64,000 nt of DNA from Escherichia virus TH22. Positions within the stretch are counted from its first letter, which is position 1. Each line of letters begins with the position of its first letter. A program made the translations under genes and the position numbers. Below are positions 1-64,000 of this stretch, in pieces. The notes below the pieces were generated by a model. The model was not told where the DNA came from and searched no databases. It saw only the letters and a list, made by a program, of their open reading frames with translations. The stretch lies in the sequence record MT446396.1; one strand, given 5' to 3'.

Positions 1-1461
<1,461 letters not shown>

Positions 1462-1465
<4 letters not shown>

Positions 1466-2337
1466 AGTGGTACCCTATTTTTTCTTGGGGCTGGCGGTGC
1501 TGGGTCAACCGGTACAGGAATATCCTGCGAATATGTTTGAACAGATTCACCTTGCCAGTCTTCTTGGTCGACGTCTCGTGGAACAGCTTCCGAGTCAACA
1601 GATTCGAAATTGCCCTCCGGTGCAAGCTCTCTGGAATTTGCAAAGAAGTCAAGATAGATAGTACGGATTTCCCCGGCTACTTCCTTGACCGGTGGATATA
1701 ACCAACCGTTAACTTCGAACATAATGGACCATTCGAGTCTACGACGAGTCATTGCATCACCTTCAATTTGCTCATCCATTGCTATGGACTGCAATACGAT
1801 TCTTATATCACGTTCGAACGTAATTTCATTCGTATAAAGTTCAGTGATGGTTGTATTAAAATGTGGCTGGAAGTAAGGCATGATTTGTTCGATAATCTGG
1901 AACATATCATCTTGATGCCTTGTATATATTCCAAGCTCGAAAATCATTTTGACCGGTACAGGAGAATATTGAGATATCTGCTTGCGAGGGTCGTTATTAG
2001 CAAATCGCGCCTGTGTGTGATTCTGGAGAGCCGTTTTATATTGCCCATTATACATCAAGTCAACCATATGTAGGTTCATACGGGGCAATATGGTCTCGAT
2101 TTTAGCCTTCTGAGCAGCACGTTCTTGTGGTGACATGTCAGGAGTCGGTGTATTCTGAATAGCGGTCCATTTTCCAAGCTGCATCATGAATTTTTCTTTT
2201 GAAGCATAAGAAATAGGGACCTTAATATATTTAAGTCCAGTGTCTTCTCTGGTTCTGGCCACTTGTACATGGGAAAATAAATCGCCCATTAAAACGATAT
2301 AGCGACGCAGAGACGAATTATAAAAATGCCCAAACAA
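1462..2337 (-). CDS. 15: Tail sheath stabilizer/tail completion protein gp15
   Basis: 291-aa ORF between gp14 and gp16 as in T4; overlaps gp16 start by 4 nt. Confidence 0.8.
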
Positions 2338-2349
2338 AGTAACCTCCAG

Positions 2350-2366
2350 GCGCCCAGTTCGGGCGC
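2350..2366 (-). promoter_or_regulatory. Intercistronic GC hairpin between genes 14 and 15
   Basis: Perfect inverted repeat GCGCCC-N5-GGGCGC followed by GGAGG RBS of gene 15; no U-run, so more likely a stabilising/processing structure than a terminator. Confidence 0.3.
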
Positions 2367-2380
2367 ATTAATAAATGTAT

Positions 2381-3166
2381 TTATTCATCAAAGAAACTAT
2401 CGTCAAAGCTATCCTGTTTTGCCTTAGGTGGAGCCTCAAGTCCACGACCATTCTGCACAAAATATGGTTTAACATATTCAGCTGCTTCTGCGTTAATCTC
2501 ATTGGATTCAGCATAAGGGATATCGCTGATATCTGTAAGACCATCGATATTGTGGATTGGTTGTAAATCGAGCTCACTGAATTCTGGAATATTAATACCT
2601 TCATTTCGTTGCAATTCGGGTTTAAGCTCTTCTCCGGAGTAAATGTATTTGCTCGCGGTGATTTTACGGATAGCATTTTGACCTACCTGATAGAATGGGT
2701 CATAAGGTTGCACCCATGTAATTTCGAACAGGCTGTTATCAAGAGGGAAATAAATCAAATCCCCGGCAATAGGTTCAGTTCCATTGCATTGGTGTTTAAA
2801 CAGATTAGGGTTAATGGATATTGTAATTTCATCGTTCACAGTCATACCGAATTTACTAAAGATAGAACCATCACCCTGATATGCATCGAACGTATCCAGA
2901 TATCCAGCAAATTTCCATGCTTTATCAAATTTACTCTGGAGGTCTTCACCAAATAACAAATCCGGTTTAACGAATTGCCTTGGGATATAATAAAGAGACA
3001 TTCCGCGCATCTGAATACTTTCAGCAACAATAGCATCGGCTAAAGTCTGGGTATTTTCATGATGCATAAAGTTTACATAAGGGTTCAATATCTCTGTAGC
3101 ATTGGTATTGTCATACCCGGTCCCGTCTTCGAGCCGGGCGAATAATCTTGCGTCATAAGTAGCCAT
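2381..3166 (-). CDS. 14: Neck protein gp14
   Basis: 261-aa ORF, size and position (13-14-15) match T4 gp14 (~256 aa). Confidence 0.8.
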
Positions 3167-4104
3167 TAGCCCACCAATATAGGAGTCGGTGCATCCAGCA
3201 GGTCAAGTTCCTCACGAAGACGTTCTTTTTCCATACGAGCTTCTTCAATTAAACGAACACCATCAACCGTGGTACCACCTGGCATCATCATCCCCTGGTG
3301 TTTAGCCAATACGTTGCCGTTAACTTCCTTAACGAGCGCCGTGGCATAGTCTTTCACCCAACGGTTGTTGTATGCGCCATCTTGAAGTCCAAGGTCCTCA
3401 CCTGCTCTCATGCCGCTTATTCTGCGTGCCGGGTTATCCCACTGTGCGCCAGCATTCCACGGATTATCACAATCGGCCGAAGCAAAACCATATCCAGCTG
3501 TATTACCTACCATTGAATCCACGCCGTTATACGATTTGGTATAAACTTCAATTACAATCACATCTCCCTGACGGAAGTTGCCCATAATTTTAAGTTGTTC
3601 AGTATCGTCATTATACCAGTAATCCGGAAGCGGAACCATCAGGTCTTGCATCATTGAACGATATTGCATAAGCTGTGTAAAATAACCAAGGTCTGCACCA
3701 AAAGCATTTGGACCAAAGCTGTTACATGAGCTACCCATTCCACCGTTAATCCCGGCCAGTCCCAGAACAAAATCTGTGAACCATGGATATGTAGCTTGAC
3801 CATCCATCGAAGTTAATGAACCGACGTTAGTACGAATAATCTGCGTTACTGCAAAAATATTACGGCCTTTTAAATCGAAAACACCATCGCGAAATTTCTG
3901 TTGTGAAACGTCATCATGACCGATATAAAAAGCCTGATAACCTTTGTTATAACCATTATAATGATATTCGCCATATAATTCTAATGCACGCTGGATGCAA
4001 TCATAGACCTGTTCGGTCGTAACTTCGATATTCGTAATTGGAGCACCAAGACGTCGAAGGATTGCATCTTTTAATTGTTTCGGGTTGTATGATTCAGTTG
4101 CCAT
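3166..4104 (-). CDS. 13: Neck protein gp13
   Basis: 312-aa ORF downstream of wac as in T4 (gp13 ~309 aa); stop overlaps gene 14 start. Confidence 0.8.
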
Positions 4105-4122
4105 ATGTTTTCCTCTTTACTG

Positions 4123-4130
4123 TATTTATA
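4123..4130 (-). promoter_or_regulatory. T4-type late promoter (TATAAATA) for gene 13
   Basis: Minus strand reads TATAAATAC about 20 nt upstream of gene 13 ATG, just after the wac terminator hairpin. Confidence 0.6.
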
Positions 4131-4132
4131 CG

Positions 4133-4154
4133 AAAAAAGGGCCGAAGCCCTTTT
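4133..4154 (-). terminator. Rho-independent terminator after wac
   Basis: GGGC-TTCG-GCCC hairpin followed by a T-run on the minus strand, immediately after the wac stop. Confidence 0.6.
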
Positions 4155-4155
4155 G

Positions 4156-5781
4156 TTATGGTCCAACAGTCACGAATGTAGACAAAAGAACCCATGCATT
4201 ATCAACGAGCACATAAGGGAGACCATCAGCTGCAGGAGCGACAGGAGGCCTTTTGGCGAGCTCTGTTTCTAAGGCTGATACTTTACCTTCTAAAGTAGTT
4301 ATCTTCGCCTCGGCCGCATCCAGGCGACCAGGGAGCGGAGTTACTGTACCTTCAAGGGTTGTCACGCGAGTGGTTAATGGTGCAATTTTTGCAGTATCGA
4401 GTTTAATTGCATCAATCTCGGTTCTGGTATCGATAATTTCAGTCCAGTTTCCTTGCTTGCGACCATATAACTTATTGTCCAATGGTGCGTCGTTCAGCTT
4501 GGACGCCATCAGCATATCCAAGTTAATTACAACCGGAAGAACACCACGTTCAGCCACGGTAGCACCGTTAGGGTTTGTACCATTCATCTGGCTAGTTAAA
4601 GTCAAAATAGAGCCTTTCATACCAGTGTTATTTGTACCGATTTCGGCCTGTACATCCTGAAGGCCTGATGCAGTTTCGTTAGCCAGTGTAGTGGTCGCAT
4701 TCAACTTATACGTGATAGTGTTTGGCTCCGGAGATTGCTCTGTACCGATTCTCTGAGAAAGCCATGCAGTGGTTCCGCGTAAACCAGAGCTTGAATCCTG
4801 GCCAACAACAACCTGTAAGCCATTAACATCCGAACGCAAAGCACTGATTCGACCATTAATTGTTAACGGTTCCAGAGCGGTGCCGATATCAGCTTCAACC
4901 TTAGCAAGTCTTGGTTTGATATCCACAATATCTGTTTCATTGACCGAAACACGTCCACCAAGATTTTCAACGCGAGTTGTAATTGCAAGTCCGGTACCAA
5001 AACCAATAGCTTCTTGAATGTTGGCAATATCTTCGTCAATTTCAACTGCTTTACCATCAAGAGTATTCAGTCGAACAAATACAGCCGGTTTACCTGTTGC
5101 TAAAGTAGACTCACCTAATTCTTCACGAATTTTAATTACTTTTACGTTAAGAGAACCAACATCAGAATCATGATAGTTATCTTCAAGAGTCTTAATACGA
5201 ACTCCATGAGCAACAATAGCCGAACTGTTATCGATGATGCGGCGTTTCATGCCTTTTGACGGATTGCCGATAACCTGGAGACCATTTATATCTTGGTCAA
5301 CATACTGGCCTAATTCATTTTTAATCCATACGAGGTCATTACGAACTGTGCGATAATATGAATCGGTTAACGGGTCATAAACACCAACATCTTCTTTTAA
5401 CTTTTTAAGGTCTTCAGATGTTTCGCTTGATAACAATTCGGTATTAAATTGACGTTCATCAAGGTCAAGAATATCCGTACGGTTTTTTTCAATTTGTTTA
5501 ACAACTTCCGTGTTAGTTGTTATATTCAAAGCTTCCTGAATATTATTGACGTTATCAATAATTTCGTTTATTTTTTCTTTAGATGCATTTGAGTTGTCGT
5601 CGAGTGTATCTACGTTTGTTTGAACGCCAACTGCAGCGGCGTTCAAATTACCATCATGACCATATTTGGTACTGGCCGCAGTCATACAATCGCCGTTTTG
5701 TATCCAACGAATTCTCTGTTGACCTTCGTCTGGAATACCGATGCTATACGGCAGTTCTTTGAGACTGAGTTTATTAATCAT
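4156..5781 (-). CDS. wac: Fibritin (whisker antigen control), neck whiskers
   Basis: C-terminus ...GLPYVLVDNAWVLLSTFV resembles the T4 fibritin foldon; long coiled-coil-like body; start set at MINKLSL (5781), 9 nt after gp12 stop, not the upstream in-frame Met of the track ORF. Confidence 0.85.
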   Translation of the reverse strand: MINKLSLKELPYSIGIPDEGQQRIRWIQNGDCMTAASTKYGHDGNLNAAAVGVQTNVDTLDDNSNASKEKINEIIDNVNNIQEALNITTNTEVVKQIEKNRTDILDLDERQFNTELLSSETSEDLKKLKEDVGVYDPLTDSYYRTVRNDLVWIKNELGQYVDQDINGLQVIGNPSKGMKRRIIDNSSAIVAHGVRIKTLEDNYHDSDVGSLNVKVIKIREELGESTLATGKPAVFVRLNTLDGKAVEIDEDIANIQEAIGFGTGLAITTRVENLGGRVSVNETDIVDIKPRLAKVEADIGTALEPLTINGRISALRSDVNGLQVVVGQDSSSGLRGTTAWLSQRIGTEQSPEPNTITYKLNATTTLANETASGLQDVQAEIGTNNTGMKGSILTLTSQMNGTNPNGATVAERGVLPVVINLDMLMASKLNDAPLDNKLYGRKQGNWTEIIDTRTEIDAIKLDTAKIAPLTTRVTTLEGTVTPLPGRLDAAEAKITTLEGKVSALETELAKRPPVAPAADGLPYVLVDNAWVLLSTFVTVGP

Positions 5782-5789
5782 TTTGGTCC

Positions 5790-7340
5790 TTAGTAATGAA
5801 TTTTGATAATATAGTTTAAAGACATATTCCATGGGCGAGTTTCATAACCAATAAGACCTTCACGGTTTAACGTACCTAAAGCATCTCTGCCGCCACCGAG
5901 TTCAAATCCATCGTTAGTAAAATATGAAGCGTTATCCCAGTCTGCATATTTTCTTGTACCCAGATAACCTTGATAAACTGATGCACCAAATGGAGCTTCG
6001 TTACGTTGGTATTCACCCCAACCACCCGCGTGTTTATGATATGACATTTGCTGAGCTTGTACACCACCGACCCATGAACCATCACAACCAACACCCAAAC
6101 GGTCTTTGCCATAACCATCTTGACCGCGGTTATTCAGAATATGTCCACCGGTACCAGCACCACGAACAAACAAACCACGCATATCAGGAATACCGACGTT
6201 GGTCCAATCGCCACCGAAACGAGTTCCAACAGTATTTCGATAGTCAGGGAATTGGTCACCATTAACGGTGCCGCCGTGACACATAATCCAGCCAGGAGGA
6301 GCACTATCACCTGCGAACATCATCACCGTTCCAACTGGAACCCGTTCAGAAGCATAACGCTGTGTAGAAAGTAATTGACCGCCCATATGAGCTGTATTGG
6401 AATCAAAATTGCCGGTGGAAATATAATCTAAAGAAAGACTTCCATTAATTCGTTGACCACCGCGAGTGTTGATTACATCAGCATTCCAAGCCAGTGCACC
6501 GGCACCATCACCACCAGGAGCAACCCCAGCCTGAGTAGTTAATCTAACGACGCCGCGATTATCGGTTGTGGCTCCACGACCATTAAGAGTTGCGCCAGTT
6601 ACCGCAACACCATCAGCACTGTTATTAATCTCTGACTGATTACCAAGACGAATAATCCCAGCGCGGTCTTGTGTTGCTGTACGAGCATTTAAACCTGCTG
6701 GAGAAATTGCTACACCGTCACCCAGGGTTCCTGCTTGCACTTCAGCATTTGTAGCAATTCGTACTAAACCAGAAACAGTTTGTGTGGCAGTTGAATAAGT
6801 TGGAAGCGCCGCTGTTGCTTTGCCAATTGCCAGAGCAACTTTCAACGGAGACATAGCGGTTGTGTCATCTGTGCCAGCTAAAGCTGCATCCTCGGTACTA
6901 ATACGAAGAACACCCAGGTTATTTTCAGTACCAACACGAACAGTAAAAACATCATCAATTGTTGCTTTTAATGAAGATGGAACAATAGCTGCATCGGTTA
7001 CTGTCCCGGCAATTGCTTCGGCATTGGTTGCATAACGGGTAATACCTACATAAGTTTCTGTAGCTTGCGTAGGAATGTCTAAACGAGCTTTTAAGGTCGC
7101 TGGAGTAACTGCAGAGTCTGGACTAATACCATCAATAACTTCTTGTGTGGTGGCTAGCCTGATGAGTCCTGCGGTCGTTTCGGATGAGGCTGGGATATAT
7201 CCATCTAACGCAATTTTATTAAGAGACCCTAAAGCCTCTTGCACGTTGGTAACAGTCGACGGGAAAGCTGTTCCCGTCGGGTCGAATGTTTTATATTCGG
7301 ATTTATCGCTAATGTGTTTTAGCGTGTTAGTCGTTGTCAT
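5790..7340 (-). CDS. 12: Short tail fiber gp12
   Basis: 516 aa; C-terminal motifs IPVGTVMMFAGDSAPPGW, LPDMRGLFVRG, SYHKHAGG, ETRPWNMSLNYIIK match T4 gp12 receptor-binding domain. Confidence 0.9.
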   Translation of the reverse strand: MTTTNTLKHISDKSEYKTFDPTGTAFPSTVTNVQEALGSLNKIALDGYIPASSETTAGLIRLATTQEVIDGISPDSAVTPATLKARLDIPTQATETYVGITRYATNAEAIAGTVTDAAIVPSSLKATIDDVFTVRVGTENNLGVLRISTEDAALAGTDDTTAMSPLKVALAIGKATAALPTYSTATQTVSGLVRIATNAEVQAGTLGDGVAISPAGLNARTATQDRAGIIRLGNQSEINNSADGVAVTGATLNGRGATTDNRGVVRLTTQAGVAPGGDGAGALAWNADVINTRGGQRINGSLSLDYISTGNFDSNTAHMGGQLLSTQRYASERVPVGTVMMFAGDSAPPGWIMCHGGTVNGDQFPDYRNTVGTRFGGDWTNVGIPDMRGLFVRGAGTGGHILNNRGQDGYGKDRLGVGCDGSWVGGVQAQQMSYHKHAGGWGEYQRNEAPFGASVYQGYLGTRKYADWDNASYFTNDGFELGGGRDALGTLNREGLIGYETRPWNMSLNYIIKIHY

Positions 7341-8005
7341 TACGATACTCGCTTATAATGGTAAAGTGAAATTGCGCCATCTGCTGTGCCACCTGATAAT
7401 GTCTGGGTTGAAGTTCCAAGATATTCCCAGGAACCATAACCACCGCGCGGTTGCTGTATAATAGTCTGGCTAAGCGTACAACCATATTGAGCAAAAGGTG
7501 CAAAATTATGGTTTTGATAGTCGTTATATGTAATATTTAATATAGACTGGTCTACACTATCAATTGCAGAGCTTGACACAATTAAACTATCAGCAACAGC
7601 CGCCAGCAAAGCATCGTTAACCTTGGAAGCAACTAATACAGCCGAATCCCCGACAATAACCTCAACTGGAATACCAAAAATGAAAAATAAAACAGTATCA
7701 CCAACCCCAGCACCAGAAATAGACCCGGTAAATTTAATTTTATCCGACTGACTGATTGCTGCAGGAGAAAGGTTATTCGTATTAGTAATTACACTGCCAA
7801 CCGGAAGCTCATATCGAAACGCAATATCATCTATTGCGCTCTGAACTGTTGGATAAAAAATACCTTCGGTTGTTTGTGTTGCGGATGGGCCGCCGATTGC
7901 TCGTTGACCCATGACAGCCGTAATATTTTTTGATGTATTTTGAAATTCTAAGCAACTAGCAAGGCGGGAAATTACTCCAGCCTTTTTATTCGTTAATGTT
8001 TTCAT
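7340..8005 (-). CDS. 11: Baseplate wedge protein gp11
   Basis: 221 aa, N-terminus M..NKKAGVISRLA resembles T4 gp11; T4 order 10-11-12. Confidence 0.85.
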   Translation of the reverse strand: MKTLTNKKAGVISRLASCLEFQNTSKNITAVMGQRAIGGPSATQTTEGIFYPTVQSAIDDIAFRYELPVGSVITNTNNLSPAAISQSDKIKFTGSISGAGVGDTVLFFIFGIPVEVIVGDSAVLVASKVNDALLAAVADSLIVSSSAIDSVDQSILNITYNDYQNHNFAPFAQYGCTLSQTIIQQPRGGYGSWEYLGTSTQTLSGGTADGAISLYHYKRVS

Positions 8006-9816
8006 TAAGCAATCCTTACCCAGCGATGAGCAATCAAATATGGAGGCATTGTATAAACCGGTTGAGCTTGAGGGTCTTGCGCCTGATTAATGGTGGCTTT
8101 GTCTTCTCTGTATTTGGTATAGGCTGGACCTTGTGCATCTGGGTCTACCTGACAACCACCGACAACAATCGGGCCATTATCATCAACAACTAAAACCTTC
8201 TCATCAGTTTCAAGTTTAGGTACGTTTATATCTTTAATATGAACTTCAACGCTACCACCTGTACCACCTGCTGTCGCTTGTGGGTTACCACCAGAATCCA
8301 GGTCATTATTGTTTGTATGGAAGTTTGAGGCAGGGTCGTCTGACCAGGCAACAATTACACGTTCTTTCAAACGTTTCCATGAACCAAATCCCATATAAGT
8401 AACCGGGTTATTTGGGTTAACCGTATTTTCGTAAATTGTACCGACCGGATAGAATAATTCAAAGATAACGCCAACAGAAGATGGAACAACTTCCTGAAGA
8501 CCGACTGGTTCAACGTTTGGTGCAAACGGATTATCAAAATCTGTAATACGCACACGACCGGTTAGGCTCAACGTATTTCCCTGAGAAACATAAAGAGTAT
8601 CAGTCTCATCACGGATTTCATCCATGGTCATAGTTGTGCCGATATCGTTATTGTACCAAATGACTGACAGAATATCACCGTCTTCAAATTCACGGTAAAT
8701 GCTAATGCCTTCGATACGGTTATCATCATCAAATTGCAGCAAATAATCCTGGTTTGATTCAGACCAGCTACCACCATTTGCACTACATTCTGCAGCAGTA
8801 GAACCTTGTGCACCTTCACAATAAAATACTGGAGTTCCCGCAGTACCAGCTTGATGTTGCAAAATACTGTTAATGAATACCTGACATGCGTTTGGGTTAA
8901 TTGGGCTACCAGGAGAAATACCAAGTTCTTCAATTGTAAAGGTGTGTTTGGTTGTCAAATCTGTAACAATCAAAGAACCATTAATTGTTGTTTCTTTGGT
9001 CCTGTCTTGACTACGAACAAGTATATCACGACGATTATACGAACTACGCCATTGAGCAATACCATCATTAAATGTTCGGATGATAACAGTATCACCTTCA
9101 GCACATGGCATTTTCAGACGGATGCTTTTACCATCAAGCGCAACGATTTCACCAGGGTTTGCACCAGGGGAACCAAATTCAGCATTCACCGGGTCAAAAA
9201 TATCATCTTTACCATAAAACAGGTCGTTACCACGATGTTTGACTTCTAAGTTCGATACGCTATATGGAATAGCACCAAACACATTGATAAAGTCAGTTTG
9301 TCCTTCGGTGGCAATAAACTGTTGGGATGCAACTGTGGCAACGTCGTTATTTGAAATTTTATCGACTTGTTTATTATCGATATATTCCCAACGACCTGGT
9401 GAACAATATACAAGTTCAAGGTCAGCTAAGTTGCGTTTAATTTCTACTGGATTCGGTGAGCCTTTAATCGTATCCCCGACTGCAGGAACAATTGTCACCG
9501 GGTTGATTTGCCAGGTAGCAAACACATCACGCAAGCGAATTACATAATTGTATTCTTGAGTTGTTCCTTTCGGAAGGACGACTCGAACGGCACCCGCTGA
9601 TGTATCGATGGTATAGCTTCGGCCCATAACAGCGGACAACTCGGTACCTTCTTGCGTAGTCCAAGTTTTCCATGCACCAGCTGCATGGGGATTTTCACCG
9701 TCCCCTAGCTGATAATAAAGGTCATCAAAGTTATTATTTATTTTTTGACCGCCGAGACGAAGGTAATCACCAGTACCATCATCAACCATATTGCCAATTT
9801 TTAAATTCTGTTTCAT
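8005..9816 (-). CDS. 10: Baseplate wedge protein gp10
   Basis: 603 aa (T4 gp10 ~602 aa); between gp9 and gp11. Confidence 0.85.
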   Translation of the reverse strand: MKQNLKIGNMVDDGTGDYLRLGGQKINNNFDDLYYQLGDGENPHAAGAWKTWTTQEGTELSAVMGRSYTIDTSAGAVRVVLPKGTTQEYNYVIRLRDVFATWQINPVTIVPAVGDTIKGSPNPVEIKRNLADLELVYCSPGRWEYIDNKQVDKISNNDVATVASQQFIATEGQTDFINVFGAIPYSVSNLEVKHRGNDLFYGKDDIFDPVNAEFGSPGANPGEIVALDGKSIRLKMPCAEGDTVIIRTFNDGIAQWRSSYNRRDILVRSQDRTKETTINGSLIVTDLTTKHTFTIEELGISPGSPINPNACQVFINSILQHQAGTAGTPVFYCEGAQGSTAAECSANGGSWSESNQDYLLQFDDDNRIEGISIYREFEDGDILSVIWYNNDIGTTMTMDEIRDETDTLYVSQGNTLSLTGRVRITDFDNPFAPNVEPVGLQEVVPSSVGVIFELFYPVGTIYENTVNPNNPVTYMGFGSWKRLKERVIVAWSDDPASNFHTNNNDLDSGGNPQATAGGTGGSVEVHIKDINVPKLETDEKVLVVDDNGPIVVGGCQVDPDAQGPAYTKYREDKATINQAQDPQAQPVYTMPPYLIAHRWVRIA

Positions 9817-10685
9817 TATACCGGTACTCCGATTGTTTGGGCGGAAATTACTTTAATAGCGAGCTTCATGGCAGTGGGTGAGCTTATAGCCGCCTGTATG
9901 ATGTCCTGGTTATCAATTCTAAAATCGATAGCATATATCTCATCATCGTCGTTAGCTTGTCCACGTCTGATTACAGCGTATTCTGTGCTATATACCTTGC
10001 GGTCCTTAAGGTCGATGTAAAGTAACATTTCTGATGCTTTGTATTTAGTTTCGTCTGTTGAAATAGCCGTAAGCATCAATTTGATAGTTTTATAATCTGC
10101 GCGGTAAGCGATTGGAATATCACGAACAACCGAGCTCATATTGTATGTTTTGTCGAGCAATACAGATTGGTTACCAAACATACTTTCAATTTTGTAGTCC
10201 CAGGTCCCTACGCCGTTAGCATCGTCAATACACCACAATGTAATTTTTGTATAAGGCTGAGTAAATTTCATTTTGTTCGTTGCAGCGGTCAGGAATGAAT
10301 CCGTGCCTTGTAGTTCAACTTCCAGAGGCATCGAGGTAGATAATGAACCATTGGAGTTAATAAAGATAACACCTTCGCCTGCTTTACCTTTTGCAATTCT
10401 TGCGGTGATAACACCTTCGGCAGTATTGACATCACGCATAGAACCGAGAGCAACAGTTGAGTTCCATTCGATGATATTTGTAGCTTTTTGATAGTACCCA
10501 GTCGCATGAAGGACCTGGGTGTTTTCTCCATTGTTCACAGAGTACAGACGTTGGTCGCCAAATGTATTATACAAACTGTCTAAATCCACGTTCAGTTTAC
10601 GACCGCCTTCATATAGAATATCACCGGTGCTAGCGTTACCAATCTCGCCGATGTCTACTAATAATTTTGGGGTTTGATTAATCAT
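9816..10685 (-). CDS. 9: Baseplate wedge protein gp9 (long tail fiber socket)
   Basis: 289 aa (T4 gp9 ~288 aa); preceded by its own late promoter as in T4. Confidence 0.8.
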   Translation of the reverse strand: MINQTPKLLVDIGEIGNASTGDILYEGGRKLNVDLDSLYNTFGDQRLYSVNNGENTQVLHATGYYQKATNIIEWNSTVALGSMRDVNTAEGVITARIAKGKAGEGVIFINSNGSLSTSMPLEVELQGTDSFLTAATNKMKFTQPYTKITLWCIDDANGVGTWDYKIESMFGNQSVLLDKTYNMSSVVRDIPIAYRADYKTIKLMLTAISTDETKYKASEMLLYIDLKDRKVYSTEYAVIRRGQANDDDEIYAIDFRIDNQDIIQAAISSPTAMKLAIKVISAQTIGVPV

Positions 10686-10712
10686 AGGTAAGCCTCGTTA
10701 TTGATATAGCTA

Positions 10713-10720
10713 TATTTATA
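10713..10720 (-). promoter_or_regulatory. T4-type late promoter (TATAAATA) for gene 9
   Basis: Minus strand reads TATAAATA ~28 nt upstream of gene 9 ATG, downstream of the gene 8 terminator. Confidence 0.6.
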
Positions 10721-10724
10721 GAAT

Positions 10725-10746
10725 AAAAAAGGGACCCGAAGGTCCC
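10725..10746 (-). terminator. Rho-independent terminator after gene 8
   Basis: GGGACC-TTCG-GGTCCC hairpin followed by TTTTTT on the minus strand. Confidence 0.65.
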
Positions 10747-10749
10747 TAG

Positions 10750-11754
10750 TTAGAATTCAAAAATAATGTTAACTTCTTCTGTCTGGTCCATTGCACGAAT
10801 AATTGGTGGGCGGTTTTCCATATAAATCATTTCCCCAGAATGACGGTCCAAATCAATTGCATCGTAGTATTCTTTGATTGCTTTGATATTTGGGTCATTA
10901 GGATGTACTTTAACTTCAAGTGGGTTGGATATAATCGACAGCTGTCGGAAGCCTTTGTTTCCCGGGAGACTGAATTCCGGGAAGTAAATGGAATCCATAA
11001 ATGCTTTAAATCTGATTGTATATCCTTTGATTCTATATATTAAACCGAAATCATCTTGTTGCCAGCTGATATTATCTTTGTAACCCCAGCGTGACGGGTC
11101 TTCTTCGATTTCTTCAGGCCATGGAACAACAATATATTCGTTAGTACAACGGTTGATGGATACATCAGGCGGAATCTCATACAAATATTCCCAGAGATAA
11201 CCATCGCCCATATCAACTCGTCCTTCAGTGTCGCCAGTCCCTGCTGGAGCTCTCGTCGAGTTATATTCTGCCGTCCATTTACCACCGAGTTTTAAGCACT
11301 CTTCTTTATTGATAATGGAATAAATGGAGCAAGTCCCAACATCAGGAACATCCACGCAACGATAAACCATCCAACCTTTACCAACATCAGTTCGGTTATA
11401 TGGAGCACTGTTAGCTACAACAATTTCCCCTACCTGGAAGTTAAGCGGATTAGGATATCTGATATCGCCCCAGTCTTTACGTGGGACAACACAATCAAGC
11501 ATTGACTTATAAACTTTGACTGCCCCCATCATATTGGTCCAAGTATCTTCAACACCTTGTGCTGTATCAACCGGATAAGGAGGGGCGAACCCCGGGTCAT
11601 TCTCATTCGAAGCCCAGGGTTCAGCCCGACCGAATGTTACATACATCGTATTCTGGTCAGGCTCGTTACCAATCATTTTATAAAAGTTATACATTTTTTC
11701 AGTTCGAAATTTCGAGGTAATTATCGAACGATAAACTACAGATGAATTATTCAT
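10750..11754 (-). CDS. 8: Baseplate wedge protein gp8
   Basis: 334 aa, identical in length to T4 gp8; overlaps gp7 stop. Confidence 0.8.
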   Translation of the reverse strand: MNNSSVVYRSIITSKFRTEKMYNFYKMIGNEPDQNTMYVTFGRAEPWASNENDPGFAPPYPVDTAQGVEDTWTNMMGAVKVYKSMLDCVVPRKDWGDIRYPNPLNFQVGEIVVANSAPYNRTDVGKGWMVYRCVDVPDVGTCSIYSIINKEECLKLGGKWTAEYNSTRAPAGTGDTEGRVDMGDGYLWEYLYEIPPDVSINRCTNEYIVVPWPEEIEEDPSRWGYKDNISWQQDDFGLIYRIKGYTIRFKAFMDSIYFPEFSLPGNKGFRQLSIISNPLEVKVHPNDPNIKAIKEYYDAIDLDRHSGEMIYMENRPPIIRAMDQTEEVNIIFEF

Positions 11755-14700
11755 TTACCTTTACCTGTGTGGGTTCTTTCGGGTCGCGTGGATTACCAAT
11801 ATCATCCTTAAGACGTTGATTAACCAAATTGCGCCAGTTAGCAAAAGTCACGGCAGACTGGTCAAACAATGGACTGTATTTTTTACGACGTTCAGACGGG
11901 AGAGTCCCATGAAAATCTGAAAAATCGTTTTCGGCATCATAATCTGCTGGTAATGGGAATGGTAAACCTGCATTAGGAGCAATATTATATACCGCTTCAC
12001 CTGTAACAGGACTACGCTCAATGTTTCCATCGGCCCCAATAACTGCGATACGGTCGCACCATTCTGACGGAATACCTGACGACCAACGATAGTTGTTCAG
12101 TTTATTGATAATAGTTTCGGTATGTTTTAATGACAGACCAGCATTAACAAACATTGTCAATAATGTAATTCCAACGAATCCAAATCCAACCGGATGAACA
12201 AATCGCAATACGTCATTACGATAACGAGATGTTGGGAGACTTGATTTAATGGTCATTACATAGTAAGAACGATTTCGGTTGATATAATCGATGTTGTTGC
12301 TAAGTAATTCTTTCCCACGAACACCCTGAACAATCATACCTTCAAAGGAAGTCCTTTCGGATTTAATTTCTTGCCCAACAATAAAGCGACCAAGTAAGTT
12401 ATGAATCGTGATACGCCATCTCAATTTACCCTGTTTGTAGTCACGTTCCATATAAGTAACGTTACTGCGACCAGTTGGTGTGTAAATTGTTTGTCCAACA
12501 ATATCTTCGCTGATGTTATCAGATTCGACGATTATGTCATACTCGGTTCCGTTCTTGGATTCAATATCGATTTCAACGTCTTCATTATATAACAATTTGA
12601 ACAAAAATTTATAGGATGCTTCAGTACCCTTAGTGGCCCAAAAATCAGACTGTCTTGCTTCAAAGAAACGAACTACTTCGTCACGCTTGGTCTTTGACAA
12701 ATATATATTTCTTTTGTACATTTCGCTCCAAAGGTATTCCCATGCATCTTCCTCGCGCGGGTACTGGTTGCGAATTAAGTTCAAAAGGTTGTTATAATAT
12801 GTACCAGAGCCATCACTGATAAACTGCAAATAATATTCACAGAATTTTTCAAAGTTGCTATCCTGGAGCAAATAACTATCTGGAACCATCTTTGTTAAAA
12901 GAGGACGCAAGTCTGGGTCTTTCTCTTGTTCGTCATTATCTGGTGTCCATGGAATATCATGTTCCTGGTTCTGTAATTCTGCAGTGAACATAACTTCTTT
13001 CGGTTTCCAGATTAATCTAACTTCATCACGCCTACGATAGTCAAATTCAAAATAGCCAATAAGCTCTCCAGTATTTTTGTGTAACATAATACCCGAGGCG
13101 TATTTTTTAAAGCCATTGAATTCGATGTTAGGAGAAGTAACTTTTACTTGACCTTTATTCCAGTATTCGTGTACAATACGTTCAGGGGATGAACCACCAA
13201 AGGTATCGATAATCTTTTGATACAGCATGTCATTATATACAACCAGAGCTCTGTCTGACGTAGTAATCCAACAACGAGTATCATCACGACGAGACCAGTT
13301 AAAGAACGGTTCAGCGTAATATGACATACGGCCAGGTTTAAACTCTTCCCAACCTGAATCTTTATTCGACCTAAAACTCATCATCAAATAATGCTTGTCA
13401 TGTATCCATTGTTCGTCATACACATATTTGACTGCTTCATTAACTTCTTCAGGATACTTAGCAGGGAGTTCAGTATCCGGCTCTACGGAATAACGGAAGT
13501 TACTTGAACTGATAAAAAGTTCAATTCCGTCGGTTGACATGCTTGTGTAACCATGTTCAATACGTCGACGTTCATCCTCTGTGTTACCAAAAACTCGTGT
13601 CCATGTATCGGTGTCAGCATTTAATTTATAAACGCCCTTAGATAACGAATCGACAACGTTTTCAGGTTTAGTCGGGTCTTGTCGCTCTTCTTTTACTTCC
13701 CCCGTGATTAATGCAAATACTTCACCATCAATTGCATCCATCTTATAACAAACAGCTTTTGGATTACCACTTATTGTGCTATATCCAGCTTCAAATAATT
13801 TTTCACCGAATGTTGGGGAGTTGGGGTCGTTATCAATTGGAGCATCAGAAGATTTAGCTTTGTACACACGGTCGCGCCCGGCAACGTAAATCATGGAATC
13901 GGTCGTAGTGATTGCTTCAGCAATTGTCGAGATATAAGCAGGAAGTCTTGCGTATGTGCCAAATATTTCAATATCAAATCCAAGATTGATATCCGAACCA
14001 ATTTTTGCAAATGTTATATCCTGGGAACTGAATCGAACATCATCAGCAGACCATCTTATGTCACTTGATTTGCGGCCGTAAAAAATTCGGTCATACCCGA
14101 GTACGTAAGTTGTCGTATCTGATTGATAATAAATTGTGCGCGATACTGGGTTACCGATACGGTCATTAAACAATTTTACATAATACCAGTTCTGCCCTTT
14201 ATCATTGGAGACTTTGACAGTTGTCTGGAATCGTTCAAACAAATACAGTACGCCACCGAGTTCAGCAATCATTGTACGATTAACATCGTTACATACCGGC
14301 TGAATGCTACCCTGGATTTCGTGGTATTGGTCTTCTTTTAATACATAGTTTGAAATTGAAGACAAATGAGAATACGCAGGAGTAAAGCTAAAATCTTCAG
14401 ACATCAGCGATGCCATAATTGCATCATTATTAAAGTTGATATAAGCTTGGTTATTGTTTGTAAATTTTTCTTCGATGAATTTATTTGTTAATGTAAATTC
14501 ACGCATGTGCTCAAATGTGTATGCGTTAGTTGCAAAGGTTTCAAATTCTTCGGTATAAACCCAATCAGATTGTTCAAAACCCATTGCTGCAACAGCAACA
14601 CGCATTTTGTAAAATGATACTGGACGAATAAAATCTTGTTCGAACCATTCATTGTCTGGAGTATAACCTAAATTCCTCCATAACAGATTTTCTTCTGGAA

Positions 14701-14845
14701 TAGCAACACCATTTTCTTTTGTCGTAGCAATCTCAACAAAATAATAAAAGTTGGCGCCAACATTATCCCATTTTATGCTAACCTGGTTAGCAGATAGTTT
14801 ATCAATCCGTAAGCTGGTTACATAAGGGGCTTTAACACTCATCAT
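11747..14845 (-). CDS. 7: Baseplate wedge protein gp7
   Basis: Start set at MMSVKAPYV (14845) after gp6 stop, giving 1032 aa, the T4 gp7 length; track ORF has an in-frame upstream extension. Confidence 0.85.
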   Translation of the reverse strand: MMSVKAPYVTSLRIDKLSANQVSIKWDNVGANFYYFVEIATTKENGVAIPEENLLWRNLGYTPDNEWFEQDFIRPVSFYKMRVAVAAMGFEQSDWVYTEEFETFATNAYTFEHMREFTLTNKFIEEKFTNNNQAYINFNNDAIMASLMSEDFSFTPAYSHLSSISNYVLKEDQYHEIQGSIQPVCNDVNRTMIAELGGVLYLFERFQTTVKVSNDKGQNWYYVKLFNDRIGNPVSRTIYYQSDTTTYVLGYDRIFYGRKSSDIRWSADDVRFSSQDITFAKIGSDINLGFDIEIFGTYARLPAYISTIAEAITTTDSMIYVAGRDRVYKAKSSDAPIDNDPNSPTFGEKLFEAGYSTISGNPKAVCYKMDAIDGEVFALITGEVKEERQDPTKPENVVDSLSKGVYKLNADTDTWTRVFGNTEDERRRIEHGYTSMSTDGIELFISSSNFRYSVEPDTELPAKYPEEVNEAVKYVYDEQWIHDKHYLMMSFRSNKDSGWEEFKPGRMSYYAEPFFNWSRRDDTRCWITTSDRALVVYNDMLYQKIIDTFGGSSPERIVHEYWNKGQVKVTSPNIEFNGFKKYASGIMLHKNTGELIGYFEFDYRRRDEVRLIWKPKEVMFTAELQNQEHDIPWTPDNDEQEKDPDLRPLLTKMVPDSYLLQDSNFEKFCEYYLQFISDGSGTYYNNLLNLIRNQYPREEDAWEYLWSEMYKRNIYLSKTKRDEVVRFFEARQSDFWATKGTEASYKFLFKLLYNEDVEIDIESKNGTEYDIIVESDNISEDIVGQTIYTPTGRSNVTYMERDYKQGKLRWRITIHNLLGRFIVGQEIKSERTSFEGMIVQGVRGKELLSNNIDYINRNRSYYVMTIKSSLPTSRYRNDVLRFVHPVGFGFVGITLLTMFVNAGLSLKHTETIINKLNNYRWSSGIPSEWCDRIAVIGADGNIERSPVTGEAVYNIAPNAGLPFPLPADYDAENDFSDFHGTLPSERRKKYSPLFDQSAVTFANWRNLVNQRLKDDIGNPRDPKEPTQVKVNE

Positions 14846-14849
14846 GGTT

Positions 14850-14873
14850 TCCTTAAAAAGCCTCCGAAGAGGC
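14850..14873 (-). promoter_or_regulatory. Intercistronic hairpin between genes 6 and 7
   Basis: AGCCTC-TTCG-GAGGCT hairpin plus short T-run on minus strand, followed by RBS and gene 7 ATG; possible attenuator. Confidence 0.3.
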
Positions 14874-16820
14874 TTATAGTGTAATCGGTTCAAGGTCAAT
14901 CTTTGTATATTGCGGACGAAGGTCATTCTCAAATACAATCAGTGAACCATCTTGCGTGTATATATTATCTTGGTTGGGACTTGCATAAAGTTCGATTGAT
15001 TGAACTTCAAAGCGCTCGGAGGTCAATCCAATCGCGGCGATATCCCAAAAAATATAATCAGAGTAATAGTCAATTTCGCCAATTGCGTAATAAACTGTTT
15101 GGTCAGCCGGAGCTTCCATTTTATTAAAGTCATCTTGGAGGTAAGGCTGGATGTTTACGTTTTCGATAACATCACCCGGACGGAATGGACCAATTACCAT
15201 TTTGCCATCACCGCGAGAATCTTTATCAGTTGCAACAATGCGAACGTTATAGGCTTCACCCGTAGTCGGAACAAATTCAAATTCGCTTGATTCGACTGAA
15301 CGGTTGCCATACTGGTTATAGTATTTAATGCCGGATTCCGGAGTCTTAAAGAAGTTCAGGACTTCACGCACCATCGAAATGGTTGCAGACGAGCCAAGAA
15401 TACTATGGTCGGTATTATCCACATATGTAAGCATTTTTGACTTAGCAAAACTTCTGTTAAAGATTTCAACTTCATCGATATAATAACGGTCAATCTGATT
15501 AATGATTTGTGCTTGCAACCATTGTTCAGATTCTTGCAATTTGTTCAGCGCATAAGACACTTTGATATTATGTTTAAGGAACAAATAATCCGGAGAAATT
15601 ACCGATGGTGTAATTGTTGATACGTTGAACTCGCTAAGGTAGTTCTGGATGTCCTCACGCTGCACTGCAGTGAGATACAAGCCCGATTTAGGCTTAACTG
15701 ATATAAACGCATATCCAGGTTTATTAGCGTCTGTAAACGTCTGCACGGCTTGTACAATTGACCCAAATCTTTCGGATACGAAGGTATCATAATCTGTTCC
15801 GGTGACAGCACGCATCTGCGCTTCACGTTTAACAACAGCCAGTTCACGGATACGTTCGATATCTTCTGGGTCACCACCACCATCAGCACCGACATAATCA
15901 GGGTCATTATTGTAGTTTTCAGTAATCTTATCCACTGTGATATAAGACAACGTATCAGCATAACTGAAATCGACAGCGCCGTTTGCATCTGCCCCGGAAG
16001 TACGAAGATACTCAATAACAATTGTTGAATCTTGCACAGGTTTAAGACCGCCAATATAGTTGGCTTCCATAACGCCACCGGCCACAGATTTGGTGGATTC
16101 GCCTTCACCGAAGAAAAATTCGGTATAGCCATCGATTGTTTCACGCATATAAAATATGGTGGAAGTCGAACCAGCGTGAACCATTGATTTGTTCGTCCAG
16201 TCATCCCACTCAACACCATTCACATATAACTTAACTTCTTTGCGGTCAATATCCGGGTCGCGGATAAGAATAGGTTGTTTCGGGTCATATAAAAGTTCCG
16301 TACGAATAATACGACCCTGTGCCAGAGATACAATCGGAAGGTATTGGTTGTTAATATCTTTAACCGCGATAACGTTTTCCGTGGTAACAAAAACATAAGG
16401 GTCAGCTGATGTATCACGAGCATAAGCCAGGAATTTAGTTCCTCGTGGGATTTCAATATTCGACGGCTGCAAAGCATGAGAACATGTCAACATAACCGAA
16501 GTCTTTGCAGCCGAGCGAGAAGATGGAAGATATCCATTATCCTGCGCAGCCTGAACAACTGAAGACCTTAAGTTTGCAGTTCCAATAAATGATTCATAAA
16601 CCGCTGTATTAGCAAACTGCTGCATATACAATGTATTATATGCAAGCATGTCAATCAGGATATTCATTCGCGAACCTACGAAATCATAATCCTTAAATTC
16701 ATCCTGGCTTGATAACCAGTCGATGATATTCTTTTTAATTTCTTCAAACGTAGCTCCCACAAATACTTTTGGGATAGCGTTAACGGTTCTTGTTAATTGG
16801 TAATTCGTAGGAGTAGCCAT
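14874..16820 (-). CDS. 6: Baseplate wedge protein gp6
   Basis: 648 aa (T4 gp6 ~660 aa); position between 5.4 and 7. Confidence 0.85.
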   Translation of the reverse strand: MATPTNYQLTRTVNAIPKVFVGATFEEIKKNIIDWLSSQDEFKDYDFVGSRMNILIDMLAYNTLYMQQFANTAVYESFIGTANLRSSVVQAAQDNGYLPSSRSAAKTSVMLTCSHALQPSNIEIPRGTKFLAYARDTSADPYVFVTTENVIAVKDINNQYLPIVSLAQGRIIRTELLYDPKQPILIRDPDIDRKEVKLYVNGVEWDDWTNKSMVHAGSTSTIFYMRETIDGYTEFFFGEGESTKSVAGGVMEANYIGGLKPVQDSTIVIEYLRTSGADANGAVDFSYADTLSYITVDKITENYNNDPDYVGADGGGDPEDIERIRELAVVKREAQMRAVTGTDYDTFVSERFGSIVQAVQTFTDANKPGYAFISVKPKSGLYLTAVQREDIQNYLSEFNVSTITPSVISPDYLFLKHNIKVSYALNKLQESEQWLQAQIINQIDRYYIDEVEIFNRSFAKSKMLTYVDNTDHSILGSSATISMVREVLNFFKTPESGIKYYNQYGNRSVESSEFEFVPTTGEAYNVRIVATDKDSRGDGKMVIGPFRPGDVIENVNIQPYLQDDFNKMEAPADQTVYYAIGEIDYYSDYIFWDIAAIGLTSERFEVQSIELYASPNQDNIYTQDGSLIVFENDLRPQYTKIDLEPITL

Positions 16821-16828
16821 TTTATTTC

Positions 16829-17122
16829 CTATTTTATAAAGACTTTTGATGAGGCTTGAGCCACAGTATCACCACATGAAATCGGGTCTGCCATTTGAAC
16901 AGCTTTCTTACCAGTAACAAATACCTTTGATGTACGCGGTTGTGTTACTCCGCCGTGGGTTTCATATGGTTTTTTAATTTCGGTATGCTCGGTAATAGGG
17001 TCTCCGGCGACTAATACTGGAATTCCCCCGGTGAATACTTTACCTTGAGTTGCATTAATTACAGTCGGCGGCCATGCTTCGTGGCCTGCTGTAACACATT
17101 GATTAAAACTTAATCCAGCCAT
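16829..17122 (-). CDS. 5.4: PAAR-repeat baseplate tip/spike-sharpening protein gp5.4
   Basis: 97 aa, same length as T4 gp5.4; Gly/Pro-rich PAAR-like repeats ([21 protein letters not shown]). Confidence 0.8.
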
Positions 17123-17643
17123 TAATCCCTCGCGTATACGTATGAACGCAATTTATCGGCCCATCTTGACCAGTTGCCAACGATAGTTTTTGTGTAAACT
17201 TTTGTCATTGTCTTTCTTACTGGAGCAGGAGGTGGGTCGGTCTCATTACCTGTACGGCTATTACTGCCACCAGAGTTCCCTGTGTCTCCGCCAGAGCTCT
17301 CTTCTTGAAAATCATAGGTTAGGGTTACCGTGTATGAAAAGACCTTCTGGAGGCTCGATGGGGCCCTCCAGAGATACAATTGAGTACTCTTATCGGTAGG
17401 AAGGTCTTCCCATGAACCAGCAGTTTTAAATTCATCATTAAGCCGATATTTAAGTGCATCATCTGCAAATCCAAACACGGATTCATAAACACCATAAAGA
17501 TGATTTCCCTCAACATTAACGCCAGGGGTGACCTCATATTCAGTTATATTTATTTCGACTAATGTTTCGTTTGTTTCTAATTGAGCTGTAAACGTAACAT
17601 CGATTGAGGCTCCTTCCATGGAGTCTCCTAGGTCAGTGCTCAT
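17122..17643 (-). CDS. Hypothetical protein in gene 5.1 position
   Basis: ORF between gene 5 and 5.4; start set at MSTDLGD (17643) just after gp5 stop, but no clear RBS; track ORF extends upstream into gene 5. Confidence 0.5.
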
Positions 17644-17653
17644 CGGAAGTATA

Positions 17654-19396
17654 TTAGCCAATGTCAATCCTCGAACCATCAATAGTATATTGACCAGATG
17701 CAATAGAACTCATTGAAGCCATAGTCTCGGACCAAGCACCTGCACAAGTCCAAGATACGGTACCATTTACAGTCCAGTTTAAATTACCATTAGTCGTGCG
17801 AGTTTCATTACCTTCTACTAAGGTAGTCGCATCACCCTTAACAGTAACATCAGCATTTCCTTCAACAATAACAGTAACGTTGCCTTTAACTCTGAGTGTT
17901 CCATTACCTTCTACAGTTTTCTCTTCGTTACCACGAATATGGATGGTTTCGTTTCCATCGGTCTGACGACGAACGTTAGCCATATTGTAATAGGTTTCAT
18001 CACCACCAACGTTGACTTTATTATTCCCACCAACATAAGTGCTTGAATCGCCCTGGGTCATATAATAGCCATCGGCTACCGTCTTCGAAGTCTTACGACC
18101 ATCTGGTGCAACTTCCTCATAGGAACCGGTCGGATGAATCAGTCGATAACGTTCTTGTCCTGGAGTGTTATCAAATTCCTGAATATGACCGCCTTCAGTT
18201 TGCATTGTCTGCACGTAAGGATATTCACCTTTGTAACTTGATTCTGGCTCTTTAAATAGAATCCTCGTATCTTCTGGAGTCCACGGGTCGGCCGGGTCGG
18301 AATTTGTAGGGGCCACAAAGGTTTGAATCATCCTGTATGAACGCCCTTTAAATGACCTTTCTTTAGGGGCCATAATACCATATGATTCCATGTTACCTGT
18401 GAGGATAATCATTGATACCCTTGATGCACGGCCTTTAGTTTGGTTAAACCATACAGAATCACGAGCGGCATCAAATGCTTTCTTATAATCTCCGGCTAAC
18501 ATTGCAGCGAGCATCGTTTTAAATTTAGCAAGTCCACCTAATCCCATTTGGAAAGCCATGTTTTCAAGAGCCATTTGTCTTGAACGGTTTTCTTTATTGT
18601 AAACCGGACCTACAACACTATGTCTACCTATATCATTTTGGACTTTTTTAAGGTCTTCTTGGAATAACTTAGAAGCCTCGTCCATTGATATTGCACCAGG
18701 GTTACCTTTAACTTCACGGCCTATTTGATTGGATAATATTTTGTTTATCTGATTCATATCTCTAATAGGTTGTGGTGTAATTAAGTGTCCTATACCTATA
18801 GTAGGATAACCTTCAGTGTCCCAATATACTTTCAGACGAAGACCTTCATCGCGGTGAAGCATGTTTTCTATTGTGAAATTAGGATTATCATCAGGCTTAA
18901 CTTGGCTTAAATCTAACCCGTCTGGATTAATACCTACATCAGTGTTTGCATCTTGTATTACGTTTGAAGTGTCATCATAACCGACCTCACCGCCTCGGTT
19001 AAGCGCAGCAGCATCATTGCCCACATAAAGCGGATATTGCCCTGTGGGGTCACTAAAACCTTCTGTTGTGTTTGCCTTCTGTCTTGATGCTGAGCCATAT
19101 GTACCAAGGACTAATCCATTGAGCTTCCACTTGTCCAAAAAGTGACCATATACTTGAGTACCCGGGACCATACCAGTCATGGCAGTTTGAATACCGGAAA
19201 CCGATGCAGATGATGTTGGCATCAATACAGACATCCAGGGCAGGTCTTCAGTTCTGATACCTTTTACAGGCCCTTGCGATTTCTCATATGGATGCATACC
19301 CCATACACGAACACGAACACGACCTTGTTGAAGTGGGTCCATTCGGTCTTCGACAACACCGACGAACCAACTTACACTATCTGACATATTAATCAT
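17654..19396 (-). CDS. 5: Baseplate hub and tail lysozyme gp5
   Basis: 580 aa; internal T4-lysozyme-like segment (YWDTEGYPTIGIGHLI) and C-terminal beta-helix VxGxxxV repeats (VKGNVTVIVEGNADVTVKGDATTLVEGN) as in T4 gp5. Confidence 0.9.
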   Translation of the reverse strand: MINMSDSVSWFVGVVEDRMDPLQQGRVRVRVWGMHPYEKSQGPVKGIRTEDLPWMSVLMPTSSASVSGIQTAMTGMVPGTQVYGHFLDKWKLNGLVLGTYGSASRQKANTTEGFSDPTGQYPLYVGNDAAALNRGGEVGYDDTSNVIQDANTDVGINPDGLDLSQVKPDDNPNFTIENMLHRDEGLRLKVYWDTEGYPTIGIGHLITPQPIRDMNQINKILSNQIGREVKGNPGAISMDEASKLFQEDLKKVQNDIGRHSVVGPVYNKENRSRQMALENMAFQMGLGGLAKFKTMLAAMLAGDYKKAFDAARDSVWFNQTKGRASRVSMIILTGNMESYGIMAPKERSFKGRSYRMIQTFVAPTNSDPADPWTPEDTRILFKEPESSYKGEYPYVQTMQTEGGHIQEFDNTPGQERYRLIHPTGSYEEVAPDGRKTSKTVADGYYMTQGDSSTYVGGNNKVNVGGDETYYNMANVRRQTDGNETIHIRGNEEKTVEGNGTLRVKGNVTVIVEGNADVTVKGDATTLVEGNETRTTNGNLNWTVNGTVSWTCAGAWSETMASMSSIASGQYTIDGSRIDIG

Positions 19397-19995
19397 AGCG
19401 CCTTCTCCATCTCGCGGATTAATGCCGAAATAAATGATTCGATATCATTAGGGTCGATTATCTTTATTTCTCGTTTATATTCATTTTTGCGAATAGCATC
19501 TTCGTAGATATCCACTGCAGCTAATGGGCCTTCATACTGTGGGTATAATTTGTTCTTATCACCTTTATCATACCATGTGTATGGATTATCAGGATAAGAA
19601 ACAAGATTCCAGAATTTTTCACCATCTTCATTTACATGATAAAGAACCTGATTACCACCTATATTCGAATAGCGTTGAATTGATGCCTGATATGATGATT
19701 CTTGTGAACATATCCAACCATAATACGGGTCATAGATATTATTAAGCATAAGGAGAACCCAATAGAGTTGAGTATTACCATAGAGCTGATATGCAAGTTC
19801 TTCAGGTCTCGGAGCTCCGGCGATGTAATATGTTTTCGGTGTATAATTAACCGCGACCTTATCAAAATATGCACGATAGTTTCTGAAGATGTCAGTCATT
19901 GGGATGCTTAAGACATCTTCTTTCGTTAATGATGCCGAGTTTTTTCTGATTGTTTTAGCATCATAATCAATTGGGTTAAAAAATGAAAAAAGCAT
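19393..19995 (-). CDS. 53: Baseplate wedge protein gp53
   Basis: 200 aa (T4 gp53 ~196 aa), first gene of the minus-strand late operon, overlapping gene 5 start. Confidence 0.85.
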   Translation of the reverse strand: MLFSFFNPIDYDAKTIRKNSASLTKEDVLSIPMTDIFRNYRAYFDKVAVNYTPKTYYIAGAPRPEELAYQLYGNTQLYWVLLMLNNIYDPYYGWICSQESSYQASIQRYSNIGGNQVLYHVNEDGEKFWNLVSYPDNPYTWYDKGDKNKLYPQYEGPLAAVDIYEDAIRKNEYKREIKIIDPNDIESFISALIREMEKAL

Positions 19996-20035
19996 AAAGC
20001 CTCCATTTACAATATGGTTTAAGTATGATATACTC

Positions 20036-20047
20036 TATTTATAAATA
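20036..20047. promoter_or_regulatory. Divergent overlapping late promoters (TATTTATAAATA)
   Basis: TATTTATAAATA contains TATAAATA on both strands: minus copy faces gene 53, plus copy lies ~20 nt upstream of the ATG at 20066. Confidence 0.55.
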
Positions 20048-20065
20048 CATATGAGGAAAATATAA

Positions 20066-20773
20066 ATGAACTATCTAAAACATTACAATAACTTAATCCA
20101 ACGAGCTAAAAATCGAGCACCCATTGATGGTTACAAAGAGAAACATCACATTATTCCAAGATGTATGGGCGGATTAGATACTGATGAAAATTTAGTCGAG
20201 CTTACCGCTCCTGAACATTTTGTCGCCCACCTGTTATTGGTTAAAATTTATCCAGATAATCACTCGTTAGCACATGCTGCGAAAATTCTAATGGGTTCCA
20301 ACAATTACAATAACAAACAATTTGAATGGGTGCGCATCCGCGCTGTTGAGACTTCCATTAAGTTTCACACTGGACGTAAACGTTCAAAACAAACATGTGA
20401 AAATATTTCAAAAGCTCTTAAAGGTAAGAAATATGGCCCGCGCTCTGAAGAGCATTGCAAAAAGTTGTCAGAAGCAGCAAAGGGTAAAAAGTTCTCTGAA
20501 GAACATTGTAAGAAATTATCAGAAAGAGTGTTTACAGATGATTGGCGAGCAAAAATATCCAAGGCAAATAAAGAAAGAGTTTTGGTAAATCATAGCGAGA
20601 AAATAAAGCAAGGTATTACTGATGATGTCAGAAAACGTTTATCAGAGCTTAATAAAAATGCTCCCCGTCACACCTGTGAACACTGTGGAAAAATAACAAA
20701 TCCAGGCAACTATAAACGTTGGCATGGTGAAAATTGTAAGGTACTTAAAAATGGCGTACTCCGGGAAGTTTAA
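20066..20773 (+). CDS. Free-standing HNH homing endonuclease (mob-like) with repeated basic nucleic-acid-binding motifs
   Basis: N-terminal HNH signature EKHHIIPRCMGG...ENLVELTAPEHFVAHLL; repeated KKxSE(E)HCKKLSE motifs; stop overlaps gene 4 start. Confidence 0.8.
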   Translation: MNYLKHYNNLIQRAKNRAPIDGYKEKHHIIPRCMGGLDTDENLVELTAPEHFVAHLLLVKIYPDNHSLAHAAKILMGSNNYNNKQFEWVRIRAVETSIKFHTGRKRSKQTCENISKALKGKKYGPRSEEHCKKLSEAAKGKKFSEEHCKKLSERVFTDDWRAKISKANKERVLVNHSEKIKQGITDDVRKRLSELNKNAPRHTCEHCGKITNPGNYKRWHGENCKVLKNGVLREV

Positions 20774-21200
20774 ACCAACAAATCTAGAAAAATATAAAGG
20801 TGATTGGAAGAAAATACAGTACAGGTCGAGTTGGGAGGCATATATGTTCAAGTGGCTCGACACTCACCCCAATGTTGTTCAATGGGGTTCTGAGACTGTT
20901 GTTATTCCATATTTTAGCAATGCTGATGGCAAAAAGCGCCGTTACTATATGGATATATGGTGTAAATTTGATACCGGCCAGCAATTTTTTATTGAAATAA
21001 AACCATTCAAAGAAACACAGCCCCCAAAAATTCCTGTAAATAATACAGCAGCCAGTAAGAAACGTTATATAAACGAAATGTACACTTATTCTGTGAACAG
21101 GGATAAGTGGAAAGCTGCACAAGCTACCGCAGATAAAATGGGTATTACATTTCGCATTCTAACCGAAAACGGCCTGAAAAAATTAGGATGGAAAGGATGA
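20751..21200 (+). CDS. 4: Head completion protein gp4
   Basis: Start at MAYSGKF gives 149 aa (T4 gp4 ~150 aa); T4 order 53/4/2/3. Confidence 0.8.
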
Positions 21201-22024
21201 GTATTTTTACATTTATCAATGAATCTGCAGATAAACCAGGTCCGAAACCCAGTAAATCAGAACAACAATGGGTTGAGATAGGGGTTGAATTTTATACAGC
21301 AAAAGAAAAAGGAATGACCTCGAAGAAGTTTGCTGAAGAGAAAGGAATCAACTATTCGACCTTTACCAAAAGCATGTCGAGGTATCATTCAAGAATTCAG
21401 ACTGCTTATAAAGTATCCAAGCTCAAAAAGAAACCTGCTGGTAAACTTACGAAGGCTGAACGCCAGCTGATAATGGTGAATAGCTTTAGGAAGAGCATAA
21501 GAGATAAGATTGCTAACGAAGGCGCTGCAAGCAACACCAAATCTGCCAGATGGTTCGCAGAGACAATTAAGAAATCAGTTCGCGGCCACGTAACGGCTAA
21601 ACCTCAACCAGGTAAACTTTATGCTTATATCTATGATGCAAAGCATAAGGATACTCTTCCATACTGGGACAAATATCCGTTAATCATTTATCTTGGTCTA
21701 GGTAAGCATAATTTGATGTACGGTTTGAACTTGCACTATATTCCACCGAAGGCACGTCAAGAGTTCCTTGAGGAACTTCTTAAGCAATATGCTAATACTC
21801 CTACGATTACAAACAAGACTCATCTGAAGATTGATTGGTCAAAGGTGAAGGGATTTAAAGGGGCTGACCAGATGATTAAAGCATATATACCCGGCAATAT
21901 AAAAGGTACTATCACTGAAATCAAGCCCAGCGACTGGGCAAATGTGGTATTACTCCCCCTTCAGCAGTTTTTTTCAAAAGGCAAAAGATATTCTTCCCAG
22001 AAAGTATGGAGAAATTCACTTTGA
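21197..22024 (+). CDS. 2: DNA end protector protein gp2
   Basis: Start at MSIFTF (ATGA overlap with gene 4 stop) gives 275 aa (T4 gp2 ~274 aa); in-frame alternative start at 21188. Confidence 0.8.
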
Positions 22025-22680
22025 ATTATCAGTTTATATATTCATCGTTAATTGAAAGGGCCTGTAACAGGGTCCTGATTTCATATAAAGAATCTCATCA
22101 CATCATTCCGAAATGTATGGGTGGTTCAAATGACCCAGATAATCTGGTCGATTTGACTCCTGAGGAACATTATGTAGCCCATCAACTATTGGTTAAAATA
22201 TATCCTACAAATCCAGGTTTAAGTTTTGCTGCTACATCCATGTGCCAGTCAAGCAAGTATTTGAAACGCAATAATAAATTATTTGGTTGGTTAAGACGTA
22301 GACACGCTGACAATATTTCTAAAAGTCAAACCGGTAAAGTTTACTTTAATAATGGTGTCAAATCGATAAAACTATTTCCATGGGAAAATATTCCGGATGG
22401 GTTTGTCAAAGGAAGACATTACAGTCCAACCAAGGGTACAAAACATTCTCGCAATAATGGTCATTTTAAAAATAAAGAGATTCAGGATGAATTGAGAAAG
22501 CGCCGGTGGGAAAAAGATAGGCAAGAAATGTGTAAAAACTTCGGAGTTGATACCGTCGAGCAAGCTCGAGAGTTGGTCTTAGCATATAAAAAGGAATTGC
22601 ATCCTCGATACTGGGTAAAGCCAATGTTGGAACGTTATCCGTTTATGACTAAGCTAAGACTTAACACATTAATAAAATAA
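22006..22680 (+). CDS. Free-standing HNH homing endonuclease (second copy, paralog of 20066)
   Basis: HNH signature [12 protein letters not shown]...[23 protein letters not shown] closely parallels the 20066 protein; start overlaps gene 2 end. Confidence 0.8.
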
Positions 22681-22765
22681 TCTATTATCGGTCAGTGTTA
22701 TTGGTAAGGACAAAAGGTCTAGAACCATTATAACACTGATTGTTTTAAAGCAAACAAGGTGCATT

Positions 22766-23365
22766 ATGTCAGGTTTATATAATCAAACTAACACGACTAA
22801 CTTTATATTAGAGGTAAGCGATTCAAACCTCACACAGACCTTTAAACTCAACGTTCAAGACGTTACCCTCCCAGGGGTTCACATCCCTGTGACAGATGTT
22901 CCTGGGGGAACACAAGGTATAAATCGCTCCAGTCTTCCTGGTAGTACAATAGAATTCGACCCACTGATTGTTAACTTTCTGTGTGACAAAGACCTAAGAG
23001 CATGGCTTGACATTTATAAATGGATGCTCTCGCTCAACAACTACATCACACACGAATCAAAAGCATGGCATCCGAAGGGTCGTCCCGAAGCGGTCACGCT
23101 TCATATCTTAGATAACAACAAGGACAAAATTGTCATGTCAATCCATTACTATGGAGCATGGCCGTCCGACCTGTCAGAGATTCAGTATTCATATAAAGAA
23201 GATTCTGACCCGGCTATCAATGCAACAGCAACTTTTAACTTTAAGTCTTTTGCTGTAGAAATTGATGGTATAATAATAGAAGGTAGACCACAGATTGATA
23301 GTAATGCAGCAATGCAACAGGAAATCAGGTCTAAGTCAATGCATCCATCTATGAGAAACGTATGA
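22766..23365 (+). CDS. 3: Tail completion/sheath stabilizer protein gp3 (by synteny)
   Basis: 199-aa ORF between genes 2 and 1 as in T4; no motif I can name, so assignment is positional. Confidence 0.65.
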   Translation: MSGLYNQTNTTNFILEVSDSNLTQTFKLNVQDVTLPGVHIPVTDVPGGTQGINRSSLPGSTIEFDPLIVNFLCDKDLRAWLDIYKWMLSLNNYITHESKAWHPKGRPEAVTLHILDNNKDKIVMSIHYYGAWPSDLSEIQYSYKEDSDPAINATATFNFKSFAVEIDGIIIEGRPQIDSNAAMQQEIRSKSMHPSMRNV

Positions 23366-24038
23366 AATTAATTGCGATTGTGGGTAAAAAACGCAGTGGT
23401 AAAGATACGACTGCTGATTATGTTATTAGTCAAAACGGAACAAAGTGGCAGCTTGCAGGTCCGATTAAAGAAGCGCTTTATAAAGCGTGGATTCGTCAAG
23501 ACCTGCCACACAATTTGACCCTGGAAAATTTTGATGGACAAGGTTATGACCGTGAAAAAACCTTGATAATGAACAACACCGAAGCTTATATTCTTCTGGT
23601 TGATGCTCTTGAATGGTTGAAACAACAATACAATCTTGACCTTCCGAATCCAGATATGGTTCGTAAAATCATTGAATTTCACACACTAAATAATGTTGAG
23701 CCCTGGACAGTTAGACGTTTCATGCAGACCCTTGGAACTGACATCGTTTGTACAGAGTTCGACAGCATGTTTTGGATTAAAACTTTTGCGTGCGATTATC
23801 TTGACAACCTCTATTCTGGATATAAATATTACGTTGTCCCAGATGTTCGTCAAAAGAACGAACTTGATTCGCTTCGGGCGATGGGTGCTACAATAATCTT
23901 TGTAGAGCGCGATGAAGCAAATCATTCTACTGATACACACATTACGGAAGCTGGACTTCCACCACTAGCTAGTGACATTGTTATTAAAAACGATGGCACA
24001 CTCGAAGAACTTTTTGATAAAATTAATAAGGTAATATA

Positions 24039-24039
<1 letters not shown>
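23362..24039 (+). CDS. 1: Deoxynucleoside monophosphate kinase gp1
   Basis: N-terminus MKLIAIVGKKRSGKDTTADYV...YQLAGPIKEALYKAW matches T4 gp1 P-loop region. Confidence 0.9.
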
Positions 24040-24730
<691 letters not shown>

Positions 24731-24790
24731 TGTACAAATGAGTGTAGGTGCAGTATTATGTTCCTACACCAACGAACAAACGGAGTTAAT
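24731..24790 (+). promoter_or_regulatory. Early promoter cassette with -10 inside inverted repeat
   Basis: TGTACA -35, 17-bp spacer, TATTAT -10 flanked by inverted repeat GTGTAGG...CCTACAC; precedes first internal-protein gene. Confidence 0.55.
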
Positions 24791-25123
24791 ATGAACATCA
24801 AAACTTACAACGAGTTTTTAGCCGAATCCGCCATCAATGAGACCAAATCAATTGATGATAGTGAAGGCTCTCTGAAATTTGGTTTAACCAAAAATGCAGA
24901 TGGTGTTTTCTTTCAGATTGGTAATGAACGTTTTCAAACGTCCAAATATTCCAAAGCTGCAGTTGAAGCTGTCCTGAAATCTGGTGGCAAGTGGAAAGGC
25001 AAAGAAGGTACTAAAGAAATTGGTATCGCTGTTGACGGTGGTATGGCTTATTTTAAAATTGGCGATGAACAATTTATTATGTCTGCTCGCGGACGTAAAG
25101 AACTGGCAAAACTTTATAAATAA
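24791..25123 (+). CDS. Internal protein (IP)-like, CTS variant MNIKTYNEFLAE
   Basis: N-terminus resembles the T4 capsid targeting sequence (MKTYQEFIAE) with a (L/I)xE protease site; first of five tandem genes; start chosen at internal Met of track ORF. Confidence 0.65.
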   Translation: MNIKTYNEFLAESAINETKSIDDSEGSLKFGLTKNADGVFFQIGNERFQTSKYSKAAVEAVLKSGGKWKGKEGTKEIGIAVDGGMAYFKIGDEQFIMSARGRKELAKLYK

Positions 25124-25131
25124 GGTTTCTT

Positions 25132-25404
25132 ATGAAAACTTTCAATGAATTTTTCAACGAGTCCCAACTGAATGAAGAAGTAAAAATTAGTAAAGCAGTC
25201 AAAGCTATGATTGACAATATCAATCACCTGTATAGCATTGACTTGACTGACCATATAACAATTGGTAACAAACGCAACTTTTTCGCGTTTGACATTTCAG
25301 AACTTGACCAGAACCAAATTAATAACATTGAGCGTTTTGCCAATGACAAGGGTCTCCGCCATGAGACAGCTGGTTATAAAAAATACGCAATTTATCTAAA
25401 ATAG
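25132..25404 (+). CDS. Internal protein-like, CTS variant MKTFNEFFNES
   Basis: CTS-like N-terminus; 8-nt spacer with RBS after previous gene. Confidence 0.6.
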   Translation: MKTFNEFFNESQLNEEVKISKAVKAMIDNINHLYSIDLTDHITIGNKRNFFAFDISELDQNQINNIERFANDKGLRHETAGYKKYAIYLK

Positions 25405-25412
25405 GATTTCAA

Positions 25413-25712
25413 ATGCAAACGCTCCATGAATTTTTGGTAGAAAACAATTATCTGGCAGAAGCAAAAACCTGGCCTCTGGGCCTTCAGAAGAAAAACACCT
25501 ACAAATGGGTTGACTTCAAAGGTAAAGGCGACGCTGAAGACTTTGACCAGCTGTGTAAAAATGGTTATACCTTCCTTGACTCTAACTATAATAAAATTAC
25601 CTCATTTAGTCAGAAATCCAGCATTGCATATATTGAAACTGGTAAGAACACCCCTAAGAACATCACTGACGACTTCGCAGCTTATGGCGTGATTCGCGGT
25701 TCAAAAATGTAA
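25413..25712 (+). CDS. Internal protein-like, divergent CTS (MQTLHEFLVENNYLAE)
   Basis: Weaker CTS match but same tandem context and spacing. Confidence 0.5.
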   Translation: MQTLHEFLVENNYLAEAKTWPLGLQKKNTYKWVDFKGKGDAEDFDQLCKNGYTFLDSNYNKITSFSQKSSIAYIETGKNTPKNITDDFAAYGVIRGSKM

Positions 25713-25766
25713 TGTACATGATGGGATAACTGCAGTATAATTATCCCATCAACTACTGGAGACAAC
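25712..25766 (+). promoter_or_regulatory. Early promoter cassette (PeSL-like)
   Basis: TGTACA -35, TATAAT -10 within inverted repeat GGGATAA...TTATCCC, conserved leader CATCAACTACTGGAGACAAC then ATG. Confidence 0.7.
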
Positions 25767-26009
25767 ATGAAAACTTATCAAACATTTATAACAGAATCTT
25801 CCCATGGTATGGAAGTTAAACTTGGTCAAGCCCTTGCTGAAGCAGAGCGCCTGTTTGCACGTATCAAAGAACTTGCTGATTCTGTAGATGCATCATCTTT
25901 TAAAGGCGACCAGGGTAAAGTTAAAGCTCTCCTTGCTCTTTGTTCTGATGCAGGCGAAATTGCTAAGAATGGTACCAAGATGAAAAAACGCCTAGAAGAC
26001 TTAAAATAA
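25767..26009 (+). CDS. Internal protein-like, CTS MKTYQTFITES
   Basis: Near-exact CTS; 80 aa; own promoter cassette. Confidence 0.75.
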   Translation: MKTYQTFITESSHGMEVKLGQALAEAERLFARIKELADSVDASSFKGDQGKVKALLALCSDAGEIAKNGTKMKKRLEDLK

Positions 26010-26064
26010 GTATACATGATGGGATAACTGCAGTATAATTATCCCATCAACTACTGGAGACAAC
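26010..26064 (+). promoter_or_regulatory. Early promoter cassette, exact duplicate of 25716-25766
   Basis: Identical sequence ACATGATGGGATAACTGCAGTATAATTATCCCATCAACTACTGGAGACAAC. Confidence 0.7.
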
Positions 26065-26298
26065 ATGAAAACTTATCAAGAATTTATTAATGAAACTGCT
26101 GATGTTAAAGTGCAATTCATTTACACCGGCAAGAAAGATAAAATGGGCGAAATGCCTTATGGAACTCTCCGCGACGCCTTAGATAATTACGGTCAGCTCG
26201 GCGGTGAAGAGTTTGGGGACTATTTTGTTATCCAGGGTCCGGCAGAAGTTATCGAGAAATGGGCTAACAAGTATAAATCAATTTTCCGTAAAAAATAA
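26065..26298 (+). CDS. Internal protein-like, CTS MKTYQEFINET
   Basis: CTS nearly identical to T4 IP consensus; 77 aa. Confidence 0.75.
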   Translation: MKTYQEFINETADVKVQFIYTGKKDKMGEMPYGTLRDALDNYGQLGGEEFGDYFVIQGPAEVIEKWANKYKSIFRKK

Positions 26299-26357
26299 GT
26301 GTACTTTTAGATATGGGATAGTGTATAATTATCCCATCAACTACTGAGGAGAATAAA
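26299..26357 (+). promoter_or_regulatory. Early promoter cassette (PeSL-like)
   Basis: GTGTAC -35, TATAAT -10 within GGGATAG...TATCCC inverted repeat, leader CATCAACTACTGAGGAGAATAAA. Confidence 0.7.
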
Positions 26358-26543
26358 ATGAAACGTTGCGAATTAATTAGAAATGTTACTGCCCTTGTTG
26401 CTGTTACCGCTTTTGGTTTTAGCATGTTTGCTGGCTTTATGTTGAATATGCTTTCAACTTCTGAGAATATAATCTCTTTAGTAGTTGCATTCTTAATTGG
26501 TTCAATCTCTTTCGTTATGGATAAAATCTCTAAAGGTGAATAA
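26358..26543 (+). CDS. Small hydrophobic membrane protein
   Basis: 61 aa, two hydrophobic segments; directly after a promoter cassette. Confidence 0.6.
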   Translation: MKRCELIRNVTALVAVTAFGFSMFAGFMLNMLSTSENIISLVVAFLIGSISFVMDKISKGE

Positions 26544-26950
26544 TGAACGTTGAATATTATGTATATGCAGATTATGAAAATAATCCGTCTAAAGATGAAG
26601 ATAATCGTTTAGGTGTAGATGCTTTCGATTCCCCTGCTGCCGCGTGGCAATGGGTTGAAAGAACCGATATTCCTTACCGTTATATTGAAGTGGTCGACCA
26701 CGCAGGAAACAAGTATCCTAAGGAAGCATATGTTCCTTCTGGGAAGGTGAATTTCCTTCTGTTTGCAGGTGATAACTATTATCCACGCGGTGGGTATACC
26801 GATTTAATCGCTAAAGCATTTTCTGAAGATGAACTGCGTGAAATTATAGAACAGAACAGTAGAAAACCGATGTATGGTTCTGACCGTTTTGACTGGTGGC
26901 AAATTGTTAATGCCAATACCCATACTGTTGTTGATGAGGGTTGTTTATGA
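26543..26950 (+). CDS. Hypothetical protein
   Basis: 135-aa ORF, start overlaps previous stop (TAATG); no recognisable motif. Confidence 0.55.
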   Translation: MNVEYYVYADYENNPSKDEDNRLGVDAFDSPAAAWQWVERTDIPYRYIEVVDHAGNKYPKEAYVPSGKVNFLLFAGDNYYPRGGYTDLIAKAFSEDELREIIEQNSRKPMYGSDRFDWWQIVNANTHTVVDEGCL

Positions 26951-27423
26951 ATATTAAATTTGGACAGACTATCCCTAAAGGTTATGTTGTTGAAATTGAA
27001 ACCTGGGAAAATGACGGTGATAACTATAAAACCCAGACAATATTTGGTGTAGAAGAACAAGAAATCCAACAGTACAAATATATCCTAGAACTTTTCCATG
27101 GTTCGCATTGCAACAACCCGGATAAATGTGGTAATTCAGAATGGGACGTAGTTAAAGACTTTATTATCGCACACATTGAATCTGGTGTAAAATCTGGCCA
27201 ATTAACTCCTGAATTCATTAACAAAACACTTTGTATTGAAAATCTGGAAAACCTGGTTGAAGGTGGCAATGGCCAGGAATTTGAATTATTGTGTTCTCTC
27301 CAGGAATTGCTGGGCGAGCCGGTGGAATATGATAGCGTTTTGCGCGTAGTTTCGTGGGTAAAATTATACATCATCGAAGAAGAAATCCAAATACCAAACG
27401 TTAAAGCACTTGATATGCTTTAA
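26947..27423 (+). CDS. Hypothetical protein
   Basis: ATG at 26947 overlaps previous stop (ATGA); track ORF start at 26941 is a non-ATG codon. Confidence 0.55.
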   Translation: MNIKFGQTIPKGYVVEIETWENDGDNYKTQTIFGVEEQEIQQYKYILELFHGSHCNNPDKCGNSEWDVVKDFIIAHIESGVKSGQLTPEFINKTLCIENLENLVEGGNGQEFELLCSLQELLGEPVEYDSVLRVVSWVKLYIIEEEIQIPNVKALDML

Positions 27424-27501
27424 TAAAAACGCGTTATTATTAATAAGTACCCTCTATTACCAAAGGTTCTTCCCTCAAAGAGCCTTTCATAATAGAATTA
27501 A

Positions 27502-27575
27502 GGCCCTGTAGCTGGACGGTCAAGCGAGCGACTCATAATCGCTGGATGGTGGTTCGATTCCACCCAGGGCCACCA
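27502..27575 (+). tRNA. tRNA with anticodon CAT (Met, or Ile if lysidine-modified)
   Basis: Cloverleaf folds by hand: acceptor GGCCCTG/CAGGGCC, D-loop with GG, anticodon stem AGCGA/TCGCT, loop CTCATAA, T-arm GGTGG-TTCGATT-CCACC, encoded CCA. Confidence 0.85.
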
Positions 27576-27593
27576 AACTTATTTTAAATTATC

Positions 27594-27701
27594 ATGGCGA
27601 TAGGTATTGTAGATGCGGTTCGATTCCGTCCGGGGTAAGTGCCCTAGCATGCTTGGAGCATGAGTGACTTAATATTGGTGGTTCGAGTCCACCCCGCTAT
27701 G
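27594..27701 (+). ncRNA. Non-canonical tRNA-like element (two T-arm-like motifs)
   Basis: Contains GCGG-TTCGATT-CCGT and GGTGG-TTCGAGT-CCACC T-arm-like hairpins, but no 5' acceptor pairs at tRNA distance; could be a stable small RNA or decayed tRNA. Confidence 0.3.
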
Positions 27702-27709
27702 AACAAACA

Positions 27710-27785
27710 CGAGGCATAGCTCAGAAGGAAGAGCAAGGACCTTCTAAGTCCTAGGTCGTAGGTTCGATTCCTACTGTCTCGACCA
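27710..27785 (+). tRNA. tRNA-Arg (anticodon TCT)
   Basis: Acceptor CGAGGCA/TGTCTCG, D-arm GCTC...GAGC, anticodon stem AGGAC/GTCCT with loop CTTCTAA, T-arm GTAGG-TTCGATT-CCTAC, encoded CCA. Confidence 0.9.
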
Positions 27786-27958
27786 AACAAGAAACCGGGT
27801 CGCTACCGGTAAGTCGTCGGACTGAAGTTCCCTGTTTAAGGACTGGCATTAATAAATCTTTACGATTTGTTGATGTCCCCTTATATCACAGCTGAAACGG
27901 CGCACCTAATTAACGATTCGAGGAAATATCTTTGCCGTAAGCCGAGTAGCGTTTTTGA

Positions 27959-28050
27959 CGGAACGTTCGGATATGGTCGAGATATGGCCTTTTAAAAATA
28001 TTGAGTAGCGTCAACTACTTGATAACCGGGTTCAAATCCCGGCGTTTCGT
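27959..28050 (+). ncRNA. Non-canonical tRNA-like element
   Basis: Perfect T-arm CCGGG-TTCAAAT-CCCGG plus acceptor-like 3' strand pairing with CGGAACG 92 nt upstream, but no valid D or anticodon arms; internal hairpin GAGTAG-N6-CTACTT. Confidence 0.3.
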
Positions 28051-28100
28051 ACAAACACTTGCCTAGCAGGTGGAACCCCGACAAGGTTGCCACAAGGTAT

Positions 28101-28129
28101 AGCCCCTTCCGAAAGGTTGGGGCTTTTTT
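28101..28129 (+). terminator. Rho-independent terminator after tRNA region
   Basis: AGCCCC-loop-GGGGCT hairpin followed by TTTTTT; a TATAAATA motif follows at 28129-28136. Confidence 0.55.
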
Positions 28130-28162
28130 ATAAATATAACGTACCCATAACTAAGGAAATTT

Positions 28163-28717
28163 ATGAAACTTTTAAAATATCTAAGCTGGATTCTGTTAGT
28201 ACCACTGGATTTCATTTCAATGATTCTGGCTGTTATCCTTGCACCATTTGTAGTGCCGTTCCATAACAAAAAGACTGGTAAGCTTCCGTTCGGATTTGAC
28301 TGGATGATGACATACGATAATCCAATTGATGGTGACCGTGGTCATGTTAAACGCTGGGAAAAAATCAGAAAATGGCCGTTAGGCGTTTACTTCCAGCGAG
28401 TGGCCTGGCTCTGGCGAAACAAAGCCTACAATTTTGCTTATCATAAGCTGGGCCGCGATTGCGATTCTAAATTCCATTATAAAGGTAATCCTGATGTTGA
28501 ATCGGGCTCCCCGGATAAAGCTCACCATGGCTGGCTCTGGATGTGGAATGATAATGCATGGGGCGTGTTCGCTTCCGTACCTTATCTTAAAGTTGGTGGA
28601 ATCACCTTTTATCTGCGCGTGTATTGCGGTTGGAAGCTCAAAAGTCTTCTGTCCCGTCCTATCCCGAAAGCTATGTTAGCCTTTCATATCAATCCCTTCC
28701 GTTTTTATAAGAACTAA
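28163..28717 (+). CDS. Hypothetical membrane protein
   Basis: 184 aa, hydrophobic N-terminal segment; RBS GGAAATTTATG. Confidence 0.6.
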   Translation: MKLLKYLSWILLVPLDFISMILAVILAPFVVPFHNKKTGKLPFGFDWMMTYDNPIDGDRGHVKRWEKIRKWPLGVYFQRVAWLWRNKAYNFAYHKLGRDCDSKFHYKGNPDVESGSPDKAHHGWLWMWNDNAWGVFASVPYLKVGGITFYLRVYCGWKLKSLLSRPIPKAMLAFHINPFRFYKN

Positions 28718-28720
28718 TCA

Positions 28721-28746
28721 AACCCGCTCCGGCGGGTTTATTTTTA
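28721..28746 (+). terminator. Rho-independent terminator
   Basis: AACCCGC-TCCG-GCGGGTT hairpin followed by TTTATTTTT. Confidence 0.7.
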
Positions 28747-28764
28747 ATATTTCTTCAAAAAGTA

Positions 28765-28844
28765 GTGTACATCCGAATTGACCGGGTGCATAATGATTCC
28801 ATACTGAGTTACACACTGAATCACAAAAACTTTGGAGAAATAAA
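28765..28844 (+). promoter_or_regulatory. Early promoter cassette (B-type)
   Basis: GTGTAC -35, CATAAT -10, leader GATTCCATACTGAGTTAC...GGAGAAATAAA. Confidence 0.65.
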
Positions 28845-29270
28845 ATGAACTTTCTGACCCTGACCTCTGCATTTTCTGTTACCCGCATCACTAACAAAAT
28901 GGTTGCTGACGAAGTATGTGAAATCTGCATTCGTGAAGATGCACTTATCCATCTGACTTCAACCCAGATTGTTGCCATCGCTAAGTCCCTTAATTCTGAA
29001 CTGAAGGTAAACACCAAACAGTCAAAAGAATCCATCATTGAATTAATCCAAGCTGAAATGATTGAATTCCCAATTGAAGAAGTTAAAGAAGAAAAAATCC
29101 AGTCCAAATCTGGTAACGCCCGTGACATTTGCTTCCAGGCATTTGCAGAAATTGATATGAATGATAATGCAGCTCGCCGCGCTCTGATTGATGTTCTGGT
29201 TACCACCCATGATATCAAAAAGACTGTTGTTCAGTCATATGCTTCCAACTTCCGCAAAGCTCAAAAATAA
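28845..29270 (+). CDS. Hypothetical protein, paralog of 29723 (shared C-terminal domain)
   Basis: C-terminus ICFQAFAEIDMNDNAARRALIDVLV...VVQSYASNFRKAQK closely parallels the 29723 protein. Confidence 0.7.
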   Translation: MNFLTLTSAFSVTRITNKMVADEVCEICIREDALIHLTSTQIVAIAKSLNSELKVNTKQSKESIIELIQAEMIEFPIEEVKEEKIQSKSGNARDICFQAFAEIDMNDNAARRALIDVLVTTHDIKKTVVQSYASNFRKAQK

Positions 29271-29281
29271 TTGAGAAAAGT

Positions 29282-29352
29282 GTTTTACTTCCAGGTGGGA
29301 TAGTGTATAATTATCCCATACTGAGTTGCCAAATAAAACACTGGAGAATAAA
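29282..29352 (+). promoter_or_regulatory. Early promoter cassette (hybrid type)
   Basis: GTTTTAC -35, TATAAT -10 in GGGATAG...TATCCC inverted repeat, B-type leader ending CTGGAGAATAAA. Confidence 0.65.
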
Positions 29353-29649
29353 ATGTTTAACGCACCTGCATGGCACGCTACCCAAGCTCAAGAAGAAAAC
29401 AAAGCAATCATTTCTGCTAAAATTGAAGCTCAACTGAATGAATTGTGCGAAACTGCTTCTGAAGAAGTTGTTGCAATCATCAAACAGTATCCTGCATCCA
29501 ACTATTCTCTGGCATGCATTAAAACAGAAATGGTTAACTTATGGCGCAAGAACAAGAAAACTTTCTTGGGTATGCAGTATCAAGCAATTGCATCTGCAGT
29601 AGTAAACATGTATGACTTTGAAGTTTATTTCCCAACTTCTGAAAATTAA
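29353..29649 (+). CDS. Hypothetical protein
   Basis: Start at ATG after cassette leader (internal Met of track ORF); 98 aa. Confidence 0.6.
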   Translation: MFNAPAWHATQAQEENKAIISAKIEAQLNELCETASEEVVAIIKQYPASNYSLACIKTEMVNLWRKNKKTFLGMQYQAIASAVVNMYDFEVYFPTSEN

Positions 29650-29650
29650 T

Positions 29651-29722
29651 GTGTACTTTGGAATTTGACTAAGGCATAATGATTCCATACTGAGTTACCA
29701 AATAAACAAACGGGATAATAAA
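29651..29722 (+). promoter_or_regulatory. Early promoter cassette (B-type)
   Basis: GTGTAC -35, CATAAT -10, leader GATTCCATACTGAGTTACCAAATAAAC. Confidence 0.65.
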
Positions 29723-30166
29723 ATGAAAACTTCAAAACTGGTTAAGTACGTTAAACTGGCATTAAACAACTCTTCTGAAGCTGAAGCACAATCCGCAGCA
29801 CGTATGTTCTTCAAACGTCTGACAGCTGAAGGTATTTCATTTAACCCGGCAGTATTTGGTATCACTCGTGGCGAAGCTGTTAAACTGGCAACTCTGGCAG
29901 GTAAAATTTTTAAAGGTCTGAATGATGGACAGGTTAAAGCAGAAGTTAAACCTACTCCTAAAGCTGAACCAAAAGCTGAGCGTAAGGCACCTAAACGCTC
30001 CGGTATGAGCAACAAAGATTTATGCTATGATATGTTCAAAACTGTTAATATGTCTAATGGTGCCGCTCGTAGGGCTGTTATTGATATGATTGTGCGTGAG
30101 TTTGGATTCAACAAAGCATCAGTTCAGTCTTATGCTTCCAACTTCCGCAAAGAATTTGAAATTTAA
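29723..30166 (+). CDS. Hypothetical protein, paralog of 28845 (shared C-terminal domain)
   Basis: C-terminus LCYDMFKTVNMSNGAARRAVIDMIV...SVQSYASNFRKEFEI; Lys/Ala/Pro-rich linker. Confidence 0.7.
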   Translation: MKTSKLVKYVKLALNNSSEAEAQSAARMFFKRLTAEGISFNPAVFGITRGEAVKLATLAGKIFKGLNDGQVKAEVKPTPKAEPKAERKAPKRSGMSNKDLCYDMFKTVNMSNGAARRAVIDMIVREFGFNKASVQSYASNFRKEFEI

Positions 30167-30174
30167 TTCAAAAA

Positions 30175-30249
30175 GGGGGTATACAAGCCCCCTGCTTTAA
30201 GGCATAATGATTCCATACTGAGTTACACAATAAAACACTGGAGAATAAA
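30175..30249 (+). promoter_or_regulatory. Early promoter cassette with -35 in hairpin loop
   Basis: GGGGG-TATACAA-GCCCCC stem-loop carrying the -35, then CATAAT -10 and B-type leader. Confidence 0.65.
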
Positions 30250-30555
30250 ATGAAATTCATCATCAACCTGGCGCTTGTTGACTTTGATAAAACTGGTAAT
30301 TTCGCATCTGCTGAAAATATGATTCGTAACACCAAGTTTAAAGTGCAAGTTCAACAGGCGGTAGCAAAAGAGTTCTTTACTGATAAATTAACTAACGTTG
30401 TTAATCACCTGAATGTGCAAGTTAAATTTACTCGTGAAGCAGAAACTACTGTTGCATTTGATTTTGACTGCCAATACCATGATGAATATGTTCGCCGTAT
30501 CCTGGATATTGTGTCTGATGAACTTTACTATGGTGTGCAGGAAAATAAAATCTAA
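30250..30555 (+). CDS. Hypothetical protein
   Basis: 101 aa directly after cassette. Confidence 0.6.
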   Translation: MKFIINLALVDFDKTGNFASAENMIRNTKFKVQVQQAVAKEFFTDKLTNVVNHLNVQVKFTREAETTVAFDFDCQYHDEYVRRILDIVSDELYYGVQENKI

Positions 30556-30559
30556 ATCA

Positions 30560-30631
30560 GTGTACACTTTAATGGGAACATGATAGTATGTTCCCTGGAT
30601 AATAAAACATTAACCAACTGAAGGAAATACC
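30560..30631 (+). promoter_or_regulatory. Early promoter cassette
   Basis: GTGTAC -35; TAGTAT -10 inside inverted repeat GGGAACAT...ATGTTCCC. Confidence 0.65.
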
Positions 30632-31225
30632 ATGAATACTTTAAAGAAACTTGTTGAATTCATCCGCTCCAAACTGGGTACTGCAATGGCAAAAAACCTG
30701 TCTATTGAAGACCAATATACTCAAGCGGCGTCTACCCTGATTGACAAGATTACTGAGCTCCAGACTGCACACGTTAAGTCTGTTAATGAAGAAAAACGCA
30801 TCCGCGAATTAGCAAATGAAAAAGACCAACTCGCCGCTTCAAAAGAGCGGGAAATCCGCAAACTGATTGCTGATGGTGCTGATGTCCAGGTCCATGCTAA
30901 ACTGGGCCTCCTGTATCGTCGCACTGCTAAACAACTTCGTAAGAAGGCAGATGATTATGTTGAAATGCGTAATGAAATTAAATTGAAAGTTAAAGAGCTG
31001 GATGATTCTCGTCAGGAACTAGCTGTTAAACTGGAATACATCCGCGAAACCCGTAAGGTATCTGCCCTGGGTATTGCGACTGCAGATGATGTTGTTGAAA
31101 TCGCTGCATTGACTAAGATTGATATTGAAGACACCCTGATGCGTGTTGAAACCTTCAAAGGTCCACAGGTTGGTGTGGATACCACGTCAGCTGACATTGA
31201 AGAATACATCAATTCACTTAAGTAA
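30632..31225 (+). CDS. Hypothetical coiled-coil protein
   Basis: 197 aa rich in E/K/R/L heptad-like sequence. Confidence 0.6.
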
Positions 31226-31231
31226 GATAAA

Positions 31232-31250
31232 AGGGGGCTTTGCCCCCTTA
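31232..31250 (+). terminator. GC hairpin, possible weak terminator
   Basis: AGGGGGC-TTT-GCCCCCT hairpin after the 30632 gene; only a short U-run. Confidence 0.4.
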
Positions 31251-31269
31251 ATTGGGAGAGGAGAATATT

Positions 31270-31824
31270 ATGACTTCATACGATAATCTTATATCAAATG
31301 TAGACTGGTTTGGTGGTAGTGGCCTTGCTACTGAAACTAATACAGTTCTTTATAGAATCCGTGGTGACTTGGGTTATTCCAATGATTTCTTAAGAAGAAC
31401 AACAAGTCGCGGCGATACTACCAAATTGCCTTTTATTTTTGCTTTAGCTGAAGACCTTTCTTTCGCAGATGCCTTGGAAATTATTGACGTAAATCTGGGT
31501 ATTCAACGAGTGGAATTCGCTGGACTACGTTATTCAGTATATGCTTTAAACGAGAGCAATGATTGCATACTTCTTAATATGGCAGATGATGATTACCATT
31601 TAGTATGTTATGTGGCGCTAGAAAATGGTGATGTATTTGGAATGGTTGACCGACGGCCAGCTTATACTGATATTAAAAATTATGATAAAGCTGAGCTTGC
31701 TATTTTGACTAATGAGTACACATTAGAATGTCATAAACAAAAACGAAAGCTTAATCGTTTTATTACTGAATGTCGTGAATATGCTAAAGGGGTTCAAAAT
31801 GCGAACGCTATATCTGCCAAGTAA
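31270..31824 (+). CDS. Hypothetical protein
   Basis: Start at MTSYDNL after GAGGAGAATATT RBS; 184 aa. Confidence 0.6.
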   Translation: MTSYDNLISNVDWFGGSGLATETNTVLYRIRGDLGYSNDFLRRTTSRGDTTKLPFIFALAEDLSFADALEIIDVNLGIQRVEFAGLRYSVYALNESNDCILLNMADDDYHLVCYVALENGDVFGMVDRRPAYTDIKNYDKAELAILTNEYTLECHKQKRKLNRFITECREYAKGVQNANAISAK

Positions 31825-32158
31825 ACCAGAAAAATTTGTATATGCAGACAAAATTGATAAAGACCTTATGCCTCCATTTGGGGCTCTGTCCATGTGCATC
31901 GTTGGGGTTATAATGATGGTGCTTTGTGGGGATATGGGTATCATTAGTGTTGGAGCCGCCTGGGCACTAATAATTGCAGCTCCTTTTATTACAGTCCTGG
32001 GTATGATTTTGATAAATGTGTGGCATCAAAATCATATGAATAAAGGATACCGTGGACGAGTTAAAGAGTGGGAACAAAAATGTGTTTCCCTACAAGAAGA
32101 GCACAAAATTAAATGTGCCGAAGAATTTATTAAGGAGGTTCGTAATGGAACGGCCTAG
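31799..32158 (+). CDS. Small membrane protein, FIKEC-tail family member 1
   Basis: Start at MRTLYL after AAGGGG RBS; one or two TM segments; C-terminus ...CAEEFIKEVRNGTA. Confidence 0.5.
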   Translation: MRTLYLPSKPEKFVYADKIDKDLMPPFGALSMCIVGVIMMVLCGDMGIISVGAAWALIIAAPFITVLGMILINVWHQNHMNKGYRGRVKEWEQKCVSLQEEHKIKCAEEFIKEVRNGTA

Positions 32159-32498
32159 TCTTGCATCACATGTTTATCAATTGGCTGAATATGATATTGG
32201 TGCCAATTTATTATTAGGAATTGTCACCGCTATGCTCGGGGGGCTGGTTGGCCTGGTAATGACCACAGTTATGGCTGCAATCGAGGGAGTCATGCCTATT
32301 GAGATGGGCTTCTTTATGATAATTGCTCCGGCTGTTGTGGCTTATTTTATCCCGGTTGTGTATGATATCTGTCACACAAATGCCTTGAATGCTCCTAGCC
32401 GCAAGAGATACGCTTCGGCAATGGCTGAGTATAATAAGTTCCTAGACAAAACAAAACGCAATGACCTTGAAACCTTTATTAAGGAATGTAAATCATGA
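32145..32498 (+). CDS. Small membrane protein, FIKEC-tail family member 2
   Basis: Start at MERPSLASH; hydrophobic core; C-terminus ...LETFIKECKS. Confidence 0.55.
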   Translation: MERPSLASHVYQLAEYDIGANLLLGIVTAMLGGLVGLVMTTVMAAIEGVMPIEMGFFMIIAPAVVAYFIPVVYDICHTNALNAPSRKRYASAMAEYNKFLDKTKRNDLETFIKECKS

Positions 32499-32785
32499 AT
32501 AAAATTGAAATTGCTATCCCCAAGTATTATGATGAGAAATCTGCAGAAAAAGCTATCTATTCTCTTCTAAATAAGACCTCTGAAATTGAAAAACACTGTG
32601 AAGAAATCGCAGATGAATATGGTATCGAATTCAGCACTGGTGATTACGGCACCGGCCGTACATATCACCCAGTCGGTTATGGATGCTCTGAATGGTTCGC
32701 TCACCATATTGAAAACAACGGCGGGCAAGTTGAAAACGGCATTGTTACTGTTGGTGCCTGGGTTTCCTCTTCTGAGGTGTGCTAA
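32495..32785 (+). CDS. Small protein, W-V-S-S-S-x-E-C C-terminal family member 1
   Basis: 96 aa ending ...GIVTVGAWVSSSEVC. Confidence 0.6.
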   Translation: MNKIEIAIPKYYDEKSAEKAIYSLLNKTSEIEKHCEEIADEYGIEFSTGDYGTGRTYHPVGYGCSEWFAHHIENNGGQVENGIVTVGAWVSSSEVC

Positions 32786-32786
32786 T

Positions 32787-33068
32787 ATGATGAATGATTA
32801 CCGTAAAAATAAAGAACTGGCTAACGCAGTAAATGACATCCATAAAGCTATTCGTCGTGCCGAGGAAATTGCAAACAAATATGAGACTCATTTTAATATA
32901 TACCCTGCTCGCGGTATGGGCGGTGACTATTATTCTCCTGGCGCCTTGAAAACTGACCTTGCTCATTGGGAAGAACATGGTGAAGCTCAATACGCTATTG
33001 TTAACCAACACGACTACACAACAAGCCTAGAGCATGGTGGTTGGGTGTCCTCTTCTTCTGAATGTTAA
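32787..33068 (+). CDS. Small protein, W-V-S-S-S-x-E-C family member 2
   Basis: Start at MMNDYRK (track ORF 32586 is a 5' over-extension into the previous gene); ends ...LEHGGWVSSSSEC. Confidence 0.6.
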   Translation: MMNDYRKNKELANAVNDIHKAIRRAEEIANKYETHFNIYPARGMGGDYYSPGALKTDLAHWEEHGEAQYAIVNQHDYTTSLEHGGWVSSSSEC

Positions 33069-33076
33069 GGAATTAT

Positions 33077-33274
33077 ATGTCTCGTGAATTAGATTGTGCA
33101 ATCCGTACTGCTGCGGCAGCTATTGAAAACGTTATCCAGATTTGCAAAGAAGAACGCGAAGAAGCTGATATCTACATTGATGGTGTTCGTGACTTAGAAC
33201 GACATATCACGCTTTATAACGGTTGTATTACTATTAGTGGTACCTCTTGGGTATCATCCTCTTACGAATGCTAA
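33077..33274 (+). CDS. Small protein, W-V-S-S-S-x-E-C family member 3
   Basis: Start at MSRELD; ends ...ISGTSWVSSSYEC. Confidence 0.55.
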   Translation: MSRELDCAIRTAAAAIENVIQICKEEREEADIYIDGVRDLERHITLYNGCITISGTSWVSSSYEC

Positions 33275-33284
33275 GGAAATAAAA

Positions 33285-33509
33285 ATGTCTGATATTAATG
33301 AATTAGAAAAAGCAGCACTTGAACTGGCTGCATTGTATAAGAAAGTAAAAGATATGGCTTCTGCTCAAGATTTTGGTGTCGAGCTCGATGATTATGACGG
33401 CGAAGTCCGACTTGAAGACTGGTTGAACAGCTCTTGTTATGGTGAAGAAGCTGGCCGTACCTTCGTTGCTCGTGCCGATGGTAAAATCTGGTACCCGAGC
33501 AGCTGCTAA
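33285..33509 (+). CDS. Small protein, degenerate family member 4
   Basis: Start at MSDINEL; ends ...DGKIWYPSSC. Confidence 0.5.
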   Translation: MSDINELEKAALELAALYKKVKDMASAQDFGVELDDYDGEVRLEDWLNSSCYGEEAGRTFVARADGKIWYPSSC

Positions 33510-33539
33510 AATTATCACAAGGATGTGATAGGAGGACTT

Positions 33540-33869
33540 ATGCACAGAGATTCAGTATTTAAATATCTTTTAAAAACAGATAAAGAATTTTATATGGATG
33601 GACAAGCATTCTTGTTCGTTCGCGGTAAGCGTGAAATGTTTTATAAATGCGACCTCTCCATGCATCATCACATGTACCATACCCATGGCGAGTCCATACT
33701 AGGGTTCTCTGGTGATGAGACTAAACATATAGCTATGTATTATGACCATTTCAAGCTTAATGATTGTGGTGATAATGCTTTGGTCTGGAATCCATCTTGG
33801 TGTCGGTGGGATACAATAGACAACAATAAATTATTTTTAGAATATTGCAGAAGTAGTATACAACTCTAG
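33540..33869 (+). CDS. Hypothetical His/Cys-rich protein
   Basis: Start at MHRDS after AGGAGG RBS; HHHMYHTH stretch and several Cys. Confidence 0.55.
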   Translation: MHRDSVFKYLLKTDKEFYMDGQAFLFVRGKREMFYKCDLSMHHHMYHTHGESILGFSGDETKHIAMYYDHFKLNDCGDNALVWNPSWCRWDTIDNNKLFLEYCRSSIQL

Positions 33870-33933
33870 AAAATCGTGTTACTATTCTCTTATCAACTGA
33901 TGACACTCACGTTATCAGAACAGGAGAATAAAA

Positions 33934-34134
33934 ATGTCTATCGCAAACGAATTAATCAAAGTTCTGAACGAAGCCAAAGCCAACCAACTGGAGGTTAATC
34001 TCCAGGAAGTTTCAGATGGCATTAAAGTAACCATCAGCGGCGATGGCGTTCCAGGCACTACAGAGGTTTACGATTCTTTGGAAGAAGTGGTTTCTTGCAT
34101 TAAAAGAGCCGTTTACTTATATGGTATAATTTGA
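33934..34134 (+). CDS. Hypothetical small protein
   Basis: 66 aa; preceded by degenerate promoter-like leader ending CAGGAGAATAAAAATG. Confidence 0.5.
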   Translation: MSIANELIKVLNEAKANQLEVNLQEVSDGIKVTISGDGVPGTTEVYDSLEEVVSCIKRAVYLYGII

Positions 34135-34144
34135 GGAAAATATT

Positions 34145-34312
34145 ATGTATAATGTTCTTATTGTTTTTGTCACTCATCCGCAAGGTGGAGTAAGACAGAA
34201 TACTTCTCAAGTGGTTCAATTTTCTTCACTAGAGGCCGCCAATCTTGCTGCCTCACGAATTGAAGCGAAAAAATCGGCACTTGGAAAATATGAAGTAACT
34301 CGTCTTTACTAA
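34145..34312 (+). CDS. Small ORF (55 aa), below ORF-track size cutoff
   Basis: ATG preceded by GAGGAAAATATT, the same initiation region reused at 34326 and 35345; translation MYNVLIVFVTHPQGG... Confidence 0.4.
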   Translation: MYNVLIVFVTHPQGGVRQNTSQVVQFSSLEAANLAASRIEAKKSALGKYEVTRLY

Positions 34313-34325
34313 TGAGGAAAATATT

Positions 34326-35285
34326 ATGATGTTAGTTATTGGCTCTCGCGCATTGCATAACGCCGGTCTGATTGAAAGTAAGAAAATTGAAAACTCTGAT
34401 TGGGACTTTATAGCAGACCAAGGTTCCTGGAACAACTTTAAAACCCAGATGATGGGGCAGCATGTTCCTGTGGATAACCCAGATGTGCAAGCTTTTAAGT
34501 GTATGCACAACGGTAAAGAAACCTATTTTGAAGCATACATCGTCCGAGCCCTGACAAGTGTTCGTGAGCTGACTGATGAGCTACAAGAGGAAGATTTTAC
34601 TTCCAGTTATCGTCTGCTCAAATATGCGAAGGCGAATATTCAGAAAGACCGTCTATCTGGTTTTTACTGGGCGACTCCTGATATTTGTCTGGCAATTAAA
34701 CTGTCTCATCGTTACCTGAAGAACAATCCATTCTTCCTGAAGACCATGAGTCATATTAATTACCTTCGTAATAAGGGTGTTGTTCTTAATGATGAACTGC
34801 AGAAAATCATGCTGCAACGCCAGGCAGAAACATTGTCATATAGCCACCCTAAACTAGACGTGGGCAAGAAAACTTTCTTTAATGATACAATCTATACCCT
34901 TGACCATGACTCCATCCACGAGGCCGTGGCACTTGCTGATAAGCCTGCATATAAGTTCTATATGAAGGATGATTCAGAAGTCATGACCTCACGTGAAAAA
35001 TTTGAAGCACTCCCTGATGTTATTAAACTGGCAGGGGTTTATGAAGAAGCATGTGTGCTTGCTCTGGAACGTTCACAGGTTCCTAATGAGTTCAATATCT
35101 CTCCATCCGTGAGCTTCCATATTGCTCTGGAAAAAGTCTGTACCTCCATTACTTCTGGATGGTTCCGTGAGTATGCCTGGGAACATTACCAGGATGTGGT
35201 TAATATGTACAACACCCTGGGACACGAAGACTATGTTAAACGTTTCAAAGCTAACCAACATTTAATTCGTCCTTTCGAAAAATAA
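34326..35285 (+). CDS. Hypothetical protein (319 aa)
   Basis: Long ORF with strong RBS; N-terminal GSRAL...SDWDFIAD is loosely reminiscent of a nucleotidyltransferase G-S...D-x-D motif but the spacing is atypical. Confidence 0.65.
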   Translation: MMLVIGSRALHNAGLIESKKIENSDWDFIADQGSWNNFKTQMMGQHVPVDNPDVQAFKCMHNGKETYFEAYIVRALTSVRELTDELQEEDFTSSYRLLKYAKANIQKDRLSGFYWATPDICLAIKLSHRYLKNNPFFLKTMSHINYLRNKGVVLNDELQKIMLQRQAETLSYSHPKLDVGKKTFFNDTIYTLDHDSIHEAVALADKPAYKFYMKDDSEVMTSREKFEALPDVIKLAGVYEEACVLALERSQVPNEFNISPSVSFHIALEKVCTSITSGWFREYAWEHYQDVVNMYNTLGHEDYVKRFKANQHLIRPFEK

Positions 35286-35344
35286 GTGTGTACAACCAAA
35301 TGGGGCTATGACATAATGGTCCCACAATCAATGAGGAAAATATT
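35286..35344 (+). promoter_or_regulatory. Early promoter cassette
   Basis: TGTACA -35, CATAAT -10 flanked by GGGGCTATG...(C)ATAATGGTCCC imperfect inverted repeat, leader GAGGAAAATATT. Confidence 0.65.
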
Positions 35345-36031
35345 ATGAACGGTCCTAAAACTTTTAATAGTCAAGCTCGTGCAGTAGGTGGTTTTGCCGG
35401 CGGTATTTCTAATGATAAAATCAAGAACGAGCCTATGTTCTTCAACTGTAGTTTAGAATTTGCTTATAATAACGGCGGTCCTATTACTCGCAGCTTCATC
35501 ATGAACTTGCCAGATGATTGGAACACCGACCAGGTTGTATTTGATTCTCGGGTTCATATGCTGATGCCTGGTTGGTATCCTGCTATCCCAGGTTATCACC
35601 ATGACGATGTACCACGCCCGGATATTCCGGTTGGTCAACACTTTATTACTGCAGGGCAACCTGATTATGATAATCCTCGTTACCATTCTGAACATATTCT
35701 TGGTCTTGTTAACGCTGATGTGTGTCCTACTTATTTTGCAACCGGAACTGCACAATTTAGTCAGATTCCTGAAGGCGAACTTATCTATCGCCAGTGGCAT
35801 AAAGAAGTTCTGGAAAAAATTGAGTCCAATGAATTAACCAAGTGGGATGCTCCTGACCGCACGTTGCTCCAGTTTGATTGGCAGACATGGCATACAGGTT
35901 CTCGCGCAGTAAGTAACGGTTGGCGCTGGTTTGGTCGCGTGTCTCGTAATACCGACCGTGTTAAAAAGATTACAAATGAAATCCGCGTTAATGCTCAAGT
36001 ATATCTGGAATTCCCTATGGAGGGATGGTAA
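35345..36031 (+). CDS. Hypothetical protein (228 aa)
   Basis: ORF directly after cassette; no motif I can name. Confidence 0.65.
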   Translation: MNGPKTFNSQARAVGGFAGGISNDKIKNEPMFFNCSLEFAYNNGGPITRSFIMNLPDDWNTDQVVFDSRVHMLMPGWYPAIPGYHHDDVPRPDIPVGQHFITAGQPDYDNPRYHSEHILGLVNADVCPTYFATGTAQFSQIPEGELIYRQWHKEVLEKIESNELTKWDAPDRTLLQFDWQTWHTGSRAVSNGWRWFGRVSRNTDRVKKITNEIRVNAQVYLEFPMEGW

Positions 36032-36606
36032 TGATGTATGAACCCGGTTGCATGGGTGATATGAAAGGTCCACAAGGATGTGCAGGTATTCCAGTTCCAA
36101 GAGATGAATTTATGATTACCAAAAGATATTGGGCAGACCTTGATGATGGCGATGAAGGAATCAAGGTGGAAAACGTTGATTGGTCGCGATGCAATCGCCA
36201 TATGAAAGAGCTTTTAATTGAGGAATATAAAATGAAGCACATCGTTAAAGGTTGGCAACCAGAACCACATAAAGAACAAACACCTGACCCATTGATTTGT
36301 TATAGTGAAAAATATGGTTTTCGTACATGGAGCGATGAATATGACAAGTTAGTGTGCTCCAGATTCTATGCCTGGATGGGAATACTATTTTTTCCAATCC
36401 TGTGGTTTTTCCTGACAACGAAAAATGACTTGCCAGTTTGCATATTCGGGGCAGCAGTGACTGCGGCCATTGCAGGTATTATCGCCTCATTTTTATGGAC
36501 TGCGATTATTGAAGTACCTTTTCGTATTTCTAAAGTTAAAAAGGTATATGACAATATCACAAAGAAAAATACATTGAACTCTTTTATTGAGGAATGTCGC
36601 AAATGA
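36031..36606 (+). CDS. Membrane protein, FIKEC-tail family member 3
   Basis: Start at ATG overlapping previous stop; C-terminal hydrophobic segments then ...TLNSFIEECRK. Confidence 0.55.
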   Translation: MMYEPGCMGDMKGPQGCAGIPVPRDEFMITKRYWADLDDGDEGIKVENVDWSRCNRHMKELLIEEYKMKHIVKGWQPEPHKEQTPDPLICYSEKYGFRTWSDEYDKLVCSRFYAWMGILFFPILWFFLTTKNDLPVCIFGAAVTAAIAGIIASFLWTAIIEVPFRISKVKKVYDNITKKNTLNSFIEECRK

Positions 36607-36839
36607 GTATTGCAATTTATATTAAATCCGAGTCATGTGATTCTTACCTGTATTCCTATGATAAAGGTACGCCCGAAGTTGAAATCAAAGATGATTTAGA
36701 AATTGACCTGGACTTGTTCCGCCCAATTTCTGAATACAGAGTTCAAACTTCTAGTAGTGAATCACCTTCAACAGAAACACGCATTGAAATTATTATGGCT
36801 GAAATCTTTAAAAAATCTTGGGAACGTGATGATGAGTAA
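36594..36839 (+). CDS. Hypothetical acidic protein
   Basis: 81 aa; overlaps nudE start. Confidence 0.5.
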   Translation: MSQMSIAIYIKSESCDSYLYSYDKGTPEVEIKDDLEIDLDLFRPISEYRVQTSSSESPSTETRIEIIMAEIFKKSWERDDE

Positions 36840-37290
36840 GAAAAACGTGGTGAAAGAATTATCTGCTGGCATTATTTTCATGACTGAAGATAAAGAGTTA
36901 TTCATGGGGCGCGTGACTGGTTCTCGCAAACCGGGTATGCCTGCGCATAAATGGGATATCCCTAAGGGTCATGTTGAAGCCGGTGAATCCCCGATTGAAG
37001 CAGCTATGCGTGAATGTGAAGAAGAAACAGGCTTTACCCAGTATGACCCGGCATTCTTAAAAGACCTAGGCGAGTTCCGTTATTCAGATAACAAAAACCT
37101 TCACCTGTTTTTGTACACGGCCCCGGTCGAGCATGAGCAGTTCAGACATAGTAAATGCTCTGCCTATCATACCTTCCCGGATGGTAGTTCGGCCCCCGAG
37201 TTTGATGCATTTGCTCTGATTAAACCGAGCCAATGGCAATACGTAATGGGTAAATCGATGTACAAGGTTTTGACTCAAATTTTCGGATAA
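36832..37290 (+). CDS. nudE: Nudix hydrolase NudE
   Basis: Nudix box GHVEAGESPIEAAMRECEEETG; 152 aa; immediately upstream of lysozyme e as T4 e.1/nudE. Confidence 0.85.
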   Translation: MSKKNVVKELSAGIIFMTEDKELFMGRVTGSRKPGMPAHKWDIPKGHVEAGESPIEAAMRECEEETGFTQYDPAFLKDLGEFRYSDNKNLHLFLYTAPVEHEQFRHSKCSAYHTFPDGSSAPEFDAFALIKPSQWQYVMGKSMYKVLTQIFG

Positions 37291-37316
37291 TAAATACCCC
37301 TATATAAGGGGGTATT

Positions 37317-37808
37317 ATGAATATATTCGAAATGTTACGCATAGATGAAGGTTGTAAGTTGGATTTGTACCGTGACACCGAAGGCTTTTGGACCATCGGC
37401 ATCGGTCAATTGATAACTAAGAACCCATCGAAAGACGTTGCTCGCGCTGAGCTGGACAAATTAATGGGTCGTGTTTGCAACGGTAGGATTACCCAGATTG
37501 AAGCTGAAACCTTGTTTAACCGTTCAGTGGAAAAAGCTAAAGCCGGAATCTTGAAACATCCTGTCTTAAAACCTGTTTATGATGTACTGGATGAAGTTCG
37601 TCGTTGCGCACTCATTAATATGGTATTCCAAATGGGTGTAGCTGGTGTAGCTGGTTTTCCTAAGGGGCTGCGATTGCTCAAGGCTAAATCATGGGAAGCT
37701 GCTGCTAAGGAACTGGCTGACTCAAGATGGTATAAAGTCCAGACTCCGAACCGGGCCAAACGAGTTATTGAAACTTTCCGTACTGGAACTTTTGACGCAT
37801 ACAAATGA
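37317..37808 (+). CDS. e: Endolysin (T4 lysozyme e)
   Basis: [12 protein letters not shown]...[14 protein letters not shown]...[19 protein letters not shown] matches T4 lysozyme over its length (163 vs 164 aa). Confidence 0.95.
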
Positions 37809-37864
37809 GTTTACATCTCCAAACGATAGGGTTATAATGACCCTATCAACTACGGAGAACAAAC
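37809..37864 (+). promoter_or_regulatory. Early promoter cassette
   Basis: GTTTAC -35; TATAAT -10 in loop of inverted repeat GATAGGG...CCCTATC. Confidence 0.7.
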
Positions 37865-38281
37865 ATGACTCGCATTAATTTAACCCTGGTATCTGAACTT
37901 GCTGACCAACACCTTATGGCTGAATACCGTGAGCTTCCTCGCGTGTTTGGTGCTGTTCGTAAGCATGTGCAAAATGGTAAAAAGGTGTCTGACTTTAAAA
38001 TCCCATCATCTTTTCTTTTAGGAACTGGTCATGTCACCTTCTTTTATGATAAGCTTTTGTTCCTTAAAAACCGTCATCAAGAACTTATTGCTGAATGTTT
38101 AAAGCGAGGGTTTAATATAAAAGATATTTCTACCCAAGATTTAAATGATATTCCTGATGAATGGAAGAATGATTATCAACCATCAATCTGGTCAATTGAA
38201 ATCAGTCAATCCAGACTGAATGAGAAAATTTCTCAAAAGCCTACCTGGTACAAATACTATGGGAAAGCTGTGTACGCTTAA
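37865..38281 (+). CDS. denV: Endonuclease V (pyrimidine-dimer DNA glycosylase)
   Basis: [35 protein letters not shown]...[13 protein letters not shown] matches T4 DenV (138 aa). Confidence 0.95.
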
Positions 38282-38329
38282 CTAAAAAGGTTGTATAATG
38301 ATTTTATCAACCAAACAATGGAATATAAA
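38270..38329 (+). promoter_or_regulatory. Early promoter cassette overlapping denV stop
   Basis: GTGTAC -35 within last denV codons, TATAAT -10 inside GGTTG...CAACC inverted repeat. Confidence 0.6.
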
Positions 38330-38644
38330 ATGAAAACTTATCAAGAATTTATTACTGAATCTACTCAACAACGTGTTGAAGGTGGTTATGTCTGGATTGA
38401 ACAGTTAACCCCACCAAGTGAAACAAGCACTGGTTCGTGGAAAATTACTGTTGATGGTCCTGGTGGAAAACGCAAGACTATTAAAGAAATTAAAGGTTAT
38501 TATGACGAAGCTAAATCATGGGCTGGTAGTCATGTAATGCAGATTAAAATTGCAAACCCAGATAACGTTCATGCGGCAAAAGCGTTCCGTCGCATTGGTA
38601 ATAAACTTTATGATGCGTTTTTGCGCGATTTCCCTAAAGCTTAA
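38330..38644 (+). CDS. Internal protein-like, CTS MKTYQEFITES
   Basis: Start at internal Met of track ORF; CTS identical to the 38658 protein; position matches T4 ipII/ipIII beside denV/e. Confidence 0.7.
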   Translation: MKTYQEFITESTQQRVEGGYVWIEQLTPPSETSTGSWKITVDGPGGKRKTIKEIKGYYDEAKSWAGSHVMQIKIANPDNVHAAKAFRRIGNKLYDAFLRDFPKA

Positions 38645-38657
38645 CTAAAGAGCCATT

Positions 38658-38921
38658 ATGAAAACTTATCAAGAATTTATTACTGAATCCGCTAAAGCTC
38701 CTGCTGGTTCCTTTAAAGTCCGCGCCTTCGCTGGTGATGCTGAAGACTTTGGTACCATGAAGCGCAATGGTTATTCTTTCTTTGGCGGCGATGGCAAAGA
38801 AATTGTTACCTATGCAAAACGCCGCGAAATCGCATTTGTGGTTGCTGGTAAGAAAGTTGATGTTGACGATATTGAATGGGACTTTGAGACCTTTGGTATT
38901 GTTTCTGGCGGTAAAGCGTAA
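38658..38921 (+). CDS. Internal protein-like, CTS MKTYQEFITES
   Basis: 87 aa; first 32 nt of coding sequence identical to 38330 gene. Confidence 0.7.
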   Translation: MKTYQEFITESAKAPAGSFKVRAFAGDAEDFGTMKRNGYSFFGGDGKEIVTYAKRREIAFVVAGKKVDVDDIEWDFETFGIVSGGKA

Positions 38922-39063
38922 TAATTAAATGGGAATAACCTGGACCTCAATCCTGAGGGACTCCCGCCAACCTGTAATAAGGTCGAGCCCGCGGCGGTAA
39001 TGGGTAATACAGGAAGGGATGAATTAATGTGCCAAGGAACGGCCCCACAACTAAGAGACAACT

Positions 39064-39591
39064 ATGAAATTTTTAACTCCAATTTATCTAACCTTAATGC
39101 ACGCCTTCGCTGAACGCGCCATTGAACGCTTAGATTCAGACCAATACACCTGGTATGAACCTACTTCAAGAATGCAAGAGTTTGGTACTCTTAGACTTGA
39201 TGGTGGAAGACAAACAGGTAAAACAAGTGCCATTGCACAGTTCGCCGCAGATTGGGTTTCTAAGGGTAATGATGTGATTGTTATGTCGAGTTCTTCGCAT
39301 CGCTCACGAGAAATCTGTGATATAATAAAGCGGGTTTCTAAAGCACAACCACATCTTAATGTTGAACGACCTGGTTTTGTTGTATATGATACCGTTCGTT
39401 CATTTTTAGACGAAGATAATTTCCATAAGTATCGTGGGTTATCTGTTACTCGATTATTGATTATTATCGAAGAGCCTATTCGCCTTCCAGCGATGGATAA
39501 GTTCTATGAAGCTTACCAGGTAATGCTGAATAAATTTATGTGTCAAGGTTCTAAACCTCTGCCGTTATTCTTTGTGATAGGAATGCAATAA
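39064..39591 (+). CDS. P-loop NTPase-like protein
   Basis: Walker A-like GGRQTGKTS and hydrophobic strand then acidic residue (LLIIIEE). Confidence 0.6.
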   Translation: MKFLTPIYLTLMHAFAERAIERLDSDQYTWYEPTSRMQEFGTLRLDGGRQTGKTSAIAQFAADWVSKGNDVIVMSSSSHRSREICDIIKRVSKAQPHLNVERPGFVVYDTVRSFLDEDNFHKYRGLSVTRLLIIIEEPIRLPAMDKFYEAYQVMLNKFMCQGSKPLPLFFVIGMQ

Positions 39592-39887
39592 TGACTCATG
39601 AAGAGCTTTTTGACCAAATCTATTTTATTCCAAAGGTTAGGTCTGAAGATTTCGTAAAGAATTTTGAAATCTTTAATAAAGCAAATTTCTTTGAGTACGT
39701 GTTTTTGTCTGGACCTTTTATTGGGTCCAGATTTCGTTGCACTGCTCCGAGTATTCGCTTGATGAAGTTGGTTCCTTACTTTACTCTGGAATTTATTTCT
39801 GGACCATGTAGGGGTATTATAACTCGTAGCCTCCTGACGTATGACCAGGATGTGCGATTAATTAGTGACTGGAAAAAATATGTCTAA
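39591..39887 (+). CDS. Hypothetical protein
   Basis: 98 aa; ATG overlaps previous stop. Confidence 0.5.
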   Translation: MTHEELFDQIYFIPKVRSEDFVKNFEIFNKANFFEYVFLSGPFIGSRFRCTAPSIRLMKLVPYFTLEFISGPCRGIITRSLLTYDQDVRLISDWKKYV

Positions 39888-40094
39888 ACTGACGATTGAA
39901 GGCTCTGATGCAGCCTTGAAAAGATTCGTTGAATGGTTTAATGGCCCTGGCGAACAAGACTTTCTGGAAGTCTGGGACGGTGGTCAATGGAACGGTAAAG
40001 AACTGGTTTATCCTAGCACTTATATCTCCGTACAAGGTTGGACGGATGGGCTTCGTTTGGTAGAATATGATATCGCAACCGGCGAGGAAGTGAA

Positions 40095-40098
<4 letters not shown>
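39880..40098 (+). CDS. Hypothetical protein
   Basis: Start at MSKLTIEG (internal Met of track ORF). Confidence 0.45.
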
Positions 40099-40677
<579 letters not shown>

Positions 40678-40678
<1 letters not shown>

Positions 40679-40734
40679 TGTACAAGCAGGTTGAAATGAG
40701 TTATGATTATCCCATCAAACAAAAGGAGATAATC
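40678..40734 (+). promoter_or_regulatory. Early promoter cassette
   Basis: GTGTAC -35, TATGAT -10, leader TATCCCATCAAACAAAAGGAGATAATC. Confidence 0.65.
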
Positions 40735-41193
40735 ATGACTACTATCGATTCAAGTGTTTACATTCGCCGCAATAAACTTCGTCGTATTTTTGAAACGGAG
40801 TTCCTCAAAATTAATAATGCTATCAACAAGGCTTGTAAAGAAGCAGGTCTTGAAGCATTCTTCATTAAGTACAGTCCACACCTGTTGGACCGTGCAATCC
40901 AACGTGAAATTGACGAACAATATGTTTTTGACTTGTTTGGAAAAATCACACCACATGTAAAAGAAATCGTTGAATTCCTGGAGATGAAACCACTCCCGGA
41001 AGTTGAAGCACAAATTGACCCGAGTGTGAACTACCGTCCACTTCGTCTGGAAATCACAGACAAGAACCTATGGTTAGGAATGACAGTTAACCCAGCTCTT
41101 CCTGGGAAGTCTCCAACCATGTGTTGTCGTATGGCGTTTGTTAACTCTAATCGTCTTGAAGGAAAAATTAGCACAAAAGTGATTTATATCTAA
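40735..41193 (+). CDS. regB: Sequence-specific endoribonuclease RegB
   Basis: Start at MTTIDSSVYIRRNKLRR...SPHLLDRAIQREIDE...RPLRLEITDKNLWLG matches T4 RegB as I recall it; 152 aa (T4 153). Confidence 0.8.
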   Translation: MTTIDSSVYIRRNKLRRIFETEFLKINNAINKACKEAGLEAFFIKYSPHLLDRAIQREIDEQYVFDLFGKITPHVKEIVEFLEMKPLPEVEAQIDPSVNYRPLRLEITDKNLWLGMTVNPALPGKSPTMCCRMAFVNSNRLEGKISTKVIYI

Positions 41194-41203
41194 TGGGGAA
41201 TTC

Positions 41204-41746
41204 ATGAAAAAAGTAATCGCCACCTTACTATTGACAGTTAGTATGTCTGCCCATAGCGTAGAGCCTACTTTCAGTAATGAACAGATGGAAAATCTTCAAT
41301 ATGCTTATGCGTTTGGAGAACAGTTCCAGAAAAATGGTAAGTACAAAGAAAATCCGCACCAACATAATGGTTTGGGATATATCATGGCTGGTTTAACCTG
41401 GCAGGAATCATCTGCTGGTGTTAATACAGGATTAAATAAAGATAAGCATCATGCATATGGTATATTCCAAAATTATCTTCCAACCGTGCGCGAGCGCGTA
41501 AAACAGGTTGGGTGGACAATGACAGATAAAGAAATAATCAAGATGATAAGCAAGAGAGAGAACAGTGCACGCTGGGCTTATATTGAGTTTTCATACTGGT
41601 TAAACATTCACAAGGGGGACATAAGAAAAACACTATCATCATATAACGCAGGGTGGAATGTGAAAGCTGGAAATACGTATGCTTCGCAAGTCCTAGAAAA
41701 AGCTAACTACTTAAAATCACGAGGCCTATTAAAAACGGTGGATTAA
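41204..41746 (+). CDS. Secreted protein, possible lytic transglycosylase-like
   Basis: N-terminal signal peptide (MKKVIATLLLTVSMSAHS); GLTWQESS...YGIFQ loosely resembles SLT catalytic region. Confidence 0.5.
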   Translation: MKKVIATLLLTVSMSAHSVEPTFSNEQMENLQYAYAFGEQFQKNGKYKENPHQHNGLGYIMAGLTWQESSAGVNTGLNKDKHHAYGIFQNYLPTVRERVKQVGWTMTDKEIIKMISKRENSARWAYIEFSYWLNIHKGDIRKTLSSYNAGWNVKAGNTYASQVLEKANYLKSRGLLKTVD

Positions 41747-42106
41747 ATGGTAAGAGTCATAACTTTAGCCATAGGGTTAGTATTCAGCACGGGAGGAATA
41801 GCTTCAGTACAGAGCGATGACAATAATAGCATCATAGAATATGCAACGAGGACGGCCAAAGATTATTGCGCATCAAGCAATGTGGATTGTGTAATCCGGT
41901 TCAGTGCCAAGCTCACCGCGGCATATAAAGACGGTCAAAATGATGTTGAACACACTCTTATGAAAAAGAGCACTTTATCCAACAAATATGAAAAGAAACT
42001 ATTTGAAATGGATTGTATTCTGTCGAGTGCCAAATATAAAGCGGCCTGCACCAGTATGGTTGACAGGTTAGTCGATTCCTATAACAGAGGATTGAACTCT
42101 AAATGA
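41747..42106 (+). CDS. Secreted Cys-containing hypothetical protein
   Basis: Signal-peptide-like N-terminus; four Cys. Confidence 0.5.
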   Translation: MVRVITLAIGLVFSTGGIASVQSDDNNSIIEYATRTAKDYCASSNVDCVIRFSAKLTAAYKDGQNDVEHTLMKKSTLSNKYEKKLFEMDCILSSAKYKAACTSMVDRLVDSYNRGLNSK

Positions 42107-42567
42107 TTGTTAACTATATTAAGGGCGATATTGTCGCCCTTTTTCTCGAAGGAAACATCATAGCTCATGGCTGTAACTGCTTCCATACAATGGGTTCAGG
42201 CGTTGCTGGCCAACTGGCAAAGGCTTACCCAAAAATTTTAGAAATGGATAAGACAACAACTGAATACGGTTCCCGAGAAAAACTCGGTGATATGTCTATT
42301 GTTTTTAAACATAAGCCAACTGGATTTGGTATGTGCTATAACCTTTATACCCAGTATGAACCGGGTCCAAATCTGGATTATGGCGCTTTAGTAAATTGTA
42401 TGATAGAATTAAATCTACAAGCAGAAACCCTTTTGTTTAAACCGGTAATTTATATTCCCAGGATTGGCTGTGGTATTGCAGGTGGTGATTGGGATAAGGT
42501 TTCCCGGTTAATTGATATGTTTACTCCTGATATTGATTTGATAGTGGTGGATTATGAGTCAAACTAG
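42103..42567 (+). CDS. Macro-domain (ADP-ribose-binding/processing) protein
   Basis: NIIAHGCNCFHTMGSGVAGQL resembles the macro-domain N...GGGV motif and IPRIGCGIAGGDW the G-I-x-G phosphate-binding motif. Confidence 0.7.
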   Translation: MIVNYIKGDIVALFLEGNIIAHGCNCFHTMGSGVAGQLAKAYPKILEMDKTTTEYGSREKLGDMSIVFKHKPTGFGMCYNLYTQYEPGPNLDYGALVNCMIELNLQAETLLFKPVIYIPRIGCGIAGGDWDKVSRLIDMFTPDIDLIVVDYESN

Positions 42568-42760
42568 TATTCTTAAAAATGCTCACTGTGAAAAGTGTAA
42601 ATGGCCAGTTGTTTTTGCTTTATGCAACGATGAAATGATATGTGATTTTGATTATTGGTGCTATTGTTCTAATAAAGGGTGTGTGAATCATGCAGGCGCC
42701 GGTTTCTATTCCGGGTTTCAACCGTATCCAGACTTTGTAAAACAAGGTGAACCGAAATGA
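42554..42760 (+). CDS. Small Cys-rich (likely Zn-binding) protein
   Basis: 68 aa with CxxC and several further Cys/His. Confidence 0.5.
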   Translation: MSQTSILKNAHCEKCKWPVVFALCNDEMICDFDYWCYCSNKGCVNHAGAGFYSGFQPYPDFVKQGEPK

Positions 42761-42942
42761 GTTTAAGTATTAGTCAGAAAAGTAGATTGTTTGAGCTTAT
42801 CCATGAGCTTTTGGACGAGCATACGGAAGCGAACGCTTTTTATGATGAATACGGCCCGATAGATGCCGAGCATCAGGAAGAATTTGCTAATCGGTTTGAT
42901 GAGAAAGAAAACGAATTAATTGCTTATGTGAATACTCTTTAA
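42757..42942 (+). CDS. Small acidic protein
   Basis: 61 aa; overlaps previous stop. Confidence 0.45.
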   Translation: MSLSISQKSRLFELIHELLDEHTEANAFYDEYGPIDAEHQEEFANRFDEKENELIAYVNTL

Positions 42943-42951
42943 GAAGGTGAT

Positions 42952-43524
42952 ATGGCGAGTTTAATTTATCATTACGCGGCAATGAATGCAGGCAAAACAG
43001 CTTCATTGCTGACTGCAGCTTATTCCTATAAAGAGCGTGGAATGAGTGTGCTTTTGCTAAAACCTGTTATTGATAATCGGGACTCGGAATCTGAAATTAA
43101 ATCACGTATTGGTATTAGCCAGGAAGCAAACCTGGTAACGGCCGACATGAACCTGTTTGAATTCTATAAATGGGCCGAGTCTCAAAAGGATATCCATTGT
43201 GTCCTGGTCGATGAAGCTCAATTTTTGTTACCAGAGCAAATTGACCAGTTAGCACGAGTGGTTGATAATTATAATATCCCCGTTATGTGTTACGGGCTAA
43301 GAACAGATTTTCGGGGTCAGTTATTTCCCGGTTCGGCCAGACTTCTGGCTATTTCGGATAAACTGGTTGAATTAAAGGGCGTCTGCCATTGCGGCCGGAA
43401 AGCAACCATGACCGCTCGAGTAATCGACGGTGCTGCTGTAAAGGTCGGCGAGCAAGTATTGGTCGGTGGGAATGAATCGTACGTATCTTTATGCAGGAAA
43501 CATTGGCTCGAATTGACAAGCTGA
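42952..43524 (+). CDS. tk: Thymidine kinase
   Basis: P-loop YAAMNAGKTASLL, VLVDEAQFL and C-terminal Zn site CHCGRKAT...CRKH match thymidine kinases; 190 aa (T4 Tk 193). Confidence 0.9.
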   Translation: MASLIYHYAAMNAGKTASLLTAAYSYKERGMSVLLLKPVIDNRDSESEIKSRIGISQEANLVTADMNLFEFYKWAESQKDIHCVLVDEAQFLLPEQIDQLARVVDNYNIPVMCYGLRTDFRGQLFPGSARLLAISDKLVELKGVCHCGRKATMTARVIDGAAVKVGEQVLVGGNESYVSLCRKHWLELTS

Positions 43525-43531
43525 GGTCCTT

Positions 43532-43807
43532 ATGATATATAAGATTTGGACGTATATCTCTATTTTTGTTATTGCTGGAATTGCATTTATCCCCACACAA
43601 ACAGATAGCGAGAGATATGAAAGGGAAATTGAAATAGTAGCAAGCACGTACCATTCTGTTAATAAAGAATGCCCGAATAAAAATGGAATAAATTTACAAA
43701 AAGCACATTATATGCTGACTGTTACTAGCCCAGTGCAAAGAATATGGGTTGATAGACATTTTTCTGATTTATTTGCAATATATTGTTTCAAGTTTAAAAG
43801 ATTATAA
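43532..43807 (+). CDS. Small membrane protein
   Basis: 91 aa with N-terminal TM segment. Confidence 0.5.
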   Translation: MIYKIWTYISIFVIAGIAFIPTQTDSERYEREIEIVASTYHSVNKECPNKNGINLQKAHYMLTVTSPVQRIWVDRHFSDLFAIYCFKFKRL

Positions 43808-43810
43808 ATA
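43803..43810 (+). promoter_or_regulatory. Late-promoter-like TATAAATA upstream of rI
   Basis: TATAAATA overlapping the stop of the 43532 gene, ~70 nt upstream of the rI ATG. Confidence 0.45.
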
Positions 43811-43881
43811 CAGTTACTAACTAGTATTCCGCTATGTTAAGGCTGCAAAGCGTAATCATGACCAACAATAAGGAGTCCTTT

Positions 43882-44178
43882 ATGGACCTTATTCGAGGAC
43901 TTTCTCTAAGTCTATTACTAATGGGCTGTTTAGGCCCAAATCTGTCCTCTGCTACAGATGGTAAATTTACCCAGTACGCAGATAGTGCGATGCAAATCTA
44001 TTCGCAATTCAAAGAACCCAGCGTCGAGCAGTCCGAACAATTTTGGGCTTTTATTAAAACCGAATGGAACAATAAGAGTCAATGTGTAAATGAAATCACA
44101 TGTCAAATTGATGGCCGGGCTGCTGCAGTCGAATACGCTAAATTAATGAAGGTAAAATTGGAAGATGAAATTCGATGA
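43882..44178 (+). CDS. rI: Lysis-inhibition regulator RI (antiholin)
   Basis: Start at MDLIRG after AAGGAG RBS; N-terminal signal-anchor; C-terminal ...SVEQSEQFWAFIKTEW...C...C...AVEYAKLMKVKLE parallels T4 RI; 98 aa (T4 97). Confidence 0.6.
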   Translation: MDLIRGLSLSLLLMGCLGPNLSSATDGKFTQYADSAMQIYSQFKEPSVEQSEQFWAFIKTEWNNKSQCVNEITCQIDGRAAAVEYAKLMKVKLEDEIR

Positions 44179-44548
44179 TTTCGTAACAGGTCGTGGGTCT
44201 GAGGTGGATTCATACATTGGGTGGCTATTAGTCTCTTTAGCATATTTTAAGTCCGCCCATCTTGAAACCAAAAGTTACGCCCGCCATAAAGCTTATGATT
44301 TCTACTTCACAGAAATCCAAGGTCCACTCGACCAGTTCAGTGAGCAATGGTTAGGTTACAGCGGGAAACAATACAAAGCTGCATTACCGTCCGCCTCGGA
44401 CTTGCCGAAAGATACAATTTTGTTTTTAGATGAAATGATTAAAAGCTCTGAAAGAGTCTATAAAGTTGTGCCCAAGGCTATTCAATCGACTCTGGACGAT
44501 ATCGTTGGCGTTTTCTTTCAAACCAAGTACCTGTTAACATTAGAGTAA
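44165..44548 (+). CDS. Hypothetical protein
   Basis: 127 aa overlapping rI stop. Confidence 0.5.
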   Translation: MKFDDFVTGRGSEVDSYIGWLLVSLAYFKSAHLETKSYARHKAYDFYFTEIQGPLDQFSEQWLGYSGKQYKAALPSASDLPKDTILFLDEMIKSSERVYKVVPKAIQSTLDDIVGVFFQTKYLLTLE

Positions 44549-44551
44549 TTC

Positions 44552-44581
44552 AAAAGGTCTGCCTTCGGGTGGACCTTTTTT
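44552..44581 (+). terminator. Rho-independent terminator
   Basis: AAAGGTC...GACCTTT hairpin with GC-rich inner stem, followed by TTTTTT. Confidence 0.65.
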
Positions 44582-44589
44582 CATTTAGG

Positions 44590-44648
44590 GGTTTACATCC
44601 TCATCAAAAGGGTGTACTATTATCCCATCAACTACTGAGGAGAATACA
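44590..44648 (+). promoter_or_regulatory. Early promoter cassette
   Basis: GTTTAC -35, TACTAT -10, leader TATCCCATCAACTACTGAGGAGAATACAA. Confidence 0.65.
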
Positions 44649-44852
44649 ATGAGAATTAAAAATATCAAGATTGATGCAGTTAATACTGGTGATGAGGTTG
44701 TTATCTATCTTAATGATTATGCAATCTTTATGGACAGTGCCACTGATGAAGAAGTGGTTGAACTCTTACAGAAAGCTCCATTTGAACTGTGTGAAGAAGA
44801 TGCTACCCATCTTTCATCAGCAATTTTCTCATTATCATATGTGGTGGAATAA
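44649..44852 (+). CDS. Hypothetical small protein
   Basis: 67 aa directly after cassette. Confidence 0.55.
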   Translation: MRIKNIKIDAVNTGDEVVIYLNDYAIFMDSATDEEVVELLQKAPFELCEEDATHLSSAIFSLSYVVE

Positions 44853-45088
44853 TGAAACTTACAAATACCATGGTTTCATTGGAATATGAAACCAATAATC
44901 ATATTCTTGAAATTAAGATATTTGATGACGGAAGCATATTTGCTGATTACCGCGGATATAGAATTCGCCTGGAAAAGGAACAGCTTAAAGATGTTGAGCT
45001 TTTTAAAGAAACATTAAAAAGTTGTGGGTGTAAACTGAAAAATACTCAAGTCCAAGAATTAATTTCTACCATCAACAAATACTGGTGA
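44852..45088 (+). CDS. Hypothetical small protein
   Basis: 78 aa; ATG overlaps previous stop. Confidence 0.5.
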   Translation: MKLTNTMVSLEYETNNHILEIKIFDDGSIFADYRGYRIRLEKEQLKDVELFKETLKSCGCKLKNTQVQELISTINKYW

Positions 45089-45092
45089 TATT

Positions 45093-45275
45093 ATGTTAAC
45101 TACTGAACAAATTGAAAAAATTATTAAACTCGCCTGGCATATTGAAAATGCATCTAATGACCTGGCAGTGGAATTATGTGAAGGCTATTCATATTCTGGA
45201 ATAGAACAGTGTAAGCGTGATTTGAATAGTTCTAAAGCTAATTTGGTTGAATATCTGAATGGGTTGAAAGCATAA
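45093..45275 (+). CDS. Hypothetical small protein
   Basis: 60 aa. Confidence 0.45.
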   Translation: MLTTEQIEKIIKLAWHIENASNDLAVELCEGYSYSGIEQCKRDLNSSKANLVEYLNGLKA

Positions 45276-45532
45276 TGGCTGTTGGATTTGCAAAAGATGG
45301 CGCTGAACAGTTAGAGATGGAAGCGGTTGTACAAGCCGCTATCACCCATGCGAGAGCACAGGTTGCAGTTGAAAGGGAGTCTGCTGAATTCTGTTTTGAC
45401 TGCGACGAAAAAATTCCTGAAGCGCGGAGACAAGCGATTAAGGGTGTGATATATTGTGTTGGTTGTCAATCAATGCATGATGAAATTTTTAAACGTGAGC
45501 CACGTAACTGTTGGCATAGGAGCATGAGATGA
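45275..45532 (+). CDS. DksA/TraR-type C4 zinc-finger protein
   Basis: CFDCDEKIPEARRQAIKGVIYCVGCQS: CxxC-x17-CxxC typical of DksA/TraR zinc fingers. Confidence 0.55.
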   Translation: MAVGFAKDGAEQLEMEAVVQAAITHARAQVAVERESAEFCFDCDEKIPEARRQAIKGVIYCVGCQSMHDEIFKREPRNCWHRSMR

Positions 45533-45623
45533 TTTACTATCTTGAACCTTGGGCTTGGTTAATAATGGCTGTAGGGCCTGTTTTAATTGGTTTATTCTTT
45601 TCATGGTTAGCGAGGAAACTGTA

Positions 45624-45839
45624 ATGTTATACGACCCAAGTGGTAATTCTGAAAATGGTGTGATTGTTCTGGAGCCTGAGCATCCGACTGGTGAGGTGTA
45701 CCGTACCGTTGAAGTGTGTGAATGTAATTTCGTTGAAGGAAATACCGGTGGGATTTCCATTGAGCAAGATGATGATGTTATTTACCTGGATGCAAGCCAA
45801 GTAGAAGCTCTTTATAGTATTTTAAAACATAACCGTTAA
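45624..45839 (+). CDS. Hypothetical small protein
   Basis: Start at MLYDPSG (internal Met of track ORF). Confidence 0.45.
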   Translation: MLYDPSGNSENGVIVLEPEHPTGEVYRTVEVCECNFVEGNTGGISIEQDDDVIYLDASQVEALYSILKHNR

Positions 45840-45851
45840 GAGGAAATTAAA

Positions 45852-46406
45852 ATGATTATTGAAAAATCTGGGTTGTTTGGTGACCTGACTGCCGATGTAA
45901 TTGATAATGCAATCGTGCTTAAACAAGAAGATGATACAGTCGTTTTGACCATTCAAGATATTCAGAACCTGTACAAGTTGTCTGTTATTGATGCAGAGCA
46001 GTATATTCGAACTCATAATCGTGTCTTTAAAATTAACGATGAAGTTGTGGCTTGGTTGTATCGAGGTGAAAATGGCTTTAATCTGGAAACCGAATGGGCT
46101 TGTTTATCCATTAAAAACCGTTCAGAATTTTTAGAGAAAATTTTTAAACTGTTCCAAGAAGAGTGTGTACCTGAGCTCGAATGGAAAATCCATGGTTGTG
46201 ATGCTATTATGCATTCAAGCGAAACCTTTGAAGGTGATGAAGAAGGTGATTATAATACTGAATTCAGTGTCCACCAACATCAAGGTCGCGATATGTTATC
46301 TATCATCCAGACCCACGATGGTGAAGCTGAAGTAGTATTCACTAAAGACGAATTAAAAGTTCTGGTAAAATACCTGAACACTGTTATCCCAACTATGAAC
46401 GCATAA
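45852..46406 (+). CDS. Hypothetical protein
   Basis: 184 aa. Confidence 0.55.
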   Translation: MIIEKSGLFGDLTADVIDNAIVLKQEDDTVVLTIQDIQNLYKLSVIDAEQYIRTHNRVFKINDEVVAWLYRGENGFNLETEWACLSIKNRSEFLEKIFKLFQEECVPELEWKIHGCDAIMHSSETFEGDEEGDYNTEFSVHQHQGRDMLSIIQTHDGEAEVVFTKDELKVLVKYLNTVIPTMNA

Positions 46407-46415
46407 GGAATTACA

Positions 46416-46868
46416 ATGATTATTAATGAAAACGCCTGGCACGTTAAATTACACGACCGTTTTTATGGCCATTATTCTCGCCCACACTCTTTGTGTGCTT
46501 ACTTCTGGAAAATTGTATGGGTCTGCTTTATTTGTTCTGTGCTTGCAGGTAGTACAATCTTCGCCTTAACTGTTGCAGGTGCTGGTGTATTGGAGCAGTT
46601 CTTTGTATTAAGTACTCCTGTTGGTTTAGGGTTAGGGTTTATTTTAGGACTAGCTACAATGGCTCTTATTTTGGCGGTAGCATTTGGTTTAATATATGGT
46701 CTAATGAATTTATGGGCCTGGTATGATTTACGTAAAGAAGAAAAAGAATGGGAACGAATTAAAGCCAAACGCGAAGGAAAGGAAATTAAAGAAAACGTTT
46801 TCATTCAATATATCAAAGCTCGTAAATCTAAGATGTGTCCGGTAATCCATTTTGAGGCGAAGAAATGA
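46416..46868 (+). CDS. Hypothetical membrane protein
   Basis: Two or three TM segments, Gly/Leu-rich. Confidence 0.55.
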   Translation: MIINENAWHVKLHDRFYGHYSRPHSLCAYFWKIVWVCFICSVLAGSTIFALTVAGAGVLEQFFVLSTPVGLGLGFILGLATMALILAVAFGLIYGLMNLWAWYDLRKEEKEWERIKAKREGKEIKENVFIQYIKARKSKMCPVIHFEAKK

Positions 46869-47875
46869 GAACAGTTATGAAGGGATATTTTGGGTCCCAT
46901 CTTTATGGAACAAGTACTCCGGAATCTGATGTCGATTTTAAGGAAATCTTTGTTCCACATCCACGTGATATTCTGTTAGGTACGGCAATGAATCATACAA
47001 ACTTGAACACGAATAACACGGCATCCAAAAACACTAAAGACGATGTTGACCACGAGCTTTATAGCCTGAAATATTTCTTTAAACTGGCGGCTGAAGGTGA
47101 AACTGTTGCTCTGGACATGATTCACACTCCGGCTAACCTGGTAGTCAAATCCGATTTACCAGATGTATGGAAGTTTATCCAAGACAACCGTTCACGGTTC
47201 TATACGACCAACATGAAAGCATATTTGGGGTACGTCCGTAAGCAAGCTTCAAAATATGGTGTTAAAGGTTCTAGACTGGCTGCTTTACGTGGTGTACTGG
47301 CAATTGTTAACCAGATTCCTGAACAGTGGGTTGACTACCAAGAAGATGGTTCGACTAAACAACGTCGCACTAAAGTTGAAGATATTAAGCATCGTCTCCC
47401 AGAGAATGAATTCTGTGAATGGGTATTCCATAACCATGAGAAAACCGGTCCTCAAACGTTTTATACTGTTCTCGGTCGCAAATACCAAACTACTTTGTCA
47501 TTAATCGAGCTTAAGCAATCTCTGAATAAACTTGATGCCGAATATGGTGAACGCGCTCGTAAGGCCGAAGCTAACGAAGGTATTGACTGGAAAGCTCTGA
47601 GCCACGCTTATCGTGCTGGATATCAGTTGAAGGAAATTTATATGACCGGTGACCTTCAATATCCTTTACGAACAGCCCCATTTATCCTTGAAATCAAACA
47701 AGGGCTACATGCTTTTAAAGATGTACAAGCTGAACTTGAAGCAATCGTCGATGAAGTCGAAACCAATGCCATCTGGGCGGCCAAGAACGGCATGCCCGAT
47801 AAGGTAGACATGAAGTTCTGGGACAAGTTTGTTGAAGAGGTATATCTTGACAACCACAATTCCTATTATCGTTAA
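46865..47875 (+). CDS. Pol-beta-superfamily nucleotidyltransferase-like protein
   Basis: N-terminal GSHLYGTSTPESDVDF fits the G-S-x(9-13)-D-x-D nucleotidyltransferase signature; 336 aa; function not assignable by eye. Confidence 0.65.
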   Translation: MRTVMKGYFGSHLYGTSTPESDVDFKEIFVPHPRDILLGTAMNHTNLNTNNTASKNTKDDVDHELYSLKYFFKLAAEGETVALDMIHTPANLVVKSDLPDVWKFIQDNRSRFYTTNMKAYLGYVRKQASKYGVKGSRLAALRGVLAIVNQIPEQWVDYQEDGSTKQRRTKVEDIKHRLPENEFCEWVFHNHEKTGPQTFYTVLGRKYQTTLSLIELKQSLNKLDAEYGERARKAEANEGIDWKALSHAYRAGYQLKEIYMTGDLQYPLRTAPFILEIKQGLHAFKDVQAELEAIVDEVETNAIWAAKNGMPDKVDMKFWDKFVEEVYLDNHNSYYR

Positions 47876-47882
47876 TGAAGAA

Positions 47883-48071
47883 ATGAAGGTCTTCTTATCA
47901 TATGGAAGACCCAATAAAGGTCGGCGCTGGTATCTCGAAGCAGTCTGTCGGAAAACTGGCAGACGAATCAACATTAAGTACACGTGTAAACCAACTTCCA
48001 AACAAACCAGGCGTTTTGTTAACTGGGCTATCAATATTATAAGATTCCATAATTTTTGGAGTGCAATCTAA
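47883..48071 (+). CDS. Small basic protein
   Basis: Start at MKVFLSYG; Arg/Lys-rich. Confidence 0.45.
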   Translation: MKVFLSYGRPNKGRRWYLEAVCRKTGRRINIKYTCKPTSKQTRRFVNWAINIIRFHNFWSAI

Positions 48072-48097
48072 GGACCCTTCGGGGTCCTTTTTTATTT
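48071..48097 (+). terminator. Rho-independent terminator
   Basis: AGGACCC-TTCG-GGGTCCT hairpin followed by TTTTTTATTTT. Confidence 0.75.
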
Positions 48098-48106
48098 TAA
48101 AAAGTA

Positions 48107-48174
48107 GTGTACAACAAGATGGTCATGAGGCATAATGATTCCATACTGAGTTACCAAATAAACTGGAGAATAAA
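48107..48174 (+). promoter_or_regulatory. Early promoter cassette (B-type)
   Basis: GTGTAC -35, CATAAT -10, leader GATTCCATACTGAGTTACCAAATAAACTGGAGAATAAA. Confidence 0.7.
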
Positions 48175-48381
48175 ATGTTAGAATTAATCAAAGCTGCTGG
48201 TGAAAAAGGTCTGATGGTTAACACTCGTGACCCTGAACAACGTCAAGCATTTGGTGAGTTAAAAGCCAAAGGTCTGGTTAAAGCATCCCTTGGTATTGGT
48301 AATGCTTTGCGTGTGACTTTGACCCCTGCAGGTAAAGCAATGTTCTTCCCTAAACCATTACCAAAACGTCGTCGCAAGTGA
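48175..48381 (+). CDS. Hypothetical small basic protein
   Basis: 68 aa; C-terminal KRRRK. Confidence 0.55.
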   Translation: MLELIKAAGEKGLMVNTRDPEQRQAFGELKAKGLVKASLGIGNALRVTLTPAGKAMFFPKPLPKRRRK

Positions 48382-48387
48382 GGAATT

Positions 48388-48690
48388 ATGAAAAAGTATG
48401 AAATTGACATGATTGATGCATGTCTGAAATCTGCTGACCATTTTAAATTGAAAATGCACAAGTTAAGAGGAATGGTCAAAACTCCAGAAGAGAAGAAACG
48501 TTATGCTCTGAAGGAGAAATGTAAAGCTCTTATCATGATGGATAAGCTGCAAATGGTCGCCGCAGAAGCTCACAGGACAAGAAAAGCAGAGGCTCTTGGT
48601 GTTTATATGGCTGAACAGATTCATCGCGCACAGCAAGCCGTTAAGAGCGCCTGGTTCAGTGGTGAAAATACTGAAAGAACTTTTAATTAA
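48388..48690 (+). CDS. Hypothetical protein
   Basis: 100 aa. Confidence 0.55.
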   Translation: MKKYEIDMIDACLKSADHFKLKMHKLRGMVKTPEEKKRYALKEKCKALIMMDKLQMVAAEAHRTRKAEALGVYMAEQIHRAQQAVKSAWFSGENTERTFN

Positions 48691-48692
48691 AT

Positions 48693-48760
48693 GTGTACAC
48701 AAGTATGGGAGCGTGGCATAATGTTCCTATACTGAGTTACCAAACAAACGGGAGAATAAA
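48693..48760 (+). promoter_or_regulatory. Early promoter cassette (B-type)
   Basis: GTGTAC -35, CATAAT -10, leader GTTCCTATACTGAGTTACCAAACAAACGGGAGAATAAA. Confidence 0.7.
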
Positions 48761-49285
48761 ATGGAAGCCAAATCAATCTTTAATCTGATTAATTACAATA
48801 ATGGTAATTTTAAATCAGAAGCACAAAGCAAGTTCTTTAATGATGTTGCTTGTGCAGGTGAGATTACAGTATCAGGTGGTCAAACTTATAAAAACGCCTG
48901 GAACTGGATTGTGACTGTTGATTCAGTTGGTATTGTTGATGTGTATAAAAACACTAACAAAAACCGCTCTTTGTTCTGGTCAAGAGAGACTAATGCTGAG
49001 TATCAAGCGGCAAGAGCAAAGAAAAATATGCCAACTGAATCTGATATCCAAAACATCAAATCAGATATCCAATATTATGATGGTCTGATTGCTGAACAAC
49101 AAGCAGTGCTTGATAAGTTCAATGAAATCAAAGCATGTAAAGAGATTCCTGAATTCATGCGGGAATCAGTTAATGAACAATACAATCTCACTTCAGAGCG
49201 TATTGAAACCTATACCAAACAAAGAGCAGAGCGCCAGGTACTCCTTCAGAAGTTTGAAGAGCGTTTAAAGACGGTTCTCGCATAA
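48761..49285 (+). CDS. Hypothetical protein with C-terminal coiled coil
   Basis: 174 aa. Confidence 0.6.
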   Translation: MEAKSIFNLINYNNGNFKSEAQSKFFNDVACAGEITVSGGQTYKNAWNWIVTVDSVGIVDVYKNTNKNRSLFWSRETNAEYQAARAKKNMPTESDIQNIKSDIQYYDGLIAEQQAVLDKFNEIKACKEIPEFMRESVNEQYNLTSERIETYTKQRAERQVLLQKFEERLKTVLA

Positions 49286-49311
49286 ACGCTTTATACCAAG
49301 GATGGTATAAT
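49284..49311 (+). promoter_or_regulatory. Possible MotA-type middle promoter
   Basis: CGCTTTA (one mismatch to TGCTTTA box) 14 nt upstream of TATAAT; precedes 49349 gene. Confidence 0.35.
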
Positions 49312-49348
49312 GGTTCTGACCTTTGATTAATCTATTGAGGAAATTATT

Positions 49349-50197
49349 ATGTCACAAGCAATTAATGAAATTCGTTCTGAAGTTAAAAAAGTTGTTAAAT
49401 TTAACAGTATTCCAAGCACTAAAGATGTGGTTTTAAATGTTCTATATATGATGTGGAATAAGTTCAATGTTTGTACTAATTCTGCTGAATTCACTAAAAT
49501 CTTTAATAAAACAACGGGCTTGCTTACATTAGAAGACCGAGTCATGAAATCTCTTCAACGTTCAGGTATGTTGTCTCGTGCTAATGTCAAAATTTTACTT
49601 AAAAATTATAATAAAGGTTATGACCTTTATGGTCGTGCGATTAGCACCATGACATTTGATGAAGTGGTCAAAGACCTTCATACTAACCAACGACGTTTAT
49701 TAGCTCTTGGTGCTCGTTTAGCAAGCGGTCAAGATAAACAAATGACCTTTAAAACCAATAATTCTTTAGATTATAAACTATTTAATGTTATTAAAGGTCA
49801 AAATGAAGGCGAATACAGTATTTCTTCTTTTAGCGGATGTCAATACGAAAACTGGAAATTCCACCTCCGTTTGGCTTTGTCTGAACTCGAACATCATGGG
49901 GTTCTTACCTTCTATGATGTTAAAACTGGAGGTGTCCAGCGCATTAAACTATGTCAAATTAAAGACCGAGTTGTAGTTGAGAGTCCTTCAGAGCAAGCTC
50001 CTAAAATGGAACCTGTTCCAGTGCGAAGCAATGAAAAATATTCAGAGCAAATTGAGCTTTTCACTAAACAGATTGAAGAACTTAACATCACTATCCAGCA
50101 GCAAGATGATGAAATTTTCCGTCTGTCAGGACTGAACAATGCAGCGAAAGCCGAACGTCAGAAACTGATGAACGTTATTGAATTGCTTAAGGATTAA
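49349..50197 (+). CDS. Hypothetical protein with C-terminal coiled coil
   Basis: 282 aa. Confidence 0.6.
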   Translation: MSQAINEIRSEVKKVVKFNSIPSTKDVVLNVLYMMWNKFNVCTNSAEFTKIFNKTTGLLTLEDRVMKSLQRSGMLSRANVKILLKNYNKGYDLYGRAISTMTFDEVVKDLHTNQRRLLALGARLASGQDKQMTFKTNNSLDYKLFNVIKGQNEGEYSISSFSGCQYENWKFHLRLALSELEHHGVLTFYDVKTGGVQRIKLCQIKDRVVVESPSEQAPKMEPVPVRSNEKYSEQIELFTKQIEELNITIQQQDDEIFRLSGLNNAAKAERQKLMNVIELLKD

Positions 50198-50198
50198 T

Positions 50199-50414
50199 AT
50201 GACCATTTTGATTATCAGTATTATTTTTGGTTATCTTTTGACGGGATTTATTACTACCCTGTTGCTCCACAAGTTTGATAGTCCCTACGAAAGTGGGGAC
50301 GAGTATGATGCGGTGTTCACAACATTTTGCTGGCCTATATTCTGGGTAGTCGCTGTTATAATGTGTGTGGCCTGGCCTTTTGCTAAACTCTATAAAAAAT
50401 TATTTGGATTATGA
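50199..50414 (+). CDS. Small membrane protein
   Basis: Start at MTILIISI; two TM segments. Confidence 0.5.
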   Translation: MTILIISIIFGYLLTGFITTLLLHKFDSPYESGDEYDAVFTTFCWPIFWVVAVIMCVAWPFAKLYKKLFGL

Positions 50415-50415
50415 T

Positions 50416-51297
50416 ATGAACATTAAAACACGTAAAGAATATTCTCGATTTGAACAGCGTGAAGGTCGTGCAACCCGTCTTATCGCGATGAATTCTCTGG
50501 TTAACTTTGGTAAAATCAAATCAGGTTCTGCCACCCAGGGGTATGGGCAACGTATTGTAAGAATTAACTCTCTGAATGATTACTGCCGCCGCCCTGCGTT
50601 TTTGTTTGGTGCCACAGTTCGTAAGAGCATTAAGGAAATCCTGGCTGGCGGGCTTCGTATTCGCAAGGCTCCGGTTAACATCAAGAACTATAATTTTAAC
50701 TCTGACAACTTGATTATCAATATCAAGAATGATGGTATACAGATTAAGTTCAAACCAACCACCAAGGGCGACGTTGCTCTTTGTGATACCTTTAAAGAGG
50801 TTATGGGTATCGCGCTGTTTTATATGCGCCATGCTGTTGAAGCATACACGTTTGAAGAAGATACAAATTATATCCACCAAACGGAAAAATTCCTTAAAAC
50901 TATAGTCATTGATATTAAATTAACTAAAGAATATCTTTTGTCTTATGCACCTTATCAAGAGAAAAAGGAACCAGAAATGGCAGAACATATCCCTACTGCG
51001 ACATATAACCCAGCAGTTACAGGTCAGTTTAAATCTTACGACCAGGCTAAAATTTCACCACTGGAAGTTAAAAATATGTATCAATGGAAAATCCAGCCAA
51101 ACAGCTCTCTTGAAATCTTTAACCCACCAATGAAGCCTATTGAGAGCTATCATGCTGATGCTATCCAGGAATCAGTCAACCGCTTAAACGGTCTGATTGA
51201 AGATGAGAAAAAGGGTATTCAGGATGTTCTGAATCGCATCAAGAATATGGAAACACAACGCAATAAATTGCAGGCGGCGATTTTAGCATTAAAATAA
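50416..51297 (+). CDS. Hypothetical protein with C-terminal coiled coil
   Basis: Start at MNIKTRK (internal Met of track ORF); 293 aa. Confidence 0.6.
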   Translation: MNIKTRKEYSRFEQREGRATRLIAMNSLVNFGKIKSGSATQGYGQRIVRINSLNDYCRRPAFLFGATVRKSIKEILAGGLRIRKAPVNIKNYNFNSDNLIINIKNDGIQIKFKPTTKGDVALCDTFKEVMGIALFYMRHAVEAYTFEEDTNYIHQTEKFLKTIVIDIKLTKEYLLSYAPYQEKKEPEMAEHIPTATYNPAVTGQFKSYDQAKISPLEVKNMYQWKIQPNSSLEIFNPPMKPIESYHADAIQESVNRLNGLIEDEKKGIQDVLNRIKNMETQRNKLQAAILALK

Positions 51298-51298
51298 T

Positions 51299-51355
51299 GT
51301 TTACTTCCAAGGATGGAGGGAGTATAATGAATTCCTACTTTATGAGGAGAACACT
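51299..51355 (+). promoter_or_regulatory. Early-type promoter
   Basis: GTTTAC -35, 18-nt spacer, TATAAT -10; leader ends GAGGAGAACACT ATG. Confidence 0.6.
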
Positions 51356-52345
51356 ATGACACGTAACGAATATATCCAGGCCTTTAACACCACTATCGAT
51401 GCAAAAGTAAAACCATTAATAGGTGAATCGGCTATCCTTTTAATTATCAATTACTGGTTAAATCAGATTGACTCGACGATTGTTGCATCCGGGCGCTTCA
51501 AGAAAGACATTGCGACTATTGCGAGCCGTGCCGGTAAAGATGATATCAAGAAAACTTTTAAAGGTTCCCGAGTCCTGGCATACCTGGTTAATAAAGACCT
51601 TCTTAATAAGTTTGGCGTTGAATCCAGACATGGTAAAGGTACAATTGGATATCATTGGTTTGGTGATGTTGAAAAATACTACCTTGATAAACAAGGCTAT
51701 ACTGTTTCTGAATTCGCAAATTGCTGGGCTCGTGAATTCAGAGATAACAAAATGTCTATCATCAAATCAGCGACAAAATTGATGGGTAGCGATTATCGCA
51801 CTATCTCCCATTTGGCTGAGCACATGATAAATGTTAAAGAGTCTGGTGAAAACCAGGTAATTATTACAGTTAAGTATGAATTCTTTACGCCGGTAGCTAC
51901 TCCAGAAAATGTCAAAAAGTATCTTGATGCCGCGAGCACGCTTACTTCACAGATGCAGTGCGCCCTTAACTATATGCGCACTGTTGAAAAAATTAAAGTA
52001 GACCCTATCACCAGTACTCATGGTTGGAAAGGTTGGAAAATTGTGGTGACATTACGCGAAGTTAAATGCGCAAAACAACCAACTGATGCAGAAATTTATA
52101 AAAAGAAAAGTGAGGAAATTATGAATGCTCCGCAAGAAACCACCCTTGAAGACCTGATTGATAATCTGAATAATGAGCCAGTGGAACAAAAAGCGCCTGA
52201 AATTGTTGCTCTGGAAATGGCGTATAATAAAGCTCTTGCTGTTAATAAAAAGGCAACTGAAGACTATACCAAAGCCAAGCGACTTTGGGAAGAATCAACT
52301 AATCGTCTGGATAAACTGGAACAGGCTCTGGAGCTACTGAAATGA
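51356..52345 (+). CDS. Hypothetical protein with C-terminal coiled coil
   Basis: 329 aa. Confidence 0.6.
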   Translation: MTRNEYIQAFNTTIDAKVKPLIGESAILLIINYWLNQIDSTIVASGRFKKDIATIASRAGKDDIKKTFKGSRVLAYLVNKDLLNKFGVESRHGKGTIGYHWFGDVEKYYLDKQGYTVSEFANCWAREFRDNKMSIIKSATKLMGSDYRTISHLAEHMINVKESGENQVIITVKYEFFTPVATPENVKKYLDAASTLTSQMQCALNYMRTVEKIKVDPITSTHGWKGWKIVVTLREVKCAKQPTDAEIYKKKSEEIMNAPQETTLEDLIDNLNNEPVEQKAPEIVALEMAYNKALAVNKKATEDYTKAKRLWEESTNRLDKLEQALELLK

Positions 52346-52635
52346 AACAACGTTTAGCTGAAGATATTGCAGAAACTGCATTTCCAGAATGGACCCCCGC
52401 AGCGGGGTTTAATAAAGGTCTTATAAACTGGACTGATGATTATAGTCAGGTTCCCGATTGGGATATGGTAATGGCTATGGTTCGCCGCCGTGAACGTGCT
52501 TCTAAGAGCGTTCCTAACTGTCCAGAATGTGGAACTGAACAGGTCCAGTTAGTCCATTGGCAGACTAGTACTCTTCGTTACAAATGCAGACATTGTAAAC
52601 ACAAATTTGAGCGAGACGAAAATGGCAAAGCGTAA
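52342..52635 (+). CDS. Zinc-ribbon protein
   Basis: CPECG...CRHCKH (CxxC-x(n)-CxxC). Confidence 0.55.
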
Positions 52636-52864
52636 AGAATATCTTGAGACTGCTGATAAGGCGGTCCGTGAATTAACTCTGGCCTATTATAAAGAACACG
52701 GTAAACTTCCGGATAGTTATTCAGTATTGAAATCTGCTTTAACTCGTTCATATAATAATATGCGTTCAGAAGTTTATGGTATTATGGTCAAACATAAAGA
52801 ACAAACCGGTCAATACCCCGATTATACTGAGACCTTCAAACAAGTATTAGGAATTAAGGAATAA
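52622..52864 (+). CDS. Hypothetical small protein
   Basis: Start at MAKRKEY within previous gene's last codons; alternative in-frame start at 52607. Confidence 0.5.
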
Positions 52865-52865
52865 T

Positions 52866-53129
52866 ATGTTTAAAGTATATGGTTATGATTCATCTATTCA
52901 TCGCTGTGTATTCTGCGATAATGCAAAACGTTTTTTGGATGTTAAAAAACAACCTTACGAGTTCATCAACGTTATGCCAGAAAAAGGTGTGTTTGATGAT
53001 GAGAAGATTGCCCAACTCCTGGCTGCACTTGGTCGCGAATCTCAAATTGGTTTGACCATGCCGCAAGTATTTGCTCCTGACGGAAGTCATATTGGCGGCT
53101 TTGACCAACTGCGAGAATATTTTAAATGA
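52866..53129 (+). CDS. nrdC: Thioredoxin/glutaredoxin NrdC
   Basis: MFKVYGYDSSIHRCVFCDNAKR...MPQVFAPDGSHIGGFDQLREYFK matches T4 NrdC (87 aa) with CxxC active site. Confidence 0.9.
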   Translation: MFKVYGYDSSIHRCVFCDNAKRFLDVKKQPYEFINVMPEKGVFDDEKIAQLLAALGRESQIGLTMPQVFAPDGSHIGGFDQLREYFK

Positions 53130-53293
53130 TTGAATTATCGTTGGGTGTTTTGTATCTTATCATCGGTATTGGTTATGCTAAGACCCTAGCTAAATTAGAT
53201 GATTTCGGTGCAGGTGACTTTTGCTGGTGGCTGACGTCTATGATTTGTTGGCCTTTATTTCTGGTTGGTGCTTCATTCTGGAACTTTAAATGA
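53126..53293 (+). CDS. Small membrane ORF (55 aa), below track cutoff
   Basis: ATGA overlap with nrdC stop; hydrophobic MIELSLGVLYLIIGIGYAK... Confidence 0.4.
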   Translation: MIELSLGVLYLIIGIGYAKTLAKLDDFGAGDFCWWLTSMICWPLFLVGASFWNFK

Positions 53294-53466
53294 CCGAATT
53301 TGATATGGCTTATAAAACCTGCGCAAGAGAGTTTGATACTCCTGCGCCTAGTAAAGAAACCGTATTGGCAAATCTCCCGGATTGGTTAAAAGAAGAAGCC
53401 AACGAATGGGGTTGGACTGATACTTGTGTACGCGACCAGTTATTTGAATTTATGGTGGAATTATGA
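53290..53466 (+). CDS. Small ORF (58 aa), below track cutoff
   Basis: ATGA overlaps at both ends, linking it to neighbours by translational coupling. Confidence 0.4.
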   Translation: MTEFDMAYKTCAREFDTPAPSKETVLANLPDWLKEEANEWGWTDTCVRDQLFEFMVEL

Positions 53467-53771
53467 GTGAATTAGACGGACAAACAATTTATCTGGGCGA
53501 TGGCAACGAAGACGACCTGGAATATAAACTATACGAATACATGGTCGCCCTGGCAAAGGAAGAAGGTATTGACTTTGCTGTGGCTAACCCGTATGGTGAG
53601 AACACTGTTGTAATTGGTGGCACTGCTTATGAAGTCCAATGGCAATACGTTGGGCTTGAATCTATAGAATATGAAGAAGATAAGCATGGCGATTGGCATC
53701 CGGTGGGTCCCTGGTACTGGGACGACGGCGAGCCTGATTTTGAAGTATCAAGCTATTGGAGTGACCAATGA
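53463..53771 (+). CDS. Hypothetical acidic protein
   Basis: 102 aa, Asp/Glu/Tyr/Trp-rich. Confidence 0.55.
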   Translation: MSELDGQTIYLGDGNEDDLEYKLYEYMVALAKEEGIDFAVANPYGENTVVIGGTAYEVQWQYVGLESIEYEEDKHGDWHPVGPWYWDDGEPDFEVSSYWSDQ

Positions 53772-54088
53772 CTATTGAAAATGAATTAGATGTTGATGCT
53801 GTTTTAAGCGAAATCATTGAAGACCATGATGCGTTTACTGAATCATACGAGTTTGAATTTTCGGACTACCTGGTTCCGGTTGAATTAGGCGAATGGACAC
53901 AAACCGGCAAATACCAATATCGCCAGGCAATTTATTTCAGCAAAAAACATAATGTGCATGTGGCTGTAAACGAAACTCGTACCGGTTCTTATCATACCGA
54001 CTGGGACCATATGGTCCCGACTGTTGAACTGGTTAAGCTCCAAGAACGTGTCGTAACCCAAACTATCAGAGAATGGATTACGCTATAA
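53768..54088 (+). CDS. Hypothetical protein
   Basis: 106 aa; overlapping start. Confidence 0.55.
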   Translation: MTIENELDVDAVLSEIIEDHDAFTESYEFEFSDYLVPVELGEWTQTGKYQYRQAIYFSKKHNVHVAVNETRTGSYHTDWDHMVPTVELVKLQERVVTQTIREWITL

Positions 54089-54205
54089 AACCATGGTATA
54101 CCGCTCGATGGGAAACCGTCGAGCCAGAGGAACCTGTTTACAACGATTCCGAAATAGATTATAATGAACCTTCAAACAATGATTTAATCGATATGGAGTT
54201 TGGAT

Positions 54206-54379
54206 ATGAGTACCAAAATTGAAATTGGCCGTCATAAAGGCCGCCTGATTGAAAAATCACTTTATGAACTGTCGGATTCCCGTAAGTTACCTGATGAAGA
54301 ATCTGCTTTAATTTTTGCCGCGGCGGATTATATCCATTGGCTTGAAGCTCAACTTCGCTTTGCTGATGAGGCCTTCTGA
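54206..54379 (+). CDS. Small ORF (57 aa), below track cutoff
   Basis: MSTKIEIGRHKGRL...; stop overlaps ATG of 54379 gene (ATGA). Confidence 0.35.
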   Translation: MSTKIEIGRHKGRLIEKSLYELSDSRKLPDEESALIFAAADYIHWLEAQLRFADEAF

Positions 54380-54681
54380 TGAATTTATTTGAATTTGAAG
54401 GTAAAACTGTTCGTATTACTGAAGAAGATGTTGACCATTATGTTGACTGGCCTGAATTAAACGGCAATCGCGGTTTTGAGTCAGGCGAGCTCTGTGAAGG
54501 TGCTGAAGTTAAAATCTTGAAGGTGGAGATTTCTCCATGGGGCAATCCTGAAATCATTGGCGTAACTGCTATCGAATTCAATGGTAAGGTATACGAATAC
54601 ACTAAAGAAATGTTTGAAGATACTAAAGCTTCATTCTGGTGTTTTTGGACTAACGATGATAATGAATTTGAGGTCGCATGA
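54379..54681 (+). CDS. Hypothetical protein
   Basis: 100 aa. Confidence 0.55.
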   Translation: MNLFEFEGKTVRITEEDVDHYVDWPELNGNRGFESGELCEGAEVKILKVEISPWGNPEIIGVTAIEFNGKVYEYTKEMFEDTKASFWCFWTNDDNEFEVA

Positions 54682-54854
54682 AAACTGCATTAGTCTATAC
54701 CGAAAAGTTAAATGGTGTCAAGGTCTGGAAACTTCTTATTAAAGGAAGTCCTACCGACCAGTTTATGGCCACCTGTGTAGGATTGTATACTCGTCCTACT
54801 AAAAAGATGATTCGTCAATTTAAACGGTTACACCGCGCGTTTTATAAGATTTAA
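54678..54854 (+). CDS. Small ORF (58 aa), below track cutoff
   Basis: ATGA overlap with previous stop; basic C-terminus. Confidence 0.4.
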   Translation: MKTALVYTEKLNGVKVWKLLIKGSPTDQFMATCVGLYTRPTKKMIRQFKRLHRAFYKI

Positions 54855-54889
54855 TAAATACCCTTATCTAATAATGGTAAGGGTTTATT

Positions 54890-55363
54890 ATGTTGTTGAC
54901 TGGCAAATTATACAAAGAAGAAAAACAAAAACTTTATGATGCACAAGCTGGTAAGTGTCCAATTTGCCACCGTGATTTGGACTCCGATGTTCAGGCCAAC
55001 CATCTTGACCATGACCACGAATTGAACGGGCCAAAAGCTGGTAAGGTTCGCGGGTTACTATGCAATCTGTGCAATGGGACAGAAGGACAAATGAAGCATA
55101 AGTTCAGCCGTTCGGGTCTGAAAAGTCGCGATGTTGACTACCTGGAATGGTTAGAGAGTTTGCTTGTCTATCTGAAATCTGATTATACCGAAAACAATAT
55201 TCACCCCAATTTTGTAACAGACAAAGCCAAAGAGTTCGGTCGTCTGGGGAAAGAAGAAATGATTCGGGAAATGCTTTTGAATGGTATGACTTATAATGAA
55301 TCTGACACCAAAACACAATTAATGGCTTCATTTAAGAAGCAGCTTAGAAAGAGTTTAAAATGA
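54890..55363 (+). CDS. 49: Endonuclease VII (Holliday-junction resolvase)
   Basis: MLLTGKLYKEEKQK...GKCPICHRDL...HLDHDHELNGPKAGKVRGLLCNLCN...KKQLRKSLK matches T4 gp49 (157 aa) including Zn site and H-N-H-like catalytic core. Confidence 0.9.
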   Translation: MLLTGKLYKEEKQKLYDAQAGKCPICHRDLDSDVQANHLDHDHELNGPKAGKVRGLLCNLCNGTEGQMKHKFSRSGLKSRDVDYLEWLESLLVYLKSDYTENNIHPNFVTDKAKEFGRLGKEEMIREMLLNGMTYNESDTKTQLMASFKKQLRKSLK

Positions 55364-57177
55364 CAATTGAAAACGAAATTGAAGGATTGATTCATAAAAC
55401 TAATAAAGACCTTTTAAACGAGAATGCTAATAAAGATTCTCGTGTTTTTCCAACTCAACGGGACCTTATGGCTGGTATTGTATCTAAACACATTGCCAAA
55501 AATATGGTCGCGTCTTTTATTATGAAAGCACATGAAAGTGGAATTATTCATTTCCATGATATTGATTATTCCCCTGCTCTTCCATTTACTAATTGCTGTT
55601 TAGTAGATTTAAAAGGAATGCTTGAGAACGGATTTAAGCTTGGTAATGCACAGATTGAAACTCCTAAATCAATCGGTGTTGCTACTGCAATTATGGCACA
55701 AATTACTGCACAGGTTGCTTCTCACCAATATGGCGGAACGACTTTTGCTAATGTAGACAAAGTATTTTCTCCTTATGTTAAACGTACATACGCAAAACAT
55801 ATTGAAGATGCAGAAAAATGGCAAATCACTGATGCATTGAATTATGCCCAATCTAAAACAGAAAAAGACGTATACGATGCATTCCAAGCTTATGAATATG
55901 AAGTAAATACGCTCTTTAGTTCAAATGGGCAAACGCCTTTTGTGACAATTACGTTTGGCACGGGAACTGACTGGACTGAACGAATGATTCAGAAAGCAAT
56001 TCTGAAAAATCGTATCAAAGGTCTTGGTCGCGATGGGATAACTCCTATTTTCCCTAAACTTGTTATGTTCGTTGAAGAAGGTGTTAATCTTTATAAAGAC
56101 GACCCGAACTATGATATTAAGCAGCTTGCTCTAGAGTGTGCAAGCAAAAGAATGTATCCTGATATTATTTCAGCTAAGAACAATAAAGCTATCACTGGTT
56201 CATCTATTCCTGTTTCTCCAATGGGTTGCCGTAGTTTCTTGGGCGTATGGAAAGATTCGACTGGTAATGAAATTCTTGATGGACGTAATAATCTTGGTGT
56301 TGTAACACTGAATCTTCCTCGCATTGCGTTAGATTCTTATATTGGAACACAGTTCAATGAACAGAAATTTATCGAATTGTTCAATGAGCGAATGGATTTG
56401 TGTTTTGAAGCTTTGATGTGTAGAATTAGTTCTTTAAAAGGAGTTAAAGCGACTGTTGCTCCTATTCTTTACCAAGAAGGTGCATTCGGGGTTCGTCTTA
56501 AACCTGATGATGATATAATTGAGTTATTTAAAAACGGTAGAAGTTCAGTGTCTTTGGGATACATTGGTATTCACGAATTGAATATTCTTGCCGGTCGTGA
56601 TATTGGGCAAGAAATTTTAACTAAAATGAATGCTCGTCTTAAGCAGTGGACTGAAAGAACCGGTTTTGCTTTTAGTTTGTATTCTACACCTGCTGAAAAC
56701 CTTTGTTATCGCTTCTGTAAACTTGATACTGAAAAATATGGAAGTGTAAAAGATGTTACCGATAAAGGATGGTACACTAACAGTTTCCACGTTTCAGTAG
56801 AAGAAAATATTACTCCGTTTGAAAAGATTTCTCGCGAAGCCCCATATCATTTCATTGCGACAGGTGGTCACATTTCTTATGTTGAACTTCCTGATATGAA
56901 AAATAACTTAAAAGGTCTTGAGGCTGTATGGGATTATGCCGCGCAACATTTAGATTATTTTGGTGTTAATATGCCAGTAGATAAATGTTTTACGTGTGGA
57001 AGTACCCATGAAATGACTCCTACTGAAAACGGATTTGTTTGTTCTATTTGTGGAGAAACTGACCCTAAAAAGATGAACACAATAAGAAGAACTTGCGGTT
57101 ATTTGGGAAATCCGAACGAACGTGGATTTAATCTCGGCAAAAATAAAGAAATCATGCATAGGGTTAAACACCAATGA
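55360..57177 (+). CDS. nrdD: Anaerobic ribonucleoside-triphosphate reductase NrdD
   Basis: 605 aa, same length as T4 NrdD; C-terminal Zn ribbon CFTCGSTHEM...CSICGE and glycyl-radical tail RTCGYLGN; single uninterrupted ORF. Confidence 0.95.
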   Translation: MTIENEIEGLIHKTNKDLLNENANKDSRVFPTQRDLMAGIVSKHIAKNMVASFIMKAHESGIIHFHDIDYSPALPFTNCCLVDLKGMLENGFKLGNAQIETPKSIGVATAIMAQITAQVASHQYGGTTFANVDKVFSPYVKRTYAKHIEDAEKWQITDALNYAQSKTEKDVYDAFQAYEYEVNTLFSSNGQTPFVTITFGTGTDWTERMIQKAILKNRIKGLGRDGITPIFPKLVMFVEEGVNLYKDDPNYDIKQLALECASKRMYPDIISAKNNKAITGSSIPVSPMGCRSFLGVWKDSTGNEILDGRNNLGVVTLNLPRIALDSYIGTQFNEQKFIELFNERMDLCFEALMCRISSLKGVKATVAPILYQEGAFGVRLKPDDDIIELFKNGRSSVSLGYIGIHELNILAGRDIGQEILTKMNARLKQWTERTGFAFSLYSTPAENLCYRFCKLDTEKYGSVKDVTDKGWYTNSFHVSVEENITPFEKISREAPYHFIATGGHISYVELPDMKNNLKGLEAVWDYAAQHLDYFGVNMPVDKCFTCGSTHEMTPTENGFVCSICGETDPKKMNTIRRTCGYLGNPNERGFNLGKNKEIMHRVKHQ

Positions 57178-57644
57178 ATTATGATAGATTTTATCCTTGT
57201 GATTTTGTGAATGGCCCTGGATGCAGGGTCGTTCTTTTCGTTACAGGTTGTTTGCATAAATGTGAAGGGTGTTATAATAAATCAACATGGAATGCTAGAA
57301 ATGGGGTTCCATTCACTGGTGAAACACTAGAACAATTAATTGAATGTTTGAATAATGATTATATAGAAGGATTAACTATAACTGGAGGAGACCCTCTCTA
57401 TCCTGATAACCGAGATGTTATTCACTCTGTGGTTCAAACTGTTAAAAATCTTTATCCAAATAAAAGCATTTGGATGTGGACAGGATATAAGTTTGAAGAT
57501 ATTAAACAACTAGAAATGCTTAAATATGTTGATGTTATTATTGATGGGAAGTATGAGAAAAATCTTCCGACCAAAAAACTGTGGCGAGGGTCAGATAATC
57601 AGCGACTTTGGTCAAATACCGATGGGGTGTGGAAACATGATTAA
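57174..57644 (+). CDS. nrdG: Anaerobic RNR activating protein NrdG (radical SAM)
   Basis: Radical-SAM cysteine cluster CLHKCEGCYNK; overlaps nrdD stop. Confidence 0.9.
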   Translation: MNYDRFYPCDFVNGPGCRVVLFVTGCLHKCEGCYNKSTWNARNGVPFTGETLEQLIECLNNDYIEGLTITGGDPLYPDNRDVIHSVVQTVKNLYPNKSIWMWTGYKFEDIKQLEMLKYVDVIIDGKYEKNLPTKKLWRGSDNQRLWSNTDGVWKHD

Positions 57645-57758
57645 ATTTAATTATATTATGGATACTATAAATGATATGATTTTTCATTTTGGTCCAGAAT
57701 TTTATTCGCAGTATAGTTTAGTGCTTATCAATGCTTGGTTAATCAATTAAGGGTAAAT

Positions 57759-57974
57759 ATGAATAAATTTCGTAATGCTGTTTCTGATATCCTGGCCAAT
57801 ATTACATTTGTCCTGTTTATTGTGTGCCTTTTAATCCTGGTTATCCCATTTGGATTGCTGTTTGTGATGATTGGTGCCCTGAGTACTGAAAAGGGCCTTG
57901 AAGGGTCTGAGTTCGACAAACGAATCCAGGCTGTCCATAGTGTTATTGCTAAAATGATGAAGGTGAAAGAATGA
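57759..57974 (+). CDS. Small membrane protein
   Basis: Start at MNKFRNAV; one long hydrophobic segment. Confidence 0.5.
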   Translation: MNKFRNAVSDILANITFVLFIVCLLILVIPFGLLFVMIGALSTEKGLEGSEFDKRIQAVHSVIAKMMKVKE

Positions 57975-58270
57975 AACGTTTCGAAGAATATGTAGCTACT
58001 AATTGGACCGCATGGGACAAGTTCGGTGATGAATGGTACTTCCATGACTGTGACTTGGACCCGAAATTCTTTGCTGATAAAGAAGAAGACCTTAAAGATA
58101 TCTATGCTCTATCTGAGATTCATGGAATCAAACCGACGGTTTATTTCTCTTTCGATGACACAGGTTTCCTTATTCAGGTTTATGTCCCGTATGCAACCGC
58201 CAGCGATGAAGAAGTTATTAAAACCTGGAACTACCAAGGAGTGATTTCCTGTGGGCCAAAACTCGACTAA
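57971..58270 (+). CDS. Hypothetical protein
   Basis: 99 aa. Confidence 0.5.
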   Translation: MKRFEEYVATNWTAWDKFGDEWYFHDCDLDPKFFADKEEDLKDIYALSEIHGIKPTVYFSFDDTGFLIQVYVPYATASDEEVIKTWNYQGVISCGPKLD

Positions 58271-58568
58271 GATTGAAATCTATGGTATCCCCGAAGAAGT
58301 CGGTCGATGCCCTGGTTGTATGCACGTCAGGAGCCTTCTGGGCTCCTTAAACCTTCCTTATACATTCTATTCAGTCCTTAACAAACAAGGCTCTGAAATC
58401 GCTTATGACAGGCCTTTAATCGTGTCTTTGGCTAAGCGTGGTGGATATCCTACTCTTAACATTCGTTACCCGGTGATTTTTGTCAATGATGAAAAAATGA
58501 CCAATATTCCTGCCTTTAAAACAAAACTGATATCCCTGGGGTACGACCAGGACTTAATTGAAGATTAA
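58251..58568 (+). CDS. Glutaredoxin-like protein (NrdH-like), probable GTG start
   Basis: KIEIYG...CPGC thioredoxin-fold redox motif; position after nrdG as T4 nrdH; start is a non-ATG codon. Confidence 0.55.
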   Translation: MGQNSTKIEIYGIPEEVGRCPGCMHVRSLLGSLNLPYTFYSVLNKQGSEIAYDRPLIVSLAKRGGYPTLNIRYPVIFVNDEKMTNIPAFKTKLISLGYDQDLIED

Positions 58569-58574
58569 AAAGGG

Positions 58575-58635
58575 GTGTACAAGCCCCTTTGAACGGTGTA
58601 TCATTATCCCATCAACTACTGATGAGGAAAACAAA
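58575..58635 (+). promoter_or_regulatory. Early promoter cassette with -35 in hairpin loop
   Basis: AAGGGG-TGTACAAGC-CCCTT hairpin carrying the -35, TATCAT -10, leader TATCCCATCAACTACTGATGAGGAAAACAAA. Confidence 0.65.
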
Positions 58636-58812
58636 ATGGTTATTGAAGATAAAGAAATTAAAGTCAACCAGTATTATTCAATCAACGGCAAAGCTGTTTT
58701 AGTAACTGAAATATCTAGCCTGGATGTGTGGTATACCATAATTGACCTTGGTATTAAAATGATTTGTGACCGTGGAGTGTTTTGTTCGATAGCTAAGGAA
58801 ATTAAATTATGA
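58636..58812 (+). CDS. Hypothetical small protein
   Basis: Start at MVIEDKE (internal Met of track ORF). Confidence 0.45.
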   Translation: MVIEDKEIKVNQYYSINGKAVLVTEISSLDVWYTIIDLGIKMICDRGVFCSIAKEIKL

Positions 58813-59063
58813 GCCTGAAATTACACTCAATGAAAAATATCATTACCCTTAATCTGGATGATGAGCGCCTAATTTTTCTCACCGTCACTGATAAGAATAT
58901 TGAAATTGCAAATGGTCCTAAGACTTATTGTTGCCCAGTGAAGAATTGGAAGCATGTAACCTTTTTGACCCTGTGCGACCGTCTGAAAGACCTTAAGTTG
59001 GATTTGGATGTCAAAGATATTCAGTACATTAAAAATCTTATTGGATACAAACTGTTGAGGTAA
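58809..59063 (+). CDS. Hypothetical small protein
   Basis: 84 aa. Confidence 0.5.
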   Translation: MSLKLHSMKNIITLNLDDERLIFLTVTDKNIEIANGPKTYCCPVKNWKHVTFLTLCDRLKDLKLDLDVKDIQYIKNLIGYKLLR

Positions 59064-59065
59064 CT

Positions 59066-59359
59066 ATGGGTAAAACTATTCGTCGTAAAGATTTGTCTTC
59101 TAAAGATTTTAATTGCATAGCTAGACGTAAAGCGCCTGATGGTGTATCAGAAGAAACTTTAAACGAAAATATCTTCCGTTCAGACAAATGGAAGCGTATG
59201 CGTGGCGTTGATTCAGAAGTCAAGAATGAGATGAATCGTCAACTGCGTAAAGAAGTTCGTCAGTTGAAAAAAGATGTATACGTTGAGGATGATTTGGATT
59301 ATAATACTTCTCATCTTGTTGCAAAACGTAAATCAAACGAGTGCTATCGTTACAGCTGA
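59066..59359 (+). CDS. Hypothetical basic protein
   Basis: 97 aa, Lys/Arg-rich. Confidence 0.5.
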   Translation: MGKTIRRKDLSSKDFNCIARRKAPDGVSEETLNENIFRSDKWKRMRGVDSEVKNEMNRQLRKEVRQLKKDVYVEDDLDYNTSHLVAKRKSNECYRYS

Positions 59360-59366
59360 GGAAAAC

Positions 59367-59498
59367 ATGAATATCAAACGAATGCTTTTTAAACAAGGAT
59401 TATACGCTTTAAATTCTGCTCCAAAAGGCGATACAACTAAGTGGTCAGTAAATGACTGGATTAAATTTATTGATGAAAACGGTAACTGGAAAATTTAA
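59367..59498 (+). CDS. Small ORF (43 aa)
   Basis: Start at MNIKRMLF after GAGGAAAAC; the longer track ORF would overlap the previous gene. Confidence 0.35.
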   Translation: MNIKRMLFKQGLYALNSAPKGDTTKWSVNDWIKFIDENGNWKI

Positions 59499-59696
59499 AT
59501 GAATCCTGAATCTAAATTATCACAGCGAATTGTTGAATCTCGTCGTCAGTTCTTTGAAAATATGATAGCTCAAGGTATTGATGATGAAGTTTTTCTGAAC
59601 TGGTTTTGGAATCTCTATTATTCAAAATGTGCAGGAACAATATTATTATCGGCCGCATTGATGTACGAAGGCTGGAAAGGCGCTAAAGCGCAGTAA
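59499..59696 (+). CDS. Hypothetical small protein
   Basis: 65 aa. Confidence 0.45.
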   Translation: MNPESKLSQRIVESRRQFFENMIAQGIDDEVFLNWFWNLYYSKCAGTILLSAALMYEGWKGAKAQ

Positions 59697-59704
59697 AAAC
59701 CAAC

Positions 59705-59768
59705 GGGGTCATGGTATAATGACCCTAGGATAATAAAATTTTAATTTAATGAGACTGAGGAATATATC
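59705..59768 (+). promoter_or_regulatory. Promoter-like cassette with -10 inside inverted repeat
   Basis: TATAAT inside GGGTCAT...ATGACCC inverted repeat; no clear -35 match. Confidence 0.5.
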
Positions 59769-60095
59769 ATGACTGCATCTATCACTAACATCATCGCTAA
59801 TTTCGCATTTGCTAAAGTTAACACTCTGATGAAATCTGGTTTTGTTACTCCTGAGATTCTGGACCAGTGGGAAGGCGATGTACAGAAACTGATTATTGCA
59901 GAAGGTCAGACAATGGGCAAAGCGCGTATTCGTGAAAGCCTTGTCCAGTATATCCTGAATGAATTTGATGTAGTAGCGTTTGGTTTACCGCTTCTGCGTG
60001 AAAACAAAGAAGTTTCTGATAAAGCTATCAAGCGTATGAAGGCCCAGCGCAAGAAGGGGTTTGTTGACCTGAAAATTGTTAAGGGTGCGAAATGA
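59769..60095 (+). CDS. Hypothetical protein
   Basis: 108 aa. Confidence 0.55.
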   Translation: MTASITNIIANFAFAKVNTLMKSGFVTPEILDQWEGDVQKLIIAEGQTMGKARIRESLVQYILNEFDVVAFGLPLLRENKEVSDKAIKRMKAQRKKGFVDLKIVKGAK

Positions 60096-60349
60096 TGTGT
60101 CCTGCTATTGAATTACCTGAAGGTGTTGCGGTAATAGTATCTTACAAGTATGCTAATGGAATTCGCCGAGCTCATAAAATTAGTCACGGTTACTATTTAC
60201 AAAGGATTTTAAATTATTTCATTTCAATGGGATATGAATTCAGAATCTATCCTATGTGTACTAAAACCAAGTACACTAAAATCGATGCTTGGGAAGCTTG
60301 GGGGGAAGGTATGACATTAGACGAATTCCTGGACTACTTAAATGATTAA
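60092..60349 (+). CDS. Hypothetical protein
   Basis: 85 aa. Confidence 0.5.
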   Translation: MMCPAIELPEGVAVIVSYKYANGIRRAHKISHGYYLQRILNYFISMGYEFRIYPMCTKTKYTKIDAWEAWGEGMTLDEFLDYLND

Positions 60350-60608
60350 AATTAAACTCTCTCATTATGAGAAAAACCTGGAAATGATTGCTATGAAAGA
60401 AGAACTCCTGAATGATGTACGTCTGGCAGGTTATGCTGTTTGTGTCAATGATGTTGGTGTCCTCCAGATTGAAGGTGACCACTTTATTATTGAATATGAA
60501 TTTCATCAGTATTGGTTGTATGCTAAAGATGAAGTAGGTGGGATTGATTATGTTGACCAGTTTGATAAGCTTGACGATGTTTTAGAAGCTGCTCAGATGG
60601 TGTACTGA
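60342..60608 (+). CDS. Hypothetical protein
   Basis: 88 aa. Confidence 0.5.
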   Translation: MIKIKLSHYEKNLEMIAMKEELLNDVRLAGYAVCVNDVGVLQIEGDHFIIEYEFHQYWLYAKDEVGGIDYVDQFDKLDDVLEAAQMVY

Positions 60609-60874
60609 TGCACATCAATCATACAATGATATCCGTCCAGGACCTGGGAACGTTTTGGGTGGATGAATTTATGAAAATAACATTCTTCCCGCACGCAGAA
60701 GGGTACGGCTCTTGGGAGTCCCATATTAGTATGCTGAATGAAGGGCAATACCGCAACGAACATGACCGCCTGATGGAATTCATTAGCGATGCCGAGGTTA
60801 TCCCTTATATTGACATTCATGAATTTAAGGCAATTATGGAGAAGGTCTTTCAGGCTTACTGTTTACTTCGCTAA
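60608..60874 (+). CDS. Hypothetical protein
   Basis: 88 aa. Confidence 0.5.
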   Translation: MHINHTMISVQDLGTFWVDEFMKITFFPHAEGYGSWESHISMLNEGQYRNEHDRLMEFISDAEVIPYIDIHEFKAIMEKVFQAYCLLR

Positions 60875-60899
60875 TGCTTTGTATTAAGGATGATATAAT
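60873..60899 (+). promoter_or_regulatory. Possible MotA-type middle promoter for gene 55
   Basis: AATGCTTTG (MotA-box-like TGCTT) 14 nt upstream of TATAAT; ~25 nt before gene 55 ATG. Confidence 0.4.
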
Positions 60900-60922
60900 A
60901 TTCATATACTAAGCGAGGCGAT

Positions 60923-61480
60923 ATGAACGAAATTAAATTAACCAAGAATAACTATGTAAATAATAAAGAGCTTCTGAAAGCTATTTCGGAGTGGAAACAG
61001 AAGCTGAATGCGAACACCGACCCGAATAAAATTATTCGCCAGAACGACGTTATTGGTCTGGCAATTATGCTTATAGCCGAAGGTCTTAGCAAACGTTTCA
61101 ACTTCTCCGGATATACCCAATCCTGGAAGCAAGAAATGATTGCAGACGGAATTGAGGCCGCAATAAAAGGTCTTCACAACTTCGACGAAACAAAATACGA
61201 TAATCCACATGCTTACATAACAATGGCTTGCTTCAATGCTTTCGTTCAGCGTATCAAAAAAGAACGTAAAGAAATGGCAAAGAAATATAGCTACTTCGTC
61301 CATAACGTGTATGATTCACGTGATGACGATATGGTGGCTCTGGCTGATGAAACATTTATCCAGGACATCTATGACAAAATGACACAGTACGAATCCTCTT
61401 TAGTTAAAGCGCCAGGGTCTGATAAGAGCGCCAAAGATAAAGAAGGTGATTTGGATTTTTTATATGGAACATCAATTTGA
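60923..61480 (+). CDS. 55: Late-transcription sigma factor gp55
   Basis: [12 protein letters not shown]...[37 protein letters not shown]...[17 protein letters not shown] matches T4 gp55; 185 aa. Confidence 0.9.
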
Positions 61481-61697
61481 TATTACCGATTTTTTAGATA
61501 AAATCGAGGAAGACTTTACTGCGCTCCCATATTTCATTAAACTTTATCTGCGAGACATAAAAGGTCTTCCAATTGATATCGACCCTTTAAACGTCCGGAA
61601 TCTGGAATTTACTTCACCGGATAATAACGTTGATTACCGTTATCATGTAGATAATGCTAATCTATATTTTACAATTGAGTTAACTCCCAAGGATTAA
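61467..61697 (+). CDS. Hypothetical small protein
   Basis: Start at MEHQFD (internal Met of track ORF). Confidence 0.45.
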
Positions 61698-61698
61698 T

Positions 61699-62010
61699 AT
61701 GCAAGCTCCAGATATTTCTCAACTGACCGATAAGCAGATTGAAGAAGCACAGGAACGTCTCGAAGAAGCGAACGCACTCGAAGCACAGAGTCAAGCGGCA
61801 AAGATTCTGAAAAAGAATGCTCGTGAAATTGCACGACTGAATAAGCATGCTCAAGGGGCAGTGCTGGAAAACAATTTTGAAGCATACAAATATGCTTTAG
61901 TTAAACTGCGTGGAATTTACCGCCAACCAGTTACGGAAGACCTGATTAAGTTGATGTGGGAAACTACTCGCAAACAAATTTGGGAAATCGTAAATGGCAT
62001 TAGTAAATAA
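61699..62010 (+). CDS. Hypothetical protein
   Basis: 103 aa, helical. Confidence 0.5.
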   Translation: MQAPDISQLTDKQIEEAQERLEEANALEAQSQAAKILKKNAREIARLNKHAQGAVLENNFEAYKYALVKLRGIYRQPVTEDLIKLMWETTRKQIWEIVNGISK

Positions 62011-62194
62011 ACCTTTTAAACGGCTTCTTGTTGGAGCCGCTTTCAGACTTCGCTCATATGGTAATATCTGTATCAAGCAGACTGAAACCGAATATAAAAT
62101 GGTTGGGCAGTATTCCGATGAAATTTTTCGGATTGAGCCTGTAGCCAAGGTTTGGGTGGATTCACATCAACTTAAGAAGTGGTGGCAACGATGA
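61994..62194 (+). CDS. Hypothetical small protein
   Basis: 66 aa. Confidence 0.4.
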   Translation: MALVNKPFKRLLVGAAFRLRSYGNICIKQTETEYKMVGQYSDEIFRIEPVAKVWVDSHQLKKWWQR

Positions 62195-62349
62195 TAACAT
62201 GGACTGCCGGTTAATGAATGACGAATACGAAAAAGTTTAAGAGGTGTATTATGACTATTGATGATGTAAATATTCTTACTTCCGACGAATTAAAACGATT
62301 GGGTAATATATTTCAAGACGAACATCCTGATTTTTAAGAGGTCATATGA

Positions 62350-62523
62350 ATGACGAATTCGACGGATTTTGATAAGATTAAATCTGATAAAAATGAGATG
62401 ATACTTCAATTTGAAGCCGCTCGTATTAAAGCAGAAAATGAAGGTACTATTACCCATAAGAAAATCAAGTTCAAGTCTAATCGCGAACCTCTGTATGGTG
62501 TATTAATTGGAAAGGAAGCCTAG
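62350..62523 (+). CDS. Small ORF (57 aa), below track cutoff
   Basis: MTNSTDFDKIKSDKNEM...; ends inside the terminator hairpin. Confidence 0.4.
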   Translation: MTNSTDFDKIKSDKNEMILQFEAARIKAENEGTITHKKIKFKSNREPLYGVLIGKEA

Positions 62524-62537
62524 TGCTTCCTTTTTGC
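62513..62537 (+). terminator. Rho-independent terminator
   Basis: AGGAAGC-CTAGT-GCTTCCT hairpin followed by TTTTTG. Confidence 0.7.
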
Positions 62538-62719
62538 TTTATATTCGGGATGATAAAATGAACCAACTGAGGAGATTATATGGAATTATTTTTAGGATAT
62601 GTTGTGTTATTCATGGCATTCTACACATTCACACGAGCTTGTTGGATAGGATTCTTTTCTACTCCTGACGGGTTCATTTCAATAATTTTATTTTGCACTG
62701 CGATAACGGCGCTTGGCTT

Positions 62720-63739
62720 ATGAAAATTTTAAATTTAGGTGATTGGCACTTGGGTGTCAAAGCTGACGACCCATGGGCTCAAAACATTCAACGTGATGGT
62801 ATTTTACAGGCGATTGCATATTCCAAAGCAAATGGAATTAAAGTCTGGATTCAATATGGTGATATTTTTGACGTCCGTAAGGCTGTAACGCATAAGACAA
62901 TGGAATTCAGCCGCGAGATTATGGAACTCCTTCGTGAAGCAGGAATTACTATGCACACGATAGTCGGGAACCATGACATGAATCTGAAGAATAAGATTCA
63001 TCCTAATGCTATCACCGAACTCCTGAATAAGTATGACCATGTTAAAATCTACGACAAGCCAACGACTGTTGATTTTGACGGTTGTCAGATTGATATGATT
63101 CCATGGATGTGTGACGAGAACGCGACTGACATTCATCAACACATCAAAACTTCTGGTGCCGAATATTGCATCGGTCACTGGGAATTAACCGGGTTTTATT
63201 TCTATAAAGGATTGAAATCCCACGGGCTTGAGCCTGATTTCCTTAAGAAGTACAAGCAAGTTTGGTCTGGGCACTTCCATACCATTTCGGAAGCTGCGAA
63301 CGTTAAGTACATAGGAACGCCATGGACATTAACAGCAGGTGATGAGAATGACCCGCGCGGATTCTGGGAATTTGATACAGAAACCGAAGAGATGAAATTT
63401 ATTCCGAATGAAACCACTTGGCATCGGAAGATTTTCTATCCAAACGAAACTATTAACTACGACGACTTCAAAGACTTATCAGTCCGTGTTATTGTAGAAA
63501 AAGTCGATAAAGACCTGACCAAGTTCGAATCTGAATTAGAAAAGCGTGTACATGAATTGCGTGTTGTCAATAAGGTTGATAACAGTGTTGATACGACTGA
63601 CTCCGAAGAAGAGTTAGACATAAAACGCTTAACTGATATGATGGCAGAATATATTGATGCATTACCTGACACCAATGAGAAAGAATCAAAAGCTCTTAAA
63701 GCATTGGCCAACAAATTATATCTTGAGGTGCAACCGTGA
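62720..63739 (+). CDS. 47: Recombination endonuclease subunit gp47 (Mre11-like)
   Basis: Start at MKILNLGDWHLG (phosphoesterase motif I); GDIFD, GNHD, GHWE, SGHFH motifs; 339 aa, the T4 gp47 length. Confidence 0.9.
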   Translation: MKILNLGDWHLGVKADDPWAQNIQRDGILQAIAYSKANGIKVWIQYGDIFDVRKAVTHKTMEFSREIMELLREAGITMHTIVGNHDMNLKNKIHPNAITELLNKYDHVKIYDKPTTVDFDGCQIDMIPWMCDENATDIHQHIKTSGAEYCIGHWELTGFYFYKGLKSHGLEPDFLKKYKQVWSGHFHTISEAANVKYIGTPWTLTAGDENDPRGFWEFDTETEEMKFIPNETTWHRKIFYPNETINYDDFKDLSVRVIVEKVDKDLTKFESELEKRVHELRVVNKVDNSVDTTDSEEELDIKRLTDMMAEYIDALPDTNEKESKALKALANKLYLEVQP

Positions 63740-63999
63740 GACTTTATGATTTTAATGAAGCGGGGCTTGAACATATCCGCGAATGTGATGTGGTTGACGA
63801 CGATAATCAACCGAATACTATTAAGTATTGGTTTGAAGCTATCACTGACCGGGAAACCGGTCAACTTATCAAAGTCTATGTAGTCACCGATTGGGCCGTA
63901 GAATTTAGTTTTAATGTAATGGAAGATGATACTCCAGAGACATTAATTCATATGGCTGAATCATGCATCAAGGATGCTTATTACGATGAAGACTTTTGA
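63736..63999 (+). CDS. Hypothetical acidic protein (probable GTG start)
   Basis: 87-aa ORF overlapping gp47 stop, first codon non-ATG; between 47 and the expected gene 46 beyond the window. Confidence 0.4.
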   Translation: MRLYDFNEAGLEHIRECDVVDDDNQPNTIKYWFEAITDRETGQLIKVYVVTDWAVEFSFNVMEDDTPETLIHMAESCIKDAYYDEDF

Positions 64000-64000
64000 A

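Follow-up and report, generated by a model that had tools for sequence, protein, structure and literature searches.

T-even phages carry two highly variable loci for internal proteins (IPs), both associated with PeSL-like elements. The known IP variants number more than 30, and a mechanism for their shuffling has been proposed, as summarised in PMC2839356 and PMC4122927, which cite Repoila et al. 1994 and come from the same laboratory. A signal-sequence-based identification of many ip genes is mentioned in PMC12373910 with reference to the same work of 1994. The first ten residues of IPIII suffice for targeting proteins into the T4 head. Within this capsid targeting sequence (CTS), residues 4 and 7 are important in targeting, and processing by gp21, the prohead protease, involves residues 8 and 10 (PMC9026906). 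T4 injects the non-homologous inhibitors Ip1, Ip2 and Ip3, and the GmrSD type IV restriction enzyme that is blocked is a different one for each (PMC12373910; PMC3012670).

Here, we describe the e-denV-vs.8 region, which forms one of these two polymorphic loci, in a stretch of 64,000 nt from Escherichia virus TH22 (MT446396.1). This whole stretch is called the window and all coordinates are window positions unless another record is named. At the denV locus, identity is 99.9% with Escherichia phage UPEC01 and 93-97% with VR7, SP18 and other Gaprivervirus members, and the phage is a Gaprivervirus of the VR7/SP18 group. The locus contains two genes, A and B, encoding IP-A and IP-B. In our reading, to which we assign a probability of roughly 85%, A and B are T4-type IP cassettes whose leader repeats recombine and whose mature proteins are packed and injected, likely as anti-nuclease factors. 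In this sense they are already catalogued IP genes in a well-known hypervariable locus, which is ordinary for T4-like phages. Because VR7 already has annotated genes for identical versions of both proteins, the window adds nothing to the IP catalogue. The contribution made here is the mapping of cassette junctions to the leader, at the level of single bases, across modern Gaprivervirus genomes.

Two genes with a common leader between denV and vs.8

The locus is composed of the following features:

37317-37808, + strand: e (lysozyme), left anchor (open reading frame; endolysin/e annotation in UPEC01 and VR7)
37809-37864, + strand: slot alpha, between e and denV, empty in the window, a 56-nt spacer (promoter scan, cassettes of relatives)
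37810-37838, + strand: early-type promoter TTTACA-17-TATAAT within slot alpha (promoter scan, 11/12)
37865-38281, + strand: denV, endonuclease V (open reading frame, annotation)
38330-38644, + strand: gene A, encoding IP-A of the Ip10 family, 104 aa (phrog_3966, identity to VR7 ip10)
38330-38361, + strand: leader (CTS) coding repeat, copy 1, left breakpoint (32-nt identity, ends of blastn homology)
38658-38921, + strand: gene B, encoding IP-B of the RB69-ORF125c/VR7-ORF127c family, 87 aa (phrog_2667, identity to VR7 ORF127c)
38658-38689, + strand: leader (CTS) coding repeat, copy 2, left breakpoint (32-nt identity, ends of blastn homology)
38926-39048, + strand: putatively structured non-coding element, right homology boundary of the cassette array (conservation, covariation)
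39064-39591, + strand: vs.8 homologue, right anchor (open reading frame; vs.8 annotation in VR7)

Gene B and the vs.8 homologue are separated by 142 nt of non-coding DNA. A Walker-A-like motif, GGRQTGKTS, is present in the vs.8 homologue, whose matches to P-loop NTPase families are weak and below threshold (AAA_14, E 0.015; Terminase_6N, E 0.058).

The genes at 38330 and 38658 start with an identical MKTYQEFITES, as stated in a preliminary description of this DNA and confirmed from the open reading frames. At the nucleotide level, a string of 32 nt, ATGAAAACTTATCAAGAATTTATTACTGAATC, is exact at both positions and is found with two mismatches at 26065, as had also been described. Both of these mismatches change an amino acid, so that all synonymous sites agree across the three leaders. 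None of 100 shuffles matched the 32-nt string. Given the codon usage of the window itself, the probability that two genes encoding the same peptide pick identical 10 codons is ~0.002, and that of three genes sharing identical 9 codons is ~7e-5. Thus, shuffles and codon statistics indicate that the identity of the leaders exceeds chance.

The encoded peptide represents a T4-type CTS in both proteins. MKTYQEFITE fits the pattern MKTYQEFIxE, and the corresponding sequence of T4 IPII and IPIII is MKTYQEFIAE. The motif I/L-x-E for cleavage by gp21 is present at residues 8-10 of both IP-A and IP-B, in the form I8-T9-E10 followed by Ser. The designation of A and B as CTS-bearing genes in the preliminary description was correct.

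Leaders of tandem neighbours are identical at 30/30 positions, which applies to A and B in the window, to ipIII and ipII in T4, and to the A, B and ip7 cassettes in CJ20. In contrast, leaders from the other cassette slot of the same genome or from other genera share only 20-26/30 positions, the differences residing at synonymous sites (ACT/ACA/ACG/ACC; ATT/ATC). Identity in tandem together with synonymous divergence elsewhere is the pattern expected from recombination or gene conversion acting between leaders and is at odds with selection favouring a given mRNA sequence. The leaders of JS09 are not homogenised (20-26/30), showing that concerted evolution of leaders is not universal.

Cassette slots and junctions among relatives

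Comparison of 16 loci revealed two cassette slots, alpha between e and denV and beta between denV and vs.8. T4 uses slot alpha only, with the order nudE-e-ipIII-ipII-denV-vs.8 in the direction of transcription, whereas the window uses slot beta only (nudE-e-denV-A-B-vs.8). Both slots are filled in CJ20, P896, MN01, DK-13, VR25, JS09 and CC31. The slot alpha cassette of CJ20, P896, MN01, DK-13 and VR25 has its breakpoints relative to the window at 37825|37854. With two alternative slots available, the order found in the window is normal for relatives outside Tequatrovirus and reflects no genome-specific rearrangement. The gene order had been highlighted in the preliminary description as different from T4; it truly differs but is no peculiarity of this genome, being standard in Gaprivervirus, Mosigvirus and Karamvirus.

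JS09 has a composite arrangement, in which a full denV, a truncated B-type gene, Ip10, IPII, a second denV fragment (N-terminal 46 residues) and the conserved element are found. This layout looks like the scar of a recombination between a T4-type (ipII-denV) and an RB69-type (denV-IP) layout.

The cassette comparison comprised 12 close Gaprivervirus relatives with flanks of 88-99% identity, and slot beta held one to three cassettes (7, ip7):

A-B: window, UPEC01
A-B-7: VR7, VR25, TH54, CJ20
A-7: VR26, TH40
B: EAWsc9
B-7: P896, ECML-359
7 alone: MN01, DK-13

In EAWsc9, P896, ECML-359, MN01 and DK-13, blastn homology to the window ends at 38359-38362, the end of the first leader, and in TH40 and VR26 it ends at 38702, 13 nt past the second leader. 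The left breakpoint is thus located at, or at most 13 nt after, the end of a leader in 7/7 genomes differing on the left side. One upstream flank (gattttatcaaccaaacaatggaatataaa) together with the leader is joined to three payloads across phages, namely A, B or Ip7. Moreover, hybrid junctions are present. Ip7 of VR26 starts with MKTYQEFITESAKVPKAF, in which Ip7 sequence follows a B-type start, and EAWsc9 carries B with the Ip7-type leader codons ATC ACA GAA GCC. The different junction codons indicate at least 4-5 independent events, and since the compared genomes share ancestry, the seven breakpoints probably amount to only about this number. On the right side, genomes containing ip7 diverge from the window between 38921 and 38967, and the breakpoint at 38967 lies just ahead of the invariant core of the conserved element, which begins at 38970.

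Consistent with the earlier proposal that the leader could act as a portable homology block, the leader coincides with recombination junctions between close relatives. The proposal is right in substance but not new, as IP polymorphism and shuffling have been described from 1994 onward.

Alternatively, the identity of the leaders might result from selection on the mRNA, be it for translation initiation or for codon preference, and the cassette differences might have arisen by unrelated illegitimate events. Most leader codons are preferred ones (AAA 0.73, TAT 0.75, GAA 0.80), and the start regions of highly expressed genes are often constrained. However, ACT is used twice in the leader and is not the dominant codon (0.35). 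Furthermore, synonymous differences between genera and between slots, yet identity inside tandem arrays, are not what such selection predicts, and the breakpoints and hybrid junctions fall on the leader itself. We consider this explanation unlikely and favour recombination between the leader repeats of IP cassettes.

The first internal protein locus and the element upstream of vs.8

The other IP locus of the window lies on the 57B to tRNA side. The preliminary description had listed the gene at 26065 and missed those at 25132, 25413 and 25767, and probably one at 24791:

25132-26298, + strand: other IP locus, 57B to tRNA side
24791-25123, + strand: probable further leader-type gene, degraded leader MNIKTYNEFLAE
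25132-25404, + strand: Ip9-like gene, leader MKTFNEFFNE
25413-25712, + strand: paralogue of the IP-B gene, leader MQTLHEFLVE
25767-26009, + strand: Ip5-like gene, leader MKTYQTFITE
26065-26298, + strand: Ip6-like gene

Some leaders of this locus (24791, 25132, 25413 and 25767) are degraded. The product of the gene at 25413 shares 31% identity with IP-B (E 1e-14) and is a diverged paralogue, and the gene at 25767 encodes a product with 50% identity to ip5 of VR25, a slot alpha gene. Judged by these similarities, payload families are shared by the two IP loci. UPEC01 covers only 71% of the first locus (91.6% identity), and VR25 is the closest relative there (25000-27500 vs 37300-39100 for the two loci). 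Since identity to UPEC01 reaches 99.9% at the denV locus, the two IP loci exchange independently. By sequence comparison, the genome is a mosaic at its IP loci.

A 22-nt repeat, GTATAATTATCCCATCAACTAC, is perfect at 25735, 26033 and 26323 and occurs with 1-2 mismatches at 44614 and 58598. It consists of a -10 box and the 3' arm of a stem-loop, located ~10 nt upstream of small genes, and represents a PeSL-like promoter/stem-loop cassette. It precedes the IP genes at 25767 and 26065 as well as a non-IP membrane-protein gene at 26358, and in relatives a near-identical copy lies ahead of ip7 in slot beta. Upstream of 38330 and 38658 the repeat is absent, which sets A and B apart from PeSL-type cassettes, and the upstream regions of A and B are unrelated to each other. 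PeSL cassettes are similar in that short repeats flank small non-essential genes and provide recombination points in hyperplastic regions (PMC2839356, PMC4122927). They differ in that the block shared by A and B is the coding leader itself.

The conserved element at 38926-39048 comprises two predicted stems, P1 (38931-34/38962-65) and P2 (38945-49/38954-58), and an invariant core of ~40 nt from 38970 (ACCTGTAATAAGGTCGAG...CGGTAA.GGG). A pseudoknot is proposed between 38939-42 and 39010-13. The core does not vary among T4, Mosigvirus, CC31, S16 and Klebsiella T4-like phages. The rV5-like phages carry the element by their tRNA cluster, a Vibrio phage and metagenomic viral contigs contain it too, and ~1000 phage records match it. 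A search of Rfam at E values up to 1 gave no match to the element. ARAGORN finds no tRNA there. A coding function was rejected, as the T4 frame hits a stop in the window, indels are not multiples of three and frames are not conserved. A role as a cis-acting leader of vs.8 is weakened by phage Murica, in which the downstream gene is unrelated to vs.8.

Single-sequence predictions did not distinguish the element from shuffles. The minimum free energy of the whole element was no better (z +0.94), and the pseudoknot did not stand out significantly either (combined p 0.41). RNAalifold applied to a MAFFT alignment of all types returned almost no structure, probably as a result of register shifts. 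What points to a structure is positional covariation. In a MAFFT-only alignment of one subtype, covariation of the outer stem plus pseudoknot was 0.242, compared with 0.060 for shuffles and <=0.053 for slid controls, and at the pairs 21-117 and 22-116 both partners vary while pairing is always kept. When 28 sequences from all subtypes were aligned with a covariance model, which yields an alignment fitted to the model and hence biased towards it, the outer stem and the inner hairpin were supported (92.5% of cells paired, 10 pairs double-changed, score 0.45 vs 0.16). The element may represent an undescribed structured RNA.

In T4, the element is located at 64819-64938, and its core falls within the annotated N-terminus of vs.8. 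T4 vs.8 (NC_000866, 64253-64912) is annotated with 219 aa, compared with 175 aa in the window. The extra N-terminal codons traverse the conserved element, and the corresponding frame is closed in the window. The start codon of T4 vs.8 has probably been placed too far upstream.

Protein families, proposed mechanism and implications

In PHROGs, IP-A matches phrog_3966, which is annotated as unknown function (E 1.8e-32, residues 1-103), and IP-B matches phrog_2667, 'internal head protein' (E 9e-21, residues 1-85). According to tblastn, mature IP-A is 100% identical to VR7 ip10 and mature IP-B to VR7 ORF127c; IP-A is 99% identical to SP18 Ip10. In the annotation of VR7, gene A is ip10, 'similar to RB69 ORF124c and phage Pol Ip10', and gene B is VR7ORF127c, 'similar to RB69 ORF125c'. 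Ip10 of phage Pol, VR7 and SP18 and RB69 ORF124c are direct orthologues of gene A, and VR7 ORF127c and RB69 ORF125c are direct orthologues of gene B, all in the same slot after denV. Apart from a third cassette (ip7) in VR7, nothing substantive distinguishes VR7 from the window. Homologues of A and B are present in Mosigvirus, Karamvirus and Gelderlandvirus with 45-78% identity (tblastn), the Mosigvirus and Gelderlandvirus versions being at about 72-78%.

The AlphaFold (AF2) model of IP-B is confident and shows a small alpha/beta domain (pLDDT 85), for which a search retrieved no significant structural neighbours, and the model of IP-A was unusable (pLDDT 47, alignment of 3 sequences). The alignments are shallow, since a large protein database gave just 2 and 5 clusters. 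None of the three IP proteins matched a Pfam family. Sequence searches of the PDB returned chance HLA matches for IP-A (E >0.1) and none for IP-B. The GmrSD inhibitors IPI*, Ip2 and Ip3 have no sequence or fold similarity to IP-A or IP-B, and homology does not assign the two proteins to that group.

By analogy with T4, we propose that the CTS MKTYQEFITE directs the products of A and B into the prohead core and that gp21 removes the leader after I/L-x-E, i.e. after Glu10. The predicted mature proteins, IP-A with 94 aa and IP-B with 77 aa, would be packed with the DNA, injected, and most likely neutralise a host nuclease attacking modified phage DNA. IPI*, Ip2 and Ip3 of T4 are alike in presumed action, being small, leader-targeted, injected and present as several non-homologous proteins per phage. 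They are characterised GmrSD inhibitors, whereas the Ip10 and ORF125c families are likened to them in mode by analogy. An anti-restriction role would accordingly be one by analogy, given that neither protein resembles IPI*, Ip2, Ip3 or solved structures.

At the DNA level, the ~30-nt leader coding sequence is a direct repeat heading every cassette. Homologous recombination between these repeats could delete, duplicate or exchange payloads and would keep neighbouring leaders identical, and recombination on the right-hand side may use the conserved element upstream of vs.8. Homologous recombination in T4 requires roughly 50 bp for full efficiency, and 30 nt are short for efficient exchange.

One might also regard the leader-like N-termini as relics, with one or both proteins remaining unpackaged and acting inside the infected cell. 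IP-B is near-neutral (pI 6.2 after predicted cleavage), in contrast to the basic T4 IPII and IPIII and to mature IP-A (pI 9.6), degraded leaders such as MQTLHEFLVEN and MKTYQTFITE exist in the first locus, and our literature search did not find a virion proteomics paper on VR7 or Gaprivervirus. On the other hand, the leaders of A and B are intact at the positions for targeting (4 and 7) and processing (8 and 10) (PMC9026906), and both are conserved across genera. This makes loss of packaging improbable, and packaging of both mature proteins remains the preferred reading.

The relationship to T4 ipII and ipIII is confined to the leader and its surroundings. T4 IPII and IPIII share with IP-A and IP-B the 10-residue CTS type, the I-x-E motif, the neighbourhood and identical tandem leaders. 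In contrast, the T4 genes are placed in slot alpha and A and B in slot beta, and the mature sequences are unrelated. Even in a five-sequence database, blastp gave E values >0.1 throughout: the best values of mature IP-A were 1.5-1.6 with T4 IPII and 1.3 with T4 IPIII, and those of mature IP-B were 75 and 0.15, respectively. Similarity between mature IP-A and mature IP-B was not detectable by blastp either. The divergence of the mature sequences from IPII and IPIII had been recognised in the preliminary description, but its statement that the locus matches T4 ipII/ipIII does not hold. Ordinary ipII/ipIII orthologues in conserved order were looked for, and members of other named IP families, Ip10 and ORF125c, were found instead. 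A true IPII orthologue, almost identical to T4 IPII, is encoded by the relatives CJ20, P896, MN01 and JS09, and in CJ20, P896 and MN01 it is housed in the e|denV slot. As Ip10 and/or ORF125c types sit together with IPII in CJ20, P896 and JS09, they are not the IPII family.

The notion that A and B are drifted ordinary orthologues of T4 ipII and ipIII in a locus merely rearranged by a move of denV, which could appeal to the shared e, denV and vs.8 neighbourhood, the shared leader and the similar sizes, is highly improbable and at the level of sequence already refuted by the lack of detectable similarity of the mature regions, the co-occurrence of near-identical IPII with Ip10 and/or ORF125c types in relatives, the different PHROG assignments, and the occupation of the denV|vs.8 slot in several genera.

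Beyond the reading of A and B as recombining IP cassettes, it is conceivable, though we regard this as speculative, that the leader has been selected as a dedicated recombination anchor in addition to its role as a targeting peptide. IP arrays would then be a homology-driven 'integron' that operates without an integrase, and Ip10- and ORF125c-type proteins would inhibit defences other than those blocked by Ip1-3. If true, IP arrays would constitute an 'integron'-like store of injected anti-defence effectors, and the targets of Ip10 and ORF125c-type proteins would be defences beyond the GmrSD variants blocked by T4 Ip1-3.

The gain or loss of cassettes at the leader in Gapriverviruses supports the 30-year-old shuffling hypothesis. 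The leader junctions also point to an easy route for engineering the exchange of payloads. The repertoire of IPs, as injected counter-defence factors, helps to decide which wild E. coli strains can be infected by a therapeutic T4-like phage.

Follow-up and report, generated by a model that had tools for sequence, protein, structure and literature searches.

The interval between the regB and tk genes of Escherichia virus TH22 contains a small open reading frame that resembles a macro domain, and raises the questions of whether this gene is new to the T-even phages and on which ADP-ribosylated substrate its product acts. A previous sequence-only reading of this DNA had proposed a phage macro-domain protein with no counterpart at the same position in T4, which could reverse DarT-type DNA ADP-ribosylation or process NAD-derived immune signals, such as those of Thoeris. 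In this study, we report the gene, its fold and class, its orthology and synteny with the T4 gene tk.4, and an active site in which Gln takes the place of the catalytic Lys of related enzymes. The function of the protein is then discussed in the light of published work on T4 tk.4 and on other macrodomains.

Methods

The window analysed was the whole stretch of 64,000 nucleotides of sequence record MT446396.1, and all positions refer to it. Matches to the Pfam Macro profile (PF01661) were judged against its gathering cut-off of 22 bits. The structure of the protein was predicted with AlphaFold2 using 117 aligned homologues as input, with the T4 row left out, and the model was compared with PDB structures using Foldseek. 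Conservation was assessed in a family set of 118 members, with identity down to about 40%. For the alignment of active sites, the sequences of M. tuberculosis DarG and human TARG1 were those of PDB chains 5m3i and 2lgr (identical), the sequences of T. aquaticus DarG and SCO6735 were taken from PDB alignments, and the sequence of PhiKZ gp104 was the translation from the methods of its paper.

Results and discussion

Location and organisation of the macro-domain gene

The gene order in the window was regB, vs.1 (SLT-like), vs, the macro-domain gene, tk.3, tk.2 (a DUF7438 ORF) and tk, and the macro-domain gene was found in the ORF listing as a reading frame of 154 aa with an ATG start (Table 1). 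Its coordinates and its position between regB and tk were the same as in the sequence-only reading, as were the three motifs quoted there, HGCN (aa 22-25), GSGVAGQ (aa 31-37) and IGCGIAGG (aa 121-128), the first two of which span nt 42166-42213. The TGA stop codon of vs and the ATG of the macro-domain gene overlap as ATGA, and the 3' end of the macro-domain gene overlaps the tk.3 counterpart by 14 nt; such overlaps are the tight packing usual for T-even early genes. Scanning of positions 39000-44500 gave 13 promoters (15.5 expected from shuffled sequence) and 3 terminators (4.4 expected), that is, no excess of either, and therefore nothing is concluded on a dedicated promoter for the macro-domain gene. 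An Acb2-like anti-CBASS gene is located 2 kb upstream, which places the macro-domain gene in an early region together with another anti-defence gene.

Table 1 Features of the macro-domain gene and its surroundings in the window
Feature	Coordinates	Strand	Evidence
regB (endoribonuclease)	40696..41193	+	Pfam REGB_T4, E=2e-71; GenBank annotation
vs (valyl-tRNA synthetase modifier), directly upstream	41747..42106	+	PHROG 1256, E=5e-33; T4 order vs to tk.4
Macro-domain gene, orthologue of T4 tk.4 (adfM)	42103..42567	+	ORF, Pfam, PHROG, AlphaFold2, Foldseek
H22-G23-C24-N25-C26, first active-site strand/loop	42166..42180	+	H22, G23, N25 and C26 invariant in 118 members; alignments
G31-S-G-V-A-G-Q37, Gly-rich loop 1 (GxG lining the ADP-ribose cleft)	42193..42213	+	Conservation
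N80-L-Y82-T83-Q84	42340..42354	+	N80, Y82 and Q84 invariant in 118/118; alignment
P119-R-I-G-C-G-I-A-G-G-D-W130, Gly-rich loop 2 (diphosphate-binding)	42457..42492	+	P119 and W130 invariant
tk.3 counterpart (phage zinc-binding domain), downstream	42554..42760	+	Pfam Phage_zn_bind, E=1.3e-28; T4 order tk.4 to tk.3
tk (thymidine kinase)	42952..43524	+	Pfam TK, E=4.5e-57

Identification of the macro domain

The Pfam Macro profile matched aa 22-136 of the protein with 33.5 bits (E=4.4e-8), above the cut-off, and the match covered positions 2-117 of the 118 in the profile. PHROG 335, which is named 'phosphatase', matched with E=4e-70. Homologues were numerous, with 792 proteins at E<=1e-3 in the protein database and tblastn matches to the gene in 2,768 of the 50,697 phage records searched. 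A sequence search of the PDB retrieved BT1257 of Bacteroides (1e-10), yeast Poa1p (9e-10), the M. tuberculosis DarG macrodomain (5m3i, 1.8e-5) and human TARG1 (3e-3), together with a local match to SCO6735 of Streptomyces coelicolor (5e3b).

The AlphaFold2 model had a mean pLDDT of 95.2 and a pTM of 0.90. When this model was searched against the PDB with Foldseek, TARG1 was ranked first (E=1e-10, TM 0.74-0.82), followed by Poa1p, BT1257, DarG of T. aquaticus and M. tuberculosis, and then coronavirus macrodomains, and the probability was 1.0 for TARG1, Poa1p, BT1257 and DarG. Matches with E<=1e-3 were obtained for 173 PDB chains, the best 50 of which were macrodomains and a few designed hydrolases. 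The ORF at 42103..42567 is a real and confident macro domain, which stands alone and belongs to the ALC1-like/TARG1-like class. The earlier macro-domain call, which had been made from motifs, was thereby confirmed by Pfam, by the model and by Foldseek, and the structure prediction that had been suggested as a check on it gave a macro fold, with helices flanking a mixed beta-sheet. A look-alike that carries the motifs without a true macro fold was also considered, and is ruled out by the Pfam, PHROG, PDB sequence, AlphaFold2 and Foldseek results.

Orthology to T4 tk.4

A 3-kb region was 100% identical to Escherichia phage UPEC01 (MW233709; Gaprivervirus, Tevenvirinae), in the record of which the identical protein (QQG30795.1, 100% tblastn match) is annotated as 'macro domain-cintaining protein'. 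In the T4 RefSeq record, the genes are ordered regB, vs.1, vs, tk.4, tk.3, tk.2, tk.1 and tk, and T4 tk.4 (NP_049723) is annotated as 'phosphatase; contains A1pp phosphatase motif'. The same T4 gene had been recorded as 'ORF 60.5' in GenBank X04567. The window protein aligned with T4 Tk.4 over 152 aa without gaps, with 59% identity and 74% positives (E=4e-70), and was 94% identical to the products of the genes annotated tk.4 in phages ime09 and Shfl2. The two genes occupy the same genomic slot between vs and tk.3, their products are of similar length (155 aa in T4, 154 aa here), and the invariant residues, including Q84, are shared. They differ in the second Gly-rich loop, which is IGAGIGKG in T4 and IGCGIAGG in the window protein, and the divergence is greatest in the C-terminal two thirds.

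The macro-domain gene is the orthologue of T4 tk.4, recently renamed adfM for anti-DarT factor Macrodomain, and is a gene already known and annotated rather than a new one. The sequence-only reading had placed no macro-domain gene at this position in T4 and had filled the T4 interval with the vs.x genes. Both statements were wrong, the regB-tk interval of T4 being made up of vs.1, vs and the tk genes listed above, with vs.3-vs.8 on the far side of regB and outside it. As T4 carries tk.4 at the same position, the argument for novelty was mistaken. In a published survey, macro domains were counted in 41% of myoviruses (PMC9503650).

Two allele classes of tk.4

Comparison of the window with T4 and ime09 across the interval is given in Table 2. 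Phage ime09 is a Tequatrovirus with the gene order of T4 without tk.1; its regB, vs.1, vs and tk products are 98-99% T4-like, and it carries the window-type tk.4 allele.

Table 2 Pairwise protein identity across the regB-tk interval
Protein	T4 vs ime09	Window vs ime09	Window vs T4
RegB	99%	59%	59%
Vs.1	99%	66%	66%
Vs	98%	45%	50%
Tk.4	58%	94%	58%
Tk.3	91%	33%	33%
Tk.2	54%	80%	49%
Tk	99%	72%	72%

A sliding DNA comparison of T4 and ime09 placed the break from about one third into tk.4 to the 3' end of the gene, and revealed a second divergent patch that takes in tk.2 and the absent tk.1. At >=90% identity, 318 phage records carried the window-type allele and 224 the T4-type allele, and a further 159 matched the latter at 80-90%. 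The two allele classes are ordinary T-even mosaicism acting on a small cassette. Alleles of tk.4/adfM have been swapped between Tequatroviruses that are otherwise 98-99% identical, and also across genera.

Conservation of the active site

Eleven residues (H22, G23, N25, C26, G33, A35, N80, Y82, Q84, P119 and W130) were strictly invariant in the 118 family members, which argues for a conserved catalytic site rather than a decayed one, and G31, G122, G124, G127 and G128 were nearly invariant. Both Gly-rich loops were present, as MGSGVAG (aa 30-36) and IGCGIAGG, and G31 and G33 were also invariant in the alignment across DarG, TARG1, SCO6735 and PhiKZ AdfM. N25 aligned with N22 of DarG and N23 of PhiKZ AdfM, and H22 with the corresponding His of TARG1, BT1257 and SCO6735 and with H23 of Poa1p.

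The column of Q84 is that of the catalytic Lys in TARG1 (K84), DarG (K80) and PhiKZ AdfM (K78). Gln is found in this column in T4 Tk.4, BT1257 and SCO6735 as well (Gln85 in SCO6735; 'NMIGQH' in SCO6735 and BT1257). A126 stands at the column of the catalytic Asp125 of TARG1. The sequence-only reading had named an alignment of the catalytic and binding residues as a check: N25 and the Gly-rich loops are in place, and the Lys of DarG and TARG1 and the Asp125 of TARG1 are replaced.

The role of the Gln has been studied in SCO6735, an enzyme that efficiently clears DNA of the thymidine-ADP-ribose made by DarT and that protects E. coli against this toxin (PMC9411070). Replacement of this residue (Q85A and Q85E) abolished the activity, and the mechanism proposed is one in which a water molecule does the chemistry and the Gln positions the distal ribose (PMC9411070). 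Loss of the DarG/TARG1 Lys could also mean that the protein is an inactive ADP-ribose binder. This was set aside as the leading view, since Q84 and ten other residues are invariant, and since a Gln-type protein, SCO6735, is an active thymidine-ADP-ribose hydrolase that depends on that Gln.

Comparison with other macrodomains

SCO6735 (PDB 5E3B) and BT1257 (PDB 2FG1/2AFC) share with the window protein the Gln at the catalytic-Lys column, the H-x-C-N and N...(T/G)Q motifs, and a second loop, PRIGCG(I/L)AGGxW, that is nearly identical to the motif in the window, while overall they are only 25-27% identical to it (BLASTP E=5e-14 for SCO6735). Val25 and Lys34 of SCO6735 correspond to G23 and S32, and the loop with Lys89 (a 'GMKTGSKG' insertion) is absent from the window protein. 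As these three residues are not conserved, the protein is not a close member of the SCO6735 subfamily, and judging by the alignment it would nevertheless work like SCO6735. SCO6735 is basic (pI 9.85), whereas the window protein is acidic (pI 4.9). The acidic pI was rejected as an argument against a DNA substrate, PhiKZ AdfM (pI 5.05) being active on DNA.

The macrodomain of DarG, the antitoxin of DarTG2 (PDB 5M31, 5M3E, 5M3I; Foldseek E~2e-8, TM~0.75), and PhiKZ gp104 (AdfM) agree with the window protein in fold and class. Both have the conserved Asn and, to judge from the T4 orthologue, act against one and the same toxin as the window protein. They differ in having a Lys (K80 and K78, respectively) where the window protein has Gln, and their identity to it is about 20%. 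Unlike DarG, the window protein has no DarT-binding C-terminal domain, and no darT is adjacent to its gene, the neighbours of which are vs and the zinc-binding ORF. On the alignment, one name now covers two subtypes, the T-even AdfM being Gln-type, like SCO6735, and the PhiKZ AdfM being Lys-type, like DarG. TARG1/OARD1 (PDB 4J5R/4J5S), the best Foldseek match, has the same His and the PRIGCG loop, but its catalytic dyad is replaced in the window protein (Lys84 by Q84 and Asp125 by A126).

Poa1p of yeast (PDB 6LFQ-6LFU), an ADP-ribose-1''-phosphate phosphatase, resembles the window protein in the N-terminal 70 residues, with the motif IxHxCNC...G.G, and in fold (TM 0.76-0.80). This likeness gave rise to the old label 'A1pp phosphatase'. 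Of the residues probed in the Poa1p structures, His23 aligns with H22, Ser30 aligns with T29, which is variable (T in 68 of the 118 members), and the region of Phe152 aligns weakly. The likeness raises the alternative that the T-even protein acts on small molecules and not on DNA adducts, and would dephosphorylate ADP-ribose-1''-phosphate, deacetylate O-acetyl-ADP-ribose, or break down some other soluble product or immune signal derived from NAD. Poa1p is among the best matches by both sequence and structure, T4 Tk.4 has long carried the phosphatase label, PHROG 335 is named 'phosphatase', and the His replaced in one of the deposited Poa1p structures (H23A, 6lfs) corresponds to the invariant H22. 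Some distant homologues in Vibrio and Acinetobacter phages also adjoin NAD-salvage genes. The significant alignment with Poa1p is, however, limited to about the first 70 residues. The C-terminal half aligns weakly, and in the C-terminal loop PRIGCGIAGGDW and the N..TQ motif the protein is much closer to SCO6735 and BT1257 than to Poa1p. T-even Tk.4 is not known to take part in Appr-1''-p metabolism, and T4 tRNA repair (the Pnk/Rnl1 pathway) is not known to yield ADP-ribose-1''-phosphate. A comparative-genomics survey has made the case that the substrates of most phage macro domains are small ADP-ribose derivatives and not macromolecular adducts (PMC9503650), which favours a Poa1p-like activity, but the T4 orthologue has only one reported phenotype, and this is specific to DarTG2, a system that ADP-ribosylates DNA. 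On balance, we consider a small-molecule enzyme of this kind unlikely. The Thoeris or NAD-derived signal proposed in the sequence-only reading found no support in this analysis.

Proposed function of the protein

The DarTG2 phenotype comes from a preprint of November 2025, in which tk.4 was the single significant hit when a T4 transposon library (HIDEN-SEQ) was screened on a DarTG2 host (bioRxiv 10.1101/2025.11.20.689424). A clean T4 tk.4 knockout becomes sensitive to DarTG2, and the authors noted the structural similarity of Tk.4 to DarG, renamed the gene adfM, and proposed that Tk.4 enzymatically removes ADP-ribose from DNA (10.1101/2025.11.20.689424). In earlier work, T4 without adfA and adfN kept its DarTG2 resistance, and a further factor was predicted (PMC11825919). 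The earlier suggestion that the protein reverses DarT-type DNA ADP-ribosylation agrees with the knockout phenotype of the T4 orthologue (10.1101/2025.11.20.689424) and is now the prevailing view of that protein. That phages use such a strategy is seen with PhiKZ gp104, an unrelated phage macrodomain: in vitro it frees DNA of the ADP-ribose added by DarT2, and it also rescues cells from this toxin (PMC13309987).

The protein is most likely an early hydrolase, a macrodomain of the Gln type, that clears thymidines in single-stranded phage DNA of the ADP-ribose written by DarT2, an explanation that we regard as probable. The protein would be made early in infection from the regB-vs-tk string of genes. 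The host toxin DarT2 would write ADP-ribose on the N3 of thymidine in TNTC motifs of single-stranded phage DNA, and the macro-domain protein would bind the thymidine-attached ADP-ribose and hydrolyse the base-ribose bond, thereby releasing ADP-ribose. The chemistry would be lysine-free, with Q84 in place of the catalytic Lys, as in SCO6735. The DNA would then be replicable again, and the phage would escape the DarTG2 defence. We infer the same substrate and role for the 59%-identical allele carried in the window.

Several points stand against this explanation. For T4 Tk.4 the evidence consists of genetics published as a preprint, it is the T4 allele alone for which an anti-DarTG2 phenotype is reported, and the allele in the window belongs to the other class, only 59% identical. 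The catalytic Lys of DarG is absent, and the SCO6735 residues that are proposed to position the water (Val25) and DNA (Lys34 and Lys89) are not conserved. The N-terminal HxCNC...G.G resembles Poa1p as well, and the survey argument for small ADP-ribose derivatives as substrates (PMC9503650) also applies here.

Another candidate substrate is ADP-ribosylated protein or RNA in place of DNA, for example the marks made by the phage enzymes Alt, ModA and ModB, or uracil ADP-ribosylation imposed on RNA by the host. T-even phages encode ADP-ribosyltransferases. The products of Alt, ModA and ModB are arginine-linked, and this class of macrodomain is not known to cleave arginine-linked ADP-ribose, which counts against them as substrates. 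SCO6735 and TARG1, the closest relatives that have been characterised, do act on protein ADP-ribosylation and on uracil-ADP-ribosylated RNA (PMC9411070; PMC13036486). However, no phenotype ties tk.4 to Alt, ModA or ModB, and tk.4 came up in the T4 screen with DarTG2 alone, so that a main role in reversing protein or RNA marks appears very improbable.

Protection might also be mainly non-catalytic, the protein binding and blocking DarT2 or sequestering the ADP-ribosylated sites. The catalytically dead mutants SCO6735 Q85A, DarG K80A and TARG1 K84A still inhibit DarT in vitro (PMC9411070), and most of the differences between the two T-even allele classes fall outside the invariant residues of the active site, as might be expected of a toxin-contact surface. 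Such a role sits poorly with the strict invariance of eleven residues of active-site type in 118 homologues, and with a single domain of 154 aa that lacks the C-terminal domain by which DarG binds DarT. We therefore give little weight to protection by binding, and retain removal of ADP-ribose from thymidines as the preferred explanation.

Significance of the active site and the allele classes

As a discovery the gene has little value left, and what remains of interest is the Gln-type active site and the allele dimorphism. The invariant Gln groups the T-even AdfM with SCO6735 in mechanism, apart from DarG and PhiKZ AdfM. It is conceivable, although we would not expect it, that the allele classes arose by adaptation to distinct DarT2 variants or to distinct ADP-ribosylated substrates, with a T-even AdfM mechanism that is lysine-free, unlike that of PhiKZ AdfM and DarG. 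Such adaptation might run, for example, via the toxin-contact surface or an activity on uracil-ADP-ribosylated RNA, and if it has taken place, the allele in the window would have a specificity absent from the T4 allele. The allele dimorphism offers a ready-made natural experiment on the specificity of AdfM against DarT2 variants.

Mosaic exchange of tk.4 and tk.2

Window positions 42103-42942 were compared with the T4 locus (L002) and the ime09 locus (L003). At the protein level, RegB, Vs.1, Vs and Tk of T4 and ime09 share 98-99% identity; Tk.4 and Tk.2 of the same two phages share just 58% and 54%, respectively. The ime09 Tk.4 is 94% identical to the window Tk.4 and its Tk.2 80% identical to that of the window, and the flanking proteins of the window show only 33-72% identity to those of T4 or ime09. 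Judged from these identities, tk.4 and tk.2 of the three phages behave as small mosaic cassettes. Two allele classes of tk.4 were found, both of them common: at >=90% identity, the window-type allele occurs in 318 phage records and the T4-type in 224. The window and ime09 lack a counterpart of T4 tk.1 (62 aa; L002 4347-4535), and in both of these tk directly follows tk.2 (window 42942-42952).

Relationship to other phage macrodomains

The name AdfM has been given to two unrelated phage macrodomains, PhiKZ gp104 (PMC13309987) and T4 Tk.4 (bioRxiv 10.1101/2025.11.20.689424). PhiKZ gp104 is DarG-like with K78 as its catalytic lysine, whereas T4 Tk.4 and the window protein, each approximately 20% identical to it, align a glutamine at this position. 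Distant homologues of the macro protein, with 33-38% identity, were identified in Vibrio phages Athena (MT460517) and Noelle (OQ095919) and in Acinetobacter phage B09_Aci01-1 (NC_048074) (tblastn matches H66, H68 and H72), where they adjoin a gene for ribose-phosphate pyrophosphokinase or nicotinamide phosphoribosyltransferase. These NAD-salvage neighbours could indicate a different role for the three copies, in small-molecule ADPr metabolism.

Annotation of the neighbouring genes

Features of the window near the macro gene and their annotation
Feature	Window position	Strand	Remarks
92-aa ORF	40095-40373	+	T4 vs.4 position; Pfam Acb2/Tad1 hairpin domain PF24729 (E=9e-16)
regB	40678/40696-41193	+	mechanical ORF: GTG start at 40678, 171 aa; GenBank start: 40696, 165 aa
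y05I-like ORF	45852-46406	+	MW233709 11006-11560; GenBank: second 'thymidine kinase'

The Pfam RegB match starts at residue 23 of the 171-aa form of regB. In MW233709, the GenBank record of Escherichia phage UPEC01, the 'thymidine kinase' label of the y05I-like ORF is contradicted by its Pfam matches to a y05I-like putative transcription factor of the T4 MobD.1 family (E=5e-31 and 1e-19). Mis-propagation also seems to account for several further product names in this record, among them 'endoribonuclease' at the positions of rI.1 and rI.-1, and the mobD.x ORFs are similarly named 'molybdopterin-guanine dinucleotide biosynthesis protein'.

The PF24729-matching ORF precedes the macro gene by 2 kb, and its domain match points to a probable role as an anti-CBASS signal sponge. 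With such a probable sponge so placed, the early region would therefore carry more than one anti-defence gene.

Follow-up and report, generated by a model that had tools for sequence, protein, structure and literature searches.

The window analysed here (64,000 nucleotides of Escherichia virus TH22, sequence record MT446396.1) carries a gene that is, by sequence comparison, the ortholog of the catalogued T4 gene nrdC.11, and its product is probably an RNA 3'-end nucleotide-restoring nucleotidyltransferase (NTase) of an NrdC.11-type branch of the RlaP family, acting as a partner of the phage Pnk and Rnl1. This assignment is supported by the open reading frame, its catalytic motif, its Pfam membership, its orthology with T4 NrdC.11, a model in which an NTase domain is joined to helices, and the linkage of the subfamily to RNA repair; an RNA substrate, the addition of one or two nucleotides and an anti-nuclease role would follow from homology and genomic context. 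The gene is already known and widely conserved in T4-type phages, and published work already covers both its place in the RlaP family and the role predicted for it; the value of the present analysis accordingly lies in confirmation and added context rather than discovery. What is added is an NTase-Pnk-Rnl1 cassette, a bacterial pairing with canonical RlaP, and a pair of hypervariable cassettes.

The 336-aa frame begins with ATG and its coordinates stand in the ORF list as first given (Table 1). Its translation matched Pfam PF10127 (RlaP) at 41.9 bits (gathering score 23; E 1.2e-10) over residues 8–134, corresponding to profile positions 25–142 of 249 only, and matched phrog_388 ('nucleotidyltransferase') over its full length (E 2.7e-132). 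Homologs were found in 3054 clusters at 50% identity (E<=1e-3, exhaustive search), including 787 at E<=1e-30, and by tblastn in 1547 of 50,697 phage records. Given these matches, the frame is a real gene and not a chance ORF.

The DNA around the gene was 95–96% identical to Escherichia phages VR26, VR25 and VR7 (Straboviridae, Gaprivervirus), and by this measure the window is from a VR7/VR26-like T4-type phage. An Escherichia virus TH15 protein was 100% identical to the TH22 protein over 335 residues, and T4 NrdC.11 (NP_049709.1; 336 aa), which also matched PF10127 (46.6 bits), aligned with it without gaps at 82% identity. The VR7 counterpart is annotated as nrdC.11, 'nucleotidyltransferase, similar to T4 NrdC.11', and has mobD.1 with a membrane protein to one side of it and the nrdC.9-nrdC genes to the other; T4 and TH22 likewise share the place between the mobD.1 and nrdC.9 neighbourhoods. 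Their flanks differ in that T4 has mobD (an HNH homing endonuclease) upstream, whereas the window has a membrane protein with two predicted transmembrane segments (2-TM) there, and nrdC.10 (325 aa, weak AAA/STAND-NTPase matches) downstream, where the window has small ORFs. In VR26 (KP007362.1 / NC_028957.1), the match to a 3001-base query (46000–49000) spread over about 4006 bases in three pieces, with a mobD homing endonuclease annotated beneath it, a mobile endonuclease insertion that is absent from the TH22 window.

The RefSeq product name of the T4 protein is 'nucleotidyltransferase'. Many GenBank and UniRef entries call this NTase 'thioredoxin', apparently a misnomer inherited from the nrdC.* locus name, and one calls it 'HNH homing endonuclease'. 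Genome-reduced T4 has lost nrdC.11 within a missing nrdC.11-mobD.3 fragment, and record OL964745.1 (Escherichia phage T4, 159,752 bp) is a deletion variant that keeps only the last 39 codons of the gene. The gene is therefore dispensable in the laboratory and, as a consequence, no phenotype anchors the RNA-repair role; a literature search returned no functional study of nrdC.11.

The earlier note had proposed a Pol-beta-type nucleotidyltransferase, and this was borne out by G10-S11-x10-D22-V-D24 as well as by the PF10127 and phrog_388 matches. Residues 10–24 read GSHLYGTSTPESDVD, in agreement with the Pol-beta signature G-[SG]-x(9-13)-D-x-[DE], with D22-V-D24 as its acidic pair, and the superfamily motif hG[GS]-x(9-13)-Dh[DE]h at the helix-turn and strand 2 is present in the TH22 protein. 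In an alignment of 70 homologs (33–83% identity), G10, G15, S21, D22, D24, Y131, K243, H247, R250, P267 and G280 were invariant, while S11, D60, D62, D84 and others were at least 90% conserved; conservation within the family peaked at residues 13–24, 121–132 and 241–252. The note had treated a missing third catalytic acid as grounds against its proposal. Such a residue is present: in hhalign, D62 lined up with D88, the third and invariant Asp of the canonical RlaP paralogs, alongside the invariant D22 and D24. Since the neighbouring D60 is Asn in T4 and hence dispensable, D62 is left as the likely third carboxylate. The most conserved C-terminal stretch, DWKALSHAYRAG, formed the block of highest conservation (0.78), and its K243, H247 and R250 may bind the NTP or the RNA. 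An inactive or structural protein was also considered and was ruled out by the conservation of all catalytic residues.

Table 1. Features of the nrdC.11 ortholog and its surroundings in the TH22 window.
Feature	Coordinates	Strand	Basis
Promoter-like GTTTACA-N17-TACTAT heading the transcription unit with the gene	44591..44620	+	Consensus scan and sequence
GAGG ribosome-binding site (Shine-Dalgarno), 7 nt 5' of the ATG	46854..46857	+	Direct sequence reading
CDS, ortholog of T4 nrdC.11 (RlaP-family Pol-beta nucleotidyltransferase)	46865..47875	+	ORF list, identity to T4 NP_049709, PF10127, phrog_388, VR7 annotation
N-terminal NTase alpha/beta core (about aa 1-112)	46865..47200	+	Pfam, hhalign, AF2 secondary structure
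NTase signature G10-S11-x10-D22-x-D24, with GS at the helix-turn and both metal-binding Asp on strand 2	46892..46936	+	Motif match, conservation, hhalign
D62, probable third catalytic carboxylate, on strand 61-67	47048..47050	+	Conservation, hhalign, AF2 model
Hypervariable cassette 1 (aa 139-216), holding the beta-rich insert (strands 154-208)	47279..47512	+	Column identity, ortholog comparison, AF2 model
K243-x3-H247-x2-R250 on helix 242-261, within DWKALSHAYRAG	47591..47614	+	Invariant in 70 homologs
Hypervariable cassette 2 (aa 262-312)	47648..47800	+	Ortholog comparison
Intrinsic-terminator-like hairpin (8 bp, 5 GC, T-run) closing the unit 3' of the small ORF 47883-48071	48070..48089	+	Sequence scan

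RlaP was reportedly named by Burroughs and Aravind in 2016. Its members were predicted to replace the nucleotides that damaged RNA has lost, prior to ligation, and a review of jumbo phages gives the family the same predicted role. The first biochemistry came with a preprint of December 2025 (PMC12776372), in which PfRlaP and PaRlaP from Pseudomonas added one or two NMPs to an RNA 3'-OH. According to that study (PMC12776372), a 3'-OH was needed and a 3'-phosphate blocked the reaction, Mn2+ was preferred, DNA and protein were not substrates, and all four NTPs and even dATP were accepted, with little NTP specificity. Both enzymes favoured the break of a nicked-tRNA mimic over the acceptor end, and they partly rescued the aminoacylation of a tRNA missing one anticodon-loop nucleotide; the crystal structure of PfRlaP has an N-terminal NTase domain and a C-terminal helical domain whose last helix packs back on the NTase domain (PMC12776372). 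In the same work T4 NrdC.11 is a member of PF10127 SSN cluster 5, 'of unknown function' (PMC12776372).

Against canonical full-length RlaP sequences taken from bacterial loci, hhalign aligned residues 5–132 of the TH22 protein (probability 93%, 13% identity), pairing G10-S11 with the GS and D22/D24 with the DxD of the canonical enzymes; the sequence match to PF10127 and canonical RlaP is thus confined to the N-terminal NTase region. The C-terminal half (aa 133–336 or 210–336) gave no significant alignment to canonical RlaP (probability 0.1–0.2%), and a resemblance seen by eye between K-x3-H-x2-R in TH22 and K-x3-Y-x2-R in canonical RlaP is for that reason not claimed as homology. PfRlaP and PaRlaP share with the TH22 protein an above-threshold PF10127 match, the GS, DxD and third Asp and, as judged from the AF2 model, an NTase core with a helical domain after it, and the NrdC.11-type homologs show the operon linkage to RtcB and to Pnkp/Hen1; the NrdC.11 type differs in being about 70–80 aa longer, in its beta-rich insert, and in aligning over only the first 130 or so residues. 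T4-like phages have the NrdC.11 type only, whereas canonical RlaP occurred in 78 phage records, most of them from jumbo phages that infect Pseudomonas, Caulobacter and relatives, and none with an E. coli host.

The AlphaFold2 (AF2) model was confident (mean pLDDT 93.8, pTM 0.79) and places an alpha/beta NTase core up to about residue 112, helices at 118–149, and the beta-rich insert at 154–208; from residue 213 onwards the chain is helical and ends in the conserved helix 316–335. The protein is thus predicted to combine the NTase core and the beta-rich insert with a HEPN-like helical domain at its C-terminus. A helical region of about 280 aa after the core had been suggested; the helices are found in the model, but the region is not purely helical, since the insert of about 154–208 is beta-rich.

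A Foldseek search of the AF2 model against the PDB returned nothing at E<=1e-3 (TM about 0.25), a PDB sequence search with the TH22 protein gave no match, and a PDB search with the 70-sequence profile gave chance matches only (E>0.1). The closest solved structures were Hailong HalB, the kanamycin nucleotidyltransferase ANT(4'), the NTase-like protein 3c18 and MNT/HEPN pairs, with 7–14% identity to the TH22 protein. HalB, ANT(4') and MNT-HEPN differ from it in having substrates of their own (dATP for oligomerisation, aminoglycosides and a HepT tyrosine, respectively) and other gene contexts. The NCBIfam model for MntA (type VII toxin-antitoxin MNT-HEPN) scored 13.2 bits (cutoff 60), and other NCBIfam matches were also below threshold; compared with MNT-HEPN, the HEPN-like domain of TH22 is fused to the NTase and carries K-x3-H-x2-R, not Rx4-6H.

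Gene neighbourhoods of NrdC.11-type homologs were surveyed in 80 cellular loci (homologs of 32–50% identity, 1.02 Mb in total), whose ORFs were searched with HMMs built from recurrent, Pfam-annotated neighbours. Pnkp (kinase-phosphatase-ligase), Hen1 and RtcB each occurred in 9 of the 80 loci and TROVE/Ro60 in 5; at least one of these four was present in 18 loci and none of them in the remaining 62. One megabase of random bacterial DNA would be expected to hold well under one each of Pnkp, Hen1, RtcB and TROVE. In about five loci Pnkp lay directly upstream on the same strand, overlapping the match or no more than 11 nt from it. A Nitrosospira locus (L040, about 5000–14000) holds an RNA-repair island in the order TROVE-RtcB-NTase-RlaP-Hen1-Pnkp, and a 4-kb contig binned as Bathyarchaeota (L004:80-3803) encodes, in this order, the NTase, a T4-type Pnk (AAA_33 plus PNKP phosphatase) and an Rnl1-type ligase as a compact cassette. 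Among 77 viral loci, 7 had a repair gene within 10 kb (T4-type Pnk in 5, Rnl1 in 1, RtcB in 1). VR7, the closest annotated genome, encodes pseT and rnlA at a distance of about 87 kb from nrdC.11, and no RNA-repair genes were found in the 64-kb window. No recurrent effector gene was seen in the homolog neighbourhoods.

Canonical full-length PF10127 RlaP (about 255–290 aa) was also present in 21 of the 80 bacterial and archaeal loci (L005, L011, L012, L020, L025, L027, L040, L047, L049, L061, L062, L067, L076, L077 and others), nearly always immediately downstream of the NrdC.11-type gene on the same strand, a tandem that is absent from T4-like phages. Its recurrence suggests that the NrdC.11 type and canonical RlaP are probably not redundant and that they may differ in activity.

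Pnk and Rnl1 of T4 were the first RNA-repair system to be discovered. In the mechanism that we favour, cleavage by an anticodon nuclease leaves a 2',3'-cyclic phosphate, which Pnk would process to a 3'-OH; the NTase would then transfer one or two NMPs from NTPs onto the 3'-OH of the broken RNA without a template, leaving a 3'-OH again, and Rnl1 would join the restored end to the 5'-phosphate. During infection this would replace tRNA nucleotides trimmed by host anticodon nucleases, for example those of the wobble-excising RloC type. Because Pnk yields a 3'-OH and Rnl1 requires one, the RlaP step chemically fits between them, and the order Pnk, NTase, ligase is regarded as coherent for 5'-phosphate ligases, in contrast to RtcB, in the discussion of the RlaP preprint (PMC12776372). 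Were NrdC.11 to restore the nucleotide, most T4-like phages would possess a three-enzyme repair pathway, and the strong conservation of a dispensable gene would be explained. The earlier note held that a function could not be chosen by inspection among modifying RNA ends, making or intercepting nucleotide messengers and nucleotidylating proteins. The field has since been narrowed by orthology with T4 NrdC.11, membership of RlaP and the RNA-repair operons, and of the three options the modification of RNA ends is favoured, through the RlaP biochemistry (PMC12776372) and the RNA-repair loci. As to orthology with a family of known function, the ortholog itself (T4 NrdC.11) and RlaP relatives that do add nucleotides to an RNA 3'-OH were found, while for the T4 type the function is carried over from those relatives.

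CCA-adding enzymes and MenT toxins add a few nucleotides to RNA 3'-OH ends without a template. The jumbo-phage review sets CCA-adding enzymes beside RlaP; CCA-adding enzymes and MenT differ in that they act on the acceptor end and not on an internal break, and they show neither a sequence nor a fold match to the TH22 protein (Pfam, Foldseek). A related alternative is that the phage enzyme tails RNA 3' ends for offence or regulation, extending tRNA acceptor ends or host mRNA or rRNA 3' ends so as to block charging or mark decay, in the manner of MenT or of a poly(A) polymerase, or else that it rebuilds damaged CCA ends. When given total E. coli RNA, canonical RlaP labels full-length tRNA as well as species of rRNA size, and it shows little NTP specificity (PMC12776372); both would suit such an activity, as would the precedent of MenT toxins, reported to be NTases that extend tRNA acceptor ends (PMC11541572), and the early-promoter-like site that appears to head the gene's transcription unit. 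We nevertheless regard it as unlikely: on a nicked-tRNA mimic, canonical RlaP favours the 3' end created by the break over the acceptor end (PMC12776372), the subfamily is linked to Pnkp/Hen1, RtcB, Ro60, Pnk and Rnl1 and not to toxins or antitoxins, and the phage relies on host tRNAs.

A further alternative is a protein or small-molecule nucleotidylyltransferase, working as MntA does when it AMPylates HepT or as kanamycin nucleotidyltransferase does, with the C-terminal HEPN-like bundle as substrate-binding domain. This seems improbable given that every structural match is distant (none at E<=1e-3 in Foldseek, TM about 0.25), that canonical RlaP left E. coli proteins unlabelled (PMC12776372), and that the neighbourhoods are those of RNA repair and not of toxin-antitoxin or resistance genes. 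Still less credible is an enzyme that would make nucleotide or oligonucleotide signals or decoys (cGAS/DncV-, OAS- or Hailong HalB-like, the last making oligo-dA) and so disturb host immune signalling. The likeness to cGAS/DncV-like CD-NTases extends to the generic GS...DxD Pol-beta signature only, and a CD-NTase assignment was rejected in view of the absence of a PADLOC match, of any CD-NTase among the PDB neighbours and of a recurrent effector gene nearby, which leaves the cGAS/DncV-like signalling option of the earlier note without support. Nucleotide restoration at broken RNA ends remains our preferred reading of the gene.

RloC-type nucleases have been proposed to defeat Pnk/Rnl1 repair through the removal of a nucleotide. 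Speculatively, and with considerable doubt on our part, NrdC.11-type NTases might be the missing phage answer to such 'repair-proof' anticodon nucleases, putting the excised wobble nucleotide back after Pnk has acted and before Rnl1 seals, with the cassettes at aa 139–216 and 262–312 setting the recognition of damaged tRNA or evading host inhibitors; the enzyme would then be a module of an arms race, separate from the canonical RlaP that accompanies it in bacteria. Residues 145–216 are the least conserved part of the family (column identity 0.07–0.37), and both cassettes diverge between TH22 and T4. One ortholog (P0076) was 97% identical in aa 1–138 and 41% identical in aa 139–216, while another (P0011) was 59% identical in aa 262–312 and 98–100% identical over the rest of the protein. 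The orthologs of T4-like phages thus appear to be mosaic, with recombination shuffling two cassettes within an otherwise conserved enzyme.

The ATG of the nucleotidyltransferase gene shares bases with the stop of the preceding ORF in an ATGA overlap, by which the upstream membrane-protein ORF is translationally coupled to it. That ORF (46416–46868, +) encodes the 150-aa predicted 2-TM membrane protein, with weak, sub-threshold oleosin- and holin-like Pfam matches, and directly 3' of the NTase gene lies a strongly basic small ORF of 62 aa (47883–48071, +; Pfam DUF7279), after which comes the strong terminator-like hairpin of Table 1. The Rfam scan of the 64-kb window returned no RNA family other than two tRNAs, tRNA-Met (CAT) and tRNA-Arg (TCT), at 27502–27575 and 27710–27785 (+). 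No MotA box was found on the + strand in the stretch from the upstream terminator to the NTase gene. The upstream GTTTACA-N17-TACTAT site resembles the T4 early-promoter consensus and follows a strong terminator-like hairpin (44552–44579); as a promoter it is only suggestive, since promoter-like sites were no more numerous in this region than shuffled sequence would lead one to expect. The arrangement is consistent with an early transcription unit from about 44.6 to 48.1 kb, as judged from consensus matches alone.

Follow-up and report, generated by a model that had tools for sequence, protein, structure and literature searches.

The window analysed here is a 64,000-nt stretch of Escherichia virus TH22 (MT446396.1), in which we examined nrdD and its two neighbours:

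54890..55363, + strand: gene 49, endonuclease VII, 157 aa (Pfam Endonuclease_7 and Endonuc-dimeris; position as T4 gene 49)
55360..57177, + strand: nrdD, large subunit of the anaerobic (class III) ribonucleoside-triphosphate reductase (ORF, Pfam, PDB 1h78 and key residues)
57174..57644, + strand: nrdG, 156 aa, the radical-SAM protein that activates NrdD (Pfam Radical_SAM, and Fer4_12 at 3.1e-49)

According to the ORF listing of the window, nrdD is a single frame on the + strand that opens with ATG and encodes 605 aa; the chance origin of a 605-codon ORF at about 38% G+C is far beyond expectation. The Pfam model NRDD (PF13597) matched the product with E=2.6e-170, its positions 1-562 of 562 being covered in one stretch by residues 21-604, and Gly_radical (PF01228) was matched as well (1.3e-25). 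The top PDB match was T4 NrdD (1h78, 605 aa), aligned over 1-605 in both proteins. At the C terminus we found the glycyl-radical motif RxCGY (IRRTCGYLGNP), with the G at 580 in T4 numbering, and Cys79, Cys290, Asn311, Cys543/546/561/564 and Gly580 were every one kept at the T4 position. By the roles and numbering of the T4 enzyme we take Cys79, Cys290 and Asn311 to form the active site and Cys543/546/561/564 to be the four-Cys zinc site; among the differences from T4 NrdD, none falls on the first three residues or on the zinc-site cysteines. These matches establish the identity and integrity of the gene: judged by its sequence, the ORF is an intact, full-length class III anaerobic ribonucleotide reductase large subunit NrdD with predicted activity.

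The stop of gene 49 and the start of nrdD overlap in ATGA, as do the stop of nrdD and the start of nrdG (57174-57177). T4 shares both neighbours, gene 49 upstream and nrdG downstream, but in T4 the HNH gene mobC sits between nrdD and nrdG, a slot that is empty in the window. In FL44 the same slot is filled by a 276-aa GIY-YIG gene (4773-5603 of the FL44 locus), whereas in T2 and RB69 nrdD overlaps nrdG without mobC, as in the window. The window locus carries neither mobile element of T4, that is, neither the nrdD intron nor mobC. As a separate observation, the stretch upstream of gene 49 (about 54800-54890 in the window) is longer in CJ20, by about 93 bp, and a like length difference of about 93-94 bp was seen in the locus match spans of TH54 and Yersinia phage P8. 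Placed upstream of gene 49 in CJ20, this difference was dropped as a feature of nrdD.

T4 nrdD (sunY; NC_000866, 43535..46385; NP_049690) is annotated as a two-piece join with I-TevII inside. Its locus spans 2,851 nt, against 1,818 nt in the window, for the same 605-aa product; the excess is a group IA intron of 1,033 nt that follows CDS nt 538, codes for I-TevII and is missing from the window gene. BLAST of the window nrdD against the T4 locus gave two collinear blocks that lie 1,033 nt apart and part between CDS nt 538 and 539. The sole junction that combines an open frame with the group I signature (exon ends in U, intron ends in G) reads ...GCTTATGAGT, then the intron, then ATGAAGTGAAC..., and again lies after CDS nt 538. 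Transferred to the window, this gives two further features:

55897..55898, + strand: empty intron insertion point (gapless alignment to the T4 exons; same junction in IME537, FL44 and TH58)
55878..55927, + strand: homing-site equivalent, -20..+30 of the insertion point, with TGCATTCCAAGCTTATGAAT before that point and ATGAAGTAAATACGCTCTTTAGTTCAAATG after it

The insertion point falls after the first base of the Tyr180 codon TAT, and both the T4 intron (1,033 nt) and a second, IME537-type intron (1,045 nt) sit there. In the window the two positions are contiguous and form an uninterrupted exon junction. Aligned to spliced T4 nrdD, the window gene shows 96 substitutions and no gaps, with 94.7% nucleotide and 98.2% amino acid identity (11 aa differences). 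Rfam at the gathering threshold returned no group I intron (RF00028) in the 64-kb window, its hits being just two tRNAs. Both positive controls were detected in the same search, at 105 bits (T4 intron) and 72 bits (IME537 intron), which makes the negative result in the window meaningful. No fragments of a T4-type or IME537-type intron, or of I-TevII, were found in the window, and the I-TevII and IME537 endonuclease proteins, used as tblastn queries, gave just a weak NUMOD3-like patch (20405..20530), located inside an HNH gene. Since the 605-aa alignment is gapless and there is no group I match, the window nrdD is a cleanly intron-minus allele, and both the absence of the intron and the position of the empty site are established. 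The sequence-only reading had anticipated much of this. It had described an ORF continuous at the T4 protein length, borne out by 605 aa in both phages and by the Pfam model covered in one stretch; a group I intron in T4 nrdD, which is the 1,033-nt block in NC_000866 with I-TevII inside and 105 bits to RF00028; and a clean intron-minus allele, in agreement with the finding that nothing is inserted at the T4 junction. Alignment with the T4 exon junctions, which it had proposed as the check, leaves zero gaps once the 1,033-nt intron is removed.

The second group I intron lineage occupies exactly the T4 nrdD insertion point in IME537, FL44, JK45, HY03, TH58 and others (positions 2456-3500 of the extracted IME537 locus and 2501-3545 of the TH58 locus; the intron was also located in the extracted FL44 locus). 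It shares about 70% identity with the T4 intron and codes for a GIY-YIG/NUMOD1 endonuclease that is 56% identical to I-TevII. IME537-type introns occur in Tequatrovirus and Mosigvirus and in more phage records (44 full-length) than the T4 type (25); our literature search found no paper describing them. In 215Ecol030PP (PP328843) and BYEP01 (OR757453) the IME537-type intron is shortened to 46% and 34% of its length, in two pieces each, and these copies appear to be endonuclease-deleted mini-introns. About 290 further phage records hold short matches (at least 95% identity) to part of the IME537-type intron, often as a second match within one genome; no such matches occur in the window.

TH58 is a Mosigvirus from raw sewage in the USA, a source description that it shares with TH55, a close relative of the window phage. 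It carries the IME537-type intron together with the IME537 flank haplotype, which extends from about -57 to +62; these tract bounds are approximate, as RB69, the reference for the comparison, is not the parent of TH58. RB69 belongs to the same genus but is intron-less and has the T2 form of the site. Given that TH58 has the intron with IME537 flanks and RB69 the T2 site, the common empty site is evidently invadable by the IME537-type intron across genera.

How ordinary the intron-less state is can be seen from the 1,092-1,145 phage records that contain nrdD. The T4-type intron is confined to 25 of them, mostly T4 isolates, together with RB55, RB59, PST, Manna, G8, RPN226, fPS-2, U5 and EC128, while the IME537-type intron is found full-length in 44 and shortened in 2. 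Introns are thereby present in about 6% of nrdD-bearing records and absent from about 94%. This establishes their rarity: the intron-less state of nrdD is the majority, ordinary condition in T4-like phages, and it is probably also the ancestral one. That the T4 introns are patchily distributed in T-even phages is knowledge dating from the late 1980s (PMC2988022).

Among the closest relatives, Escherichia phages TH55 (MT446421) and UPEC07 (MW250787), both classified as Gaprivervirus, Tevenvirinae, match the window region 54800..57700 (2,901 nt) at 100% identity. The UPEC07 record annotates the same gene as anaerobic NTP reductase large subunit; the window allele is already known, being deposited in GenBank and annotated there in UPEC07. 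The Gaprivervirus phages vB_EcoM_RZ, SP18 and VR20, with nrdD loci 96-98.8% identical to that of the window, are intron-less too. The best 40 matches to the window locus have spans of 2,855-2,995 nt and therefore hold no intron, and an intron was present in 0 of the 35 records that are at least 95% identical to it.

We then compared the empty site with its counterparts. Over -20..+30 the window is identical to the T2/RB69 allele at 48 of 50 positions and differs at +14 (G, not T) and +29 (T, not C), both synonymous. The G at +14 is T4's own exon base; T2 has T at this position and IME537 has A. The T2/RB69 50-mer occurs exactly in 423 phage records, all of them intron-less, and the window 50-mer exactly in 7, with 508 further records within 1-2 mismatches of it. 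RB69, of another genus, equals T2 across the whole 90 nt compared around the site. The nrdD genes of T2 (AP018813, 40833..42650) and RB69 (NC_004928, 45444..47261) are uninterrupted at 1,818 nt, and the window gene is 96.1% and 93.2% identical to them, respectively, at the nucleotide level.

Substitutions between the window and T2 are not concentrated at the site (2 of 50 positions, 1.95 expected; ratio of 1.0 to the gene-wide rate), whereas comparisons of intron-plus with intron-minus alleles showed a 2.8- to 6.7-fold enrichment there. Between the window and T4, CDS nt 541-600 contain 12 differences where 3.2 are expected, all of them synonymous (Poisson P about 1e-4; 0.004 corrected for 30 bins), and the differences nearest the insertion site are at -2, +8, +11, +15, +17 and +20. 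A search for the T4 spliced-junction 60-mer among uninterrupted phage records found none above 93.3% identity, with 793 records at 80-90%. As no intron-less record has the T4 flanks and the window differs from T2 at the background rate, the T4 flanks are peculiar to intron carriers. By the same comparisons, the cluster of differences 3′ of the insertion site is to be assigned to the intron carriers and not to an adaptation of the window phage. We accordingly rejected site divergence in the window lineage as an escape from I-TevII: the T2/RB69 match is at the background rate and T4 is the outlier. Flanking exons are co-converted during intron homing (PMC2988022), and flanks peculiar to intron carriers are as expected from such co-conversion. 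The IME537-type introns have a flank haplotype of their own (-2G, +14A, +17T, +20C, +23C, +26T), although at +8 and +11 their 3′ flank has the bases of the window. Set against T4, IME537 and TH58, the window allele shows which exon bases travel with the intron, namely the G at -2 and the block from +8 to +26, and the link between flank bases and intron is established by these comparisons.

Exon position -2 deserves separate mention. The G that pairs there with the internal guide sequence is not present in the window, which has A (GAA before the insertion point, T after it). This A is shared by T2, RB69 and 20 of 20 intron-less IMG/VR alleles; G was found in T4, IME537, FL44 and TH58. The IMG/VR scan, made with a codon-degenerate junction pattern, yielded 20 loci, too few for allele frequencies, which were taken from the phage collection. 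Fold prediction for both intron types pairs exon UAUGAGU with the guide sequence GCUCAUG to give P1 (-7.1 and -5.7 kcal/mol), and in a small fold prediction with A at -2 the P1 helix was lost. Because the predicted P1 is lost with A, the model implies that homing into the window allele would have to co-convert -2, two bases from the intron.

Taken together, we read the locus as a standard intron-less Gaprivervirus nrdD whose insertion site is unoccupied and probably cleavable by an I-TevII-type endonuclease, and we give this reading a probability of about 0.9. The gene would be translated directly, without splicing, in one transcript with the activase gene nrdG. On co-infection with an intron carrier, an I-TevII-type endonuclease would probably cut the empty site, cleavage being probable because the site is near-identical to that of hundreds of intron-less phages. 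Repair of the cut copies would then bring in the intron together with flanking exon bases of the donor, including the A-to-G change at -2 needed for P1. The I-TevII cut reportedly lies at about +13/+15 relative to the insertion point, and T2 is said to have served as an experimental intron recipient. The nrdD intron is mobile, and intron-encoded enzymes cleave at most 25 bp away from where the intron inserts (PMC2988022). The susceptibility of the window site to cleavage and homing is what we infer from its likeness to the other sites, and as a potential I-TevII-type homing target it is plausible. The value of the allele is modest: it can serve as a clean reference point for a site without the intron.

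An intron is absent from all 35 close relatives, which could be due to a barrier or to a mere lack of opportunity. Carriers of the diverged, IME537-type intron are recorded from raw sewage too, and that intron has crossed into Mosigvirus, which bears on whether the Gaprivervirus lineage is refractory to invasion by the nrdD intron in spite of a near-consensus empty site. We consider this unlikely; if true, it would point to a barrier beyond the presence of the site, such as less efficient cutting with +14G/+29T, a difference in DNA modification or exclusion in the course of co-infection. A more specific version, in which the lineage resists the intron endonucleases owing to the synonymous +14 and +29 changes and is intron-free, with its close relatives, for that reason, seems to us about as unlikely. 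It would account for the two differences from the dominant intron-less allele in -20..+30, for the rarity of the exact window 50-mer (7 records) and for the count of 0 of 35 records at 95% identity or more, this last in spite of a carrier, TH58, from the same source as TH55, raw sewage in the USA. The site, however, is substituted at no more than the gene-wide density, with no sign of targeted change; the G at +14 is the base of the T4 exon itself, and a position at which T4, T2 and IME537 have three different bases (G, T and A, respectively) looks tolerant. I-TevI and I-TevII, moreover, have lengthy recognition sequences and bind in the minor groove (PMC2988022), and the title of a cited 1993 paper calls the I-TevI contacts sequence-tolerant.

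A precise past loss, by which the lineage once had the intron and is now in a secondary intron-minus state, is very improbable. Such introns do decay, as the short, apparently endonuclease-deleted IME537-type copies in 215Ecol030PP and BYEP01 illustrate, but the window lacks the flanks linked to the intron, having A at -2 and the bases of intron-less alleles at +8, +11, +15, +17 and +20; it also holds no intron relic, and its close relatives are all intron-less. An intron or intein overlooked in nrdD, which the sequence-only reading had already thought unlikely, is refuted by the gapless alignment to spliced T4 nrdD at an equal 605 aa, by the Pfam model matched over 1-562 in one stretch, by the match to PDB 1h78 over 1-605 and by the lack of an RF00028 match with working positive controls.

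The standard intron-less nrdD shares the window with two genes for homing endonucleases:

20066..20773, + strand: free-standing HNH homing-endonuclease gene, 235 aa (phrog_655, 6.6e-61; NUMOD3)
22006..22680, + strand: second free-standing HNH homing-endonuclease gene, 224 aa (phrog_655, 6.9e-57)

The products are paralogues with 45% amino acid identity, and T4 MobC is related to both (35% identity, E=1e-14, to the first; 39%, E=5e-15, to the second); the Pfam HNH match of the second is weak, at 20.4 bits against a cut-off of 21.4. By the annotation of the near-identical UPEC07, the two genes flank the gene 4 / gene 2 pair. It had been stated from the sequence that homing endonucleases lie elsewhere in the window, and the two ORFs do match phrog_655 'homing endonuclease'; the surprise that nrdD is uninterrupted "despite" them was misplaced, given that about 94% of nrdD records are intron-less and that the HNH genes are free-standing. 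Free-standing genes do not predict an nrdD intron, so the "despite" is a non sequitur: these MobC-like HNH genes have their own, unrelated targets and have no bearing on nrdD.

Beyond the nrdD locus, the window and UPEC07 form a mosaic, with 99.8% identity over 277-25420, 85-96% and many indels over about 25.7-48.8 kb, and 99.45% over 48.8-63.7 kb, which suggests that the variable early-gene region was replaced by recombination. The window has only two tRNA genes, Met-CAT and Arg-TCT, placed by Rfam at 27502-27575 and 27710-27785.
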